From a virus: 40,903 nucleotides of DNA. The translations under genes and the position numbers were made by a program. Every line of letters begins with the position of its first letter. The stretch's first letter is position 1. Positions 1 to 40,903 of this stretch are shown here, one piece after another. The notes below the pieces were generated by a model. The model was given only the letters and a program-made list of their open reading frames with translations, was not told the origin of the DNA and searched no databases. The DNA lies in the IMG/VR virus record IMGVR_UViG_3300001202_000008, positions 1 through 40,903 of that record. The stretch is one strand, 5' to 3'.

Positions 1-49
1 AAAAAACTTAGTGCCGCCGTCGCCCTCACGAGCGATCTCACAACCCTCT
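1..49. repeat. Terminal direct repeat, copy 1 (identical to 40855-40903)
   Basis: aaaaaacttagtgccgccgtcgccctcacgagcgatctcacaaccctct occurs at both window ends; read directly. Confidence 0.95.
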
Positions 50-348
50 TTTATGGTCATGCCGATCACCTGTTTCATGTACTCTCTCTCGAGCGCCTCA
101 TCGGGTCGGCTGTAATCCGTAAGCTCAAGGCGTCTTGCCGCATGCCTTAGCGCAACCGTGGCAACACTCTCGACAACATCTCTTGTGATAAAGACCTCGG
201 GCGGCAAAATATCATAAGCGTACCTGACCTCAAATGATCTCTCGCGGTGATTGATGCGCACCACATCAGCATCATTATAGGCGGTTGCAACATGAATGGT
301 CGTGCACCCCGATAGAGAGACAGCCGCCAATAAGAGCCTCTTAATCAT
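1..348 (-). CDS. Lipoprotein, N-terminal 116 codons; the ORF wraps the junction and ends at 40795 (135 aa in total)
   Basis: ATG at 348 gives MIKRLLLAAVSLSGCTTIH, with a basic n-region, a hydrophobic core and the lipobox LSGC. The start overlaps the upstream stop by 8 nt. The frame stays open to base 1 and continues in frame from 40854 to the TAG at 40795-40797. It is absent from the ORF track because it is cut by the window edge. Confidence 0.6.
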   Translation of the reverse strand, partial: MIKRLLLAAVSLSGCTTIHVATAYNDADVVRINHRERSFEVRYAYDILPPEVFITRDVVESVATVALRHAARRLELTDYSRPDEALEREYMKQVIGMTIKEGCEIAREGDGGTKFF

Positions 349-748
349 TGCCGCCCCGGTGGTGTGAATTGGGTGGCGTGTTCATGTGATCTCTAAACGC
401 GGTAAAATCGCCTTGAATGCGATCAAGCTCTCTATAAATGGGGTCTTTGACCTCTAATTGAAAACGTCGCCCGATTTGACCATCTAGGGCAGTAATGCGA
501 GCATTGATAGCCTCGAGAGATGCGTTGAGTGTCTCGGCGTTGAGAGTGCCCTTTATAGCAGCTTGATTGGTCTTTGTTATAGCCTCAACCGCTTGCAATC
601 GTGCCTCGATGGCTGGAAGGTCATCAATATTGTTTTGCTCGTTCTTTTGAGCTTGCTGAGAGCCAACGAACGCTAAACCAACAACGCCCGCCAAAATAGC
701 ACCTATTATCGCCTTGCTGTAATCTTGCTGTTGTGGTTGTGCCGCCAT
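341..748 (-). CDS. Membrane-anchored coiled-coil protein (i-spanin-like architecture)
   Basis: N-terminal TM segment AIIGAILAGVVGLAFVG followed by heptad-like, Ala/Leu/Gln-rich sequence. GGGAGAG Shine-Dalgarno (SD) 6-7 nt upstream of the ATG. Confidence 0.6.
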   Translation of the reverse strand: MAAQPQQQDYSKAIIGAILAGVVGLAFVGSQQAQKNEQNNIDDLPAIEARLQAVEAITKTNQAAIKGTLNAETLNASLEAINARITALDGQIGRRFQLEVKDPIYRELDRIQGDFTAFRDHMNTPPNSHHRGGND

Positions 749-766
749 TAAATCTCTCCCTTGAGG

Positions 767-1123
767 TTATTTTCTCGCCTTAAGCCTATTTGACCGCCGT
801 GGCAACACCGGGCCCACGGGCCACCCATCATCACCCACTCTCACAACGGGGTTGTTACCATTCTCGATGACTTGCTTATCGCTGTTGTGATGGTGCTCGC
901 ATAGCGTTTGCAGATTGGCCCGATCGGCAAAGAGAGCCCAATCGCCCTTATGAGGCTTGATGTGATCGACCACATTGCCCGCTTTGGTCACGCCCTCATC
1001 ATCGCACATCGTGCATAAAGGGTTATCGTGTAGATGAGAGGCTCTTAGGGCTTTCCATGTCTTTTGGCCGTACCATAAGCGCCACTCATCTCTCGTTGGC
1101 CGAGTTATAGAATTAGCTCTGAT
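767..1123 (-). CDS. HNH endonuclease (HK97 gp74-like, associated with cos packaging); 5' boundary unresolved
   Basis: Motifs VDHIKPH...NLQTLCEHHHNSDK. The only ATG (1009) lies inside the CxxC knuckle (PLCTMC). Conserved sequence RDEWRLWYGQKTWKALRASHLHDNPLC continues in frame up to a TAA at 1124-1126, with no ATG, GTG or TTG. Confidence 0.7.
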   Translation of the reverse strand: MRANSITRPTRDEWRLWYGQKTWKALRASHLHDNPLCTMCDDEGVTKAGNVVDHIKPHKGDWALFADRANLQTLCEHHHNSDKQVIENGNNPVVRVGDDGWPVGPVLPRRSNRLKARK

Positions 1124-1479
1124 TTAACATATTCAAACACCCGACCGTGAGCACTGAGGCGAATTGCGCCCGTTGCCAAATCATCGAGATATATTCGGAT
1201 GTGATCGTTGTCGAATATCCCTAGATACTGAAAAGCCGCCGTGTTGGCCTTGTAAACATCAAGATCGATCTCAAGGTCGGGCCAAGGTCTTTTAGGGTTT
1301 GCTCCGTCTCTAAACGTAAACCTAAGCTTTGCCCCGCTTGCAGTTAAGTCATGACCCGTCACGATCGCTTTCGCCGCCGTGGCGAGAACAAGAGGCACAT
1401 TGTGAACGCTAGCGGGTGCCGCGCCTCCCGTGTTGCCTGCATGCTCCATTGAATTTGTTTGTGGGTTGTAGCGTAACAT
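1105..1479 (-). CDS. Hypothetical protein
   Basis: ORF-track frame. ATG at 1479 (MLRYNPQ...) is preferred over the GTG at 1539 because 1480-1550 carries a terminator-like hairpin. GGGGA lies 9 nt upstream. Confidence 0.5.
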   Translation of the reverse strand: MLRYNPQTNSMEHAGNTGGAAPASVHNVPLVLATAAKAIVTGHDLTASGAKLRFTFRDGANPKRPWPDLEIDLDVYKANTAAFQYLGIFDNDHIRIYLDDLATGAIRLSAHGRVFEYVKSELIL

Positions 1480-1507
1480 TTTATTTTTCCCCGATTTGTT
1501 TTTTTGC

Positions 1508-1550
1508 AAAAAGAAACCCGCTCGTGACGTACTCAACACACGGCGGGGTT
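1508..1550 (-). terminator. Possible intrinsic terminator (interrupted stem plus U-tract)
   Basis: Minus strand AACCCCGC-CGTG-(12 nt)-CACG-A-GCGGGTT, then TCTTTTT. It lies downstream of the 1609-1989 gene. The stem has a bulge and a large loop. Confidence 0.35.
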
Positions 1551-1608
1551 CTCATGACACATTTGACACCAATCAACTGCATGGCCTTATTACGGTCGAT
1601 TTGTGTTT

Positions 1609-1989
1609 TTACGCAAGCATTTTATTTGCCACAATATCACCCAACAAGTCCAATGGCTCAATGACGCTCTCACCCAACACACTAACCGTCACAACGATCA
1701 CCTCGATATTTTTAAGCTTTGATTTGTCAAAATCCTTCCACCCCCGATCTCTATAGGTGTGCAAAAACTCCTCGTTTAAATAATCATTGAGCTCTTTTAG
1801 GGTCATCACCCGTCTTGGCAGACCCTTAAAGGGGAAATACATTTTGCATGATAGCTTTATAAGGTTCTGATTGACGCCGTCTATTGTTGTCCAATACCTC
1901 GGCGTTTTGCCCCATTGAAAGTCGCCATTGTAATGCGCATTAATAAAAAACTTGCCAGTGATTTTATGCCTTATCGAATAAAGTTTCAC
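1609..1989 (-). CDS. Hypothetical protein (AT-rich gene)
   Basis: 126-aa ORF whose start overlaps the stop of the upstream gene by 4 nt. No recognisable motif. Confidence 0.55.
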   Translation of the reverse strand: MKLYSIRHKITGKFFINAHYNGDFQWGKTPRYWTTIDGVNQNLIKLSCKMYFPFKGLPRRVMTLKELNDYLNEEFLHTYRDRGWKDFDKSKLKNIEVIVVTVSVLGESVIEPLDLLGDIVANKMLA

Positions 1990-2318
1990 TTTTTCCTCAC
2001 AATCTCGATCTCTCGAGGCTCTCTCGCCTCTCTCCTCAATCTGGCCTTTTCTTGGTTGTGCGCGATCGCGGCCTCGAGATCGGGCTCGGGTGCATCATCG
2101 GGCAAGCCGTTCTTAATCATGTCATGCAATATCCGTTTTGCATTATCAGACATAGGTAACTTTGCGGCCTCGATGTAACGTATCTTTCGCCCGGCGTTGG
2201 TCCCTGTATAGCCGAGCATACGAGCAAAGGTGCCCGCGCTATAGCCTAGCTTATATCGATGATCTCTTATGGCGTTGCCGAGGTCTTTGAGCTCGGGGCG
2301 GTAAAATGCTCGGGTCAT
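1986..2318 (-). CDS. Helix-turn-helix DNA-binding protein
   Basis: HTH-like stretch LGYSAGTFARMLGYTGTNAGRKIRYIE. 4-nt overlaps at both ends. Confidence 0.55.
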   Translation of the reverse strand: MTRAFYRPELKDLGNAIRDHRYKLGYSAGTFARMLGYTGTNAGRKIRYIEAAKLPMSDNAKRILHDMIKNGLPDDAPEPDLEAAIAHNQEKARLRREAREPREIEIVRKK

Positions 2319-3001
2319 ATAAAACTATCTTGTTTTGGTTTTAGTGGATTTTCAGGCGATGAAACAAATAGGTCGGATTGTTTATATGCGTCGTGTATTC
2401 TTTGGCACGCTATTTCGAAATAATCAGGGTCTAGCTCTATGCCTGTGAATTTGCGCCCTAGTTTTGCGCAAGCAACGCCAGTTGTCCCACTTCCCATAAA
2501 TGGGTCTAAGATGTTTTGGGATTTGGATAAAAAACCTAGACACCACTCCATTAAAGCTACTGGCTTTTGCGTTGGGTGCAAATTTCCGTCTCTGCGAGGG
2601 AATGTCTTTTGCCTTACTGCTATATCCAAACTAGTCCAAGCAAGCTCACAGTCAGCTAGGCTAAATCCCGTCTCTGCCTCTGGTTTTCGCCAAGATAACC
2701 ACCCTTTGCTTCTTGGAAACAAATCCGCAAAATAATTTCCTCCCCAAACTATCCTCGGAAAAGGAATGGCGGCGATTAATTTTAGAGCTTGTTCTGGCCT
2801 ATCGTTGTCCCATGATTTGTTGGCCCATTTGGGGTTATCTCTGATTGATGATTGTGCATTTTTCTTGTCGGCACCAATGCCGTATGGTGGGTCGGTCAGA
2901 ATCGCATCAAAAGCAAGCAAAGGCATTATCTCAAGGCAGTCGCCAAGATACAAGGTGCAATCTCCTATTTGTTCACATCTAAAATCAGGTAGTTTTTTCA
3001 T
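2315..3001 (-). CDS. DNA N6-adenine (or N4-cytosine) methyltransferase, beta class (N6_N4_Mtase family)
   Basis: Motif IV ILTDPPYGIG is N-terminal; HPTQKPVALMEWCL and motif I ILDPFMGSGTTGVA are C-terminal, giving beta-class order. Confidence 0.9.
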   Translation of the reverse strand: MKKLPDFRCEQIGDCTLYLGDCLEIMPLLAFDAILTDPPYGIGADKKNAQSSIRDNPKWANKSWDNDRPEQALKLIAAIPFPRIVWGGNYFADLFPRSKGWLSWRKPEAETGFSLADCELAWTSLDIAVRQKTFPRRDGNLHPTQKPVALMEWCLGFLSKSQNILDPFMGSGTTGVACAKLGRKFTGIELDPDYFEIACQRIHDAYKQSDLFVSSPENPLKPKQDSFI

Positions 3002-3135
3002 AATTTTCTCACATAGTCGGGCAACGGGTGAGGCTCTAAGAGCCTCTTAACGAATTTATAGTTTGATCGGCTCAAGATCACTGGGCGAGGTTGCGCCTCG
3101 AGGGTCTTGAGGAGATTGGCTTGAGCGGGTTTCAT
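2998..3135 (-). CDS. Small hypothetical protein (45 aa), below the ORF-track cutoff
   Basis: MKPAQANLLKTLEAQPRPVILSRSNYKFVKRLLEPHPLPDYVRKL. ATGA start/stop overlaps with both neighbours (3132-3135 and 2998-3001) fill an otherwise 130-bp gap. Confidence 0.45.
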   Translation of the reverse strand: MKPAQANLLKTLEAQPRPVILSRSNYKFVKRLLEPHPLPDYVRKL

Positions 3136-3728
3136 ATCCACCCCTTTTCTCTCAAAGCATCATATCTCTTTATAAGCCACTTGATGCCACTGTCGCTCAC
3201 GTAAAATGTTGCAAAGCGATTATCCTCATCTTTGAGACGCCAATGAGGGCTTGCTTTTTTGTCTTGATAGTAACGCATATCGACATTTTCGATGTGAGAG
3301 TTTCGACCATACGTGAGCCGCTCAAGTGTCGATTTGCTAGGCCTACCGAGGGCGATAAACATTTGGTTTATCTCGCTCCTCATCGTCTCATAAGGCTGTT
3401 TTTTTGAGGCGGTCTTTCGTTTCTTTGCCTTTTTCATGATCGCCTCTTTTGCCGGTGCGATATATGGCTCGGCTCTCGATGGCTTGCCGTGCATATGCAC
3501 AAGGGCGGTGCCTGAGACCGATATTGGCGGGTGCGTTGGCCCTTGCACCCAAAACCACACCACACCCGTTTCGTTGACGCGCTTGAGCTCCTCATCAGTG
3601 AGACGCCAACACGAGGTCACGCCGCGATCATCCCGATATGCTTCGAGATCACGGCACTCATTATCTCCGGGCGGTGCCTTTAAGATTAAATTTGCGCCCT
3701 CGAATCCTACCGGGTTAGCCATTCTCAA
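3132..3728 (-). CDS. Hypothetical protein, two domains joined by a Lys-rich linker
   Basis: 198-aa ORF. The start is either 3728 or the ATG at 3722 (MANPVGF). No catalytic motif recognised. Confidence 0.6.
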   Translation of the reverse strand: MRMANPVGFEGANLILKAPPGDNECRDLEAYRDDRGVTSCWRLTDEELKRVNETGVVWFWVQGPTHPPISVSGTALVHMHGKPSRAEPYIAPAKEAIMKKAKKRKTASKKQPYETMRSEINQMFIALGRPSKSTLERLTYGRNSHIENVDMRYYQDKKASPHWRLKDEDNRFATFYVSDSGIKWLIKRYDALREKGWI

Positions 3729-3882
3729 TCTCCTCTAATTTGCGACGGGCGTTGGCGAGGGATGCTTTGACATTATCCTCGTGAAACCCGCTCTTGATGT
3801 TGCTCTTGTCGGCGAGCGTGGCCTCATGCAACGCTATATCTCGCCTAAGCTCCTCGGCTCGTGTTAGCTGTTTATGAGCCAT
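3715..3882 (-). CDS. Small coiled-coil protein (55 aa), below the ORF-track cutoff
   Basis: MAHKQLTRAEELRRDIALHEATLADKSNIKSGFHEDNVKASLANARRKLEEIENG. It fills the 3729-3871 gap and overlaps both neighbours by 8-14 nt. Confidence 0.45.
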   Translation of the reverse strand: MAHKQLTRAEELRRDIALHEATLADKSNIKSGFHEDNVKASLANARRKLEEIENG

Positions 3883-4264
3883 CTATGACCGCCCTCTCGT
3901 GCCAGTTCATTAACGCGGCGCATGTTGTGATGATGTGGTGCTTTCGCTTTTCACCATCAGCGGTCGCCGCTTTTTGGGCCAAATACCCGACAAGCCAAAA
4001 CCAATCCCAATCGGTCTTTTGCTCATCATGGTCTTTTGGCCACCTTAAACGCTGATGCTCTCGCTCTCTCACGATGGCCGTGACAAAATCGTCATTCTCT
4101 GGCGTGTTGACGATTTCCTCGAGCTCATTGATGCGCCTCATGGCGCTCTCGATGATCTCGACCGGGTGAACCTTGCGACCCTTGACCGTCAAAACACTTT
4201 GCTCGGCAACGGCAACCGCCCTTAAGCATTCAAGCCCCTCTCTGAGCTCGAGGCTATCCATCAT
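3872..4264 (-). CDS. Hypothetical protein
   Basis: 130-aa ORF. The Trp-rich segment TDWDWFWLVGYLAQKA recalls phage NTP-pyrophosphohydrolase-like families, but I cannot support that assignment. Confidence 0.6.
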   Translation of the reverse strand: MMDSLELREGLECLRAVAVAEQSVLTVKGRKVHPVEIIESAMRRINELEEIVNTPENDDFVTAIVREREHQRLRWPKDHDEQKTDWDWFWLVGYLAQKAATADGEKRKHHIITTCAALMNWHERAVIDGS

Positions 4265-4718
4265 CGCTCACTTTCTTGCCATCAACCACATCGATGCGAG
4301 CACCATCGAGCAACGGGTGTTTTACGACATCGATGCTCACAACCTCAAGATCGCGATAGGTGCGATTTGTGCCATTGTCGCCGATGCTCACATCAAAACC
4401 GCCCTCTATAGTCCGAAAGCCGAGAGATAAGCCACTAAGCTCGCCATTGCGTATCTTGTCGGCGAGATCGCGGGTGTCATCAGTGATGACCATAGTGCCC
4501 TCGACCCTCAGGCCCTTTTTGTCCGATACAAGCTTGTGCCATTTGCCGATCGCGCCGCCCTCAGGCATCGCAAGCATCGGCACGGGCTTTCTCTCTTTGA
4601 TGGTGCGATCAAAGCACCCGGGCGACATGACATCATCAACATCATCAGCCTCGTTGTATAAGCTGGCATAGCCCTCGAGCTTTAGCTCCTCGGCTTTTTT
4701 CTTGGCGTCATCGGTCAT
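4254..4718 (-). CDS. HK97-type prohead protease paralogue (Peptidase S78/U35 fold), probably catalytically inactive
   Basis: Aligns by eye with the bona fide protease at 34020-34796: EGYAS..D..GD...PG.F....K..PML....IG.....GL.V.G......G.LSGLSLGFR....R...L.VVSIDVV..P. The His of MLWQHD is replaced (MLAMPE); the Ser is kept (GLSLGF). Confidence 0.7.
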   Translation of the reverse strand: MTDDAKKKAEELKLEGYASLYNEADDVDDVMSPGCFDRTIKERKPVPMLAMPEGGAIGKWHKLVSDKKGLRVEGTMVITDDTRDLADKIRNGELSGLSLGFRTIEGGFDVSIGDNGTNRTYRDLEVVSIDVVKHPLLDGARIDVVDGKKVSDDG

Positions 4719-5523
4719 CGGTTTTCTCCTCTAAGATTGATCGATCATATTGCTCGGGGTTTTTGGCCCTGTGCTCTTTTAAGAATTGCGCGGCCCGGCG
4801 TGCTTGCTCGGCTCGGCGCTCCTCACGTCTCTCATCGATGTCGGCTTTGGCCGCATCGGCGTCGGGTTGGCCACGGTGCATCGCGATCTCTTTGATCGTT
4901 TCTCGTGTTGGCACGTCGCCCTTGTCTTTGGCTTTGATTGACTTGGTGATCGCCTCACGCAACCGCCGCGACATCTCACGGGTCTTTGCAGTCTCAACAA
5001 ATGGCCGCTCATCAGGATTGGCACGCAACCACTCGACCGCAATGCGAGCCCGGGTGTAAATCGACCATCGCTCTTTGTAGGTTTTCTCAATGCACCGCTT
5101 GAGATCGCTTGGGGCTGGCATGTGACCCTTGCCGTTGGCAATCCATTCACGGGTGGCAAGCCATAGCAAATCGGTTGGCCAGTGAGAGACCGCTTTCGTG
5201 TAGGCATCGAGAAATAGGTCATATTGCTCGGCATCACGCTCTCGCTCAAAATACATCTGCGTGAGCGTCTCAACAACCGTATTGATCTCGGCCACCGATG
5301 TCGGTGCCATAGCCTCAACGATCAACGGCCAAGCTTTCTCGAGCCCGTCACGGTGCCTCAACACGAGTTGGCGTGCCGCCTCACCACCCGACCACTTGAT
5401 TTGAGTGATCTTAGGCGTTTCTTTCAGCATTGCGACGCATGGCATCGCGGCGACGATCTGAGTTCTCGGCGAGAGCTCCTCGTGGCTTTGATGACCCGGT
5501 ACGGCTGGCAAATGTTTTTGCAC
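4708..5523 (-). CDS. Hypothetical protein, possibly replication-associated; start uncertain
   Basis: The GTG at 5523 has a GGGAGG SD 6 nt upstream but overlaps the initiator gene by 113 nt. Alternative ATGs lie at 5445 and 5430. The C-terminus is a charged Arg/Glu-rich helix. Confidence 0.55.
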   Translation of the reverse strand: MQKHLPAVPGHQSHEELSPRTQIVAAMPCVAMLKETPKITQIKWSGGEAARQLVLRHRDGLEKAWPLIVEAMAPTSVAEINTVVETLTQMYFERERDAEQYDLFLDAYTKAVSHWPTDLLWLATREWIANGKGHMPAPSDLKRCIEKTYKERWSIYTRARIAVEWLRANPDERPFVETAKTREMSRRLREAITKSIKAKDKGDVPTRETIKEIAMHRGQPDADAAKADIDERREERRAEQARRAAQFLKEHRAKNPEQYDRSILEEKTDDR

Positions 5524-6271
5524 TTAAACCTCCCTCATTCATAACGGTTTTAATATCGGCCCCAATATAACCCAAAAACTTCTCGCCTGTAAGGCACCTG
5601 TAAATACCAGACGCAAAAGCATAATTGTCTTTTGTGATATTGGGGTCGGCGTAATAGCAGTAAATTGCGTTTGACAAATCATTCAGGCCAACGCTTTTCG
5701 ATAATGCTGTAAATTTCTTTAGAGCTTTGGCTTTATCCGCTCGCCGAGACCTCATGAGTTTGGGGTTTATCTGCCCCCATAGCATCTCAAAACAAGCATT
5801 TATATTTGATGGTTCTAATAATGGTTCTTGTTGAGGGTTATTGTCTTGCAAAATTAGCGTGTGGTTTTGACCAATTTTGCATGTGGTTTTGCCTGATTTA
5901 GCATCTGGACTATCACCTGCTAAATTAGCATCTGGCGTTTTTTTAAAAGACTTCCCTCTCGGCTTTGATTTAACTATCGCCAGCTCATCAGGAATACAGA
6001 TTATTTCATCAACGCTTAGAGTGTATCTATATGACCCAAGATTGCCATCTTGATACCTTTGCCGCTCTCTCGTGAAATAACCCGCGACCTCGAGAGCCTT
6101 TAAATGGGTGCCGATAGTTTTTTCTTTTATGCCTGTTTTTTTAGACAAAGTGCTCACATATGGATAGCAAGAATGCTTCTCATCGGCATAATCTGCCAGC
6201 GCCACCAAGACAAATTTAGGCCCTGATTTTATTTGACACTCAAACGCCCACGTCAAGGCTTTGTTGCTCAT
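5411..6271 (-). CDS. Replication initiator-like winged-HTH protein
   Basis: N-terminus ALTWAFECQIKSGPKFVLVALADYADEKHSCYPYVSTLSKKTGIKEKTIGTHLKALEVAGY matches the typical phage/plasmid replication wHTH pattern. The iteron array lies inside the linker-coding part. Confidence 0.7.
   Translation of the reverse strand: MSNKALTWAFECQIKSGPKFVLVALADYADEKHSCYPYVSTLSKKTGIKEKTIGTHLKALEVAGYFTRERQRYQDGNLGSYRYTLSVDEIICIPDELAIVKSKPRGKSFKKTPDANLAGDSPDAKSGKTTCKIGQNHTLILQDNNPQQEPLLEPSNINACFEMLWGQINPKLMRSRRADKAKALKKFTALSKSVGLNDLSNAIYCYYADPNITKDNYAFASGIYRCLTGEKFLGYIGADIKTVMNEGGLSAKTFASRTGSSKPRGALAENSDRRRDAMRRNAERNA
5851..5950. repeat. Candidate origin: four about 14-bp iterons followed by an AT-rich tract
   Basis: AAATTAGCGTGTGG (5851), AATTTTGCATGTGG (5873), GATTTAGCATCTGG (5895) and AAATTAGCATCTGG (5922), spaced 22/22/27 bp, then GCGTTTTTTTAAAAG. 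Confidence 0.5.
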
Positions 6272-6723
6272 GTTGTAGCCTTTTGGTTTTTTATATATTG
6301 CTTGATTCCAGCGTTTATAATTTGCGCCGCGTCGTTTCCTATTAGATGTGCGTTTTTACAAACCTCACCCGTTTTTGATATTTCATGATATATCTCGATG
6401 TACTTGCAATCTATATCTTGAAAGTAATCCTTAAAAGATAATGGGCTCAATCCATCCTCGTTATGATTAATCCAATAATCAACCGCCCTCACAAATTCGG
6501 CGTGATCTATACCATCAAACCACTCACCATGAGTCCTCTTACTCTGGTAAAGGTGATGCAAAGAAAACTCGGCGGCATATGCGTCGTGCATTATCTTTTG
6601 ATAAACTATTTCAATTTTGTGCGGGCATCCAGTTTGCAGTGTTCTGGCACGCTTCTCAGGGTTGATTGAAACGCCTATTTTGTAAAACTGGCCCGCCTTG
6701 AATAAATAAATTCTGTTAGTCAT
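6268..6723 (-). CDS. T5orf172 (GIY-YIG-related) domain protein
   Basis: YKIGVSINPEKRARTLQTGCPHKIEIV...AEFSLHHLYQSKRTHGEWF. AT-rich gene; 4-nt overlap with the initiator gene. Confidence 0.7.
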   Translation of the reverse strand: MTNRIYLFKAGQFYKIGVSINPEKRARTLQTGCPHKIEIVYQKIMHDAYAAEFSLHHLYQSKRTHGEWFDGIDHAEFVRAVDYWINHNEDGLSPLSFKDYFQDIDCKYIEIYHEISKTGEVCKNAHLIGNDAAQIINAGIKQYIKNQKATT

Positions 6724-6726
6724 AAA

Positions 6727-6900
6727 TTACCTCTTATGCTTTGAGCAAAAATCTTTTGATGAGACTGAGGAGAATACAGTCTCGGCGGTGTTGTCGGTGT
6801 GGATGACTAGCTTGGGTGGATGAAAACGGTAAACGCCCTTGCCAAACTTGCCCTTGAAATAACGGCACGTTGAGCAATTGACTTTCGGCCCTTTTTTCAA
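6727..6900 (-). CDS. Small Cys-containing protein (57 aa, TTG start), below the ORF-track cutoff
   Basis: (M)KKGPKVNCSTCRYFKGKFGKGVYRFHPPKLVIHTDNTAETVFSSVSSKDFCSKHKR. TTGA start/stop overlap with the upstream gene; the ORF ends 3 nt before the next ATG. Confidence 0.4.
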   Translation of the reverse strand: MKKGPKVNCSTCRYFKGKFGKGVYRFHPPKLVIHTDNTAETVFSSVSSKDFCSKHKR

Positions 6901-7304
6901 AACGACACACCGAGCTTGATGTCTCTGATGTGGCTCGCCACGCGGCGCTTTAGGTTGATCGACATAACCGCTCTTATATCAGACTGTGAGAACATCTCCT
7001 CGAGCAAGAGAGAGCTGTGCCAGTTATTCGATCGGGTCTTTTCTGGCGAGGGATTGTGAGCCGTGTCGCCGAGCCCATCGAGGTCATGATTGATGACGGT
7101 GATCGATCTCGCCTTGTTAGGTCGGCGCTTTACCCATCCCCGATCGACAAGGCCCTCAATCAAGCGATGCACGCCCGACTTTGACTTGAGGCCGAGGCCG
7201 TCTTTGATGTCATCGTAACTTGGCGCGACCCGGTGGGCGGCAATATGCGCGATGATAAACTCAAGGCATTGGCGTTGTTTTGGTGTCAAACTATAGGGTG
7301 TCAT
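6897..7304 (-). CDS. LexA N-terminal DNA-binding-domain protein without an S24 peptidase domain
   Basis: LTPKQRQCLEFIIAHIAAHRVAPSYDDIKDGLGLKSKSGVHRLIEGLVDRGWVKRRPNKARSI. ATG at 7304 is preceded by AGGAGAG. The C-terminal 70 aa have no Ala-Gly/Ser-Lys features. Confidence 0.7.
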   Translation of the reverse strand: MTPYSLTPKQRQCLEFIIAHIAAHRVAPSYDDIKDGLGLKSKSGVHRLIEGLVDRGWVKRRPNKARSITVINHDLDGLGDTAHNPSPEKTRSNNWHSSLLLEEMFSQSDIRAVMSINLKRRVASHIRDIKLGVSF

Positions 7305-7306
7305 GG

Positions 7307-7777
7307 TTAGTCTCTCCTCTTGAGATCGTTTCGGCTTTGGAGCTTTCGCTTGCCCCATCGATGCTTGTGCCCCGGGGGCGGTTTTTGAAAGCCTTGTCGT
7401 GTCTTGAGCTTTGGCCCGTTCCTACGTCGCCGTGCTTGTTGACCCGTCTCGCCACCTTGGCTCTTGGCTTTGGCAATCCGGGCAACGTCATCGGCGGTCT
7501 TGCGTTTATGGCAATCTGGCCTCAACGCTTGCCATTTGATCTCATCGCCCTCGTATAGCAAAGCATTAGGCACAACGTGGTCAAACTCAACCAAGAGATA
7601 AAAGTCACGCTCGCAACCGCACTCACAAACACCGTAATCGAGTATAAACTCTTTACAGTCATCAACCGTCATCTCTTTAACGATTGGGTGAGCGGTCATC
7701 CATTTATCAGATATGCGCTCAACCATAAGCCTAAGCTCATCGCGACGGACTCGGCGGCGCTTCATAAGATTAGGCAT
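7307..7777 (-). CDS. HNH endonuclease (second copy, different subfamily)
   Basis: CECGC....EFDHVVPNAL.....WQALRPDCHKRKTADDV, followed by a basic tail. Confidence 0.65.
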   Translation of the reverse strand: MPNLMKRRRVRRDELRLMVERISDKWMTAHPIVKEMTVDDCKEFILDYGVCECGCERDFYLLVEFDHVVPNALLYEGDEIKWQALRPDCHKRKTADDVARIAKAKSQGGETGQQARRRRNGPKLKTRQGFQKPPPGHKHRWGKRKLQSRNDLKRRD

Positions 7778-7979
7778 TAAACGCCCCTATATTGCTGTGC
7801 TTTTTTCTCAACTCAAAAAAATAATCCCATGCTTTCTCTCTATCCCAAAAGACATCACCCTCGGTATTCTTGCGTGAGCCGTATGGGTAAAAAATATAAA
7901 CCCAAATGATCGTCTCACCATGATTGCTCAACCACTTCATGTTGACCTCAGGCGGGTTGTAATAATTAAGCTTAGTCAT
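7770..7979 (-). CDS. Hypothetical protein
   Basis: 69-aa ORF, overlap-coupled on both sides. Confidence 0.45.
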   Translation of the reverse strand: MTKLNYYNPPEVNMKWLSNHGETIIWVYIFYPYGSRKNTEGDVFWDREKAWDYFFELRKKHSNIGAFNA

Positions 7980-8179
7980 ATCGATCTCATATCACGCCAA
8001 GAATGCACGGCTTTAACCGCGAGGCGGTACTCCCAACCGCCATTGACTATGGTGTCGCGCAAAGCGCCTTGCTCGATCATCTCATCGATATAATGTTTTG
8101 CGGGCTTATCGTTGTCGTGCTCATAGCCGTTTTCGATCGCGTTTTCTAAGTTCTCATAAACATCATCAAATATTGCCAT
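7976..8179 (-). CDS. Hypothetical protein (67 aa)
   Basis: The ATG at 8179 (MAIFDDVYENL) has GAGG 9 nt upstream. The longer track ORF would overlap the methylase by 176 nt. Confidence 0.5.
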   Translation of the reverse strand: MAIFDDVYENLENAIENGYEHDNDKPAKHYIDEMIEQGALRDTIVNGGWEYRLAVKAVHSWRDMRSI

Positions 8180-8777
8180 CTTGAACCTCATCAAATTTGT
8201 CGGCTTGGTCGCCGAAATTATCCCACCCCTCACGGGTCTCTCTCGAGAACATATCGAGACGCCACGCATTAGGCACAAATTTCTCGGCGAGCGCGTAAGC
8301 CTCCTCAGGCTTTCGAGAATGCTCGCGAGCGACGCCATCAAAGCCCGATTGTATAGGCTTGATCGTTGGGTTGCCCATGCGCCCTATGAGAAACGGCTCG
8401 TTTGTTGATCTCAAGACGTAGCCCGTGCCCCATCGATACTTGCCCGGGCGATCGTGACCACACTTGAGAGGCTTGGGCTTGGTTTTCTTTGCCCATGAGC
8501 CCGCCGTCACATATTCAAAACCCCAAGCCTCGAGCGTCTTGACCGCCTCGGGTAACATCGGGTTTGTGGCCCATAACCAAAGGATGCAATCTTTGTTTGC
8601 GATCGTGTCAACTGGCATCGCTCTAATCTCATCGATCGTCATGCACTCATATTGATTTTGAGCACTCTTTTGCTCACCCTTTTTTGACCGCAACTCGAAT
8701 TGCCACGGCGGGTCGCTCATGATGAGATTGTACTTAAAGAGAGGTATCTGTGAAAAGGTGTCAAATGATGATGCCAT
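8166..8777 (-). CDS. MT-A70 family N6-adenine DNA methyltransferase
   Basis: LIMSDPPWQF, YECMTIDEIRAMPV, CILWLWATN, EAWGFEY, HSRKPEE, GWDNFGDQ. Confidence 0.9.
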   Translation of the reverse strand: MASSFDTFSQIPLFKYNLIMSDPPWQFELRSKKGEQKSAQNQYECMTIDEIRAMPVDTIANKDCILWLWATNPMLPEAVKTLEAWGFEYVTAGSWAKKTKPKPLKCGHDRPGKYRWGTGYVLRSTNEPFLIGRMGNPTIKPIQSGFDGVAREHSRKPEEAYALAEKFVPNAWRLDMFSRETREGWDNFGDQADKFDEVQDGNI

Positions 8778-8783
8778 GAGAGT

Positions 8784-9128
8784 TTAATCCTTAAAACCAC
8801 TTTTCGACATGAGCTTGCTGCGATGCGAGCCGCCCGGCGATCGCTTTTCATTCTGCCGTCTCTTGCGCTTTTTGATCCCCTTACCTTTGATATTGCGGCC
8901 CTCCCACGTTGTGACGATGCGACCGCCTTTACAAACAAATGTAAATCCCTCGATCTTTACCGCCTCAGCGCCTGTCGCAACCATTGCCTCGAGCTCATCA
9001 CTGTGCATCTCCTCACGATATTTTTCGATGTCGATGTTGTGGACTCGTTGCATGTACCGCATGAGAGCGTGGTCGGTGATGTAAGGGTGTTTGTTTTTGT
9101 TGCGTCTCAATTTGGTCGCCCCGTCCAT
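8784..9128 (-). CDS. Hypothetical protein with a basic C-terminus
   Basis: 114-aa ORF in operon phase. Confidence 0.5.
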   Translation of the reverse strand: MDGATKLRRNKNKHPYITDHALMRYMQRVHNIDIEKYREEMHSDELEAMVATGAEAVKIEGFTFVCKGGRIVTTWEGRNIKGKGIKKRKRRQNEKRSPGGSHRSKLMSKSGFKD

Positions 9129-9319
9129 TTGCTCGGGTCATAGGTGATCTGAGGCTCGCGTGTCTTGCGGCGATGTTTTGCAAAATGCTTTCTTATGGCT
9201 TGTGAAAACCCATTCATTGCATCGGTGGCGCTCTGCAATCCCACAACAAATCGTGTGATGTTCTTTGCCATCTCGCGGCGTTGCTTCCATCGGCGATAAC
9301 GCCTTTTAATGTTTCTCAT
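9107..9319 (-). CDS. Hypothetical small basic protein
   Basis: 70-aa ORF with a 4-nt overlap with the RuvC-like gene. Confidence 0.45.
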   Translation of the reverse strand: MRNIKRRYRRWKQRREMAKNITRFVVGLQSATDAMNGFSQAIRKHFAKHRRKTREPQITYDPSKWTGRPN

Positions 9320-9867
9320 GCTGTTAACCTCCCGTGATTGATGGGGTCGAAAGCCAAGAGCGCATCAGGGTCGATCTCGGCCACCACGCAAAGCCATGCC
9401 GCAAAAGCATCGGCCTCGTTATTGTTTGCCGGGTCAAGGCCGCGAGCCCATGCCATGCGCATCATCGCGTCTTTGTTGGCGTTGCCTTTGCCCGTGAGAG
9501 CTTTTTTCATTTGTCCCGGCGTCGCCTCAATCAAGATCACCTTGTGAGTTGATTGATCGTTGTGAGCTGTGACCGCCGCCTCGATGTGAGCATCAAGACC
9601 TTGCGCAATCCGCGTCATGTTGATGTTGTGAAACTTGGTCAAGATTGGGCTCTCAAATATGATGTGCGTGACGCCTTTGGTGTTGATGGTCTCAGTGAGC
9701 CACCGCCTAAAAAATTCAAACATATAGCCTCGGCTCACCTCTTTGCGCTTAGAGAGATCGAGGGTGCCAAGTCGGGGCGGTGCATCAGGCGAGCCCAAAG
9801 CCCACCCCGTCTCGGTTGCCGGGTCGAGCGCGAATATAACAATTTTTTTAGACGCGCTCGAGCCCAT
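9316..9867 (-). CDS. RuvC-like Holliday junction resolvase
   Basis: IFALDPATETGWA (first Asp), IIFESP (Glu), GKGNANKDAM, NNEADAFAAW (Asp). Confidence 0.7.
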   Translation of the reverse strand: MGSSASKKIVIFALDPATETGWALGSPDAPPRLGTLDLSKRKEVSRGYMFEFFRRWLTETINTKGVTHIIFESPILTKFHNINMTRIAQGLDAHIEAAVTAHNDQSTHKVILIEATPGQMKKALTGKGNANKDAMMRMAWARGLDPANNNEADAFAAWLCVVAEIDPDALLAFDPINHGRLTA

Positions 9868-10205
9868 TAGTTCACCGCCGCGTCTTTGACATCATCGCCA
9901 AGACCGAGATCGAGTTGAGCATCAAGCTCAAATTGCTCGCGGTAATGATCGAAGTGTGCCAAGAAAGCCGACAGCTTATCATCTGGCATTCTCAAGAGTT
10001 TGCCGATCTGTTTAAAGGCCCCCTTGTGAATGTTGTGAATGCTCTCGCCGTTTTTGGCCAAAGCACTCGCCTCGCCCCCAAGCTTCTCTTGCTTGGTTTT
10101 AATCGCATCAAACTTTTTACGGTGTGCTTGCAATTGAGCTTTGTCGGGCAACTGTGAGCCTGTCTTTTGATTGAGCTTGGTGACATTGTTTGCCTCTTTT
10201 CCCAT
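9867..10205 (-). CDS. Hypothetical protein
   Basis: 112-aa ORF. Its stop overlaps the RuvC-like start by 1 nt. Confidence 0.55.
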   Translation of the reverse strand: MGKEANNVTKLNQKTGSQLPDKAQLQAHRKKFDAIKTKQEKLGGEASALAKNGESIHNIHKGAFKQIGKLLRMPDDKLSAFLAHFDHYREQFELDAQLDLGLGDDVKDAAVN

Positions 10206-10255
10206 GCTATCAATCCTTTCGATGTGGTGAGAAACGGCTCACCGCCGATGTGACC

Positions 10256-10405
10256 TTACTTGGTCAAATTCATTAATCGGTGCCTGAGGCTTTTCAAGCG
10301 CCTGATGATCTGTGTTGGCCTCTTTTCATAGACCTCGATGTGAACCTCAACGGCGGTTTGGTATCTCTCAATCAATTGAGTTAATGCCTCGGCCTCACTA
10401 TTCAC
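10256..10405 (-). CDS. Small hypothetical protein (49 aa from GTG)
   Basis: The GTG at 10405 overlaps the upstream stop (GTGAATAG). The ATG at 10480 would overlap the neighbour by 83 nt. Confidence 0.35.
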   Translation of the reverse strand: MNSEAEALTQLIERYQTAVEVHIEVYEKRPTQIIRRLKSLRHRLMNLTK

Positions 10406-10616
10406 CGCGCTCTTGCTCCTCGACCATTCTCTCGAGCTTTTCCTCGCACGCGATCGCTCGATCTCGATGCACCTTGGCAAACTGAGCGGCGATGGCGGTG
10501 TTGCCTTTGTCGTAATGCCGGGCGATCTGATGGTTGTTATCGATCGCTCTCTCGAGCTTTTTAATCGTCTTGGGCAATGCCCGGGCGGCGGTTGGTGTCT
10601 CTCGATAGTGTGTCAC
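10398..10616 (-). CDS. Hypothetical protein
   Basis: 72-aa helical ORF with a 4-nt overlap upstream. Confidence 0.5.
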   Translation of the reverse strand: MTHYRETPTAARALPKTIKKLERAIDNNHQIARHYDKGNTAIAAQFAKVHRDRAIACEEKLERMVEEQERGE

Positions 10617-10930
10617 CCGATGAGCCTATCCTGACAATCCTCAACCTGCACCTTTATGGCCGTGTCGATTTGCGCTTTTAACGCCCTAATTTGGTGATTG
10701 TGAGTTTGCCATAAGGCGTCAATTTTATTGATGCAATCATTTGCGGCCTCAATGTGTTTAAAAACACCAAAGACGTTGCGAGGTTTACACTTTTGTTTGC
10801 CTCTCGTGCCGTCGATTTGCACCATCGCCACCCCCATCGCTACACCAACCCATAATCGACTAGCCCCATATTGAGGCTTAGATATGCCGTCAGAAAACAC
10901 TACAAAGTCACCACGAGAAAAGGTCATCAT
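10613..10930 (-). CDS. Hypothetical protein
   Basis: 105-aa ORF with 4-nt overlaps. Confidence 0.55.
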   Translation of the reverse strand: MMTFSRGDFVVFSDGISKPQYGASRLWVGVAMGVAMVQIDGTRGKQKCKPRNVFGVFKHIEAANDCINKIDALWQTHNHQIRALKAQIDTAIKVQVEDCQDRLIG

Positions 10931-11133
10931 GACAAACCCTCCTCATCAAAATCATCGAAAGATAACTCGACACCGTAATTGTCCTTTGCCGCTTTTATGA
11001 CATCTCGCCAGTTTTTACGCGGTATAAAGTTGTTAACGTCCCACGATCTACATGTGCTCATTGGCTTTCCAAGCTTCTCAGACATCTCTTTGACCGTTCC
11101 AAATACCGCGACGATTTTCGTGGTTTTTCTCAT
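10927..11133 (-). CDS. Cro-like small DNA-binding protein, first gene of the leftward operon
   Basis: VKEMSEKLGKPMSTCRSWDVNNFIPRKNWRDVIKAA fits the W..(R)N.IP..W HTH pattern of small alphaproteobacterial phage regulators. Its position next to the divergent promoter region supports the call. Confidence 0.55.
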   Translation of the reverse strand: MRKTTKIVAVFGTVKEMSEKLGKPMSTCRSWDVNNFIPRKNWRDVIKAAKDNYGVELSFDDFDEEGLS

Positions 11134-11269
11134 GATACCTCACTTTCGTTGGCTTTCAGCAAATAGCGCCCCGTTTATTATTGTCAACTATTTTCGTCTT
11201 TTTTCGTTGACTTGTGTTTTTTTATTTCTTAAAGGCAAGACAGACACCACAACCACTCGCGAGATTTGC
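11134..11269. promoter_or_regulatory. Divergent early switch region
   Basis: Minus-strand TTGACA (11187-11182) lies 15-16 nt from CTATTTG. Plus-strand TTGACT (11207-11212) has only a weak -10. The -35 boxes form the inverted pair GTCAAC/GTTGAC. TTTCGT recurs at 11116, 11144, 11192 and 11202. Confidence 0.45.
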
Positions 11270-11863
11270 ATGACAGATACAACCAAACCAATCGGGCCGA
11301 GAGAGGTTGCCGCCGAGCATCCCGGTCGTGCTACCTTTGGCGATGTCTTGCGAGCCTATGGTCTCGAGGGCGTTAATGATTTTATCCCGAGATACCTCAA
11401 CGACTCGGTGATGTTCCCTGAGCTCGACACGCCACAAAAAGCCGAGGTGCATGTTTGGGTGCATCTCAGGGGCGTGCTCGATGACCTGAGGCAACAAGAC
11501 AAACGCAAGGCCGCAATGCTCGAGAGCTATGACGGCGACCCGGCGAGCCCATCGCCCCTCAATCCTCATCGCGGCAAATACACTCTCGCGATCGTGATTG
11601 ATGTCACCGATACATTGCGCGGCGATATTCAACTCGAGCTCAAGAGCAATAAGTTTCGCCGCTATCGGTGCGACATAGGCAATCACCCGGCGCAATTCTT
11701 TGACATATCTTTCGATATTATTCGCGAGCACGAGCCATCAGGCAAGCTTGACGATTACATCGTTGAGATGGCCAAGCGCCAAATCGAGGGGCTCAAAGAT
11801 TACCCCGATGAGATGAACGGCAATCAAGCCGATCGTGACAATTACGACACCATAGCCAGATAG
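11270..11863 (+). CDS. Hypothetical protein, first gene of the rightward operon
   Basis: MTDTTKPIGPRE... 197 aa. The 294-aa track ORF has an N-terminal extension running through the promoter region and the Cro-like gene. Confidence 0.6.
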   Translation: MTDTTKPIGPREVAAEHPGRATFGDVLRAYGLEGVNDFIPRYLNDSVMFPELDTPQKAEVHVWVHLRGVLDDLRQQDKRKAAMLESYDGDPASPSPLNPHRGKYTLAIVIDVTDTLRGDIQLELKSNKFRRYRCDIGNHPAQFFDISFDIIREHEPSGKLDDYIVEMAKRQIEGLKDYPDEMNGNQADRDNYDTIAR

Positions 11864-11873
11864 GAGAAAACCA

Positions 11874-12326
11874 ATGGCACCAACCGACACCACAACTAAA
11901 GGGCCGCGATCACCGCGCCCTATAGACATTGAGATCGGCGCTCGAATCCGTCGCATGAGATCGATGCACCCAAAAGGCAAAATGTCTCAAGAGAACCTTG
12001 GCAACGCGGTCGGCGTGACATTTCAGCAAATTCAAAAATACGAGCGCGGGTCAAACCGCATCGGCACCTCGCGCCTTGTTGAGCTCGCCAACGCCCTCGA
12101 GGTTGATGCGACTGAGCTCGTGCGCGGCCTCTCTAAGTTTGGCGAAAAGCCGAGCTCTATGGCCGAGACGTTTCACAACACCAACGGCGCTTATGCGATG
12201 AGCAAGGCTCTCTCTCAACTCAACCCGCGAGTGCAAGGCGCTCTCATTGAGCTCGCCCGGGCATTGGCCAAGGGCAATGCAAGAGAGATCGGCACCGCCG
12301 TTCATGGGGCTCTCGCCGCCGAGTAA
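11874..12326 (+). CDS. XRE-family HTH transcriptional regulator (candidate repressor)
   Basis: IGARIRRMRSMHPKGKMSQENLGNAVGVTFQQIQKYERGSNRIGTSRLVELANAL. AGGAGA SD present. No S24 domain. Confidence 0.85.
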   Translation: MAPTDTTTKGPRSPRPIDIEIGARIRRMRSMHPKGKMSQENLGNAVGVTFQQIQKYERGSNRIGTSRLVELANALEVDATELVRGLSKFGEKPSSMAETFHNTNGAYAMSKALSQLNPRVQGALIELARALAKGNAREIGTAVHGALAAE

Positions 12327-12364
12327 TCTTTAGTTAACCATCAACATCAAGAAAGGGTCACAAT

Positions 12365-13651
12365 ATGGCCAAGAAAAAAACACCCCTTAAGATCGTGCGC
12401 ATGAGCGCCGAGAACATCAAGCGCCTCGATGCGGTTGAGATAACGCCCGAGGGCAACGTGATCGAGATCACGGGCAAGAATGGCGCGGGCAAGACCTCAT
12501 TGCTCGATGCTATATGGTGGGCTCTCGGTGGCGTGTCTAACGTCCAAGCCAAGCCGATCAAAGACGGTGAGGAATCCGCGACGGTCGAGCTCGATCTCGG
12601 TCGCCTATTGGTTAAGCGTAAGTTCATCGCTCAAGAGGGCGGCAAGTTTACCACCTCATTGATCGTGCAAAATGATGAGGGCGCTCGCTTTCAATCACCG
12701 CAAAGCATCCTCGATGCCATCCTCGGCGAGCTCACCTTTGACCCGCTCGAGTTCACACGTCTTAAGCCTGTTGAGCAAATGAAACTCTTGCAAGCCTTTG
12801 TCGCCGATTTTGACTTTGATGGTGCGATCAAAGAGCGTGATGAGATTTACACTCAACGCCGGGACATCAACCGGGATGCAAAGCAAGCCGAGGCTCAACT
12901 CGAGGCGTTGCCTGAGATCGACCCTGAGATCGAGATCATCGACCTCGAGGCCGCAACTATCGCCTACAAAAAGGTGCTTGCCACGGCTCAAGAGGTGAAA
13001 GAAAACAAAAGATCATTTGATGAGGCTGTAAGCAATATCGACAATCTAAACGCACGGCGTGAGCGTGCGGTCAAAAACCTAGCTGAGATCAAGGCGTCAA
13101 TAAAAGACATCGATGCAAAGCTAACCGACCTCAATGCGATCACCGCAAAGGCGGGCAAGTTTGTCATGCCCGACACCGCCGCCGCCGAGGCCCGCATGGC
13201 AACGGCCCAAGAGCAAACCAAGATCATCGCATCAAACGCCGAGAGAGATCGTCTCACCGAGCGTGTTGAGTTCCTTAAGAGCACATCGGGCGATCTCACC
13301 GAGAGGCTTGAGAAAATCGCCGCCGACCAAGCTGATGCCGTCAAGCAATCTGAGATGCCCGTGGGCGGCATAGCCTTTGGCGATGATTGCGTCATGCTCA
13401 ATGGTGTGCCGTTTAATCAGGCTAGCGATGCCGAGCAACTATTGGCCGCGATCGAGATCGCCGTCGCCATGAATACCGAGCTTAGAATTTGCCGGGTGCG
13501 TGACGGGTCTCTCATCGACAATGACGGCATGAAATTGCTTGCCGAGCGTGCCGAGGCCAACGACTTTCAAATATGGGTCGAGACTGTGCAAAGCGGTCGT
13601 GAGAGCGCCATCGTCATCGAGGATGGTCGCATAAAAGGCGACGCAAAATGA
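12365..13651 (+). CDS. SMC/Rad50/SbcC-like ATPase (minimal, 428 aa)
   Basis: Walker A ITGKNGAGKTSLLDAI. Central coiled coil of about 180 aa. Signature-like NQASDAEQLLAAIEIAVA. Walker B/D-loop LRICRVRDGSLID. Confidence 0.8.
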   Translation: MAKKKTPLKIVRMSAENIKRLDAVEITPEGNVIEITGKNGAGKTSLLDAIWWALGGVSNVQAKPIKDGEESATVELDLGRLLVKRKFIAQEGGKFTTSLIVQNDEGARFQSPQSILDAILGELTFDPLEFTRLKPVEQMKLLQAFVADFDFDGAIKERDEIYTQRRDINRDAKQAEAQLEALPEIDPEIEIIDLEAATIAYKKVLATAQEVKENKRSFDEAVSNIDNLNARRERAVKNLAEIKASIKDIDAKLTDLNAITAKAGKFVMPDTAAAEARMATAQEQTKIIASNAERDRLTERVEFLKSTSGDLTERLEKIAADQADAVKQSEMPVGGIAFGDDCVMLNGVPFNQASDAEQLLAAIEIAVAMNTELRICRVRDGSLIDNDGMKLLAERAEANDFQIWVETVQSGRESAIVIEDGRIKGDAK

Positions 13652-13896
13652 GCGCCTCGCCTGTAAAGGTCTCAGCGCAAACCCCGATGTCAATCTTGGC
13701 ATTGGGTGTCGTTTCACCTGTGTTGCTAGTGTGCTTTATCATATTCACCTTGTTTATGATTGCGCTTGGCATCCTCGCCGTCTTGGCGATGATCGTTGTC
13801 GGTTTAGTCTTGTGGCTGATAATTTGGTGGACTGAACGAGACACAAGAAAAACCCTAAAGCAATTTAGAAAAACGAAAGCCAAAAAAAATGACTAA
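13648..13896 (+). CDS. Small membrane protein (2 TM)
   Basis: ILALGVVSPVLLVCFIIFTLFMIALGILAVLAMIVVGLVLWLIIWW. ATGA overlap with the ATPase gene. Confidence 0.55.
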   Translation: MSASPVKVSAQTPMSILALGVVSPVLLVCFIIFTLFMIALGILAVLAMIVVGLVLWLIIWWTERDTRKTLKQFRKTKAKKND

Positions 13897-14128
13897 ATAT
13901 CTCAAAGCCCAATTCTGCCAACGGCACGCCGACCCTCTTGACCCTCGCTCATATGGGCCAAAGTCTTACACCTACATCGACAATCACGGCGTTGTTGTTG
14001 GTGATCTTATCGTTGTGAGAGGCCGTCAACACACTGAGGTCTTGCGTGTAAGCGAGACCGATGTTGAGCTCGCCCCTGAGCTCGAGGGCGTCACAATCAA
14101 GTCAACGCTCGGCAAGGTCATCATCTGA
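13889..14128 (+). CDS. Hypothetical protein
   Basis: 79-aa ORF, overlap-coupled at both ends. Confidence 0.5.
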   Translation: MTKYLKAQFCQRHADPLDPRSYGPKSYTYIDNHGVVVGDLIVVRGRQHTEVLRVSETDVELAPELEGVTIKSTLGKVII

Positions 14129-15402
14129 TGGCGATCGAAGCAAAAGACGGCTGTTGTCAAGAGGCCAGCTTGCACGCCCCTAAAGGCATGTATCTGCCAT
14201 GCAACAAGCCCGCCGTGGCCGTGGTCGAGTACCCATCAAAAGAGCTCGCGAGGGTTTGTGATATGTGTCTCGATCACGCGGTCAAAAACCGTGGCGCAAA
14301 GAAAACCGATCAAGAGATCACAGTGCCGATTGAGACACCAAAGGCGATCGTCAAAGAGGATGAGCCCGATGAGGTGGTGACTGATACCGCCGCGCCGAAT
14401 CCTCTCGATGAATTTCCAAACGGATTAATCAACCGCACTTGTTGGATTGATGACTTGCCTATGAGTGATTATCACTCCGATGTTTGTGCCGGGCCATCAG
14501 TCTCGAGCGGTGATCTCGTGACCGTTGAGGAGAAAGGGCTCAAGATATATTACGCGACAAACTACAATAACCCTGAGCGGTATATCCCGAAAGACAAACC
14601 CGCATATATTCTCGGGCGCTTGGCTCACTGTGCGATCTTGGGCGACACGGCTTTCTCAAAGCAATTCGTGCTCAAGCCATTTGATTTTAGAAGCAAAGAG
14701 CAAAAGGCATGGCGCGATCGTCATCTCTCTATGGGCCTCACGATCGTCAAGCAATCGGATTATGACACCGCCTTGAGAATGGCCGATGAGATCGCCAAAG
14801 ACCCGCTTGCGATGTCCATCCTCGAGGGCGGCATCCCTGAGCGCACGTTCATCAAAAAGGTCGGCAACATCTACATCAAGTCGAGACCCGACGCCCTCGG
14901 TCGCGGTGATCTCATCATTGCCGATTATAAAAAATCACGGCGCGAAACGAGCGATCTCTTGTTTAAAGACATCACGAGCTTTGGCTATGTGATGAAAATG
15001 GCCAACATCGGTGAGGGCGTCTTTGCCAACACCCCGGGCAATGCGAAAAACATATTCGATTTTACTTATGTGTTTATCATGCAAAACGATGAGCCGCCTT
15101 ACACTGTCACCACTGTCAAGATTGAACCACGCGCACCGATCGAGATCAATGGTGAGGTGACAAGCGAGAGCAAAGACATGACCAACGCCGTGCGCGACTC
15201 GATCTATTGGGCGTCATGTCAAAACCGCCGATCGGTCAATCGTCTCTCTGAGGCTTTTGCGAGCGGTGAATGGCCAGCGCCACACGGCGGGGGCCCGGTC
15301 AATTATTCCTATCCTCAATGGCTATGCAACAAGCTCGCCCGTGAGCAATCGCAAGGCTTACTGCCACACCTTGACGAAAACCTAAGAGAGATTGAGCGTT
15401 AA
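14128..15402 (+). CDS. PD-(D/E)XK nuclease (exonuclease VIII/DUF3799-like) with an N-terminal Cys cluster
   Basis: YHSDVCAGPSVSSGDL, GRLAHCAILGD, IKSRPDALGRGDLIIADYKKS (D...D-Y-K core). N-terminal CC...C...C..C. Confidence 0.7.
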   Translation: MAIEAKDGCCQEASLHAPKGMYLPCNKPAVAVVEYPSKELARVCDMCLDHAVKNRGAKKTDQEITVPIETPKAIVKEDEPDEVVTDTAAPNPLDEFPNGLINRTCWIDDLPMSDYHSDVCAGPSVSSGDLVTVEEKGLKIYYATNYNNPERYIPKDKPAYILGRLAHCAILGDTAFSKQFVLKPFDFRSKEQKAWRDRHLSMGLTIVKQSDYDTALRMADEIAKDPLAMSILEGGIPERTFIKKVGNIYIKSRPDALGRGDLIIADYKKSRRETSDLLFKDITSFGYVMKMANIGEGVFANTPGNAKNIFDFTYVFIMQNDEPPYTVTTVKIEPRAPIEINGEVTSESKDMTNAVRDSIYWASCQNRRSVNRLSEAFASGEWPAPHGGGPVNYSYPQWLCNKLAREQSQGLLPHLDENLREIER

Positions 15403-15404
15403 CC

Positions 15405-15659
15405 ATGCGTAAACCATACCGACACATAGTGCGTCACATTAAGGCACCACAACGAAAGGCTAAAGCTGTGACGCATCCATTCTTAAAAACCACCCTCAAT
15501 CGCATCTCTCAATCTCACCCGCGCATTTTGGAGCGCATAGATTGGGCCGCTATAAGGGCAACTCAACAAACCGACCGAGACAATCACCTCAAAGCCGACA
15601 AAGAGGCGATCGATCTCGAGAGAGCATCTAAGCAACTAGGGCCAACCGCGTGCCCATAA
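15405..15659 (+). CDS. Hypothetical basic protein
   Basis: 84-aa ORF in operon phase. Confidence 0.45.
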   Translation: MRKPYRHIVRHIKAPQRKAKAVTHPFLKTTLNRISQSHPRILERIDWAAIRATQQTDRDNHLKADKEAIDLERASKQLGPTACP

Positions 15660-16252
15660 ACCCCGAGAACATGAAGCGATACACCTTTGGGCGGGTCAAC
15701 CCGATCGAAAGAATGGTGAGGAATATGCACTTAAGAGACATTTTGCCAAATAGCGTGATGATGGCATCGAGAAGCTTACATTTAGAGATAAGTTACGATG
15801 TGTTTATGTCACCCAATTTTTGGGAGCATTGGATAGCCGTTCAATTGGGCGGGAGAGTAACGCCTCACAAATGCAATCACGATGTTGATGTGAGCATATG
15901 GGGTAAAAAATGCGCCGCAGAGATTAAGTTTAGCAATGCTTACAAATCAAAATACAACCCGATAAGAGGTAAGAGTTGGGATAGAAACGTGTTTAAATGG
16001 GCTGTTAGCGAGACGCAAATAAACAATCCTACCGCTCACGCTTTCATCTTGGTTGGTCTTGACGCTGATAGGTCGCTACATACTTGGGTTGTGCCAAACG
16101 GCACTCTCTCAAAGAGCAATACGATATGCGCTCCAAGCTCTCGAAAAGGTGGATTGGGCAAGCTTGATAAATACAAGTGTGACCCGTATCAAATACTCAA
16201 CGCTTTTGCCAACATTGCTCACGAGGAGATATTCAAACATGAGACGAATTAA
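15650..16252 (+). CDS. PD-(D/E)XK nuclease, archaeal-Hjc/AHJR-like (tentative); start uncertain
   Basis: EHWIAVQLGG....HDVDVSIWGKKCAAEIKFS gives E...D...E-x-K. Later AFILVGLD...HTWVVPNG resembles the family tail. AT-rich gene. Confidence 0.45.
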   Translation: MPINPENMKRYTFGRVNPIERMVRNMHLRDILPNSVMMASRSLHLEISYDVFMSPNFWEHWIAVQLGGRVTPHKCNHDVDVSIWGKKCAAEIKFSNAYKSKYNPIRGKSWDRNVFKWAVSETQINNPTAHAFILVGLDADRSLHTWVVPNGTLSKSNTICAPSSRKGGLGKLDKYKCDPYQILNAFANIAHEEIFKHETN

Positions 16253-16565
16253 AAAAGCACTCATCACCCTATTATCATTCACCGCCATTGCTATCGCTGT
16301 TGAGGTCGCCGAGGCTTATCATCTAACACCCGCCGCCGAGGCCAATGTGCAACTATGGCTATGGCACCACAACACATATGAGACAAAGACGCCGATCTCG
16401 AGAGAGCGATATGAGACCGAGGTCTTTTGCGATCAAGCGTCTCGCAAGCGGCACATCGTTTGGCTCATCACCACAAAATCAAAGCGCATTGATAACATCG
16501 AGAGGCTCAGAATACTTGAGGGCCATTACGATGCCGAAACCGTGCTTTGCTCTAAACTATCTTAA
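16239..16565 (+). CDS. Secreted or membrane-anchored small protein
   Basis: MRRIKKALITLLSFTAIAIAVEVAEA signal-like N-terminus. GAGGAG lies 10 nt upstream. The track ORF from 16053 is an out-of-context extension. Confidence 0.55.
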   Translation: MRRIKKALITLLSFTAIAIAVEVAEAYHLTPAAEANVQLWLWHHNTYETKTPISRERYETEVFCDQASRKRHIVWLITTKSKRIDNIERLRILEGHYDAETVLCSKLS

Positions 16566-16591
16566 CGCCTAAAAATCTGAGGAGATACATC

Positions 16592-16957
16592 ATGGCACCA
16601 CAACCAAGAAAACAAAAAAACATACCCGAGCCCGAGAGCTTAGAGCATGAGCTCAAGAGGAAACTCAAACACATGCAAACCGACAAAGACAATCTTGAGA
16701 AAGACCTCAACCTCAACATCACGCGAGCCGATGAGGCCATGAAAAACCTTGAGAACGCCGTCACCGCAAACAAGTCATTGGGCGAAAGACTGCAAAAGCT
16801 CGAGGCCGACAATCAATCATTGATTAAGTTGGTCGAGCTCGAGCGTGAGGGCAAGCGTTCAATCCTTCTCGCATTGCAAGTCATGCAAGGTCAGCATCAA
16901 CCGCTCAATGCTTTTGTGCCAGTGCCTAACGCTCAAGATCAAACGCCCATAGCGTAA
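16592..16957 (+). CDS. Coiled-coil protein
   Basis: GAGGAG SD and heptad-rich sequence (LEKDLNLNITRADEAMKNLENAV...). Confidence 0.55.
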   Translation: MAPQPRKQKNIPEPESLEHELKRKLKHMQTDKDNLEKDLNLNITRADEAMKNLENAVTANKSLGERLQKLEADNQSLIKLVELEREGKRSILLALQVMQGQHQPLNAFVPVPNAQDQTPIA

Positions 16958-16958
16958 T

Positions 16959-17156
16959 ATGTTTGCACTAGAGCACCACATAAGGGTCGGCGTATTTGCG
17001 CAGTTTAGGCAAGATCAACACGGGGCGATCTTAAGCCACATCGGCAACGCGAGAACGCCGACCATCTTTCACGAGGAGCACATCGCCCATGAGGCCCGCT
17101 CTGACTTTCATTTAGATAAAGAGTTTAACATCGTTAAGCTCGCAATAGAGAGGTAA
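16959..17156 (+). CDS. Hypothetical protein
   Basis: 65-aa ORF that starts 2 nt after the upstream stop. Confidence 0.4.
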   Translation: MFALEHHIRVGVFAQFRQDQHGAILSHIGNARTPTIFHEEHIAHEARSDFHLDKEFNIVKLAIER

Positions 17157-17163
17157 CTCAATC

Positions 17164-17436
17164 ATGTTTAAACCCCGCGACGTAAGAGAGGGCGAGCAAG
17201 TGTTTGCTCTCTTAGGTGATGACCCGCTCACGCCATTATTTGCCGAGGCTTATGGGTATCTTATCCAAGGCCAACTCTCGATGGCTCAAGAGGCCATAAC
17301 CAAGATGTCAACCATCATCGAGCCATTGCCCGCATATGACCCTAAGGTGAGATCGTGCTTTGCTTTCGCCAACGATTGTCGTGATCGCCAAAAGCTCTTG
17401 GCTATATCTGGCGATGTTTCACGTGAAACATCGTAA
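17164..17436 (+). CDS. Hypothetical protein
   Basis: 90-aa ORF. Its last 8 codons are encoded by the 20-bp palindrome. Confidence 0.5.
   Translation: MFKPRDVREGEQVFALLGDDPLTPLFAEAYGYLIQGQLSMAQEAITKMSTIIEPLPAYDPKVRSCFAFANDCRDRQKLLAISGDVSRETS
17413..17432. repeat. Perfect 20-bp palindrome GATGTTTCACGTGAAACATC
   Basis: Read directly: the 10-nt arms are exact reverse complements with no spacer. TAATTTGG follows. Confidence 0.9.
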
Positions 17437-17442
17437 TTTGGA

Positions 17443-17574
17443 ATGATTGCTCATTATGACTTATGGTGGGCCTCATACACGATCGCGACCGCCTTGGCGC
17501 TTGCCGGGCTAGTCGCGATTGCTTGGGCTTTAATCAAGATTAACAAATCTAGGATTGATTATGACAAAAAATAG
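17443..17574 (+). CDS. Small TM peptide (43 aa), below the ORF-track cutoff
   Basis: MIAHYDLWWASYTIATALALAGLVAIAWALIKINKSRIDYDKK. Weak SD. Confidence 0.35.
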   Translation: MIAHYDLWWASYTIATALALAGLVAIAWALIKINKSRIDYDKK

Positions 17575-17728
17575 CATTGCTAGATGGGCTCATGAGTGCC
17601 CGAAAACAAAAGACAAGCTACACCTATGGGTGAGGCAACCCGATCTCACCGCCGAGTGTTTTAATTGTAAGATGAAACTCGACCAACAAGAGGCATCAGA
17701 TTGCTTTGATGATCGAGGTCGGTGCTAA
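17561..17728 (+). CDS. Small Cys-rich protein (55 aa), below the ORF-track cutoff
   Basis: MTKNSIARWAHECPKTKDKLHLWVRQPDLTAECFNCKMKLDQQEASDCFDDRGRC. AGGA lies 8 nt upstream. The stop overlaps the convergent gene's stop by 4 nt. Confidence 0.4.
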   Translation: MTKNSIARWAHECPKTKDKLHLWVRQPDLTAECFNCKMKLDQQEASDCFDDRGRC

Positions 17729-18078
17729 GACCCGTATTTGCGGGCTTTCATTATTTTGCTTTTGTGCTTGCTGATGAACCTTAGAGCCTCGGCCCTCTTG
17801 TGCAACATCGCCAACTCAATGCCACTGGCCTCAATGCCTGAGCCTTTAAACTGAGGATAGCGAACAACCGCACGGGCCTCTTTGGCCCTATATTTCTTTT
17901 CATCGCCACCCAACATCACCGCAACTTGTGTCTCGATCTCATGGCTCCTGATTTCCATATCTCTCAAAAACTCTTTATTCCGGGTGATCGCCTTAAAGAA
18001 ATTTGCCCGCTTGTGCTTGATCTCAAAATACTCTTGAGCCCATATCGCGGCGGCATACTTATCAAGCCCCTTGTTCAT
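17725..18078 (-). CDS. Hypothetical protein, last gene of the leftward arm
   Basis: 117-aa helical ORF. Confidence 0.55.
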   Translation of the reverse strand: MNKGLDKYAAAIWAQEYFEIKHKRANFFKAITRNKEFLRDMEIRSHEIETQVAVMLGGDEKKYRAKEARAVVRYPQFKGSGIEASGIELAMLHKRAEALRFISKHKSKIMKARKYGS

Positions 18079-18206
18079 GACGATTAAAAACGCGCTGTTT
18101 TTTGCGTTGCTCTTGATCTATGCCCTGATGGTGATGGTGGGCACCAAGAAAAATATTGCAAAAAATACGGCTGGAATGATGGCAAGTTCTAACATGGTAA
18201 CTCTCT

Positions 18207-18608
18207 CTAAAAAATGCGCTCAAGTATTGAGGGCTGTTTAACTTTTACTTTGACTCGGTTGATCTCCTCGATGGCCTCACGCCTGATGCGTGCCGTCTCG
18301 AGGGCCGCATCATTGATTTGATCTTGCGAATGCTCTTTTTGCTTAACCGCTCCGATCAATTCCCTCAAATGCCCACGATCGCGCATGTGCTCAGTGTGAA
18401 CCTTCTCGGCCCATATACTGAGCTCGGGCCCGGTCTTAGGGTCTTTTAGCGTTTGGAGAGGTTGGATAACCAGCAAGCTCGGGGCTATGGTCAATTGCGG
18501 CACTGGCGTCGGCACTTCCATCGCTGTCGCGTTCCCGGTTAAGTTTGTCGAAGCGCACGCGCTCATGAGTAGGCAAAGGCACATCGTCCCAAGGTGTCTT
18601 AGGGTCAT
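18207..18608 (-). CDS. o-spanin (outer-membrane lipoprotein), overlapped architecture
   Basis: MTLRHLGTMCLCLLMSACAS has a lipobox-like MSAC, followed by Pro-rich PTPVPQLTIAPS. GAGGAG SD. The gene starts 173 nt inside the i-spanin gene in another frame. Confidence 0.65.
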   Translation of the reverse strand: MTLRHLGTMCLCLLMSACASTNLTGNATAMEVPTPVPQLTIAPSLLVIQPLQTLKDPKTGPELSIWAEKVHTEHMRDRGHLRELIGAVKQKEHSQDQINDAALETARIRREAIEEINRVKVKVKQPSILERIF

Positions 18609-18990
18609 TTTTTCTCTCCTCGTTAACTAGGCGCAACCGCCCTTTGTAATATGCGACTTGCCCCTCGAGGCTTTTCACCGCTTGATTGTCTGTTTCCTCA
18701 TACTCACCTTGAGCATCGAGAACATCTTGCCAACTGTCGATCGCATATTGATCGGCTTTGGTCTTAATCTCAAGCACCTCATCCTCGAGCTCGATGCCGC
18801 CATCTCTGAGATCAACGATGGCCGAGTCGTAACCCGCATCAAACCGGGTCACTCGCTGATGAATGGTTGCGCCGATCGTGATCGCTGTCGATAAAGCAAA
18901 CGCGATCGCGGTTGGTGTAAGTCCGAAAGCTGGCGCAACTCGCTTTGCGACCTCGCCGACAATTTGATCTTTGGGGGTCAACCTATTCAT
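18436..18990 (-). CDS. i-spanin (inner-membrane anchored)
   Basis: The ATG at 18990 lies 4 nt after the endolysin stop with a GAGG SD. TM segment LTPTAIAFALSTAITIGATI, then a charged periplasmic domain. Confidence 0.65.
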   Translation of the reverse strand: MNRLTPKDQIVGEVAKRVAPAFGLTPTAIAFALSTAITIGATIHQRVTRFDAGYDSAIVDLRDGGIELEDEVLEIKTKADQYAIDSWQDVLDAQGEYEETDNQAVKSLEGQVAYYKGRLRLVNEERKNDPKTPWDDVPLPTHERVRFDKLNRERDSDGSADASAAIDHSPELAGYPTSPNAKRP

Positions 18991-18994
18991 AACA

Positions 18995-19609
18995 CTAAGC
19001 CTCGTTTCTTGAGATCGGGCCTCGAGCATCGACATGCACTTGCCTCACATTTCTCGGCATCCCTATCGCATAAAACCTTTGCGATGAATAGAACCTAGTT
19101 TTCACAATGCGGGTGATGTTCACCGAATCCGATTGATTGCCGCCGAGAACATGAAAAGCCATTGCATCCTCACCGACATAGAGACCGACATGCCCGCCGC
19201 CCTTGCGCTTGAATGTGAGAACATCGCCAAGCATAGCCTCGCCAGCAACGCGCCCGGTCGGGCGACCGCCCTTGCCATAGACTTGCCGACCAACTTGAGC
19301 GCCCCAATCAGCCCAAGCCAAAGCCGAGAGCGGGTTGTTTGGCGTGGGCTTGCCGCATCTCTTTGCGACCATACCCATAAACAGGCCACACCACGGCACC
19401 GAGTCGCCGCCCGTGGCAAACATGTTCTCAATCCATGATTGGCCGGGCTTATCGACCTCTTGCGCCCAATCAACGATCGTCTTGTTGCTCGCCCCGCCCG
19501 GGTATTCTTGCACGCCATAGTGCTTGAGCGCCTCTTTGAGCATCTTTGGGCCCGGCTCATCCTCTAACCACGCCCAACGCCTACCTAATTTTGATTTACG
19601 TGCCACCAT
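18995..19609 (-). CDS. Endolysin, CHAP/NlpC-P60-like peptidase (TIGR02594-like)
   Basis: VPWCGLFMG (Cys), GDVLTFKRKGGGHVGLYVGE (His), VLGGNQSDSV. The ATG at 19609 has a GAGGA SD. Confidence 0.8.
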   Translation of the reverse strand: MVARKSKLGRRWAWLEDEPGPKMLKEALKHYGVQEYPGGASNKTIVDWAQEVDKPGQSWIENMFATGGDSVPWCGLFMGMVAKRCGKPTPNNPLSALAWADWGAQVGRQVYGKGGRPTGRVAGEAMLGDVLTFKRKGGGHVGLYVGEDAMAFHVLGGNQSDSVNITRIVKTRFYSSQRFYAIGMPRNVRQVHVDARGPISRNEA

Positions 19610-19742
19610 TTGTCTCAATCCTCGCTCTTTATTGCCGCCTAAAGTCTGAAATTTGCCACCGTAGGGCCAGAAACGGCACCCCACCCGCTACCATTGCCGC
19701 GCAAAAATGGCAAATCGCTCTCTATGGCGCTTAAAATCGCAC

Positions 19743-19769
19743 AAAAAAACCGAGGCCCTAAGGCCCCGG
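19743..19769 (-). terminator. Rho-independent terminator
   Basis: Minus strand CCGGGGCC-TTAG-GGCCTCGG (8 bp with one G-U) followed by TTTTTTTGT. Confidence 0.7.
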
Positions 19770-19800
19770 CTTCTCTCACCCCCACGATGATCGCTTCAGT

Positions 19801-19876
19801 GTAGTTGCTTTTAACTGCCTCGGCCGATGTAGTCAAAAATGACTGCGCATCCGGCAGGGTAGTCGCAATTAACTAC
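19801..19876. repeat. Dyad-motif array A: three GYAG-N10-CTRC units
   Basis: GTAGTTGCTTTTAACTGC (19801), GTAGTCAAAAATGACTGC (19829) and GTAGTCGCAATTAACTAC (19859), spaced 28/30 bp. Confidence 0.8.
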
Positions 19877-19884
19877 GCTGGATC

Positions 19885-20223
19885 TCATTTGCCGTCGCCA
19901 TCGGTATCGACTGGCGTTGCTTTGCCGTTCACATCGAGCCATTGCAAGATGATGTACTCGGTCTCGCCGCCATACTCGGCTTGAATGTGAGCGCAACCCG
20001 TCTCATCTTCGACAAGTTCATCGCCAACATAGTAGCGCCAAACATCATGCAGGGTCACGGTGACTTTAACGTCATCAGCATAGTGCCCTTTGATCTTGAT
20101 GCCTTGGCTTACGGCCTTTTCAATTGCCTTGGCGTCATCAGCGCCGATTGTGTCGCCATACTCGAGGCCGATGATGTGCTTGTCATCAACCGCCGCTCTT
20201 AAATGTTTCTCAAGTTCTTTCAT
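19885..20223 (-). CDS. Hypothetical acidic protein
   Basis: 112-aa ORF between the membrane proteins and array A. Confidence 0.55.
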   Translation of the reverse strand: MKELEKHLRAAVDDKHIIGLEYGDTIGADDAKAIEKAVSQGIKIKGHYADDVKVTVTLHDVWRYYVGDELVEDETGCAHIQAEYGGETEYIILQWLDVNGKATPVDTDGDGK

Positions 20224-20241
20224 GGTGGGTGTATTACCTCC

Positions 20242-20562
20242 TCAAATGGTTGTCGGTTTTACGCGACCACTTTGCGATCGCTGATATAGCTTAATCACAT
20301 AATAACCCGAGAAACACAACAACGACAAATCTTTCGCGAGCCACCACATCGACTCGATACCAATAAACAGGCCCGCATCTATCGCCAATATTTGATGATA
20401 GGCTTGGCCGATGAGGCCAATGATGCCCAAGACGTAAGCCCACCTAATCAGGCGATGCCTCATGGCTGTTGTCTCGCTCGCTAGTAAAATATAGAGCAAT
20501 GCGATCGCGCCAATCGTGTCGAGCCCCAAGATTAACCAAGCCACAAACTCAATCATCATCAC
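20242..20562 (-). CDS. Membrane protein (3 TM), possible second holin or antiholin
   Basis: Three hydrophobic segments. Overlaps the holin-like gene by 14 nt. Confidence 0.55.
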   Translation of the reverse strand: MMMIEFVAWLILGLDTIGAIALLYILLASETTAMRHRLIRWAYVLGIIGLIGQAYHQILAIDAGLFIGIESMWWLAKDLSLLCFSGYYVIKLYQRSQSGRVKPTTI

Positions 20563-20911
20563 TCGCTTTCTCTGGCACGTCAGTATTTTTGAGGCGCTTG
20601 ATATCGGCGACCGTTTCCAAGGGCTTCTCTCTGAAACCCGCCGTTAATTTGAATATGCCGCCGATGATGTTCATGCCACCAACACCCAACAAGAATGCCA
20701 CGGCGTTTTCGGTCGAGCCCACAAGGTCAAACTTGAGAGCGATCGAGGGCGTGATATAGGCCGCACAAGCCGCACCGCCGATGATCGCCGTGAAGCCTTG
20801 TTTCGGGGTGAAGTTTGACAAGAATGCTAGTGAGGCGACACCACCCGCGAGCCCGGCAACAACCGCCGCTAACTTAATCCCAAGTGTATCAAATGCCGTT
20901 TCGATCGTCAT
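20549..20911 (-). CDS. Holin-like membrane protein
   Basis: Gly/Ala-rich TM segments (LAAVVAGLAGGVASLAF, AIIGGAACAAYI, FLLGVGGMNIIGGIF) and a charged C-terminal tail. Confidence 0.6.
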   Translation of the reverse strand: MTIETAFDTLGIKLAAVVAGLAGGVASLAFLSNFTPKQGFTAIIGGAACAAYITPSIALKFDLVGSTENAVAFLLGVGGMNIIGGIFKLTAGFREKPLETVADIKRLKNTDVPEKASDDD

Positions 20912-20922
20912 GGTTACTTTCC

Positions 20923-22695
20923 CTACTGTGTAAACACCGTAAAGCCGCGCCCTTGCAAGGTCACAACACTTGCTTGACCTGATGCGCTAGGCGCTCCCCC
21001 GCCCCTAAAGTCTATGGGCTTATAGCCCGTGACTGTTAAGCCGTTTGCAACCATATCAGCAAGCATTGCATCAACATCGGCGCTCGACAAAGCGGGGGTC
21101 TGGTTGCGCATCTCAAGAGCCGATAAATTGGAAAACTGCGTTAAATCAAGACGTCCTGTAGAGGCATACGAAATTCGCAAGCTTACTAAACCAGAATAGT
21201 TTGCCAAATCGGTGTCATTCAATGCGATACCAGTGGGATTAGTAGCGGTTCCGTTTAAGGCTAAGTTACGCAAAGCGCTACCGTCAAAATTTGCAAAAGT
21301 CCCAGAGACATACTCGTAATCAGGATGCCATGCAGACGAATTAATGTTAACACTATTAAGCTTTACACCATCATCAACATCCAAAGAGGTAATGTTTATA
21401 TCCGCATCCAGAACCATTGCCCCATTAGCGCCAATGCTATTAGGGACATATGCGGTAATTGTTTTCTCGGTGTCGTCAGGAAAAATTAAATCAGTTGTTT
21501 GCGCCGTACTTTCGAAATTAGCACCGCTACTGTCCCGCCATGTCACGGCAAAAGGCGTCACCGGGTCGCCATAAAAATCAACATCAACAGTTGTTGAGGA
21601 TGTGGCTCTACTGCCAATTGTAATCTTTTTAAATCCTATGCGGTGAGGTTGATCGGAAACCTCATCGTTATAAACTGATAAAGAGGAATGAGGGCAACCA
21701 AGCAAAGCGCGAACATCACTAATTCCATCCGCTAGGCCCGCCCCCATCTCGTTATAACCTGACTGTGTGTAATGTAATGTGTCTGCCATTTTATCAGATG
21801 TGGTAGATCGGAAACTAGCCGCACCTGTAAATGCAATATGGGCCAAATTACGCGATGCAGATGCCGCGATTTGAGCATTGCGAATAGAGTCCCAATTAAC
21901 ATCCGCTGCATTAGTCGCGCCATTCTGTGACGGGTCGCCATAACCAAGCAAGCTAATGAAAAACCCATCTATCCCATAGTCGGTCTCAAACCGATCAATG
22001 ATGGCCTCGAGACTTGATTGATAATCAATAGCATTCTGCCCACCTCTTGGTGAACCAGCCGCATCGGTCTCGCCTTGCGCCCAAATCACACGCGGAGAAT
22101 TATGCACATAACCAGCCGCCGCTATGTCAATCAAAGCTTGATCGATTAAAGGTTTAGCCCAAGCGTCATAAACATTATTTGACGCAGACAAATCCCACGT
22201 ATGCCCCGAAAGCGAAACACCAGACCCCAGATATGTCACCTGATTAACATCAAGAATAGTCGAGCCATTTACCGCCGCATCGATAATGATAACAGGATGA
22301 CCATTGTTCTCAACATATCTTTGGGCAAAGGCAGAATGAGGCCCACCCTGTGTGCGTCCGGGTATAATCGGAGAGAGGGGAGATATGTCGCCCCCGGGAT
22401 AATACATATAGCCGTAACCCTTGTTTAAAGGCGTTGTGTTCAAGGGGTCGATTGACCAGCCCTTTGCATTTGATTGCCCCGCGAAAATAATCACATCCAC
22501 TTGGCTATTTGCGGCTTGGGCGGCGTCCTCTATTGACGCCAACCTCTCATCAAAAGGCGCAAGAGCCTGAGCGACGGCCAAATCTATAGCGTTTACTGCG
22601 TCACTAGATAAAGAAACATTTGGAGATATATTTGTGACGTCACCTATCGAGACCGCGTTTGTTTCATCGTTATAATTTAGATTAGTTGTACCCAT
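20923..22695 (-). CDS. Tail fibre/spike with a sialate-O-acetylesterase-like (SASA/SGNH) carbohydrate esterase domain
   Basis: VIIFAGQSNAKGW, VIWAQGETDA and DTLHYTQSGYNEMG. The C-terminal about 200 aa contain Leu/Asn-rich repeats (LNSVNI, LRNLALNG, LVSLRISY, LSALEMRN). Confidence 0.8.
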   Translation of the reverse strand: MGTTNLNYNDETNAVSIGDVTNISPNVSLSSDAVNAIDLAVAQALAPFDERLASIEDAAQAANSQVDVIIFAGQSNAKGWSIDPLNTTPLNKGYGYMYYPGGDISPLSPIIPGRTQGGPHSAFAQRYVENNGHPVIIIDAAVNGSTILDVNQVTYLGSGVSLSGHTWDLSASNNVYDAWAKPLIDQALIDIAAAGYVHNSPRVIWAQGETDAAGSPRGGQNAIDYQSSLEAIIDRFETDYGIDGFFISLLGYGDPSQNGATNAADVNWDSIRNAQIAASASRNLAHIAFTGAASFRSTTSDKMADTLHYTQSGYNEMGAGLADGISDVRALLGCPHSSLSVYNDEVSDQPHRIGFKKITIGSRATSSTTVDVDFYGDPVTPFAVTWRDSSGANFESTAQTTDLIFPDDTEKTITAYVPNSIGANGAMVLDADINITSLDVDDGVKLNSVNINSSAWHPDYEYVSGTFANFDGSALRNLALNGTATNPTGIALNDTDLANYSGLVSLRISYASTGRLDLTQFSNLSALEMRNQTPALSSADVDAMLADMVANGLTVTGYKPIDFRGGGAPSASGQASVVTLQGRGFTVFTQ

Positions 22696-23066
22696 TATAA
22701 AGGCCCCTTTGCGCCGTAAACTTTAAATTTGCCACAAAGAAACGTCTCTTTTTTAGAGTTGTGCTCTCTGACAATATCATAAACTAGCTCAACGCTGTCG
22801 CCGATCTCATCCGCTACCGGGTACGCTGTTGATCTAGGTATCGTAATGTCAAAAATAGTTGCATCTTGCGTAACGGAATAAACGGGGGCGCTTATTGTCA
22901 TGCTAACTAAAATTGCCGAGGCATCAGCATACATCCTGACCGCCCCAGTGAATGTATCTGACGAAAGATCGATGCCGTGTATTTTAACGACTTCAACAAA
23001 ATCCCGCCCACGGGCAACACCATAATTTTTAATAGCCGACCCATCTTCTCTTGTTGAAAAAGTCAT
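22695..23066 (-). CDS. Hypothetical tail-associated protein
   Basis: 123-aa beta-rich ORF between the host-specificity and fibre genes. 1-nt stop/start overlap. Confidence 0.5.
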   Translation of the reverse strand: MTFSTREDGSAIKNYGVARGRDFVEVVKIHGIDLSSDTFTGAVRMYADASAILVSMTISAPVYSVTQDATIFDITIPRSTAYPVADEIGDSVELVYDIVREHNSKKETFLCGKFKVYGAKGPL

Positions 23067-23078
23067 AAAATCATTTCC

Positions 23079-25127
23079 TTAAAAAAAGCCAAACCCACCG
23101 CTAGACGTGCTCGTGATATCATAAATCGTGACGCTAACAAGCACAGATATTGTCTCGGCCCCCGCCGTGTTGCTATCCGTTATCGTGCATTTATACACGC
23201 CCGACAAGATTTCATCTATTCCCGGCGTTCCTGTAAAGGTTGTGCCGGCATCGTTTGGCGTGCCGATCGTTAAGACATCTCCCGATTGCCGCTCCCAGCT
23301 ATATGTAAATGGCGCAACCCCGTTGGTTAGCGAAACATTAACGGTTGGTGTTGTTGCGGCATTACCATCATTTGCCGACGCCTGCACGGGTGATGGTGTT
23401 GCCATAGCGGTAAAACCACTTGAATTTGATGCCGAGACAACATTGCCAGCTTGAGAGTCGAGCTCATTAACAATAGACCCTCGGCCTGTGATTACTACAT
23501 CATCAAGAGAGACATCGCCCTCAATTATTGCCGTGACGTCAGCACTCACCTCGGCAAACCTATAATTGTAAGCCTCATCAAAGTGCCTAGGTAAAGCTGT
23601 CTGTTGATGTGGCGGGGCGGTGCCAGTTTGCGGCAAGGCTGTTGTGTGCTTGTCTGAATGTTCTGTTTTCAAAACCAACTCGACTTGGCCCGTATCAACC
23701 CGCTCGGTTGTTTGTGTGATTATGGCCTGCCCCGTTAATCCAAATTGGGCGAGGTCCAAGTCCATTGCGTCACCTATATTGTAATTTAAAAACCGCCGCC
23801 CCACCAACATCGATAAGCCAGATATCTCAACACTTTCAAATGCTCTATAAATAGACAACTGCGCACCCTGAGACGCCGCCGTCACAAGTGAGAACGGTTG
23901 CTCTCTTAATCTTTCCTCGCCATGCAGGGTGACTAAAGCCGATATAGCAATCGACTCACTCTCGACATAAGCCCAATCATTTGCCTCACTTCTATATTTT
24001 GGGATTACGGTATTAAAGCCAACTCGGCGTTGCTTTACACCCGGCACAGACAAAGGGCCCTCGAGATCGGCCTCGGTGATCGTATCAAGAGAGACCTTGG
24101 GAGATGTTGAGATGACCCGCAAAATGCCGCCGTCATTTGTCGGCACGCAAGCACTCGCCTCTAAGATTAGCTTTAGATTGTTCCAAATCTCACCGTCTTC
24201 GCCGTTCTCATAAACGACACCCCCGAGGGTCCACCCGTTTGCATCCGCTATATTAGCGGCCTCAATGAATGAGGGTATGTCAATGGCATCAACCGGGAGA
24301 CCTCCCCCGCAAACATGCGACCCGTTTTGGTATCTGCCAAAAACATACGTCAAGGCGTGCAATGGTGGATTTTGTGAATAGGTGTAAGTTGCCTCTTGGC
24401 CTATCCTGTGAGAGCCCGACCCTCCCGCAATAGTGTCGTCTAACCTCGGGTCATAGCATTTCACCCCTCTAATCACGAGTGAGAATTTTGGTGGCCCGCC
24501 GCTATAGTGTGTCTCGTCGCTATCCAATAACATAGAGAATTGAGCTGCACACATACCTGATAGTTTGTGACCGCTACCCCAATGACTAAAGCCACCCGCA
24601 TTGGTGTTGAGGGCTGTGGCGGGCGTGTTGCCGAGGCGATTGTCGTGCCGCATGTACTTGTCATAATAACCGTTTGCGATGCCGCCCAAGCTGGCAAATG
24701 TTACCGGGTTATTGTTGACCAAAATACTATCTATAGATTGCACCGGGCCCGCGCCAGAATATACAAATGTTTGCGTCATCCAAGGGTTAGGAATATCCTC
24801 GCGATCACTGCCATGTGACTCTTGGTGAACAAGATTGCCATAGACCTTTGACCTGCCCATAACGTAAGGGAATGGCGTTGACGGGCCGATCGTGTAATCA
24901 TCGAGCGTCAAAACTGAGCGAGGCGGTTTTGCCGTCAACTGCGCAATAGCTCCCGCCGCCGATGAGATCGCCGCAAACGGCGCGGCAAGGGGTGGGGCTA
25001 TAAAGGACAAAACCCCCGCCGCAATACCCGCTACTTTTGAGATACCTTTTGCAATCTTAGACACGCCACGCCCTCTCAGGTAATAAGTCCACAACCGAGC
25101 AATATGGGTGCTCTGAGGGATAGCCAA
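23079..25127 (-). CDS. Host-specificity / central tail protein (lambda J-like, GTA g15-like) with a C-terminal Ig-like domain
   Basis: Gly/Ala-rich N-terminus, PKFSLVIRGVKCYDPR. C-terminal PFTYSWERQSGD...GVYKCTITD is Ig/PKD-like. An alternative GTG start at 25064 overlaps the upstream stop. Confidence 0.8.
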   Translation of the reverse strand: MAIPQSTHIARLWTYYLRGRGVSKIAKGISKVAGIAAGVLSFIAPPLAAPFAAISSAAGAIAQLTAKPPRSVLTLDDYTIGPSTPFPYVMGRSKVYGNLVHQESHGSDREDIPNPWMTQTFVYSGAGPVQSIDSILVNNNPVTFASLGGIANGYYDKYMRHDNRLGNTPATALNTNAGGFSHWGSGHKLSGMCAAQFSMLLDSDETHYSGGPPKFSLVIRGVKCYDPRLDDTIAGGSGSHRIGQEATYTYSQNPPLHALTYVFGRYQNGSHVCGGGLPVDAIDIPSFIEAANIADANGWTLGGVVYENGEDGEIWNNLKLILEASACVPTNDGGILRVISTSPKVSLDTITEADLEGPLSVPGVKQRRVGFNTVIPKYRSEANDWAYVESESIAISALVTLHGEERLREQPFSLVTAASQGAQLSIYRAFESVEISGLSMLVGRRFLNYNIGDAMDLDLAQFGLTGQAIITQTTERVDTGQVELVLKTEHSDKHTTALPQTGTAPPHQQTALPRHFDEAYNYRFAEVSADVTAIIEGDVSLDDVVITGRGSIVNELDSQAGNVVSASNSSGFTAMATPSPVQASANDGNAATTPTVNVSLTNGVAPFTYSWERQSGDVLTIGTPNDAGTTFTGTPGIDEILSGVYKCTITDSNTAGAETISVLVSVTIYDITSTSSGGFGFF

Positions 25128-25470
25128 TAAATTTATTGCCGACGCATACGACCAACGCGCTCAACCCGCCCTCACCCTTTACCGATGCAAGATCGCCCAC
25201 AATCATCAAAGAGGGTGGAATCTCTAAACACATAGAGGAGATCAAGCTCTCGACATCTTTGTGCCCCGCGTCGTTTAGCCTTTTGATCGCCGTCTTTAAG
25301 CCAGAATATCGAGGGATGCGCTTGACCTTGTGCCCCATATTAACCAACTGCGTTCGAGCAAGCGTGATGCAATCCCTCGTGCCCCACTCAAACTCTTTGC
25401 CTCTAAATTTGTTAAGCGTCTTTTCAGTCGCCCGGGCTCGCTCGATCAATATCATTGCTTTTGCCCCCAA
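25057..25470 (-). CDS. GTA g14-like NlpC/P60-type cell-wall peptidase
   Basis: FEWGTRDCITLA (Cys), plus position in the conserved GTA-like order. Confidence 0.65.
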   Translation of the reverse strand: MGAKAMILIERARATEKTLNKFRGKEFEWGTRDCITLARTQLVNMGHKVKRIPRYSGLKTAIKRLNDAGHKDVESLISSMCLEIPPSLMIVGDLASVKGEGGLSALVVCVGNKFIGYPSEHPYCSVVDLLPERAWRV

Positions 25471-25997
25471 GGTTGAGGGATGGCTGTCCCTGTTGTGTTA
25501 TCGAGTCCCGCCTCGCCCGGCCAATTTTTACGGTGAAAAGCACTGTTCAAATTATTGCCCTTGTCAGTATTGAAAAACAAATCAATCGCGGTCGCGAATC
25601 CCACCTTAACCGCCAAGGCCCCTTTTGAGACATCCATGTGAGTATAGTCAAGTAAGCCAACAAAAGACTTTTCGGCGCTAATAATCAGGCCCGTGTCACG
25701 ATCTGCGCGAGCCTTGTAGAACGTTGATGGGGCCAACCTATTTTGTTCATTTTGCAATAGCAGGGCACCCGCCATGTCGGGTGGCGCAAATGTTAGCTCA
25801 AAGGATGGGGCCTCATCCCCTATGCCTGATGAGAAATTGTCAAAATCAACTATAGAACCGTAATTGGGAGATGCCGATTTGTACCTATTGCCATCATAGT
25901 CAAACTCGCCCGCCTCGGCATAATATATCGGCGTGACCGGGAGCTCTATCTTGGCCATGTAAACGAGCATTAAATTTGTTGATGAATAGGGCATCAA
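25452..25997 (-). CDS. GTA g13-like distal tail protein (DUF2163-like)
   Basis: Position and size in the GTA-like order; ELPVTPIYYAEAGEFDYDGNRY. Confidence 0.65.
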   Translation of the reverse strand: MMPYSSTNLMLVYMAKIELPVTPIYYAEAGEFDYDGNRYKSASPNYGSIVDFDNFSSGIGDEAPSFELTFAPPDMAGALLLQNEQNRLAPSTFYKARADRDTGLIISAEKSFVGLLDYTHMDVSKGALAVKVGFATAIDLFFNTDKGNNLNSAFHRKNWPGEAGLDNTTGTAIPQPWGQKQ

Positions 25998-26587
25998 GCG
26001 GTCTCCTCGACCTCAAATGAAATGGCCGTGATGCCTGCAAGCTGTAATTCCCACTTTAATTCACTACCCACCACCTTGCCTTGAATGACTGGCCGGGCAA
26101 ACTCGAGCGGTGAGGCGTCGGGTATTATAGCCCTAAGAGGTGGCTCAAATGTGACAGTGCCGCCACCACTTGCGTCGGCGATAAATTGCTCGCCCACCAT
26201 ATGCAAAAAAACATCATCACCAACCGACAAGCTGAAAAACTGCCCCTCTTTAACGAGAGCGTTTGGCGTAAACCCCGAAACGATCAAAGATGTTCCCGAT
26301 TGATCTGCACCGCTAGTGACCGGGCTACCCGTATTTAAGGGTTTAAAATCATTCAAGGGAAAAAAAGTCTTAAGCCCCCTAGTCTTTGCTTTTATAAGTC
26401 TTGCGACCGTTTTTCTGCCGAGGTCTTTCGACCGCATCAACGGGAGCTCAACGCTTATTGAGAATTTATTGCCGGGCCTGTCGGTCCTTGTGCTCTTGCC
26501 GCCGAGTAACGGGTCCGAATTAAAGCCATAATCTATGAGTTTTGGCGTCGCCGTGCGAGGATGAACGCCCTTAGGTAAGCTAATCAT
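25994..26587 (-). CDS. GTA g12-like distal tail protein (DUF2460-like)
   Basis: Immediately follows the tape measure gene with a 1-nt overlap. Size and order support the call. Confidence 0.65.
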   Translation of the reverse strand: MISLPKGVHPRTATPKLIDYGFNSDPLLGGKSTRTDRPGNKFSISVELPLMRSKDLGRKTVARLIKAKTRGLKTFFPLNDFKPLNTGSPVTSGADQSGTSLIVSGFTPNALVKEGQFFSLSVGDDVFLHMVGEQFIADASGGGTVTFEPPLRAIIPDASPLEFARPVIQGKVVGSELKWELQLAGITAISFEVEETA

Positions 26588-29130
26588 TATACAAGACTCC
26601 GTGAATTTTTCTTAGCGATCGTATTATTGAAATTATTAACACCTCTATTTGTTGTCACTTCGGCAATAGGCACAGCGACGTTTGCGGCCTCCTCTTTTAT
26701 GACGGGTCTAAACAAAGCACCCTCCTCAACCATGACCGTGACCATGCCGCCGATCTTATCATTTGGCACAATATTGCCTGAGCTCCCCGGCGTGTACCAC
26801 TCAGGGCCGTTCTCTCCCACGATATAGGTTTTGCTCGGGTCAACTGGCCCACCCTTAGCACGAAAGCCGCCGAATATTTTGCCTACCGCTCCGATCACAG
26901 ACCCAAACCCGCCACCACCGCCGCCGCCCGACAAGCCCTTGAGAGCGCCTAGAATACCGCCAATAATACCCTCAATGTCACCGCTCTTGAGAGCGCCGAG
27001 AAAGTCGGTGAAACTATTGAGGCTATCGGTGAACGCATCAACGCCCGTCTTGCCTGTTTTCTTAAGTTGAGCTTCGAGCTTTTTTGCGGCATCATCAGCT
27101 TGATCGAATTTGTCTCTCGACTCCACAACGCGCTCGGCCATCATGCGAGCCTCCGCCTCGGTGCCAGTAAAGCCAGCCTCGAGAATGCGCAACGTCTTGG
27201 CGGTGATCTCATATTCACGCCGAGATATTTGGAGCGCCGCCGCGAGCTTTTCATTCTCAATTATCTCATCCTCTACACTCTTTGTGACGGCCTGATTATC
27301 TTCGATAAGTTTTTGCGCCGCCTCTTTTCTAGCATCCTCGAGATCGATGACTTTTTGCCTACTCTCTTCGAGAGCGTCGGCTTGTGACCGGGCGGCATCC
27401 TCAATTGCCTGAAAACCCTCACGGCTCTCAACCATCTCAACCGCCATCTTGCGGGCCTCATCAGCTGTGCCTTGAAAGCCGTCTTTCATGATCGAGAGAT
27501 ACTCGGCGGTGATCTCATAATCGCGCTGAGATATTTTAAGGGCGTCACCCAATATCTTATTGCTCTCGATCTCCTCTCGATGATTATCAACAACCTTTGC
27601 ATGACTGTCGGCAAGTTTCTTTGCTGCCTTGTCCAGCTCTTTTGCTTTTTTCTCGGCATCCTTTTGAGCTTTCACAAGATCGGTTGTGACAGTCTTGACC
27701 TCAACGACATCGCCCCCAAACGTGCGATAGGCTTTGCCGAGCTTATCGATCTCATTAAGGTTTTTAGTTAACTCACGTTGGCTTGCCGCGATCGCCTTGG
27801 TCGTGGCCTCAACCTCTTTAGACTGCCGAGCAACGCCAATCTCACCAAAGCGAGAGGTTGAAACACCCCTCTTTTTACTCGTGAGTTTTGCTTGCTGTTT
27901 TTTCAGCAAAGCTTGTTGCTCCTCGAGACGGGCTTGCATTCGTTTTCTAATCGAGAGGGCCTCATCGAGATTGGCTTTGGCTTGAGCTTTCGTTGATGCG
28001 GTCTCACGACTGCGCACCTCAACACTTTCATCAATAAGACTGTAAAGCTCCTCTTTGGCCTTTTTTAGCTCCTCGGTTTTTTTCTTGTTGAGGATATACG
28101 CCCCGGTGAGCAATCCGATCGCGGCAATCACTAAGCCGACCGGGCCGAGGGCAACCGTCATCGCGGCACCAAGCCCGGTTGTTGCCCCGGTTGCTACCGC
28201 CAAAGCGGCACCCAATGGTGCCAGAACGGCGCTCAATGTTCCGATGATAGTCACCACCGGGCCGAGAGCGGTGAGCAATGCACCCATCACCAAGACGGTG
28301 TTTTGTGTGCTGTCTGCTAGGCCTGTAAACCAATTTATCGCAGATGCGGTTTTCTCAATGAGCGGCGTGAGAACGGGCAAGAGCTTTGTGCCGATAATAA
28401 CGCGCAACTCCTCAAAGGCCGCTTGAGCCGCTTTCAATTGGTTGGTCGCGCTACCTTGAGACCGAATGACATCACCCGTCGCCTCGGCGAGTTGCTCTTG
28501 GATTAACGCCGCCCGAGCAACGATCTTTTGTTGATCTGTGAATTTGCCGTTAACTTTCTCGAGACCAAGCTCGAGAGCCTTTGCCTCAGTTGCCGCCGCA
28601 TTGATAAACACGCCGACCGATTTCAATGGCTCGGCCTCGCCTGTAAGCCCTGAGAATAGCTTTTGTTGAGCGACCTCATTGGATAGGTCTTTAAAGCTGG
28701 CGAGGTCTTGCGTGAGCACTGAGAATTGCTTTGTCAGTTCGTTGGCTTGATCGGAGTCGAGTGCCTTGTTGAACAATGAAGCAAACGCGACAGAGCTCTC
28801 TTGCATCTCTTTGGTTGATCGCCCGAGAATATCGCCTGTTTCCTCGGCCCACTTTCGCATCGAATCCGATCCGCTTTTGAATGTCACATCAAAGGCGTTT
28901 TGCAGTTCTTCCATTTCCATTGCGGTCTTGATTGATGACGCGCCAACCGCCGCGAGCGGGGCCGAAATAAACAGGCTTAAGCTTTTACCCACGCCCTGAA
29001 CCTTTTTGCCAAAGGCTTGAAACGATCTCTGAGACCTCTTAAGCTTGCGATCTACTTGATCGACACCCTTCTCAAATGCGGCGGTGTCTGCCCCGAATAC
29101 CGCTCTTAGTGCTCCGACGATAAGTGACAT
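26587..29130 (-). CDS. Tape measure protein
   Basis: 847 aa, helical, with central TM-like segments (aa 270-345), a Gly run and an internal repeat. Located downstream of the G/GT genes. Confidence 0.9.
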   Translation of the reverse strand: MSLIVGALRAVFGADTAAFEKGVDQVDRKLKRSQRSFQAFGKKVQGVGKSLSLFISAPLAAVGASSIKTAMEMEELQNAFDVTFKSGSDSMRKWAEETGDILGRSTKEMQESSVAFASLFNKALDSDQANELTKQFSVLTQDLASFKDLSNEVAQQKLFSGLTGEAEPLKSVGVFINAAATEAKALELGLEKVNGKFTDQQKIVARAALIQEQLAEATGDVIRSQGSATNQLKAAQAAFEELRVIIGTKLLPVLTPLIEKTASAINWFTGLADSTQNTVLVMGALLTALGPVVTIIGTLSAVLAPLGAALAVATGATTGLGAAMTVALGPVGLVIAAIGLLTGAYILNKKKTEELKKAKEELYSLIDESVEVRSRETASTKAQAKANLDEALSIRKRMQARLEEQQALLKKQQAKLTSKKRGVSTSRFGEIGVARQSKEVEATTKAIAASQRELTKNLNEIDKLGKAYRTFGGDVVEVKTVTTDLVKAQKDAEKKAKELDKAAKKLADSHAKVVDNHREEIESNKILGDALKISQRDYEITAEYLSIMKDGFQGTADEARKMAVEMVESREGFQAIEDAARSQADALEESRQKVIDLEDARKEAAQKLIEDNQAVTKSVEDEIIENEKLAAALQISRREYEITAKTLRILEAGFTGTEAEARMMAERVVESRDKFDQADDAAKKLEAQLKKTGKTGVDAFTDSLNSFTDFLGALKSGDIEGIIGGILGALKGLSGGGGGGGFGSVIGAVGKIFGGFRAKGGPVDPSKTYIVGENGPEWYTPGSSGNIVPNDKIGGMVTVMVEEGALFRPVIKEEAANVAVPIAEVTTNRGVNNFNNTIAKKNSRSLV

Positions 29131-29782
29131 AGCTCGGCCCTTTGCTCTTTACTAGCGAGCGTTATTGCCCACTGTAATAACCCATCATCCGGGTCGTGCA
29201 ATTCTTGGTGCCGAGATGGTCTCTCGTTTATGTCGATATACAAGTCTTTGAGCTCTGGCAATTGTTTCGCTCGTGTGAATTGAGCAGTCATGTGAGCCAA
29301 CTGCAATCGCTCGTTAAATTGCCGACGCGCCCGCGTAAGGGCCGCATCCATGATTATCAAGTAAGTTCTTGGGGTCTCAAACCAAAAAGCATCAGGCTCA
29401 AAACCTGATGCAATCCAATCTTTATGCAAGGCGTTGTAGTCTGTGCCTAGCTCGTTTTGGTCTTTTTTTTAGCGTCATCATCACCGTCATCGCTCGGGAA
29501 CATATCAGGATATGCGCGAGCCATTGCGGCCTTTACTTTTTCGGCGCAATACTCAAGGCCAAGCTCATCAACGAGATCATAGACCTCTCTCAATGCCATG
29601 TCGTGATGATGCAATAAGCCCGCCCACAAAAACGCAACTTGAGCCGTTATTGATTGCGACTTGTCGGGATTGCGTAGTATGGCGGGTAATGGCCCCAAGA
29701 CCTCAGGGGCCTCGAGGCGAGATAAAGCGAACATGCTATAGCGCAATGTGAGTTCGTCATTGAGGGGGTAATCTTTTGACAT
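29106..29782 (-). CDS. Tail assembly chaperone GT fusion made by -1 frameshift at 29462-29468
   Basis: The 29106-29429 frame is -1 relative to 29447-29782 and open from the slippery site onward (..AKKK|DQNELGTDYNALHKDWIASGFEPDAFWFETPR..). The downstream ORF has only a TTG start. Confidence 0.65.
29447..29782 (-). CDS. Tail assembly chaperone G
   Basis: 111-aa acidic protein between the major tail and tape measure genes. It ends 13 nt after the slippery heptamer. Confidence 0.75.
   Translation of the reverse strand: MSKDYPLNDELTLRYSMFALSRLEAPEVLGPLPAILRNPDKSQSITAQVAFLWAGLLHHHDMALREVYDLVDELGLEYCAEKVKAAMARAYPDMFPSDDGDDDAKKKTKTS
29462..29468 (-). promoter_or_regulatory. Slippery heptamer A AAA AAG for a -1 programmed frameshift
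   Basis: Minus strand gct aaa aaa aag acc; the zero-frame phasing was verified codon by codon. Confidence 0.7.
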
Positions 29783-29793
29783 TGGCTAACCTG

Positions 29794-30252
29794 TTATGGG
29801 TCGGCTTGTGGTGTTTCAGTTGTCCCACCTGAGACCTTGCCCGTGAATGTGGCAACCCGCACGCCGCCGATTGGCGAGTCATCAGGCTCATAATTGGTGA
29901 TGACAACCATGCCCGTCACTGTGACCACTTTAGGCTCACCCGCCGCGTCCTTTGTTGGGACTGTGATCTCGAAAGCACGACACTCTTTAGAGGCGCGATG
30001 CTCACGCAAAAGCAAGTCGGTAGGGCTACCTGCTAAATAATGAACGGTGCCCGAGATGTCGCCCGGCTCTGTTAAGCCCGCGATATATTCTTTAATGCCG
30101 CCCGAGCCTTGGTGAGTTGTTTCGATAGTCTCAACAACCTCTGTCGGTGGCTTGATTGAAACTAGGTTTGCAAGAGCTATAAGAGCGCCCGCCGCGTTTG
30201 TGAGCTTAAGGACATTGCCGCCGCCCAAGATTTGATTGTTGTTGCCGCTCAT
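29794..30252 (-). CDS. Major tail protein (TP901-1/GTA g9-like)
   Basis: 152 aa, beta-rich, in the canonical position. Confidence 0.75.
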   Translation of the reverse strand: MSGNNNQILGGGNVLKLTNAAGALIALANLVSIKPPTEVVETIETTHQGSGGIKEYIAGLTEPGDISGTVHYLAGSPTDLLLREHRASKECRAFEITVPTKDAAGEPKVVTVTGMVVITNYEPDDSPIGGVRVATFTGKVSGGTTETPQADP

Positions 30253-30328
30253 GATGATCGAGTCCTTACCTGATTTAAGTTGACGTTTTCAGCGATAAGG
30301 CAAAAAATATATTATTACAAGAGGGGCT

Positions 30329-30775
30329 TTAGTTCGATTTATATTGCCACCACACCATAAAGTCGGCTTCGTAATGAAAGACGCGATCACCACCCTTGGC
30401 ATCCATGACGGGCATATCTCGACCGTTATCAAGCAAGACCCTATCGATGCGCACGTCATCATCTTCAAAAGATGGCCAAACCCCATCGACCTCACCGAAT
30501 ATGTCTTTTACACGCCTAAAGGCGAATGTGACCTCGGCAAAACTCAAGCCCCAAAAGTCCATTTGCACCCGATCTGAGACAAGACGGCCAACGCCTTTTT
30601 GAATTTTAGTGTCTGCGATCGATACCGATCTCAACGTCATGGCGGGGTATTGCCCACTGTCGGGGCGGGTCATCCAATCAACCATCGAGCGCGAGTCGGC
30701 ACCCGTGGTCTTTGATGCTAGAATTTCAGTGAGCGCCTGATCGGCCCGTAATAACGCTATGAGAGTTTCTTTCAT
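30329..30775 (-). CDS. Tail terminator-like protein (DUF3168/GTA g8-like)
   Basis: Size and position; N-terminal LLRADQALTEIL pattern. Confidence 0.65.
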   Translation of the reverse strand: MKETLIALLRADQALTEILASKTTGADSRSMVDWMTRPDSGQYPAMTLRSVSIADTKIQKGVGRLVSDRVQMDFWGLSFAEVTFAFRRVKDIFGEVDGVWPSFEDDDVRIDRVLLDNGRDMPVMDAKGGDRVFHYEADFMVWWQYKSN

Positions 30776-30781
30776 GATCGA

Positions 30782-31252
30782 TTAACCTTGTTTTAGCTTT
30801 GCCGCATCTCTTGCAAGTTTTCGGCTATGTCTCAAGAGGGATTTTTCGATCTCATCCCACATCTCATCTTTGAATGTTACGAGCACTTGCATCTTTGTGG
30901 CATCCCATGATGGGCGCATGAATGGTTGAGCCCCGTGGTTGATATTGCCAAACTCTTGTTGAGCCGCATAGTTTACGCCGCCCTTGCCGCCTCGCGGCCC
31001 AACGGCCATCTCGACCTCGCTTTTTTGATGCTTGCGGTGACGGCGTGAGACCCGACCAACGATGATGCTATCACTAAGCTCACCGCCACCGGGCCCATCA
31101 AATACCGGGGCCTTAAGTTGCGCCAGTTCCTTTGTCTGCATCAGTGAGGTTTTCATCGCCCGTCTCACCGTTGCCTTTGCTGTTGTTGTTTTTAGCAGAA
31201 AAAGACTTTGCTCCATTTCCCGAAACCCCTCGACCTTTACCTTGAACGACAT
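30782..31252 (-). CDS. HK97 gp10-family head-tail joining protein
   Basis: VKVEGFREMEQSL....ATVRRAMKTSL....LAQLKAPVFDGPGGGELSDSIIV. Confidence 0.75.
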   Translation of the reverse strand: MSFKVKVEGFREMEQSLFLLKTTTAKATVRRAMKTSLMQTKELAQLKAPVFDGPGGGELSDSIIVGRVSRRHRKHQKSEVEMAVGPRGGKGGVNYAAQQEFGNINHGAQPFMRPSWDATKMQVLVTFKDEMWDEIEKSLLRHSRKLARDAAKLKQG

Positions 31253-31388
31253 TGGTTTTTACCTCTTTAACAAGTTTTGCTTTGATCTCGGCGGTTGGGT
31301 TTGGGTGATCGTAAACGTCGCCTTTTTTATTCTCATAGCTCACGCCGTAATTGTTATAGTGAGGCTTGAGGGTTTTTACTTTTACCAT
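31113..31388 (-). CDS. Small protein with a low-complexity tail, paralogue of 32293-32601
   Basis: MVKVKTLKPHYNNYGVSYENKKGDVYDHPNP...LVKEV resembles MEKYKVIWPHYGDKPYNVGDIREAHPARVKHLVKNG. AAGGTAAG SD. The last 140 nt overlap the gp10-like gene. Confidence 0.45.
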   Translation of the reverse strand: MVKVKTLKPHYNNYGVSYENKKGDVYDHPNPTAEIKAKLVKEVKTNVVQGKGRGVSGNGAKSFSAKNNNSKGNGETGDENLTDADKGTGAT

Positions 31389-31392
31389 GATC

Positions 31393-31770
31393 TTACCTTT
31401 TGCTTGTTGCGGTGATGATGTAAGCCTTGCCCCGGTCTCGACCTGTGGCGGGCTCAATAGCCTCGATGTCCCATGTTACGTCATCAAAAGCAAGTCGATG
31501 CTTTTTTGCCCTGATGCTTGATGTGAGCGGTGATTTTCTGACTTGCACCGTGACGGGCATCACGGATTGCTCTTGAGCGGCACCGACCCGGCGCTCGCCG
31601 CCTGAGCCATATTCGATCTTGGCCCATATGTCATCGCCCGCGCCGCTACCCCCATCAGCATTGCCATGAGCCTTGACGGATTGGCCGAAAGCATCCTCAT
31701 TGGCTACCGATTGAGATGCGGTCGTGACGCCTTGAACGGTGATGCGTCGATCGTAATCACCCGCCGCCAC
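31393..31770 (-). CDS. Head-tail adaptor / head closure protein
   Basis: RRITVQGVTT...DAFGQ...WAKIEYGSGGER...VTVQVRK pattern. Confidence 0.8.
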   Translation of the reverse strand: MAAGDYDRRITVQGVTTASQSVANEDAFGQSVKAHGNADGGSGAGDDIWAKIEYGSGGERRVGAAQEQSVMPVTVQVRKSPLTSSIRAKKHRLAFDDVTWDIEAIEPATGRDRGKAYIITATSKR

Positions 31771-32288
31771 TAGACCCGCTCTCCTCGCACCGAGTGAATT
31801 AAAGACTTGACGCCCATCGGTAACTCACTGGCGATCGTGCCGACAACCACGGCCTCTCGGTGCTCGTACTGATGAGACACCAACAACCTCAAAGCCTGAA
31901 TGATCTTTTTAGGCACCGCGTTATCGGCATATCCGACCGTCGCATTGATATGAACATCAGACCGAGACAAAGATTGAGGCCAGCTAAAACCGACTTGCGG
32001 AACAAGCTTGTCGCTATCGTATAGGCGAAAGTCTGTGAATGTGGCTTCAACACCATCCTCATCGAGATAGGTGACGCTATCGACCGACACGACCGGGCCC
32101 GTGCAAATCACGAGCTCCGATGTGAAGCGCGGCAACTTTTCAACGACCTGCCTCTCACTCAAAGCAATGTCGGCATAATCCTCAACCCAATTGATCGCCG
32201 CATCAATATAGGATTGCACGAGATCGTCATCGTAAGAGCCATCAATGCGGCAATGCTTTCTTGTGAGTGCGAGGTCTAGCACTGGCAT
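31770..32288 (-). CDS. gp6-like head-tail connector protein
   Basis: LTRKHCRIDGSYDDDLVQSYIDAAINWVEDY pattern and position. Confidence 0.8.
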   Translation of the reverse strand: MPVLDLALTRKHCRIDGSYDDDLVQSYIDAAINWVEDYADIALSERQVVEKLPRFTSELVICTGPVVSVDSVTYLDEDGVEATFTDFRLYDSDKLVPQVGFSWPQSLSRSDVHINATVGYADNAVPKKIIQALRLLVSHQYEHREAVVVGTIASELPMGVKSLIHSVRGERV

Positions 32289-32292
32289 GATC

Positions 32293-32601
32293 TTAGCCCT
32301 TTAGCTTTCTACGATCGTGAAAGCTTTTGCCCGGGGTCTTTTTGTTATCAGGCGATGAGGGCATTGATTTATTTGAGATCGTTGCCGATGTCTCAGCTTT
32401 GTTTGATGTTGGTTTTTCGTCAGCTTTTTTCACGGGCTCACCTTTGTCTTTGGGTTTGCTTTTCTTGGCCTCTCTTGGGATTAGCTCGAGGGTGCCGTTT
32501 TTAACGAGGTGCTTGACCCGCGCCGGGTGAGCTTCTCGAATGTCACCAACATTATATGGTTTGTCGCCGTAGTGCGGCCAAATGACCTTGTATTTTTCCA
32601 T
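32293..32601 (-). CDS. Small protein with a Lys/Ser/Pro-rich tail (paralogue of 31113-31388)
   Basis: 102-aa ORF just after the capsid terminator, with GGAGTGAG upstream. Confidence 0.55.
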   Translation of the reverse strand: MEKYKVIWPHYGDKPYNVGDIREAHPARVKHLVKNGTLELIPREAKKSKPKDKGEPVKKADEKPTSNKAETSATISNKSMPSSPDNKKTPGKSFHDRRKLKG

Positions 32602-32615
32602 GATCTCACTCCAAT

Positions 32616-32645
32616 AAAAAAGGGTGAAGCCTTAAGCCTCACCCC
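32616..32645 (-). terminator. Rho-independent terminator after the major capsid gene
   Basis: Minus strand GGGTGAGGC-TTAAG-GCTTCACCC (9 bp with one G-U), then TTTTTTATT. Confidence 0.75.
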
Positions 32646-32677
32646 TCGTTAACCGAATGGCTATGTTTTGTCGAGAC

Positions 32678-33994
32678 TTACGCGAACGTGAAGTTCCCTT
32701 TGATGAACGCCTCGGGGCGATAAACCGCGAGAGCCACACGCATCTCGGCCAAGATCGTGACAATGTTTTTCTCAAAATTGTCTTTGTTCTCGGTCGATGC
32801 CGCGATCATTGTTTGCATACGATCAAACAATTGAGCGCCTTGACGGAATGCACCAGTCAAGAACGTGTTAACGGCTTGAGCTTGCGTCGGCACGATCGAG
32901 CGGCCCCATAGGGTCGGCGATGTAGTGCCTTGAGGATTGCCGATGATGTAACGACCATCAGTATCTTTGAGCAACTCAATGTTGGCCCAATCAACCGGGT
33001 TTAAGATCGCCGCATCAACTGAATACTCAGCAAGAGCCGCTTGTAAGAACGCTAACCGTAAACGGTCAATTTGCGTCTCACCTGCCACGCTCGCACCTGT
33101 AGGCGCGGCATAAGTTGTGGCTTGCGTCATGATGCCGTTGATGTTTGAGCCCGTGCCGTCACCGTTCAAGATTTGGTTTTCGAGAACATACTCGAGGCCA
33201 TAACCTAAACGCTGATTAATCATTGAGCGCAACGCCGGGACATCTTGCAAGATTTCCATTGAGGCGTGCATCAGGTGAGCGACCTTTTTGACCTTGGCGT
33301 CAACAAGCTCTGACTTGATCGAGCTCTCGGGCTTTTGAGCCATCTCATCGACAATCGCGGCGTTGTTTGTGAAGCCCGTCTCTTGAACAAACTCGATCAA
33401 GTTGCTGTCAGTTTGCCCCGGCGCTAAAAGCTCACGGATAAACAAGCGGCGCTGTGGCAATGTAGCCATCGGCGACACGACACGATGAGGGCGAATGTGC
33501 GCACCCATAGAGCCATCGGCATCGGTTGTCAGTGATGAGATCGTTTTAACCTCATGACCGATCGCCATGCCTTTTTGCATTGTGCCACCGTTCAACTCTT
33601 TAAAGCCTTTCGACTCGATGAATTGATCGCCCGCCGTTTTGATTTCCTCGGCCATGCCACCGCCAGCGACGAGCTTTTGTTCGAGAGCCTTGAAAGCCGT
33701 GTCGAGTTCACCCATCTTGGTCAAGGCTTTGTCAGCGTCACCTTTTGCCGTCTCTGACAAAGTTTCGCCCGCCTTAGCTTTACCAAGTGCCTCATCAGCA
33801 ATCGCCTTTACGGCACCGACTGCATCATCAAGCATTTTCTTAACCTCAAGAGCGGCCTGCTCTGTCGATTTTGTTTCGGGCTTAGGAGCTGTGTCGCCAT
33901 CTGCATCTTTAGTTAAGAGAGCTGTTGTGCTCCCCGCTGTATGTAGTGCCATTGCACTTGCGCCGATAAGCGCGGTTTTAAGTCCCTGTTTCAT
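32678..33994 (-). CDS. Major capsid protein, HK97 fold
   Basis: LIEFVQETGFTNNAAIVDEMAQKPES, LNGDGTGSNINGI, ILNPVDWANIELLKDTDGRYI, NKDNFEKNIVTILAEMRVALAVYRPEAF. Close to HK97 gp5 motifs. Confidence 0.95.
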   Translation of the reverse strand: MKQGLKTALIGASAMALHTAGSTTALLTKDADGDTAPKPETKSTEQAALEVKKMLDDAVGAVKAIADEALGKAKAGETLSETAKGDADKALTKMGELDTAFKALEQKLVAGGGMAEEIKTAGDQFIESKGFKELNGGTMQKGMAIGHEVKTISSLTTDADGSMGAHIRPHRVVSPMATLPQRRLFIRELLAPGQTDSNLIEFVQETGFTNNAAIVDEMAQKPESSIKSELVDAKVKKVAHLMHASMEILQDVPALRSMINQRLGYGLEYVLENQILNGDGTGSNINGIMTQATTYAAPTGASVAGETQIDRLRLAFLQAALAEYSVDAAILNPVDWANIELLKDTDGRYIIGNPQGTTSPTLWGRSIVPTQAQAVNTFLTGAFRQGAQLFDRMQTMIAASTENKDNFEKNIVTILAEMRVALAVYRPEAFIKGNFTFA

Positions 33995-34019
33995 TGGGGA
34001 GTCTCCAAAAGTTATGAGC

Positions 34020-34796
34020 TTATTTGCTCGTTGGTTTTAGGGCGTTCTTTAAGATTGAGTAAAACTCGCCCGTGCTTTCGGTGCCTGACTCCCTCAGACC
34101 ATCCTTACCAAGATTGTTCACCTTGACGGCGATCATTGCTTGGCTTTTGGAAAGGCCAAACTCATCTTGCATGAGCTTCTCCCATTCCCTTGTCGTCAAA
34201 GGTTCCCCCTTTGACAAACGATCTCGAATTTCCTCGAGGTCGGCTTTAACGTCGCCGACTCGGGCCTCGATATTCATTGGCATAGTCACAAGACTAATCT
34301 CGCGCAAGTCAATTTGCTTGAGGCGAGTGACCCTCTCATCGGCATCATACTCATATGTGCCCGGCAACATGCGATAGCCAATTGACATGCCGCCAAGAGC
34401 CCCGGCCTTTAAATGCTCATAAGCTCGCTTCTCGAGAGCGCCCGCCGCGAGATTGATCTTGCCATGCACCTTGAGGCCGTTCTCATCCTCAACGATCGAC
34501 TTGTAAACACCGATCGGCTCACGTTGATCGTGTTGCCATAACATCGGAATGAGGCGTTTTTCTTTCTTGATCTTGCGCAATGACTTTTTGAAAGCCCCGC
34601 GCACAACGATGTCACCGCCTTGATCGACATTACCGAATGTTGAGGCGTAACCTTCAAACTCACCCTCGACCTCGAGCATCTTGACCGACATCACCGCGTC
34701 AAATGTTTTGTTCTTTGCATCGATGCCGTTTTGGGCACCGAGCTCTTTTGTGAGCAACCCGCCAAGGTGCTCATCGGTTGTTAGCAGTTCCCTCAT
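34020..34796 (-). CDS. Prohead protease (HK97 family, S78/U35)
   Basis: FEGYASTFGNVDQGGDIV, PMLWQHD (His), GGMSIGY (Ser). The C-terminal part is scaffold-like. Confidence 0.9.
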   Translation of the reverse strand: MRELLTTDEHLGGLLTKELGAQNGIDAKNKTFDAVMSVKMLEVEGEFEGYASTFGNVDQGGDIVVRGAFKKSLRKIKKEKRLIPMLWQHDQREPIGVYKSIVEDENGLKVHGKINLAAGALEKRAYEHLKAGALGGMSIGYRMLPGTYEYDADERVTRLKQIDLREISLVTMPMNIEARVGDVKADLEEIRDRLSKGEPLTTREWEKLMQDEFGLSKSQAMIAVKVNNLGKDGLRESGTESTGEFYSILKNALKPTSK

Positions 34797-36043
34797 GATT
34801 GATCTCCTTTAGGGTCTTTGCCCGCATCAATTAGCGGTACGTTTTGCATTTGCGTTCTCGGGACATCGCCGCCCGGTACGGGTGGCAATCCTTCATGCGC
34901 TCTCACCTCGTTAACCGTGAGCCATCCATCTTTAAGGCCAGCGCCATAGAAAGTTGATCTCTCTTTAGGCACGCCTCTCAATAAAGCCTCGAGGTTGTGA
35001 CGAATTTTTAAACCTTGCGATCTCTCAACTGGCGTCAACAATTGTTTCTCAAGAGCTTGCTCAACACGCTTGTAACGTGGCCGCAAGGTGTATTTTTGAA
35101 AGCCGTGCGTTTGCTCGGTTAGCGTCTTGGCGATCGCCGCGCCCGCCGTGTAGCCGATCATATGTGGCGGCGTGCCAAAGATTAAGCAAATTTCCTCAAC
35201 CGTAAAGCGACGACTCTCGAGCATTTGACTATCGGCACCACTCATTGAGAGCTGTTGCCATGTGAGTTTATTGTCGAGGAGCATTGGGCGGTTGTGGTTC
35301 ATCGCGCCGACAAACTTCTCTTGCAATAATTTCTCTAACTTCTCACGCTCTTTTTTATCGAGCGGCAAATCGGTCGATAGTAAACCCGATGGCCGGGCCC
35401 CGTTTGAGAACATCGTCTCAACTGATTTATTTGTGGCTTGAGCCAAACCAAAGATCGATCGACACGCCTCGAGAGTTGACATGCCTCTCGCGCCGTCTGA
35501 GCCAAGCCTCGTGCGTATATGCACAACATTCTCGGCGGGCTCATCTCTTTGCTCGTGAGTGATCGGGTCAACCCAACTATAGCGCGTCTTGCCGCCCGTG
35601 TGCTTTCTACGGATTGACATATTACCCGGATTGATTGGATTGAGGGCAATCACATCACCTCTCACACCGCGCTTTTTTTCAGCATACGAGTTGCCGTTAA
35701 GCTCGAGAGCCCCTTGGGTAAACTCCCAATATTCTAGCGGCGTGTAGTCTGCATGTGGTGACGTGCTCAACAATGATGAAATACTATGGCCCGTCTCAAG
35801 CCTTTTTGTTTTGCCGTCTTGACGATACAATGCGAGGGGTGTGCTCCCAACCGTGCTCGCTAAAAGATTGACGCAAGCCCAAGTTGCCGCGACGCCCTGA
35901 GCGCTTTTACCGTCAACCCTTTGCCCGGCAATCCGTTGTGGTGCCATGTGAGCATCATATGCAAAGTTGTCGCCAGTGAGATCGATCGGAATCCGCGTGA
36001 CCCGCGCAACCGCCTTTTGCAGTAGGTTCATTTTCTTTTTCAT
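34793..36043 (-). CDS. Portal protein (HK97 family)
   Basis: 416 aa between TerL and the protease, with 4-nt overlaps on both sides. Confidence 0.9.
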   Translation of the reverse strand: MKKKMNLLQKAVARVTRIPIDLTGDNFAYDAHMAPQRIAGQRVDGKSAQGVAATWACVNLLASTVGSTPLALYRQDGKTKRLETGHSISSLLSTSPHADYTPLEYWEFTQGALELNGNSYAEKKRGVRGDVIALNPINPGNMSIRRKHTGGKTRYSWVDPITHEQRDEPAENVVHIRTRLGSDGARGMSTLEACRSIFGLAQATNKSVETMFSNGARPSGLLSTDLPLDKKEREKLEKLLQEKFVGAMNHNRPMLLDNKLTWQQLSMSGADSQMLESRRFTVEEICLIFGTPPHMIGYTAGAAIAKTLTEQTHGFQKYTLRPRYKRVEQALEKQLLTPVERSQGLKIRHNLEALLRGVPKERSTFYGAGLKDGWLTVNEVRAHEGLPPVPGGDVPRTQMQNVPLIDAGKDPKGDQS

Positions 36044-37938
36044 GAGGATGACTCCAAGCTCTCAATCCAATTGCTTACGCTGATTTTGATGGTGTCCTCT
36101 AATGCGATAGCCGCTCCGACCGCCATTGCCAAGGCTATCGCGCAATCTATTTTATTCGCCGAATTGTCTTTGGTGAGCCAATAGTTGCCCCACCTATCCT
36201 CATCAGTGACCGCCGACATCATCGCCGAGATCACGCATTTGTTTGAATAGATGCGGATTCGGCGCTCGAGTAAGAGCTCCTCGAGTTGCCTGATACTCGC
36301 GGGCATCCATAGACCCTCGGCGTCGCGGCGCTGCGCTTTTGCGGCAAGCTTCATTGCCTCAGTGGGCTTGCCTTTCTTGGTGCCGCCCTGAGGGTGCTCA
36401 ACACACTCAACGCTCAACCCAAGCTCATTGAGCTCGGGCTCGAGACCTCGCTTGAACGCATATCGATCATAGGCCAACGCCTTGACATCAAACTCGTGAC
36501 AATCCTCGGCGATCGATTGAGCTACATGTCGATAAGAGATGTTTTCACCCTGAGGCGCATTGAGATCGCCCTCGAGCACCCATAGTCGATAGGGTTGCTT
36601 GTCTCGTATCTCTCGAGCGTCAAGAGTGTCGCCGGGCGTCCATGCCTCAACCCAAGCATCAAACAACGGCTTGCCTTTGTGCTCACCATCCTCAACGACG
36701 CCGCGCTTTGCGACCGTGGCCTTTGCGGTGATGTCTCGGTTTTGAGACAAGTCGAGGCCGAGATAAACTGGCTTGCCGAGATGTTGATCGATGTCAAATT
36801 CACATATCGCGGGCTCGAGGAGAGCGCGGGTCATCCATGCCGTCGCCGCATCAGTCCAAACGCAAAAGTGCAATCTCAAGATCAAATTCAGTTTGCTCGG
36901 CATCGCCTTGGCCTTGTCAACTTGGTCTTGCAAGTAATCCTCTTTGATCGTCACGCCGAGGAGAGGGTTTGCTTTCGGCCAACATGTCGGGTCATTCAGA
37001 GGGTCATCGCCCGGGTCGAGTGCGCAGACATACGAGAAAACACCATCAGAACCTTTGACCGCATCAGGGTCGCCGACATAAGCCGGGTCATCATCTCTCG
37101 CGTGCTCATTTCCCGCCGCGACCTTGATCGCGTTCTCATGCTCGTGCCAACAAATCGAGTTACGATCTGAGCCCGAGTTTGTTATCATGATCTCGAGCGG
37201 TTGACGGCGACCCTTAAAACCTTGCCCCAAGATGTCCAAGATCGATCGGTCGCGCATCTCATGAACCTCATCAGCGAGAACATAGTGAGGGCGCGGGCCT
37301 GAGCCACTCTTGCCGATCTCACGAGACACCGGGCGAAAGAAAGCGCCAGTTCTCAGGATGGCGAGATTGTATTCTTTCATCGGGCCACCCGAGATCGTCA
37401 CCCTCGATCGCAACTCGGCATTTGCCTTGCGCACCATCTTGACCGCATCTTGAAACAATATCTGAGCTTGATCTTTCTTTGACGCCGCCGCGTATATCTG
37501 AGCACCGGGCTCGCCATCGGCCATCAACCCATAAAGACCAACGCCACCAATCATCGGCGACTTGCCGTTTCCTTTGCCCATCTCGATATATGCCCGCTTG
37601 AAACGACGCCGCCCGTCTTTTTGTTTCCACCCATAGAGTGAGCCGATGATAAACTTTTGAGACGGCTCGAGATCGAATGGCCGACCCTCATGCTCACCCT
37701 CACTGAGCCTTAGTTGCTCGGTGAAAAACTCAAAGACGTGCTCGGCGTGCTCATCATCGAAATAGATGCCGCGCTCATGGCCGTTCTCGAGATCGTCAAG
37801 GTGCCTTTGGCATGAGTTCCTAACATGGGGCCCGGCGACAATCTTGCCCGCAACGACATCCAGTGCGTATTGCGTGACCGCGCTAGGCGTCAAAGTGTTT
37901 GTGTTTTTTCGAGCCATCGGCCTCTTTACCTTTGTCAC
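36040..37938 (-). CDS. Terminase large subunit
   Basis: Walker A MGKGNGKSPM, Walker B HYVLADEVHE, and a C-terminal RNaseH-like nuclease region. Confidence 0.95.
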   Translation of the reverse strand: MTKVKRPMARKNTNTLTPSAVTQYALDVVAGKIVAGPHVRNSCQRHLDDLENGHERGIYFDDEHAEHVFEFFTEQLRLSEGEHEGRPFDLEPSQKFIIGSLYGWKQKDGRRRFKRAYIEMGKGNGKSPMIGGVGLYGLMADGEPGAQIYAAASKKDQAQILFQDAVKMVRKANAELRSRVTISGGPMKEYNLAILRTGAFFRPVSREIGKSGSGPRPHYVLADEVHEMRDRSILDILGQGFKGRRQPLEIMITNSGSDRNSICWHEHENAIKVAAGNEHARDDDPAYVGDPDAVKGSDGVFSYVCALDPGDDPLNDPTCWPKANPLLGVTIKEDYLQDQVDKAKAMPSKLNLILRLHFCVWTDAATAWMTRALLEPAICEFDIDQHLGKPVYLGLDLSQNRDITAKATVAKRGVVEDGEHKGKPLFDAWVEAWTPGDTLDAREIRDKQPYRLWVLEGDLNAPQGENISYRHVAQSIAEDCHEFDVKALAYDRYAFKRGLEPELNELGLSVECVEHPQGGTKKGKPTEAMKLAAKAQRRDAEGLWMPASIRQLEELLLERRIRIYSNKCVISAMMSAVTDEDRWGNYWLTKDNSANKIDCAIALAMAVGAAIALEDTIKISVSNWIESLESSS

Positions 37939-38308
37939 CCGGAGTCGGTGGCGTTGCGCCCCACCCTAACGCCGCCGCGATCTTGCCCTCATCCGATGGT
38001 GTCGCACCTATCTTGCTCAATATTGATTGAAAAGAATTGATGTCAGTAGCCCTTAACGGCAAGCCTTGGAACATTTGACCGCGAAAATGGCAGGCTATTT
38101 CCATCAATGCGCGGTGACTTTCTTTTAGCCACGGCACCTCTCTCTTGAATTGCACCCATGCGGCCTTGCTAAACTCATCCAGAAAGTCACTCGGCTCGCC
38201 CAACATGTCGCCGATCACACTCGGGGTCGATCGATGACGGCTTGGATTTTTGACCGCCGCGCCCGTGATTTCAGCTTTTGCCCGAGGCTGTTTTGGCCGT
38301 CCTGCCAT
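37883..38308 (-). CDS. Terminase small subunit (P27 family-like)
   Basis: PSDFLDEFSKAAWVQFKREVPWLKESHRALMEIACH pattern, upstream of and overlapping TerL. Confidence 0.7.
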   Translation of the reverse strand: MAGRPKQPRAKAEITGAAVKNPSRHRSTPSVIGDMLGEPSDFLDEFSKAAWVQFKREVPWLKESHRALMEIACHFRGQMFQGLPLRATDINSFQSILSKIGATPSDEGKIAAALGWGATPPTPGDKGKEADGSKKHKHFDA

Positions 38309-38858
38309 TGTTTAAACACCTTTGCTCTGAGACCGTGTTGAGGACACCAACGAAAAATCTCGAATTTCGTGGATGCGAAAGAAAAGGTTCCCCTCCGGTC
38401 TTTGTCGTGTCCTCTCTAAGTTTTTACCCTCCCCCCCGTCAAGTATAAGCCTGTATGTGCTCTCTGTGAGCGATGTGAGGGCTTTTCTCGTATATAGGTG
38501 AGACCCTCCTCATGGGGGCCGTCGTGTGTCTGTGTGCCTATATGTGACCATGTTCCTGATGTCGGGCAAATGGTGTCGATCGCTTGCTTTGCCCTTACCT
38601 CTTTGTCATCACCGTCTCATGTTCCGATACGTTCATATGCAGTACGAGAATGATTGTGTGATCGCATCCGTCGCGATGGTCACGGGCCTATACTATGGCA
38701 CCGTGGGCACATGCCGATGAGCATATGCTCGACCTCTATGCCCTTGGGGTTGTTGTGCCTACCCGTGAGTGATGGTTGTTGGCTCTCTTGCCGCTAAAGA
38801 GCGGGCCGCTATTCTCACCGATGAAAAGCCGTGCACGACATCATCATCAACCGATAGC
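38309..38858. other. 550-bp region without a convincing gene; candidate cos/late-control region
   Basis: The largest non-coding stretch, directly upstream of TerS. It contains a pyrimidine run CCCTCCCCCCC (38430-38440) and short inverted elements (GAGGACAC 38341 / GTGTCCTC 38408). Track ORFs here are short and frame-broken. Confidence 0.4.
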
Positions 38859-39305
38859 TTAGCACTGACCGCGATTGCAATAGCTACTCAATGCCAAGAG
38901 CAAGGCTCTATTAACCATCGTATTCTGGCAAGTCAACACAGTTTGCCCCGCGAGGTCCACCGTCCAAAACAATATGGCAAAGAAAAACGCCCAAGCCTTT
39001 ACGCCACTGAGCCCTCGAGCCACCAAGCACCGTCTAAACTCTGATGATGCGAAAGCTTTGTCGAATCCATCCTCAAGCAAGAGATCATGCACGGTGGCGG
39101 CGGCGAGTAGGTCGGTGCTATGCACATCAATGAGCCACTCAAGCCATCGCGGGGCCGAGACATCAACCTCAAAGCCCACGGGCACGATGAGCGTCCAATG
39201 ACTGTGCTTGCGCCCTATATCCCACGAGAGAGGCTTGGTGAGCTTATATAGCCGCCTTGTGCCCCAAATATGCTTGAATGATGTGAAAGATGTGAATGTC
39301 ATCAC
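38859..39305 (-). CDS. DUF1353-family protein
   Basis: LIVPVGFEVDVSAPRW......AATVHDLLLEDG...SEFRRCLVARGL. Confidence 0.7.
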   Translation of the reverse strand: MMTFTSFTSFKHIWGTRRLYKLTKPLSWDIGRKHSHWTLIVPVGFEVDVSAPRWLEWLIDVHSTDLLAAATVHDLLLEDGFDKAFASSEFRRCLVARGLSGVKAWAFFFAILFWTVDLAGQTVLTCQNTMVNRALLLALSSYCNRGQC

Positions 39306-39313
39306 GGTACCTC

Positions 39314-39503
39314 GTAGCGATATATGACTACTATGCCGGATTGGCAGTCAATAGCAACTACTGGGCCCCGCAGTCATAGCCGCCTACCAAGTACCGAGCC
39401 TCATGATATCCCGTAGTTGTTGCCGACTGCTATCGATCGTCAAAGCTGCTAGGGCAGTCACATATAGCTATTACGGCCGGAATTGGCAGTTAATCACGGC
39501 TAC
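39314..39503. repeat. Dyad-motif array B: six GYAG-N10-CTRC units
   Basis: GTAGCGATATATGACTAC (39314), GCAGTCAATAGCAACTAC (39344), GCAGTCATAGCCGCCTAC (39370), GTAGTTGTTGCCGACTGC (39413), GCAGTCACATATAGCTAT (39454, degenerate) and GCAGTTAATCACGGCTAC (39486). Confidence 0.85.
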
Positions 39504-40170
39504 CCTTCAGGAGCGCGGCCATGATCGCCAGTCTTTCGCCCTTGGTGCATTTATGATAGTTTGACGCCCACCTCTCGGCCTTGCGTTTGATCTGTTGTCT
39601 CTCGGCCTTATTGTTGCCCGCGTACTTGTGCCAATAAGGCTCGCATTCATCATAGCTCAACCAAAGGCTTTCGGTCACAACGCCGCTATGCGTCATCGTT
39701 TGGTAGTCTATGCGCCGCCATCCCTCGAGGAGATCATCATAAAGCTTTGATCTATAGCCGCTCAACATCACGCTCACACCGCCATCGGCCAACCGCTTGA
39801 GCTCCTCGATCAACAAGACATGCTCATCATCGTTCATCTCATATTCACCATACTCACCACCACCCTTGCGGGTCTCGGCCACATATGGCGGGTCGGCATA
39901 GATGAGCGTGCGTGGCGACGGGTGCCGCATCTCGCTTGCCATAAAGGCAAATGCGCAATCATTGATAATCTCAGCCCCTTCAGGGTAGTCACATTTGACT
40001 ATGGTTTCCTGATTTTTCTCTATGCCTATCTGATGCGATGATGGTGGCTTGTAATTCAGGATGACGCCCGAGCCGAGGAATAGCTCAATATACGTGTCGT
40101 GAGGTGGCATGAGAGAGATTATGCGCTCTTTGACGCCCGCGCCCGCTTTACTTCCAAAATATCCACTCAT
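39490..40170 (-). CDS. Dam-like (D12 class, alpha) N6-adenine DNA methyltransferase
   Basis: YFGSKAG...LMPPHDTYIELFLGSGV (motif I) comes before LIYADPPYV (motif IV). Confidence 0.85.
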   Translation of the reverse strand: MSGYFGSKAGAGVKERIISLMPPHDTYIELFLGSGVILNYKPPSSHQIGIEKNQETIVKCDYPEGAEIINDCAFAFMASEMRHPSPRTLIYADPPYVAETRKGGGEYGEYEMNDDEHVLLIEELKRLADGGVSVMLSGYRSKLYDDLLEGWRRIDYQTMTHSGVVTESLWLSYDECEPYWHKYAGNNKAERQQIKRKAERWASNYHKCTKGERLAIMAALLKGSRD

Positions 40171-40181
40171 TGAGATCCACC

Positions 40182-40225
40182 GTAGTTGTCTATAACTGCG
40201 TGATCTAGTAGCCGTTTATGACTGC
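40182..40225. repeat. Dyad-motif array C: two GYAG-N10-CTRC units
   Basis: GTAGTTGTCTATAACTGC (40182) and GTAGCCGTTTATGACTGC (40208). Confidence 0.75.
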
Positions 40226-40551
40226 GATGTCAACGAGCTCTCTCTAATCATGTGGCTTGCCATCGAGCCATCACCACTCACAAAACCAAGGCTCTCATAG
40301 AAAGCCCTCAATCGATCGGCATCGGTGTCGTCATCAGGGGATAGCAATAGAAACAGATTAAAGCCCTCATCATCCGATCTCTTTAACAAGGCGTTAAGCT
40401 TGGCACGCATAAGACCTTGCCCTCGCATCTTGGGCGGCGTGTAAACGTACATGATCGTGATTACATTCTCGCTTAGCGGCACCATCAAGATCACCGGGCC
40501 ATCTGATATGATGGTAAATTCTGACACATCATCGAGATTAAAGTCCATCAT
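40216..40551 (-). CDS. Small GNAT-family N-acetyltransferase
   Basis: VYTPPKMRGQGLMRAKLNALL (R/Q-x-x-G-x-G/A CoA motif) and FYESLGF. The ATG at 40551 overlaps the upstream stop. Confidence 0.6.
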   Translation of the reverse strand: MMDFNLDDVSEFTIISDGPVILMVPLSENVITIMYVYTPPKMRGQGLMRAKLNALLKRSDDEGFNLFLLLSPDDDTDADRLRAFYESLGFVSGDGSMASHMIRESSLTSQS

Positions 40552-40813
40552 CACCCTCGATCTCTGCGATCTTGATATTTTCGTCAACGTCCATTTTCTT
40601 ATTCTTGCCCGTTTGCCGAATGACCGATTTGCCGAGAGCGGCCCCTAACAAGGTAAAAAGCAATTGCAAGAGTATAGGTAAGCTCGGGCTATCCGGGCGA
40701 ATCCATGACATGACTTGAATGTTCACAATAACGCCAGCGATATTGACACCTAAGACCCATGCCAAAAAAGGTCGCCATGTCCGATTGGCTCTATCTATTC
40801 GATCTTCTGGCAT
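40538..40813 (-). CDS. Membrane protein (2 TM)
   Basis: FLAWVLGVNIAGVIVNI and LPILLQLLFTLLGAAL. Confidence 0.5.
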   Translation of the reverse strand: MPEDRIDRANRTWRPFLAWVLGVNIAGVIVNIQVMSWIRPDSPSLPILLQLLFTLLGAALGKSVIRQTGKNKKMDVDENIKIAEIEGDDGL

Positions 40814-40903
40814 TGCAGTGTCGCTATAAATTTATGGGATGAGTTACCAACTGAAAAAAACTTAGTGCCGCCGTCGCCCTCACGAGCGATCTCACAACCC
40901 TCT
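40795..40903 (-). CDS. C-terminal end of the junction-spanning lipoprotein gene (the unique part is 40795-40854)
   Basis: ...EGDGGTKFFSVGNSSHKFIATLQCQKIE then TAG at 40795-40797. In frame with 1-348 once the 49-bp repeat is collapsed. Confidence 0.55.
   Translation of the reverse strand, partial: EGCEIAREGDGGTKFFSVGNSSHKFIATLQCQKIE
40855..40903. repeat. Terminal direct repeat, copy 2
   Basis: Identical to 1-49. Confidence 0.95.

Follow-up and report, generated by a model that had tools for sequence, protein, structure and literature searches.

M.SsoII, M.Ecl18kI, M.EcoRII and M.MspI are self-regulating C5 methylases with an N-terminal helix-turn-helix (HTH), and the C-proteins are separate HTH proteins that bind boxes of the GACT-N3-AGTC type, which occur as tandem dyads. 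Dam sites form methylation switches in pap, agn43 and the transposase promoters of IS10 and IS50, and the two insertion sequences also limit transposase through read-through transcripts that fold back and sequester the ribosome-binding site. Dispersed operator sets are known from mycobacteriophage L5 (stoperators), phiC31 (conserved inverted repeats) and coliphage 186 (CI flanking sites), all of them sites of immunity repressors spread genome-wide. The LexA (SOS) box of the gammaproteobacterial type is CTGT-N8-ACAG. REP/BIME elements have a GTAG head and an imperfect palindrome with a stable stem, are present in hundreds of chromosomal copies and come with a RAYT transposase; replication iterons are direct repeats with regular, helically phased spacing and an initiator gene alongside. 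PeSLs are mobile regulatory cassettes of T4-type phages (PMC2839356, PMC4122927); they have been described as motifs that combine a promoter with a terminator and bring about modular shuffling (PMC4122927).

Here we analysed a repeated dyad beside a Dam-like methylase gene in the window, the whole 40,903-nucleotide stretch of viral DNA. The motif also occurs outside this phage. To our knowledge, it matches none of the LexA, REP, C-box, OxyR, NrdR, CRP, FNR, Fis and Ogr (TGT-N12-ACA) sites in sequence or spacing. We found no description of this site or its regulator in the literature, and the statement of an earlier note on this DNA that no described regulator has such a site still stands.

Dyad units in the window

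The motif GYAG-N10-CTRC is present in 10 exact copies in the window, compared with a mean of 1.83 (sd 1.33, maximum 6) in 100 dinucleotide-preserving shuffles, none of which reached 10; the over-representation proposed in the earlier note is real. The exact copies start at 19801, 19829, 19859, 39314, 39344, 39370, 39413, 39486, 40182 and 40208, and together with one near-copy they make 11 units, all in three intergenic spots that together take up about 1% of the window. A dyad site is thus repeated far above chance in non-coding DNA, as in repressor-operator arrays. The units and the features around them are as follows, with strands given for genes, promoter and terminator.

39314-39331, unit 1: GTAGCGATATATGACTAC, adjoining GAGG, the Shine-Dalgarno (SD) sequence of the DUF1353 gene
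39344-39361, unit 2: GCAGTCAATAGCAACTAC, with CCGGATTG directly before it
39370-39387, unit 3: GCAGTCATAGCCGCCTAC, with GGGCCC in the spacer to unit 2
39413-39430, unit 4: GTAGTTGTTGCCGACTGC
39454-39471, unit 5: the near-copy GCAGTCACATATAGCTAT, which ends in CTAT instead of CTRC and fits only the relaxed RYAG-N10-CTRY
39486-39503, unit 6: GCAGTTAATCACGGCTAC, lying across the methylase stop codon, with CCGGAATTG directly before it
39985-40002, unit within the methylase coding sequence, +168 from the start codon
40182-40199, unit flanked by the putative -10 and the methylase start, followed by GGTGGATCTCA-ATG
40208-40225, promoter unit, beginning at -55 from the methylase ATG and filling the spacer after TTGACA-tc
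40205-40233, minus strand, putative methylase promoter read from the sequence: -35 TTGACA (40233-40228), 17-bp spacer, weak -10 TACTAG (40210-40205)
19801-19876, third cluster, three units, an imperfect palindrome of about 88 nt when its flanks are included
19740-19775, minus strand, intrinsic terminator hairpin and U-run just after the third cluster (-27.6 kcal/mol, z = -3.6)
38859-39305, minus strand, DUF1353 gene (PF07087 at 6e-10), likely start ATG 39302, the first gene after the six-unit array
39490-40170, minus strand, gene for a compact Dam-like (D12-class) N6-adenine methylase of 226 aa (PF02086 at 1.9e-8)
40216-40587, minus strand, GNAT acetyltransferase gene, whose 3' end holds the -35 and part of the promoter unit

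All genes around the six-unit array are on the minus strand. The earlier note placed the first unit beside the SD sequence of the DUF1353 gene, the last across the methylase stop codon and a common flank, CCGGA(A)TTG, before two units, and we found all three: 39314-39331 lies beside GAGG, 39486-39503 covers 39490-39492, and the flank directly precedes 39344 and 39486. It had counted six copies in the array, of which five are exact and the one at 39454 is only the near-copy. The form GYAGT..ACTRC, which it gave as usual, fits exactly in only 6 of the 11 units, and its 11 copies in non-coding DNA do fall into the three intergenic spots, except that those at 39486 and 40208 run a few bases into coding sequence. 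The relaxed motif occurs 13 times in the window, at the 11 clustered units, at 39985 in the methylase gene and at 24560, the last probably a chance match. Degenerate copies with up to two mismatches are not enriched in the genome (30 compared with 33.8 expected); the signal is therefore the clustering of good copies.

No promoters or terminators were called in 39306-39489, no predicted promoter extends into any of the six units at 39314-39503, and no intrinsic terminator was predicted between the methylase and DUF1353 genes. The terminator at 19740-19775 was seen by folding and missed by a simple terminator scan. Replication-origin iterons do not describe the array either, which consists of dyads with irregular start-to-start distances of 26-43 bp and has no adjoining initiator gene in the window.

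The earlier note also considered short RNA hairpins, and more broadly the units could act through nucleic-acid structure, as hairpins in RNA or single-stranded DNA or as cruciforms serving as processing sites, attenuators, terminators or REP-like elements. The region 39295-39515 folds like its shuffles on both strands (z = -0.23 and -0.11) and has no Rfam match, unlike an intrinsic terminator or a structured RNA. Complementarity at the inner pairs equals the expectation from base frequencies in 76 units of P2-like phages and 40 units of insertion sequences, and hence shows no covariation; as in operator arrays, it is the half-site sequence that is conserved rather than the pairing. These results argue against RNA or DNA hairpins for 39314-39503. 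The stem of 4-7 bp with mismatches is weak, the sense RNA of 11 of the 18 units in the window's methylase clade would have C opposite A at pair 2-17, and in the insertion sequences described below the dyad is located upstream of the transcription start. Other arrays fold more strongly: 19795-19885 exceeds its shuffles (z = -3.8 for the minus strand and -5.8 for the plus strand), several arrays elsewhere reach z of about -3, and 17 of 36 even-length spacers have palindromic centres where about 1 in 16 would be expected. Neither the strong folds nor the palindromic centres are required by operators. The GTAG head recalls REP elements, from which the units differ in having no selected stem and in being tied to one gene rather than dispersed. 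Overall, we consider a structural role highly improbable.

Linkage to the methylase across phages

The AlphaFold model of the methylase (pLDDT 88) comprises the methylase core and a C-terminal helical hairpin, and its best structural match is E. coli Dam. The FxGxG and DPPY motifs are invariant among its homologues, suggesting that the gene probably encodes an active adenine methylase. The protein does not have the target-recognition domain of Dam, and no HTH was detected with Pfam or NCBIfam, so that the catalytic fold and the hairpin are its only recognisable DNA-binding parts. The methylase has at least 645 homologues.

Homologues of this methylase, 40-73% identical, have the same dyad adjoining their gene in four phage types (HK97-like, P22-like, P2-like and others), and within the 6-10 kb examined on each side the methylase is the only gene that these phage types have in common. 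At 80 viral loci with the methylase we counted 83 relaxed units within 200 bp upstream of the gene, compared with mostly about 0-7 in other 200-bp bins and 10-14 in a few secondary peaks. Loci without relaxed upstream units have homologous ones with the half-site AYNGTCA and the same flanks; no units were found at L371, a homologue with 53% identity. Among cultured phages, the repeat occurs in the Peduoviridae SEN4, SEN5, SW3 and SI7 of Salmonella and 3LV2017 of Klebsiella; it is also found in many prophages and in a large branch of IS66 elements, itself hitherto unremarked. No DNA-level relatives of the window were found in cultured phages or E. coli. A scan of viral contigs for double units returned five loci with apparently unrelated GTAGTC-type palindromes; they comprise the regulatory region of an inovirus and, in jumbo contigs, 30-bp iteron-like arrays.

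The earlier note proposed a search for the motif in related phages. Within the window's methylase clade, arrays flank the gene in L246, a phage of the same type, in the P22-like L247, and in L370 and L372; over the 6-10 kb examined on each side, the last three share with the window the methylase alone. The unit at 39985 has a counterpart in the same place in L246, L247 and L004, the unit at 40182-40199 is conserved in L246, and the third cluster is collinear with an array downstream of the methylase in L247. A search of viral contigs for homologues of the gene at 19885-20223, which adjoins the third cluster, found none. The motif does not seem to be conserved with the phage backbone: 80 relatives of the terminase gene terL (up to 77% identity) have no arrays in the stretches examined, which for the closest, L081, extend only 783 bp upstream.

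The half-site type (ATAG, RYAGWCR, AYNGTCA or GYAGTYA) follows the methylase clades, which argues for a co-evolving binder that would be encoded by the cassette. The sense-strand polarity GCAG..CTAC is present in the window's clade and was not seen in the P2-like units. The most conserved basic residues of the helical hairpin are invariant although the half-sites differ between clades, and this, like the lack of any further DNA-binding domain, counts against the methylase as the binder.

The earlier note suggested instead that the units are operators for one of the phage's own regulators. The best of the four candidates, which also include an XRE, an HTH and a Cro-like protein, is a protein encoded at 6897-7358 with a LexA DNA-binding domain (PF01726 at 1e-11), a homologue of which is found in L246, itself with arrays. 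The units resemble the LexA box in being 16-bp dyads with an 8-bp AT-rich centre: their core YAGT-N8-ACTR has its geometry and is one base off per half-site, and some P2-like units (ACTGTCA-N4-TGACAGT) match a genuine LexA box. They differ from it in the second half-site base (A in the window, not T), with CTGT confined to some P2-like variants, in being arrayed rather than single, and in accompanying the methylase to hosts and elements with a different LexA motif. Moreover, none of the four regulators was found in the stretches examined at L247, L370, L372 and the P2-like and IS66 loci, the insertion sequences encode no regulator beside methylase and transposase, and no unit is located near the four regulator genes or the divergent region at 10931-10978. 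The motif goes with the methylase and not with these genes, and we regard control by the phage's own regulator as quite unlikely.

Alternatively, the units could be mobile regulatory or boundary linkers that derive from the methylase promoter, have no dedicated binder and, by the logic of PeSLs, allow homologous recombination to carry the methylase and its accessory neighbours from phage to phage. Arrays of unrelated phages are homologous including their spacers (ctcggccg, tagatc, ggtacc), and like PeSLs they are short conserved regulatory repeats that border variable accessory genes at points where gene content changes. The GNAT gene and two neighbours are present in the window and absent from L246, which has a DUF1353 homologue at the same position followed by a 181-aa gene that the window does not have; in L030, the methylase and one ORF lie between 70-bp direct repeats that contain units. 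A PeSL consists of a stem-loop terminator and a sigma-70 early promoter, whereas here only one unit per array is promoter-like, the region 39314-39503 forms no stem-loop or excess fold, and no promoter or terminator was called in 39306-39489. Compared with L246, the window shows diverged unit interiors and spacers, with the outer RYAG/CTRY kept, indicating selection on a recognition sequence rather than mere homology. We consider linkers of this kind unlikely.

The promoter dyad and IS66-family elements

An IS66 transposase (PF03050 at 1e-47) directly follows the methylase in 58 of 80 genomic loci, and one genome contains 13 identical copies of a 2,267-bp IS66-type element. These elements, of which L224 5849-8115 is an example, encode only the methylase and the transposase. 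Their promoter is in the left end, and 40 distinct versions have the form TTGACA-nC-ATAG-N10-C-TATGCT, in which the dyad is located at about -55 relative to the ATG. The promoter is near-consensus (TTGACA-N17-TATGCT), and the dyad fills the spacer between -35 and -10 and overlaps the -10; the promoter would drive both genes. The 5' leader contains an inverted repeat, GCTGTTGATCC...GGATCAACAGC, able to mask the SD sequence. The window has the same layout, with TTGACA-tc followed by a unit at -55, conserved in L246 and L247: the unit at 40208-40225 starts 2 bp after TTGACA, as in the 40 IS-type promoters. A consensus scan missed this putative methylase promoter because its weak -10 (TACTAG) has no T at position 6. 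The methylase transcript is predicted to start a few bases beyond 40205. Promoters are not a property of every unit, since TTGACA precedes one unit only and the consensus scan called none in the arrays.

As a falsification test, we searched metagenomic sequences for the exact promoter-plus-dyad pattern, and this methylase followed in 85 of 103 occurrences. About 12 of the other 18 come from marine phage contigs, where they form a recurrent promoter-in-palindrome; the stretches examined there contain no methylase.

The position of the dyad over the -10 of a promoter that also serves the transposase would suit an epigenetic switch in which the dyads are recognition sites of the methylase and their state, fully methylated, hemimethylated or unmethylated, sets promoter activity or the binding of a different protein. 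The adjoining gene probably encodes an active enzyme, and one without the target-recognition domain of Dam. Against this, the four half-site types have no adenine position in common, and the adenine at position 3 can be rejected as a universal target because an entire P2-like clade has another base (G, C or T) in that place. A recognition sequence would also be expected to be dispersed, and good copies are found almost only in clusters. A methylation switch is therefore very unlikely in our view. As with IS10 and IS50, the IS66-type elements appear to combine a left-end promoter, a regulatory site over the -10 and a leader repeat that hides the SD sequence; unlike IS10 and IS50, they bring their own methylase-like gene instead of using host Dam, and their conserved site is not GATC.

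A proposed portable methylase cassette with its own operators

The methylase appears to be the only gene common to all motif-bearing loci, and the presence of the same dyad with it in unrelated phages and IS66 elements suggests that the dyad is probably the cassette's own control and insulation element. We predict from these comparisons, with about an even chance of being right, that the units are operators of a portable methylase cassette and that the methylase itself is the likeliest binder. Against this stand the weak -10 of the window, the absence of units at L371 and the 18 promoter-plus-dyad occurrences not followed by the methylase. The idea of operators for a dimeric protein, already put forward in the earlier note, agrees with the conservation of half-sites and not of pairing, although the binders proposed there do not fit. 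Its assignment of the sites to a GNAT/methylase/DUF1353 unit holds insofar as they are tied to that corner of the genome; the controlled unit would be the methylase cassette and not a three-gene operon, because L246 keeps the sites without a GNAT gene.

In the proposed mechanism, a cassette-encoded dimeric protein, most likely the methylase, would bind the two-fold-symmetric units. Occupation of the promoter unit (40208-40225) would repress the methylase gene and thus amount to negative autoregulation; the window retains this promoter unit and has a second unit (40182-40199) before the start codon. The further units, namely the six that follow the stop codon, the intragenic one at +168 and the three at 19801-19876, could be auxiliary operators that act cooperatively or by looping. 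They may also serve as roadblocks that keep transcription of the accessory gene out of the late operon (DUF1353, terS, terL onwards) and the reverse. More tentatively, and with a less than even chance, the compact Dam-like enzyme may be methylase and repressor in one, reading a dyad of about 24-26 bp, (CAnC)RYAG-N10-CTRY(GnTG), with which it would form a self-contained portable module.

Such a cassette would resemble the M.SsoII-type methylases and the C-protein/C-box systems in having dyad operators in the promoter region of a methylase, as predicted here, and in restraining a potentially harmful DNA-modifying enzyme through an adjoining site. Unlike these systems, it has RYAG/CTRY half-sites with a 10-bp centre, its sites are multiplied to 2-6 or more and lie both upstream and downstream of the gene, and the methylase is an orphan in phages and insertion sequences. 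With no HTH, the enzyme does not belong to the M.SsoII family, even if the mechanism may be analogous, and the absence of a controller gene beside the arrays and the different motif set it apart from C-protein/C-box systems. The many copies of a short site in intergenic DNA, including operon ends, and the proposed roadblock or looping action are reminiscent of the L5, phiC31 and 186 sets; here, in contrast, the sites are confined to the methylase cassette and one distant cluster and move with the methylase between unrelated phages.

If the operator reading is true, it gives a function to a conspicuous, unannotated repeat of phages, prophages and IS66 elements, and it adds a family of adenine methylases that regulate their own genes and those nearby through arrayed operators. 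An accessory gene that hops between phage backbones would then carry its own insulation, and the dyad is a simple sequence marker for locating such cassettes and their boundaries. It also leads to the testable idea that in some transposons transposase expression may be under a methylase-based switch supplied by the element itself. Should the enzyme indeed be both methylase and repressor, IS66-type transposons would gate their transposase with a methylase-dyad module, and this gating might be coupled to replication via the methylation state, freeing the elements from host Dam. Phages, in turn, would have amplified the module into arrays that insulate an accessory gene and perhaps bracket or loop the late operon.

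Distribution of the dyad in the window

The 40,903-bp window contains 10 matches to GYAG-N10-CTRC, whereas 100 dinucleotide-preserving shuffles averaged 1.83 and never exceeded 6, and hence the repetition described in the earlier note is real. Its six copies in the spacer between the methylase and DUF1353 genes comprise five exact units and, at 39454, a near-copy ending in CTAT instead of CTRC. The recurrences that it placed at 40182-40225 and 19801-19876 were found again.

Exact motif matches and neighbouring genes
40216-40587, minus strand, GNAT gene
40182 and 40208, exact units upstream of the methylase gene
39490-40170, minus strand, D12/Dam-like methylase gene
39314, 39344, 39370, 39413 and 39486, exact units of the reported region
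38859-39305, minus strand, DUF1353 gene
beyond the gap after DUF1353, minus strand, terS and terL
19801, 19829 and 19859, exact units of the third cluster

All genes neighbouring the reported region lie on the minus strand. The third cluster is placed after 19885-20223, the gene that ends the long late operon, and before a minus-strand terminator hairpin. The relaxed form RYAG-N10-CTRY has 13 matches in the window, 11 of them within the three clusters; of the other two, that at 39985 lies within the methylase gene and that at 24560 is probably due to chance. Copies with up to two mismatches are not in excess (30 versus 33.8 expected), so the phenomenon is one of good copies tightly clustered in three of the 22 intergenic regions.

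Several other features of this genome were observed. The 550 bp between DUF1353 and terS (38309-38858) have no convincing ORF, while the equivalent in L246, a related phage locus, is a 181-aa gene; the segment could be a decayed gene or a packaging (cos/pac) region. The window has three DNA methylase genes (N6_N4, 2315-3001; MT-A70, 8166-8777; Dam-like, 39490-40170) and L246 has five; GATC is in excess in the window (283 versus 158 expected). A second prohead-protease-like gene (4254-4718; Peptidase_S78, 1.8e-23) lies in the early region; it is conserved in L246 and distinct from ORF 34020-34796, the neighbour of portal-size and capsid-size ORFs.

Association with the methylase gene

Motif density was only at background in the stretches examined of 80 terL relatives (at most 77% identical), and thus the motif is not carried by the phage backbone. 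We retrieved 80 viral contigs, mostly P2-like prophages, with the methylase protein (40-47% identity), which tblastn identified as the only protein common to these loci and the window. The 200 bp directly upstream of the methylase start contained 83 relaxed units, while other 200-bp bins mostly contained about 0-7, with a few secondary peaks of 10-14. Those of the loci that lack RYAG units carry homologous units with the half-site AYNGTCA and the same three flank classes, in which the unit is followed by gtGGTACC, gyTGGCCA or gCTGCAG. Where such units have T at position 3 of both halves (ACTGTCA-N4-TGACAGT), they are identical to the E. coli-type LexA box CTGT-N8-ACAG, as seen 100-250 bp upstream of the methylase in L017, L018, L048, L075 and related P2-like loci; adjacent units with G or C at this position have no such identity. 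In the P2-like prophage L030, direct repeats of ~70 bp (5870-5940 and 7020-7085) with two units each bracket the methylase and one ORF. The repeats are unannotated in the cultured phages that carry the methylase, namely Salmonella SEN4, SEN5, SW3 and SI7 and Klebsiella 3LV2017.

Phage loci with closer methylases (identity to the window)
L246, methylase 73%, window's phage type with terL 91%: upstream two-unit layout as in the window; four full or near units ahead of DUF1353
L247, methylase 70%, P22-like phage sharing only the methylase: TTGACA-tc-unit upstream; three or four units downstream
L370, methylase 57%, unrelated phage contig: five units upstream, two downstream
L372, methylase 65%, unrelated phage contig: three or four units upstream, three downstream
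L371, methylase 53%, unrelated phage contig: no units

The array that lies downstream of the methylase in L247 is collinear with the window's third cluster (19801-19876, three units). Arrays are homologous across unrelated phages and coincide with gene-content breakpoints, as would be expected of PeSL-like recombination linkers. However, the dyad is selectively retained, which favours recognition over a linker; between the window and L246 the outer RYAG/CTRY was kept while spacers and unit interiors diverged. A unit also lies within the gene, at +168 from the methylase start codon, in the window (39985-40002), L246 (9852), L247 (10169) and the P2-like L004 (44-73% protein identity). Its first codon is the rare ATA or GTA in the three window-clade loci, which suggests constraint at the DNA level. 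Overall, the link of the motif to the methylase cassette is solid.

A genome scan detected the methylase in multiple copies in bacteria, with at least 13 copies in one gammaproteobacterial genome and at least nine in another, and on many contigs of 1-3 kb, typical of collapsed repeats. In the former genome, the methylase and then an IS66-family transposase (PF03050, 1e-47) are encoded on a repeated element of 2,267 bp, bounded by terminal inverted repeats, whose 13 copies are 100% identical. A transposase directly follows the methylase in 58 of 80 genomic loci and in none of the viral loci. These elements (L224 5849-8115, L226-L245, L202-L223, L170 and others) form a large and diverse IS66-family branch with the Dam-like methylase first, replacing tnpA/tnpB. 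About 40 distinct elements have the near-consensus promoter cTTGACA-nC-ATAG-N10-C-TATGCT upstream of the methylase; its dyad occupies the 17-bp promoter spacer, overlaps the -10 and is positioned ~55 bp before the ATG in all. Dyad variants alter both ends jointly (GTAG..CTAC), and pair 1-18 is complementary in 97% versus 80% expected. The minus strand of the window repeats this layout (cgTTGACAtc-GCAGTCATAAACGGCTAC, with the unit start at -55 from the methylase ATG), as do L246 and L247, and we consider the motif primarily an operator-like element of the methylase promoter, which phages, from these comparisons, appear to have multiplied. The 5' leader of the insertion sequences has an inverted repeat, GCTGTTGATCC-N11-GGATCAACAGC; on read-through transcripts it could mask the Shine-Dalgarno sequence, in the manner of IS10 and IS50. 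We found no description of the motif in the literature searched, in keeping with the earlier note's statement that it knew of no described regulator with this site, and none of IS66 elements bearing this methylase.

To test the methylase link, we searched metagenomes for the exact promoter-plus-dyad pattern and obtained 103 usable matches, 85 of which (83%) are followed by the methylase. About 12 of the other 18 belong to a separate class of marine phage-like contigs with no methylase in the stretches examined, in which the promoter lies within a longer covarying palindrome repeated before many small genes. The association with the methylase is thus strong without being exclusive, which lowers our confidence. 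The marine palindrome, aaaaagaGGTTGACAG[CT]ATAGCA-N6-TGCTAT[GA]CTGTatataa, occurs at a GC content of about 0.44 in L314 (five modules in 6 kb), L356, L365, L307, L311, L344 and L256, and its arms covary across modules (ACAGC/GCTGT, ACAGT/ACTGT, ACACT/AGTGT). GTAGTC..GACTAC palindrome arrays without methylase (L163, 1225-1272; L165, 3064-3141; L162, 4710-4800; L161, 5438-5486) are probably unrelated systems; they include 30-bp tandem repeats on contigs of 262 kb and 460 kb, GC-rich GTAGTCC-N4-GGACTAC sites and, on an inovirus-like contig, two copies upstream of an HTH gene.

Nature of the site and its candidate binder

The conserved part of the units consists of two half-site sequences, and the dyad reaches ~24 bp (AGC-RYAGWCR-N4-YGWCTRY-GCT). 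Among 76 distinct P2-like and 40 insertion-sequence units, complementarity of the inner pairs equals the base-frequency expectation (pair 5-14, 38% versus 36%). Judged by these patterns, the units bear the marks of recognition by a dimeric DNA-binding protein and not those of a selected hairpin. A basis in nucleic-acid structure, an unlikely reading, would fit the good folding elsewhere of 19795-19885 (z = -3.8 on the minus and -5.8 on the plus strand) and of several foreign arrays (z about -3), and the frequent palindromic centres in spacers. We reject it for the reported region, since folds of the 221 nt that span it were no better than those of shuffles (z = -0.23 and -0.11 for the two strands); the RNA hairpins considered earlier thus find no support there. 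Neither an Rfam family nor a tRNA was matched.

The three-unit cluster with six bases per flank (19795-19885) forms an imperfect palindrome of ~88 nt, unlike the six-unit array. Spacers trailing the units contain short restriction-site-like palindromes (window 19819-19828, 19847-19858, 39332-39343, 39362-39369, 39472-39485 and 40200-40207): CGGCCG, CCGG, GGGCCC and GATC in the window's clade, and GGTACC, TGGCCA, CTGCAG and CAGCTG, at a constant distance after the unit, in P2-like phages (L001-L080). The central tetramer is palindromic in 17 of 36 even-length spacers versus ~1 in 16 expected.

The half-site type maps to the methylase clade in a neighbour-joining tree.

Half-sites by methylase clade
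ATAG, insertion sequences
RYAGWCR and AYNGTCA, two P2-like groups
GYAGTYA, window's clade

The insertion sequences encode only methylase and transposase, the phages have no transposase and the hosts are wide-ranging. Together with the clade-matched half-sites, this favours a co-evolving binder encoded by the cassette, with the methylase itself as the likeliest candidate. The earlier note had proposed the phage's LexA-DBD, XRE, HTH and Cro-like proteins, and the geometry of the unit is LexA-box-like. However, none of these regulators has a site next to its own gene, and in the stretches examined they do not co-occur with sites elsewhere, those of the early region not being found at other motif-bearing loci. 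Units serving as a methylation-target switch would be attractive for the insertion sequences, but the half-site types have no adenine in common. An AlphaFold model of the methylase (pLDDT 88) has a Dam-like catalytic core without the target-recognition domain of Dam. Its C-terminal helical hairpin, which is not a known DNA-binding domain, bears an invariant RQxIKRKAxRWA and could contact DNA.

Proposed working of the array

The window's array did not fit the definitions of C-box systems, PeSLs, REP elements, LexA boxes or iterons, and the methylase, lacking an HTH, differs from M.SsoII-type enzymes; in its proposed working the array resembles multi-site operators and self-regulated methylase genes. 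The methylase gene has the look of an accessory gene that is expressed independently from a putative promoter of its own, and the stretch separating it from DUF1353, terS and terL has no predicted terminator. The six dyads from the methylase stop codon onward, the two upstream units and the intragenic +168 unit would be occupied cooperatively, and the bound six-unit array would block read-through into the late operon, at whose opposite end, beside a terminator, stand the units at 19801-19876. The array would most likely function as an operator and a roadblock.
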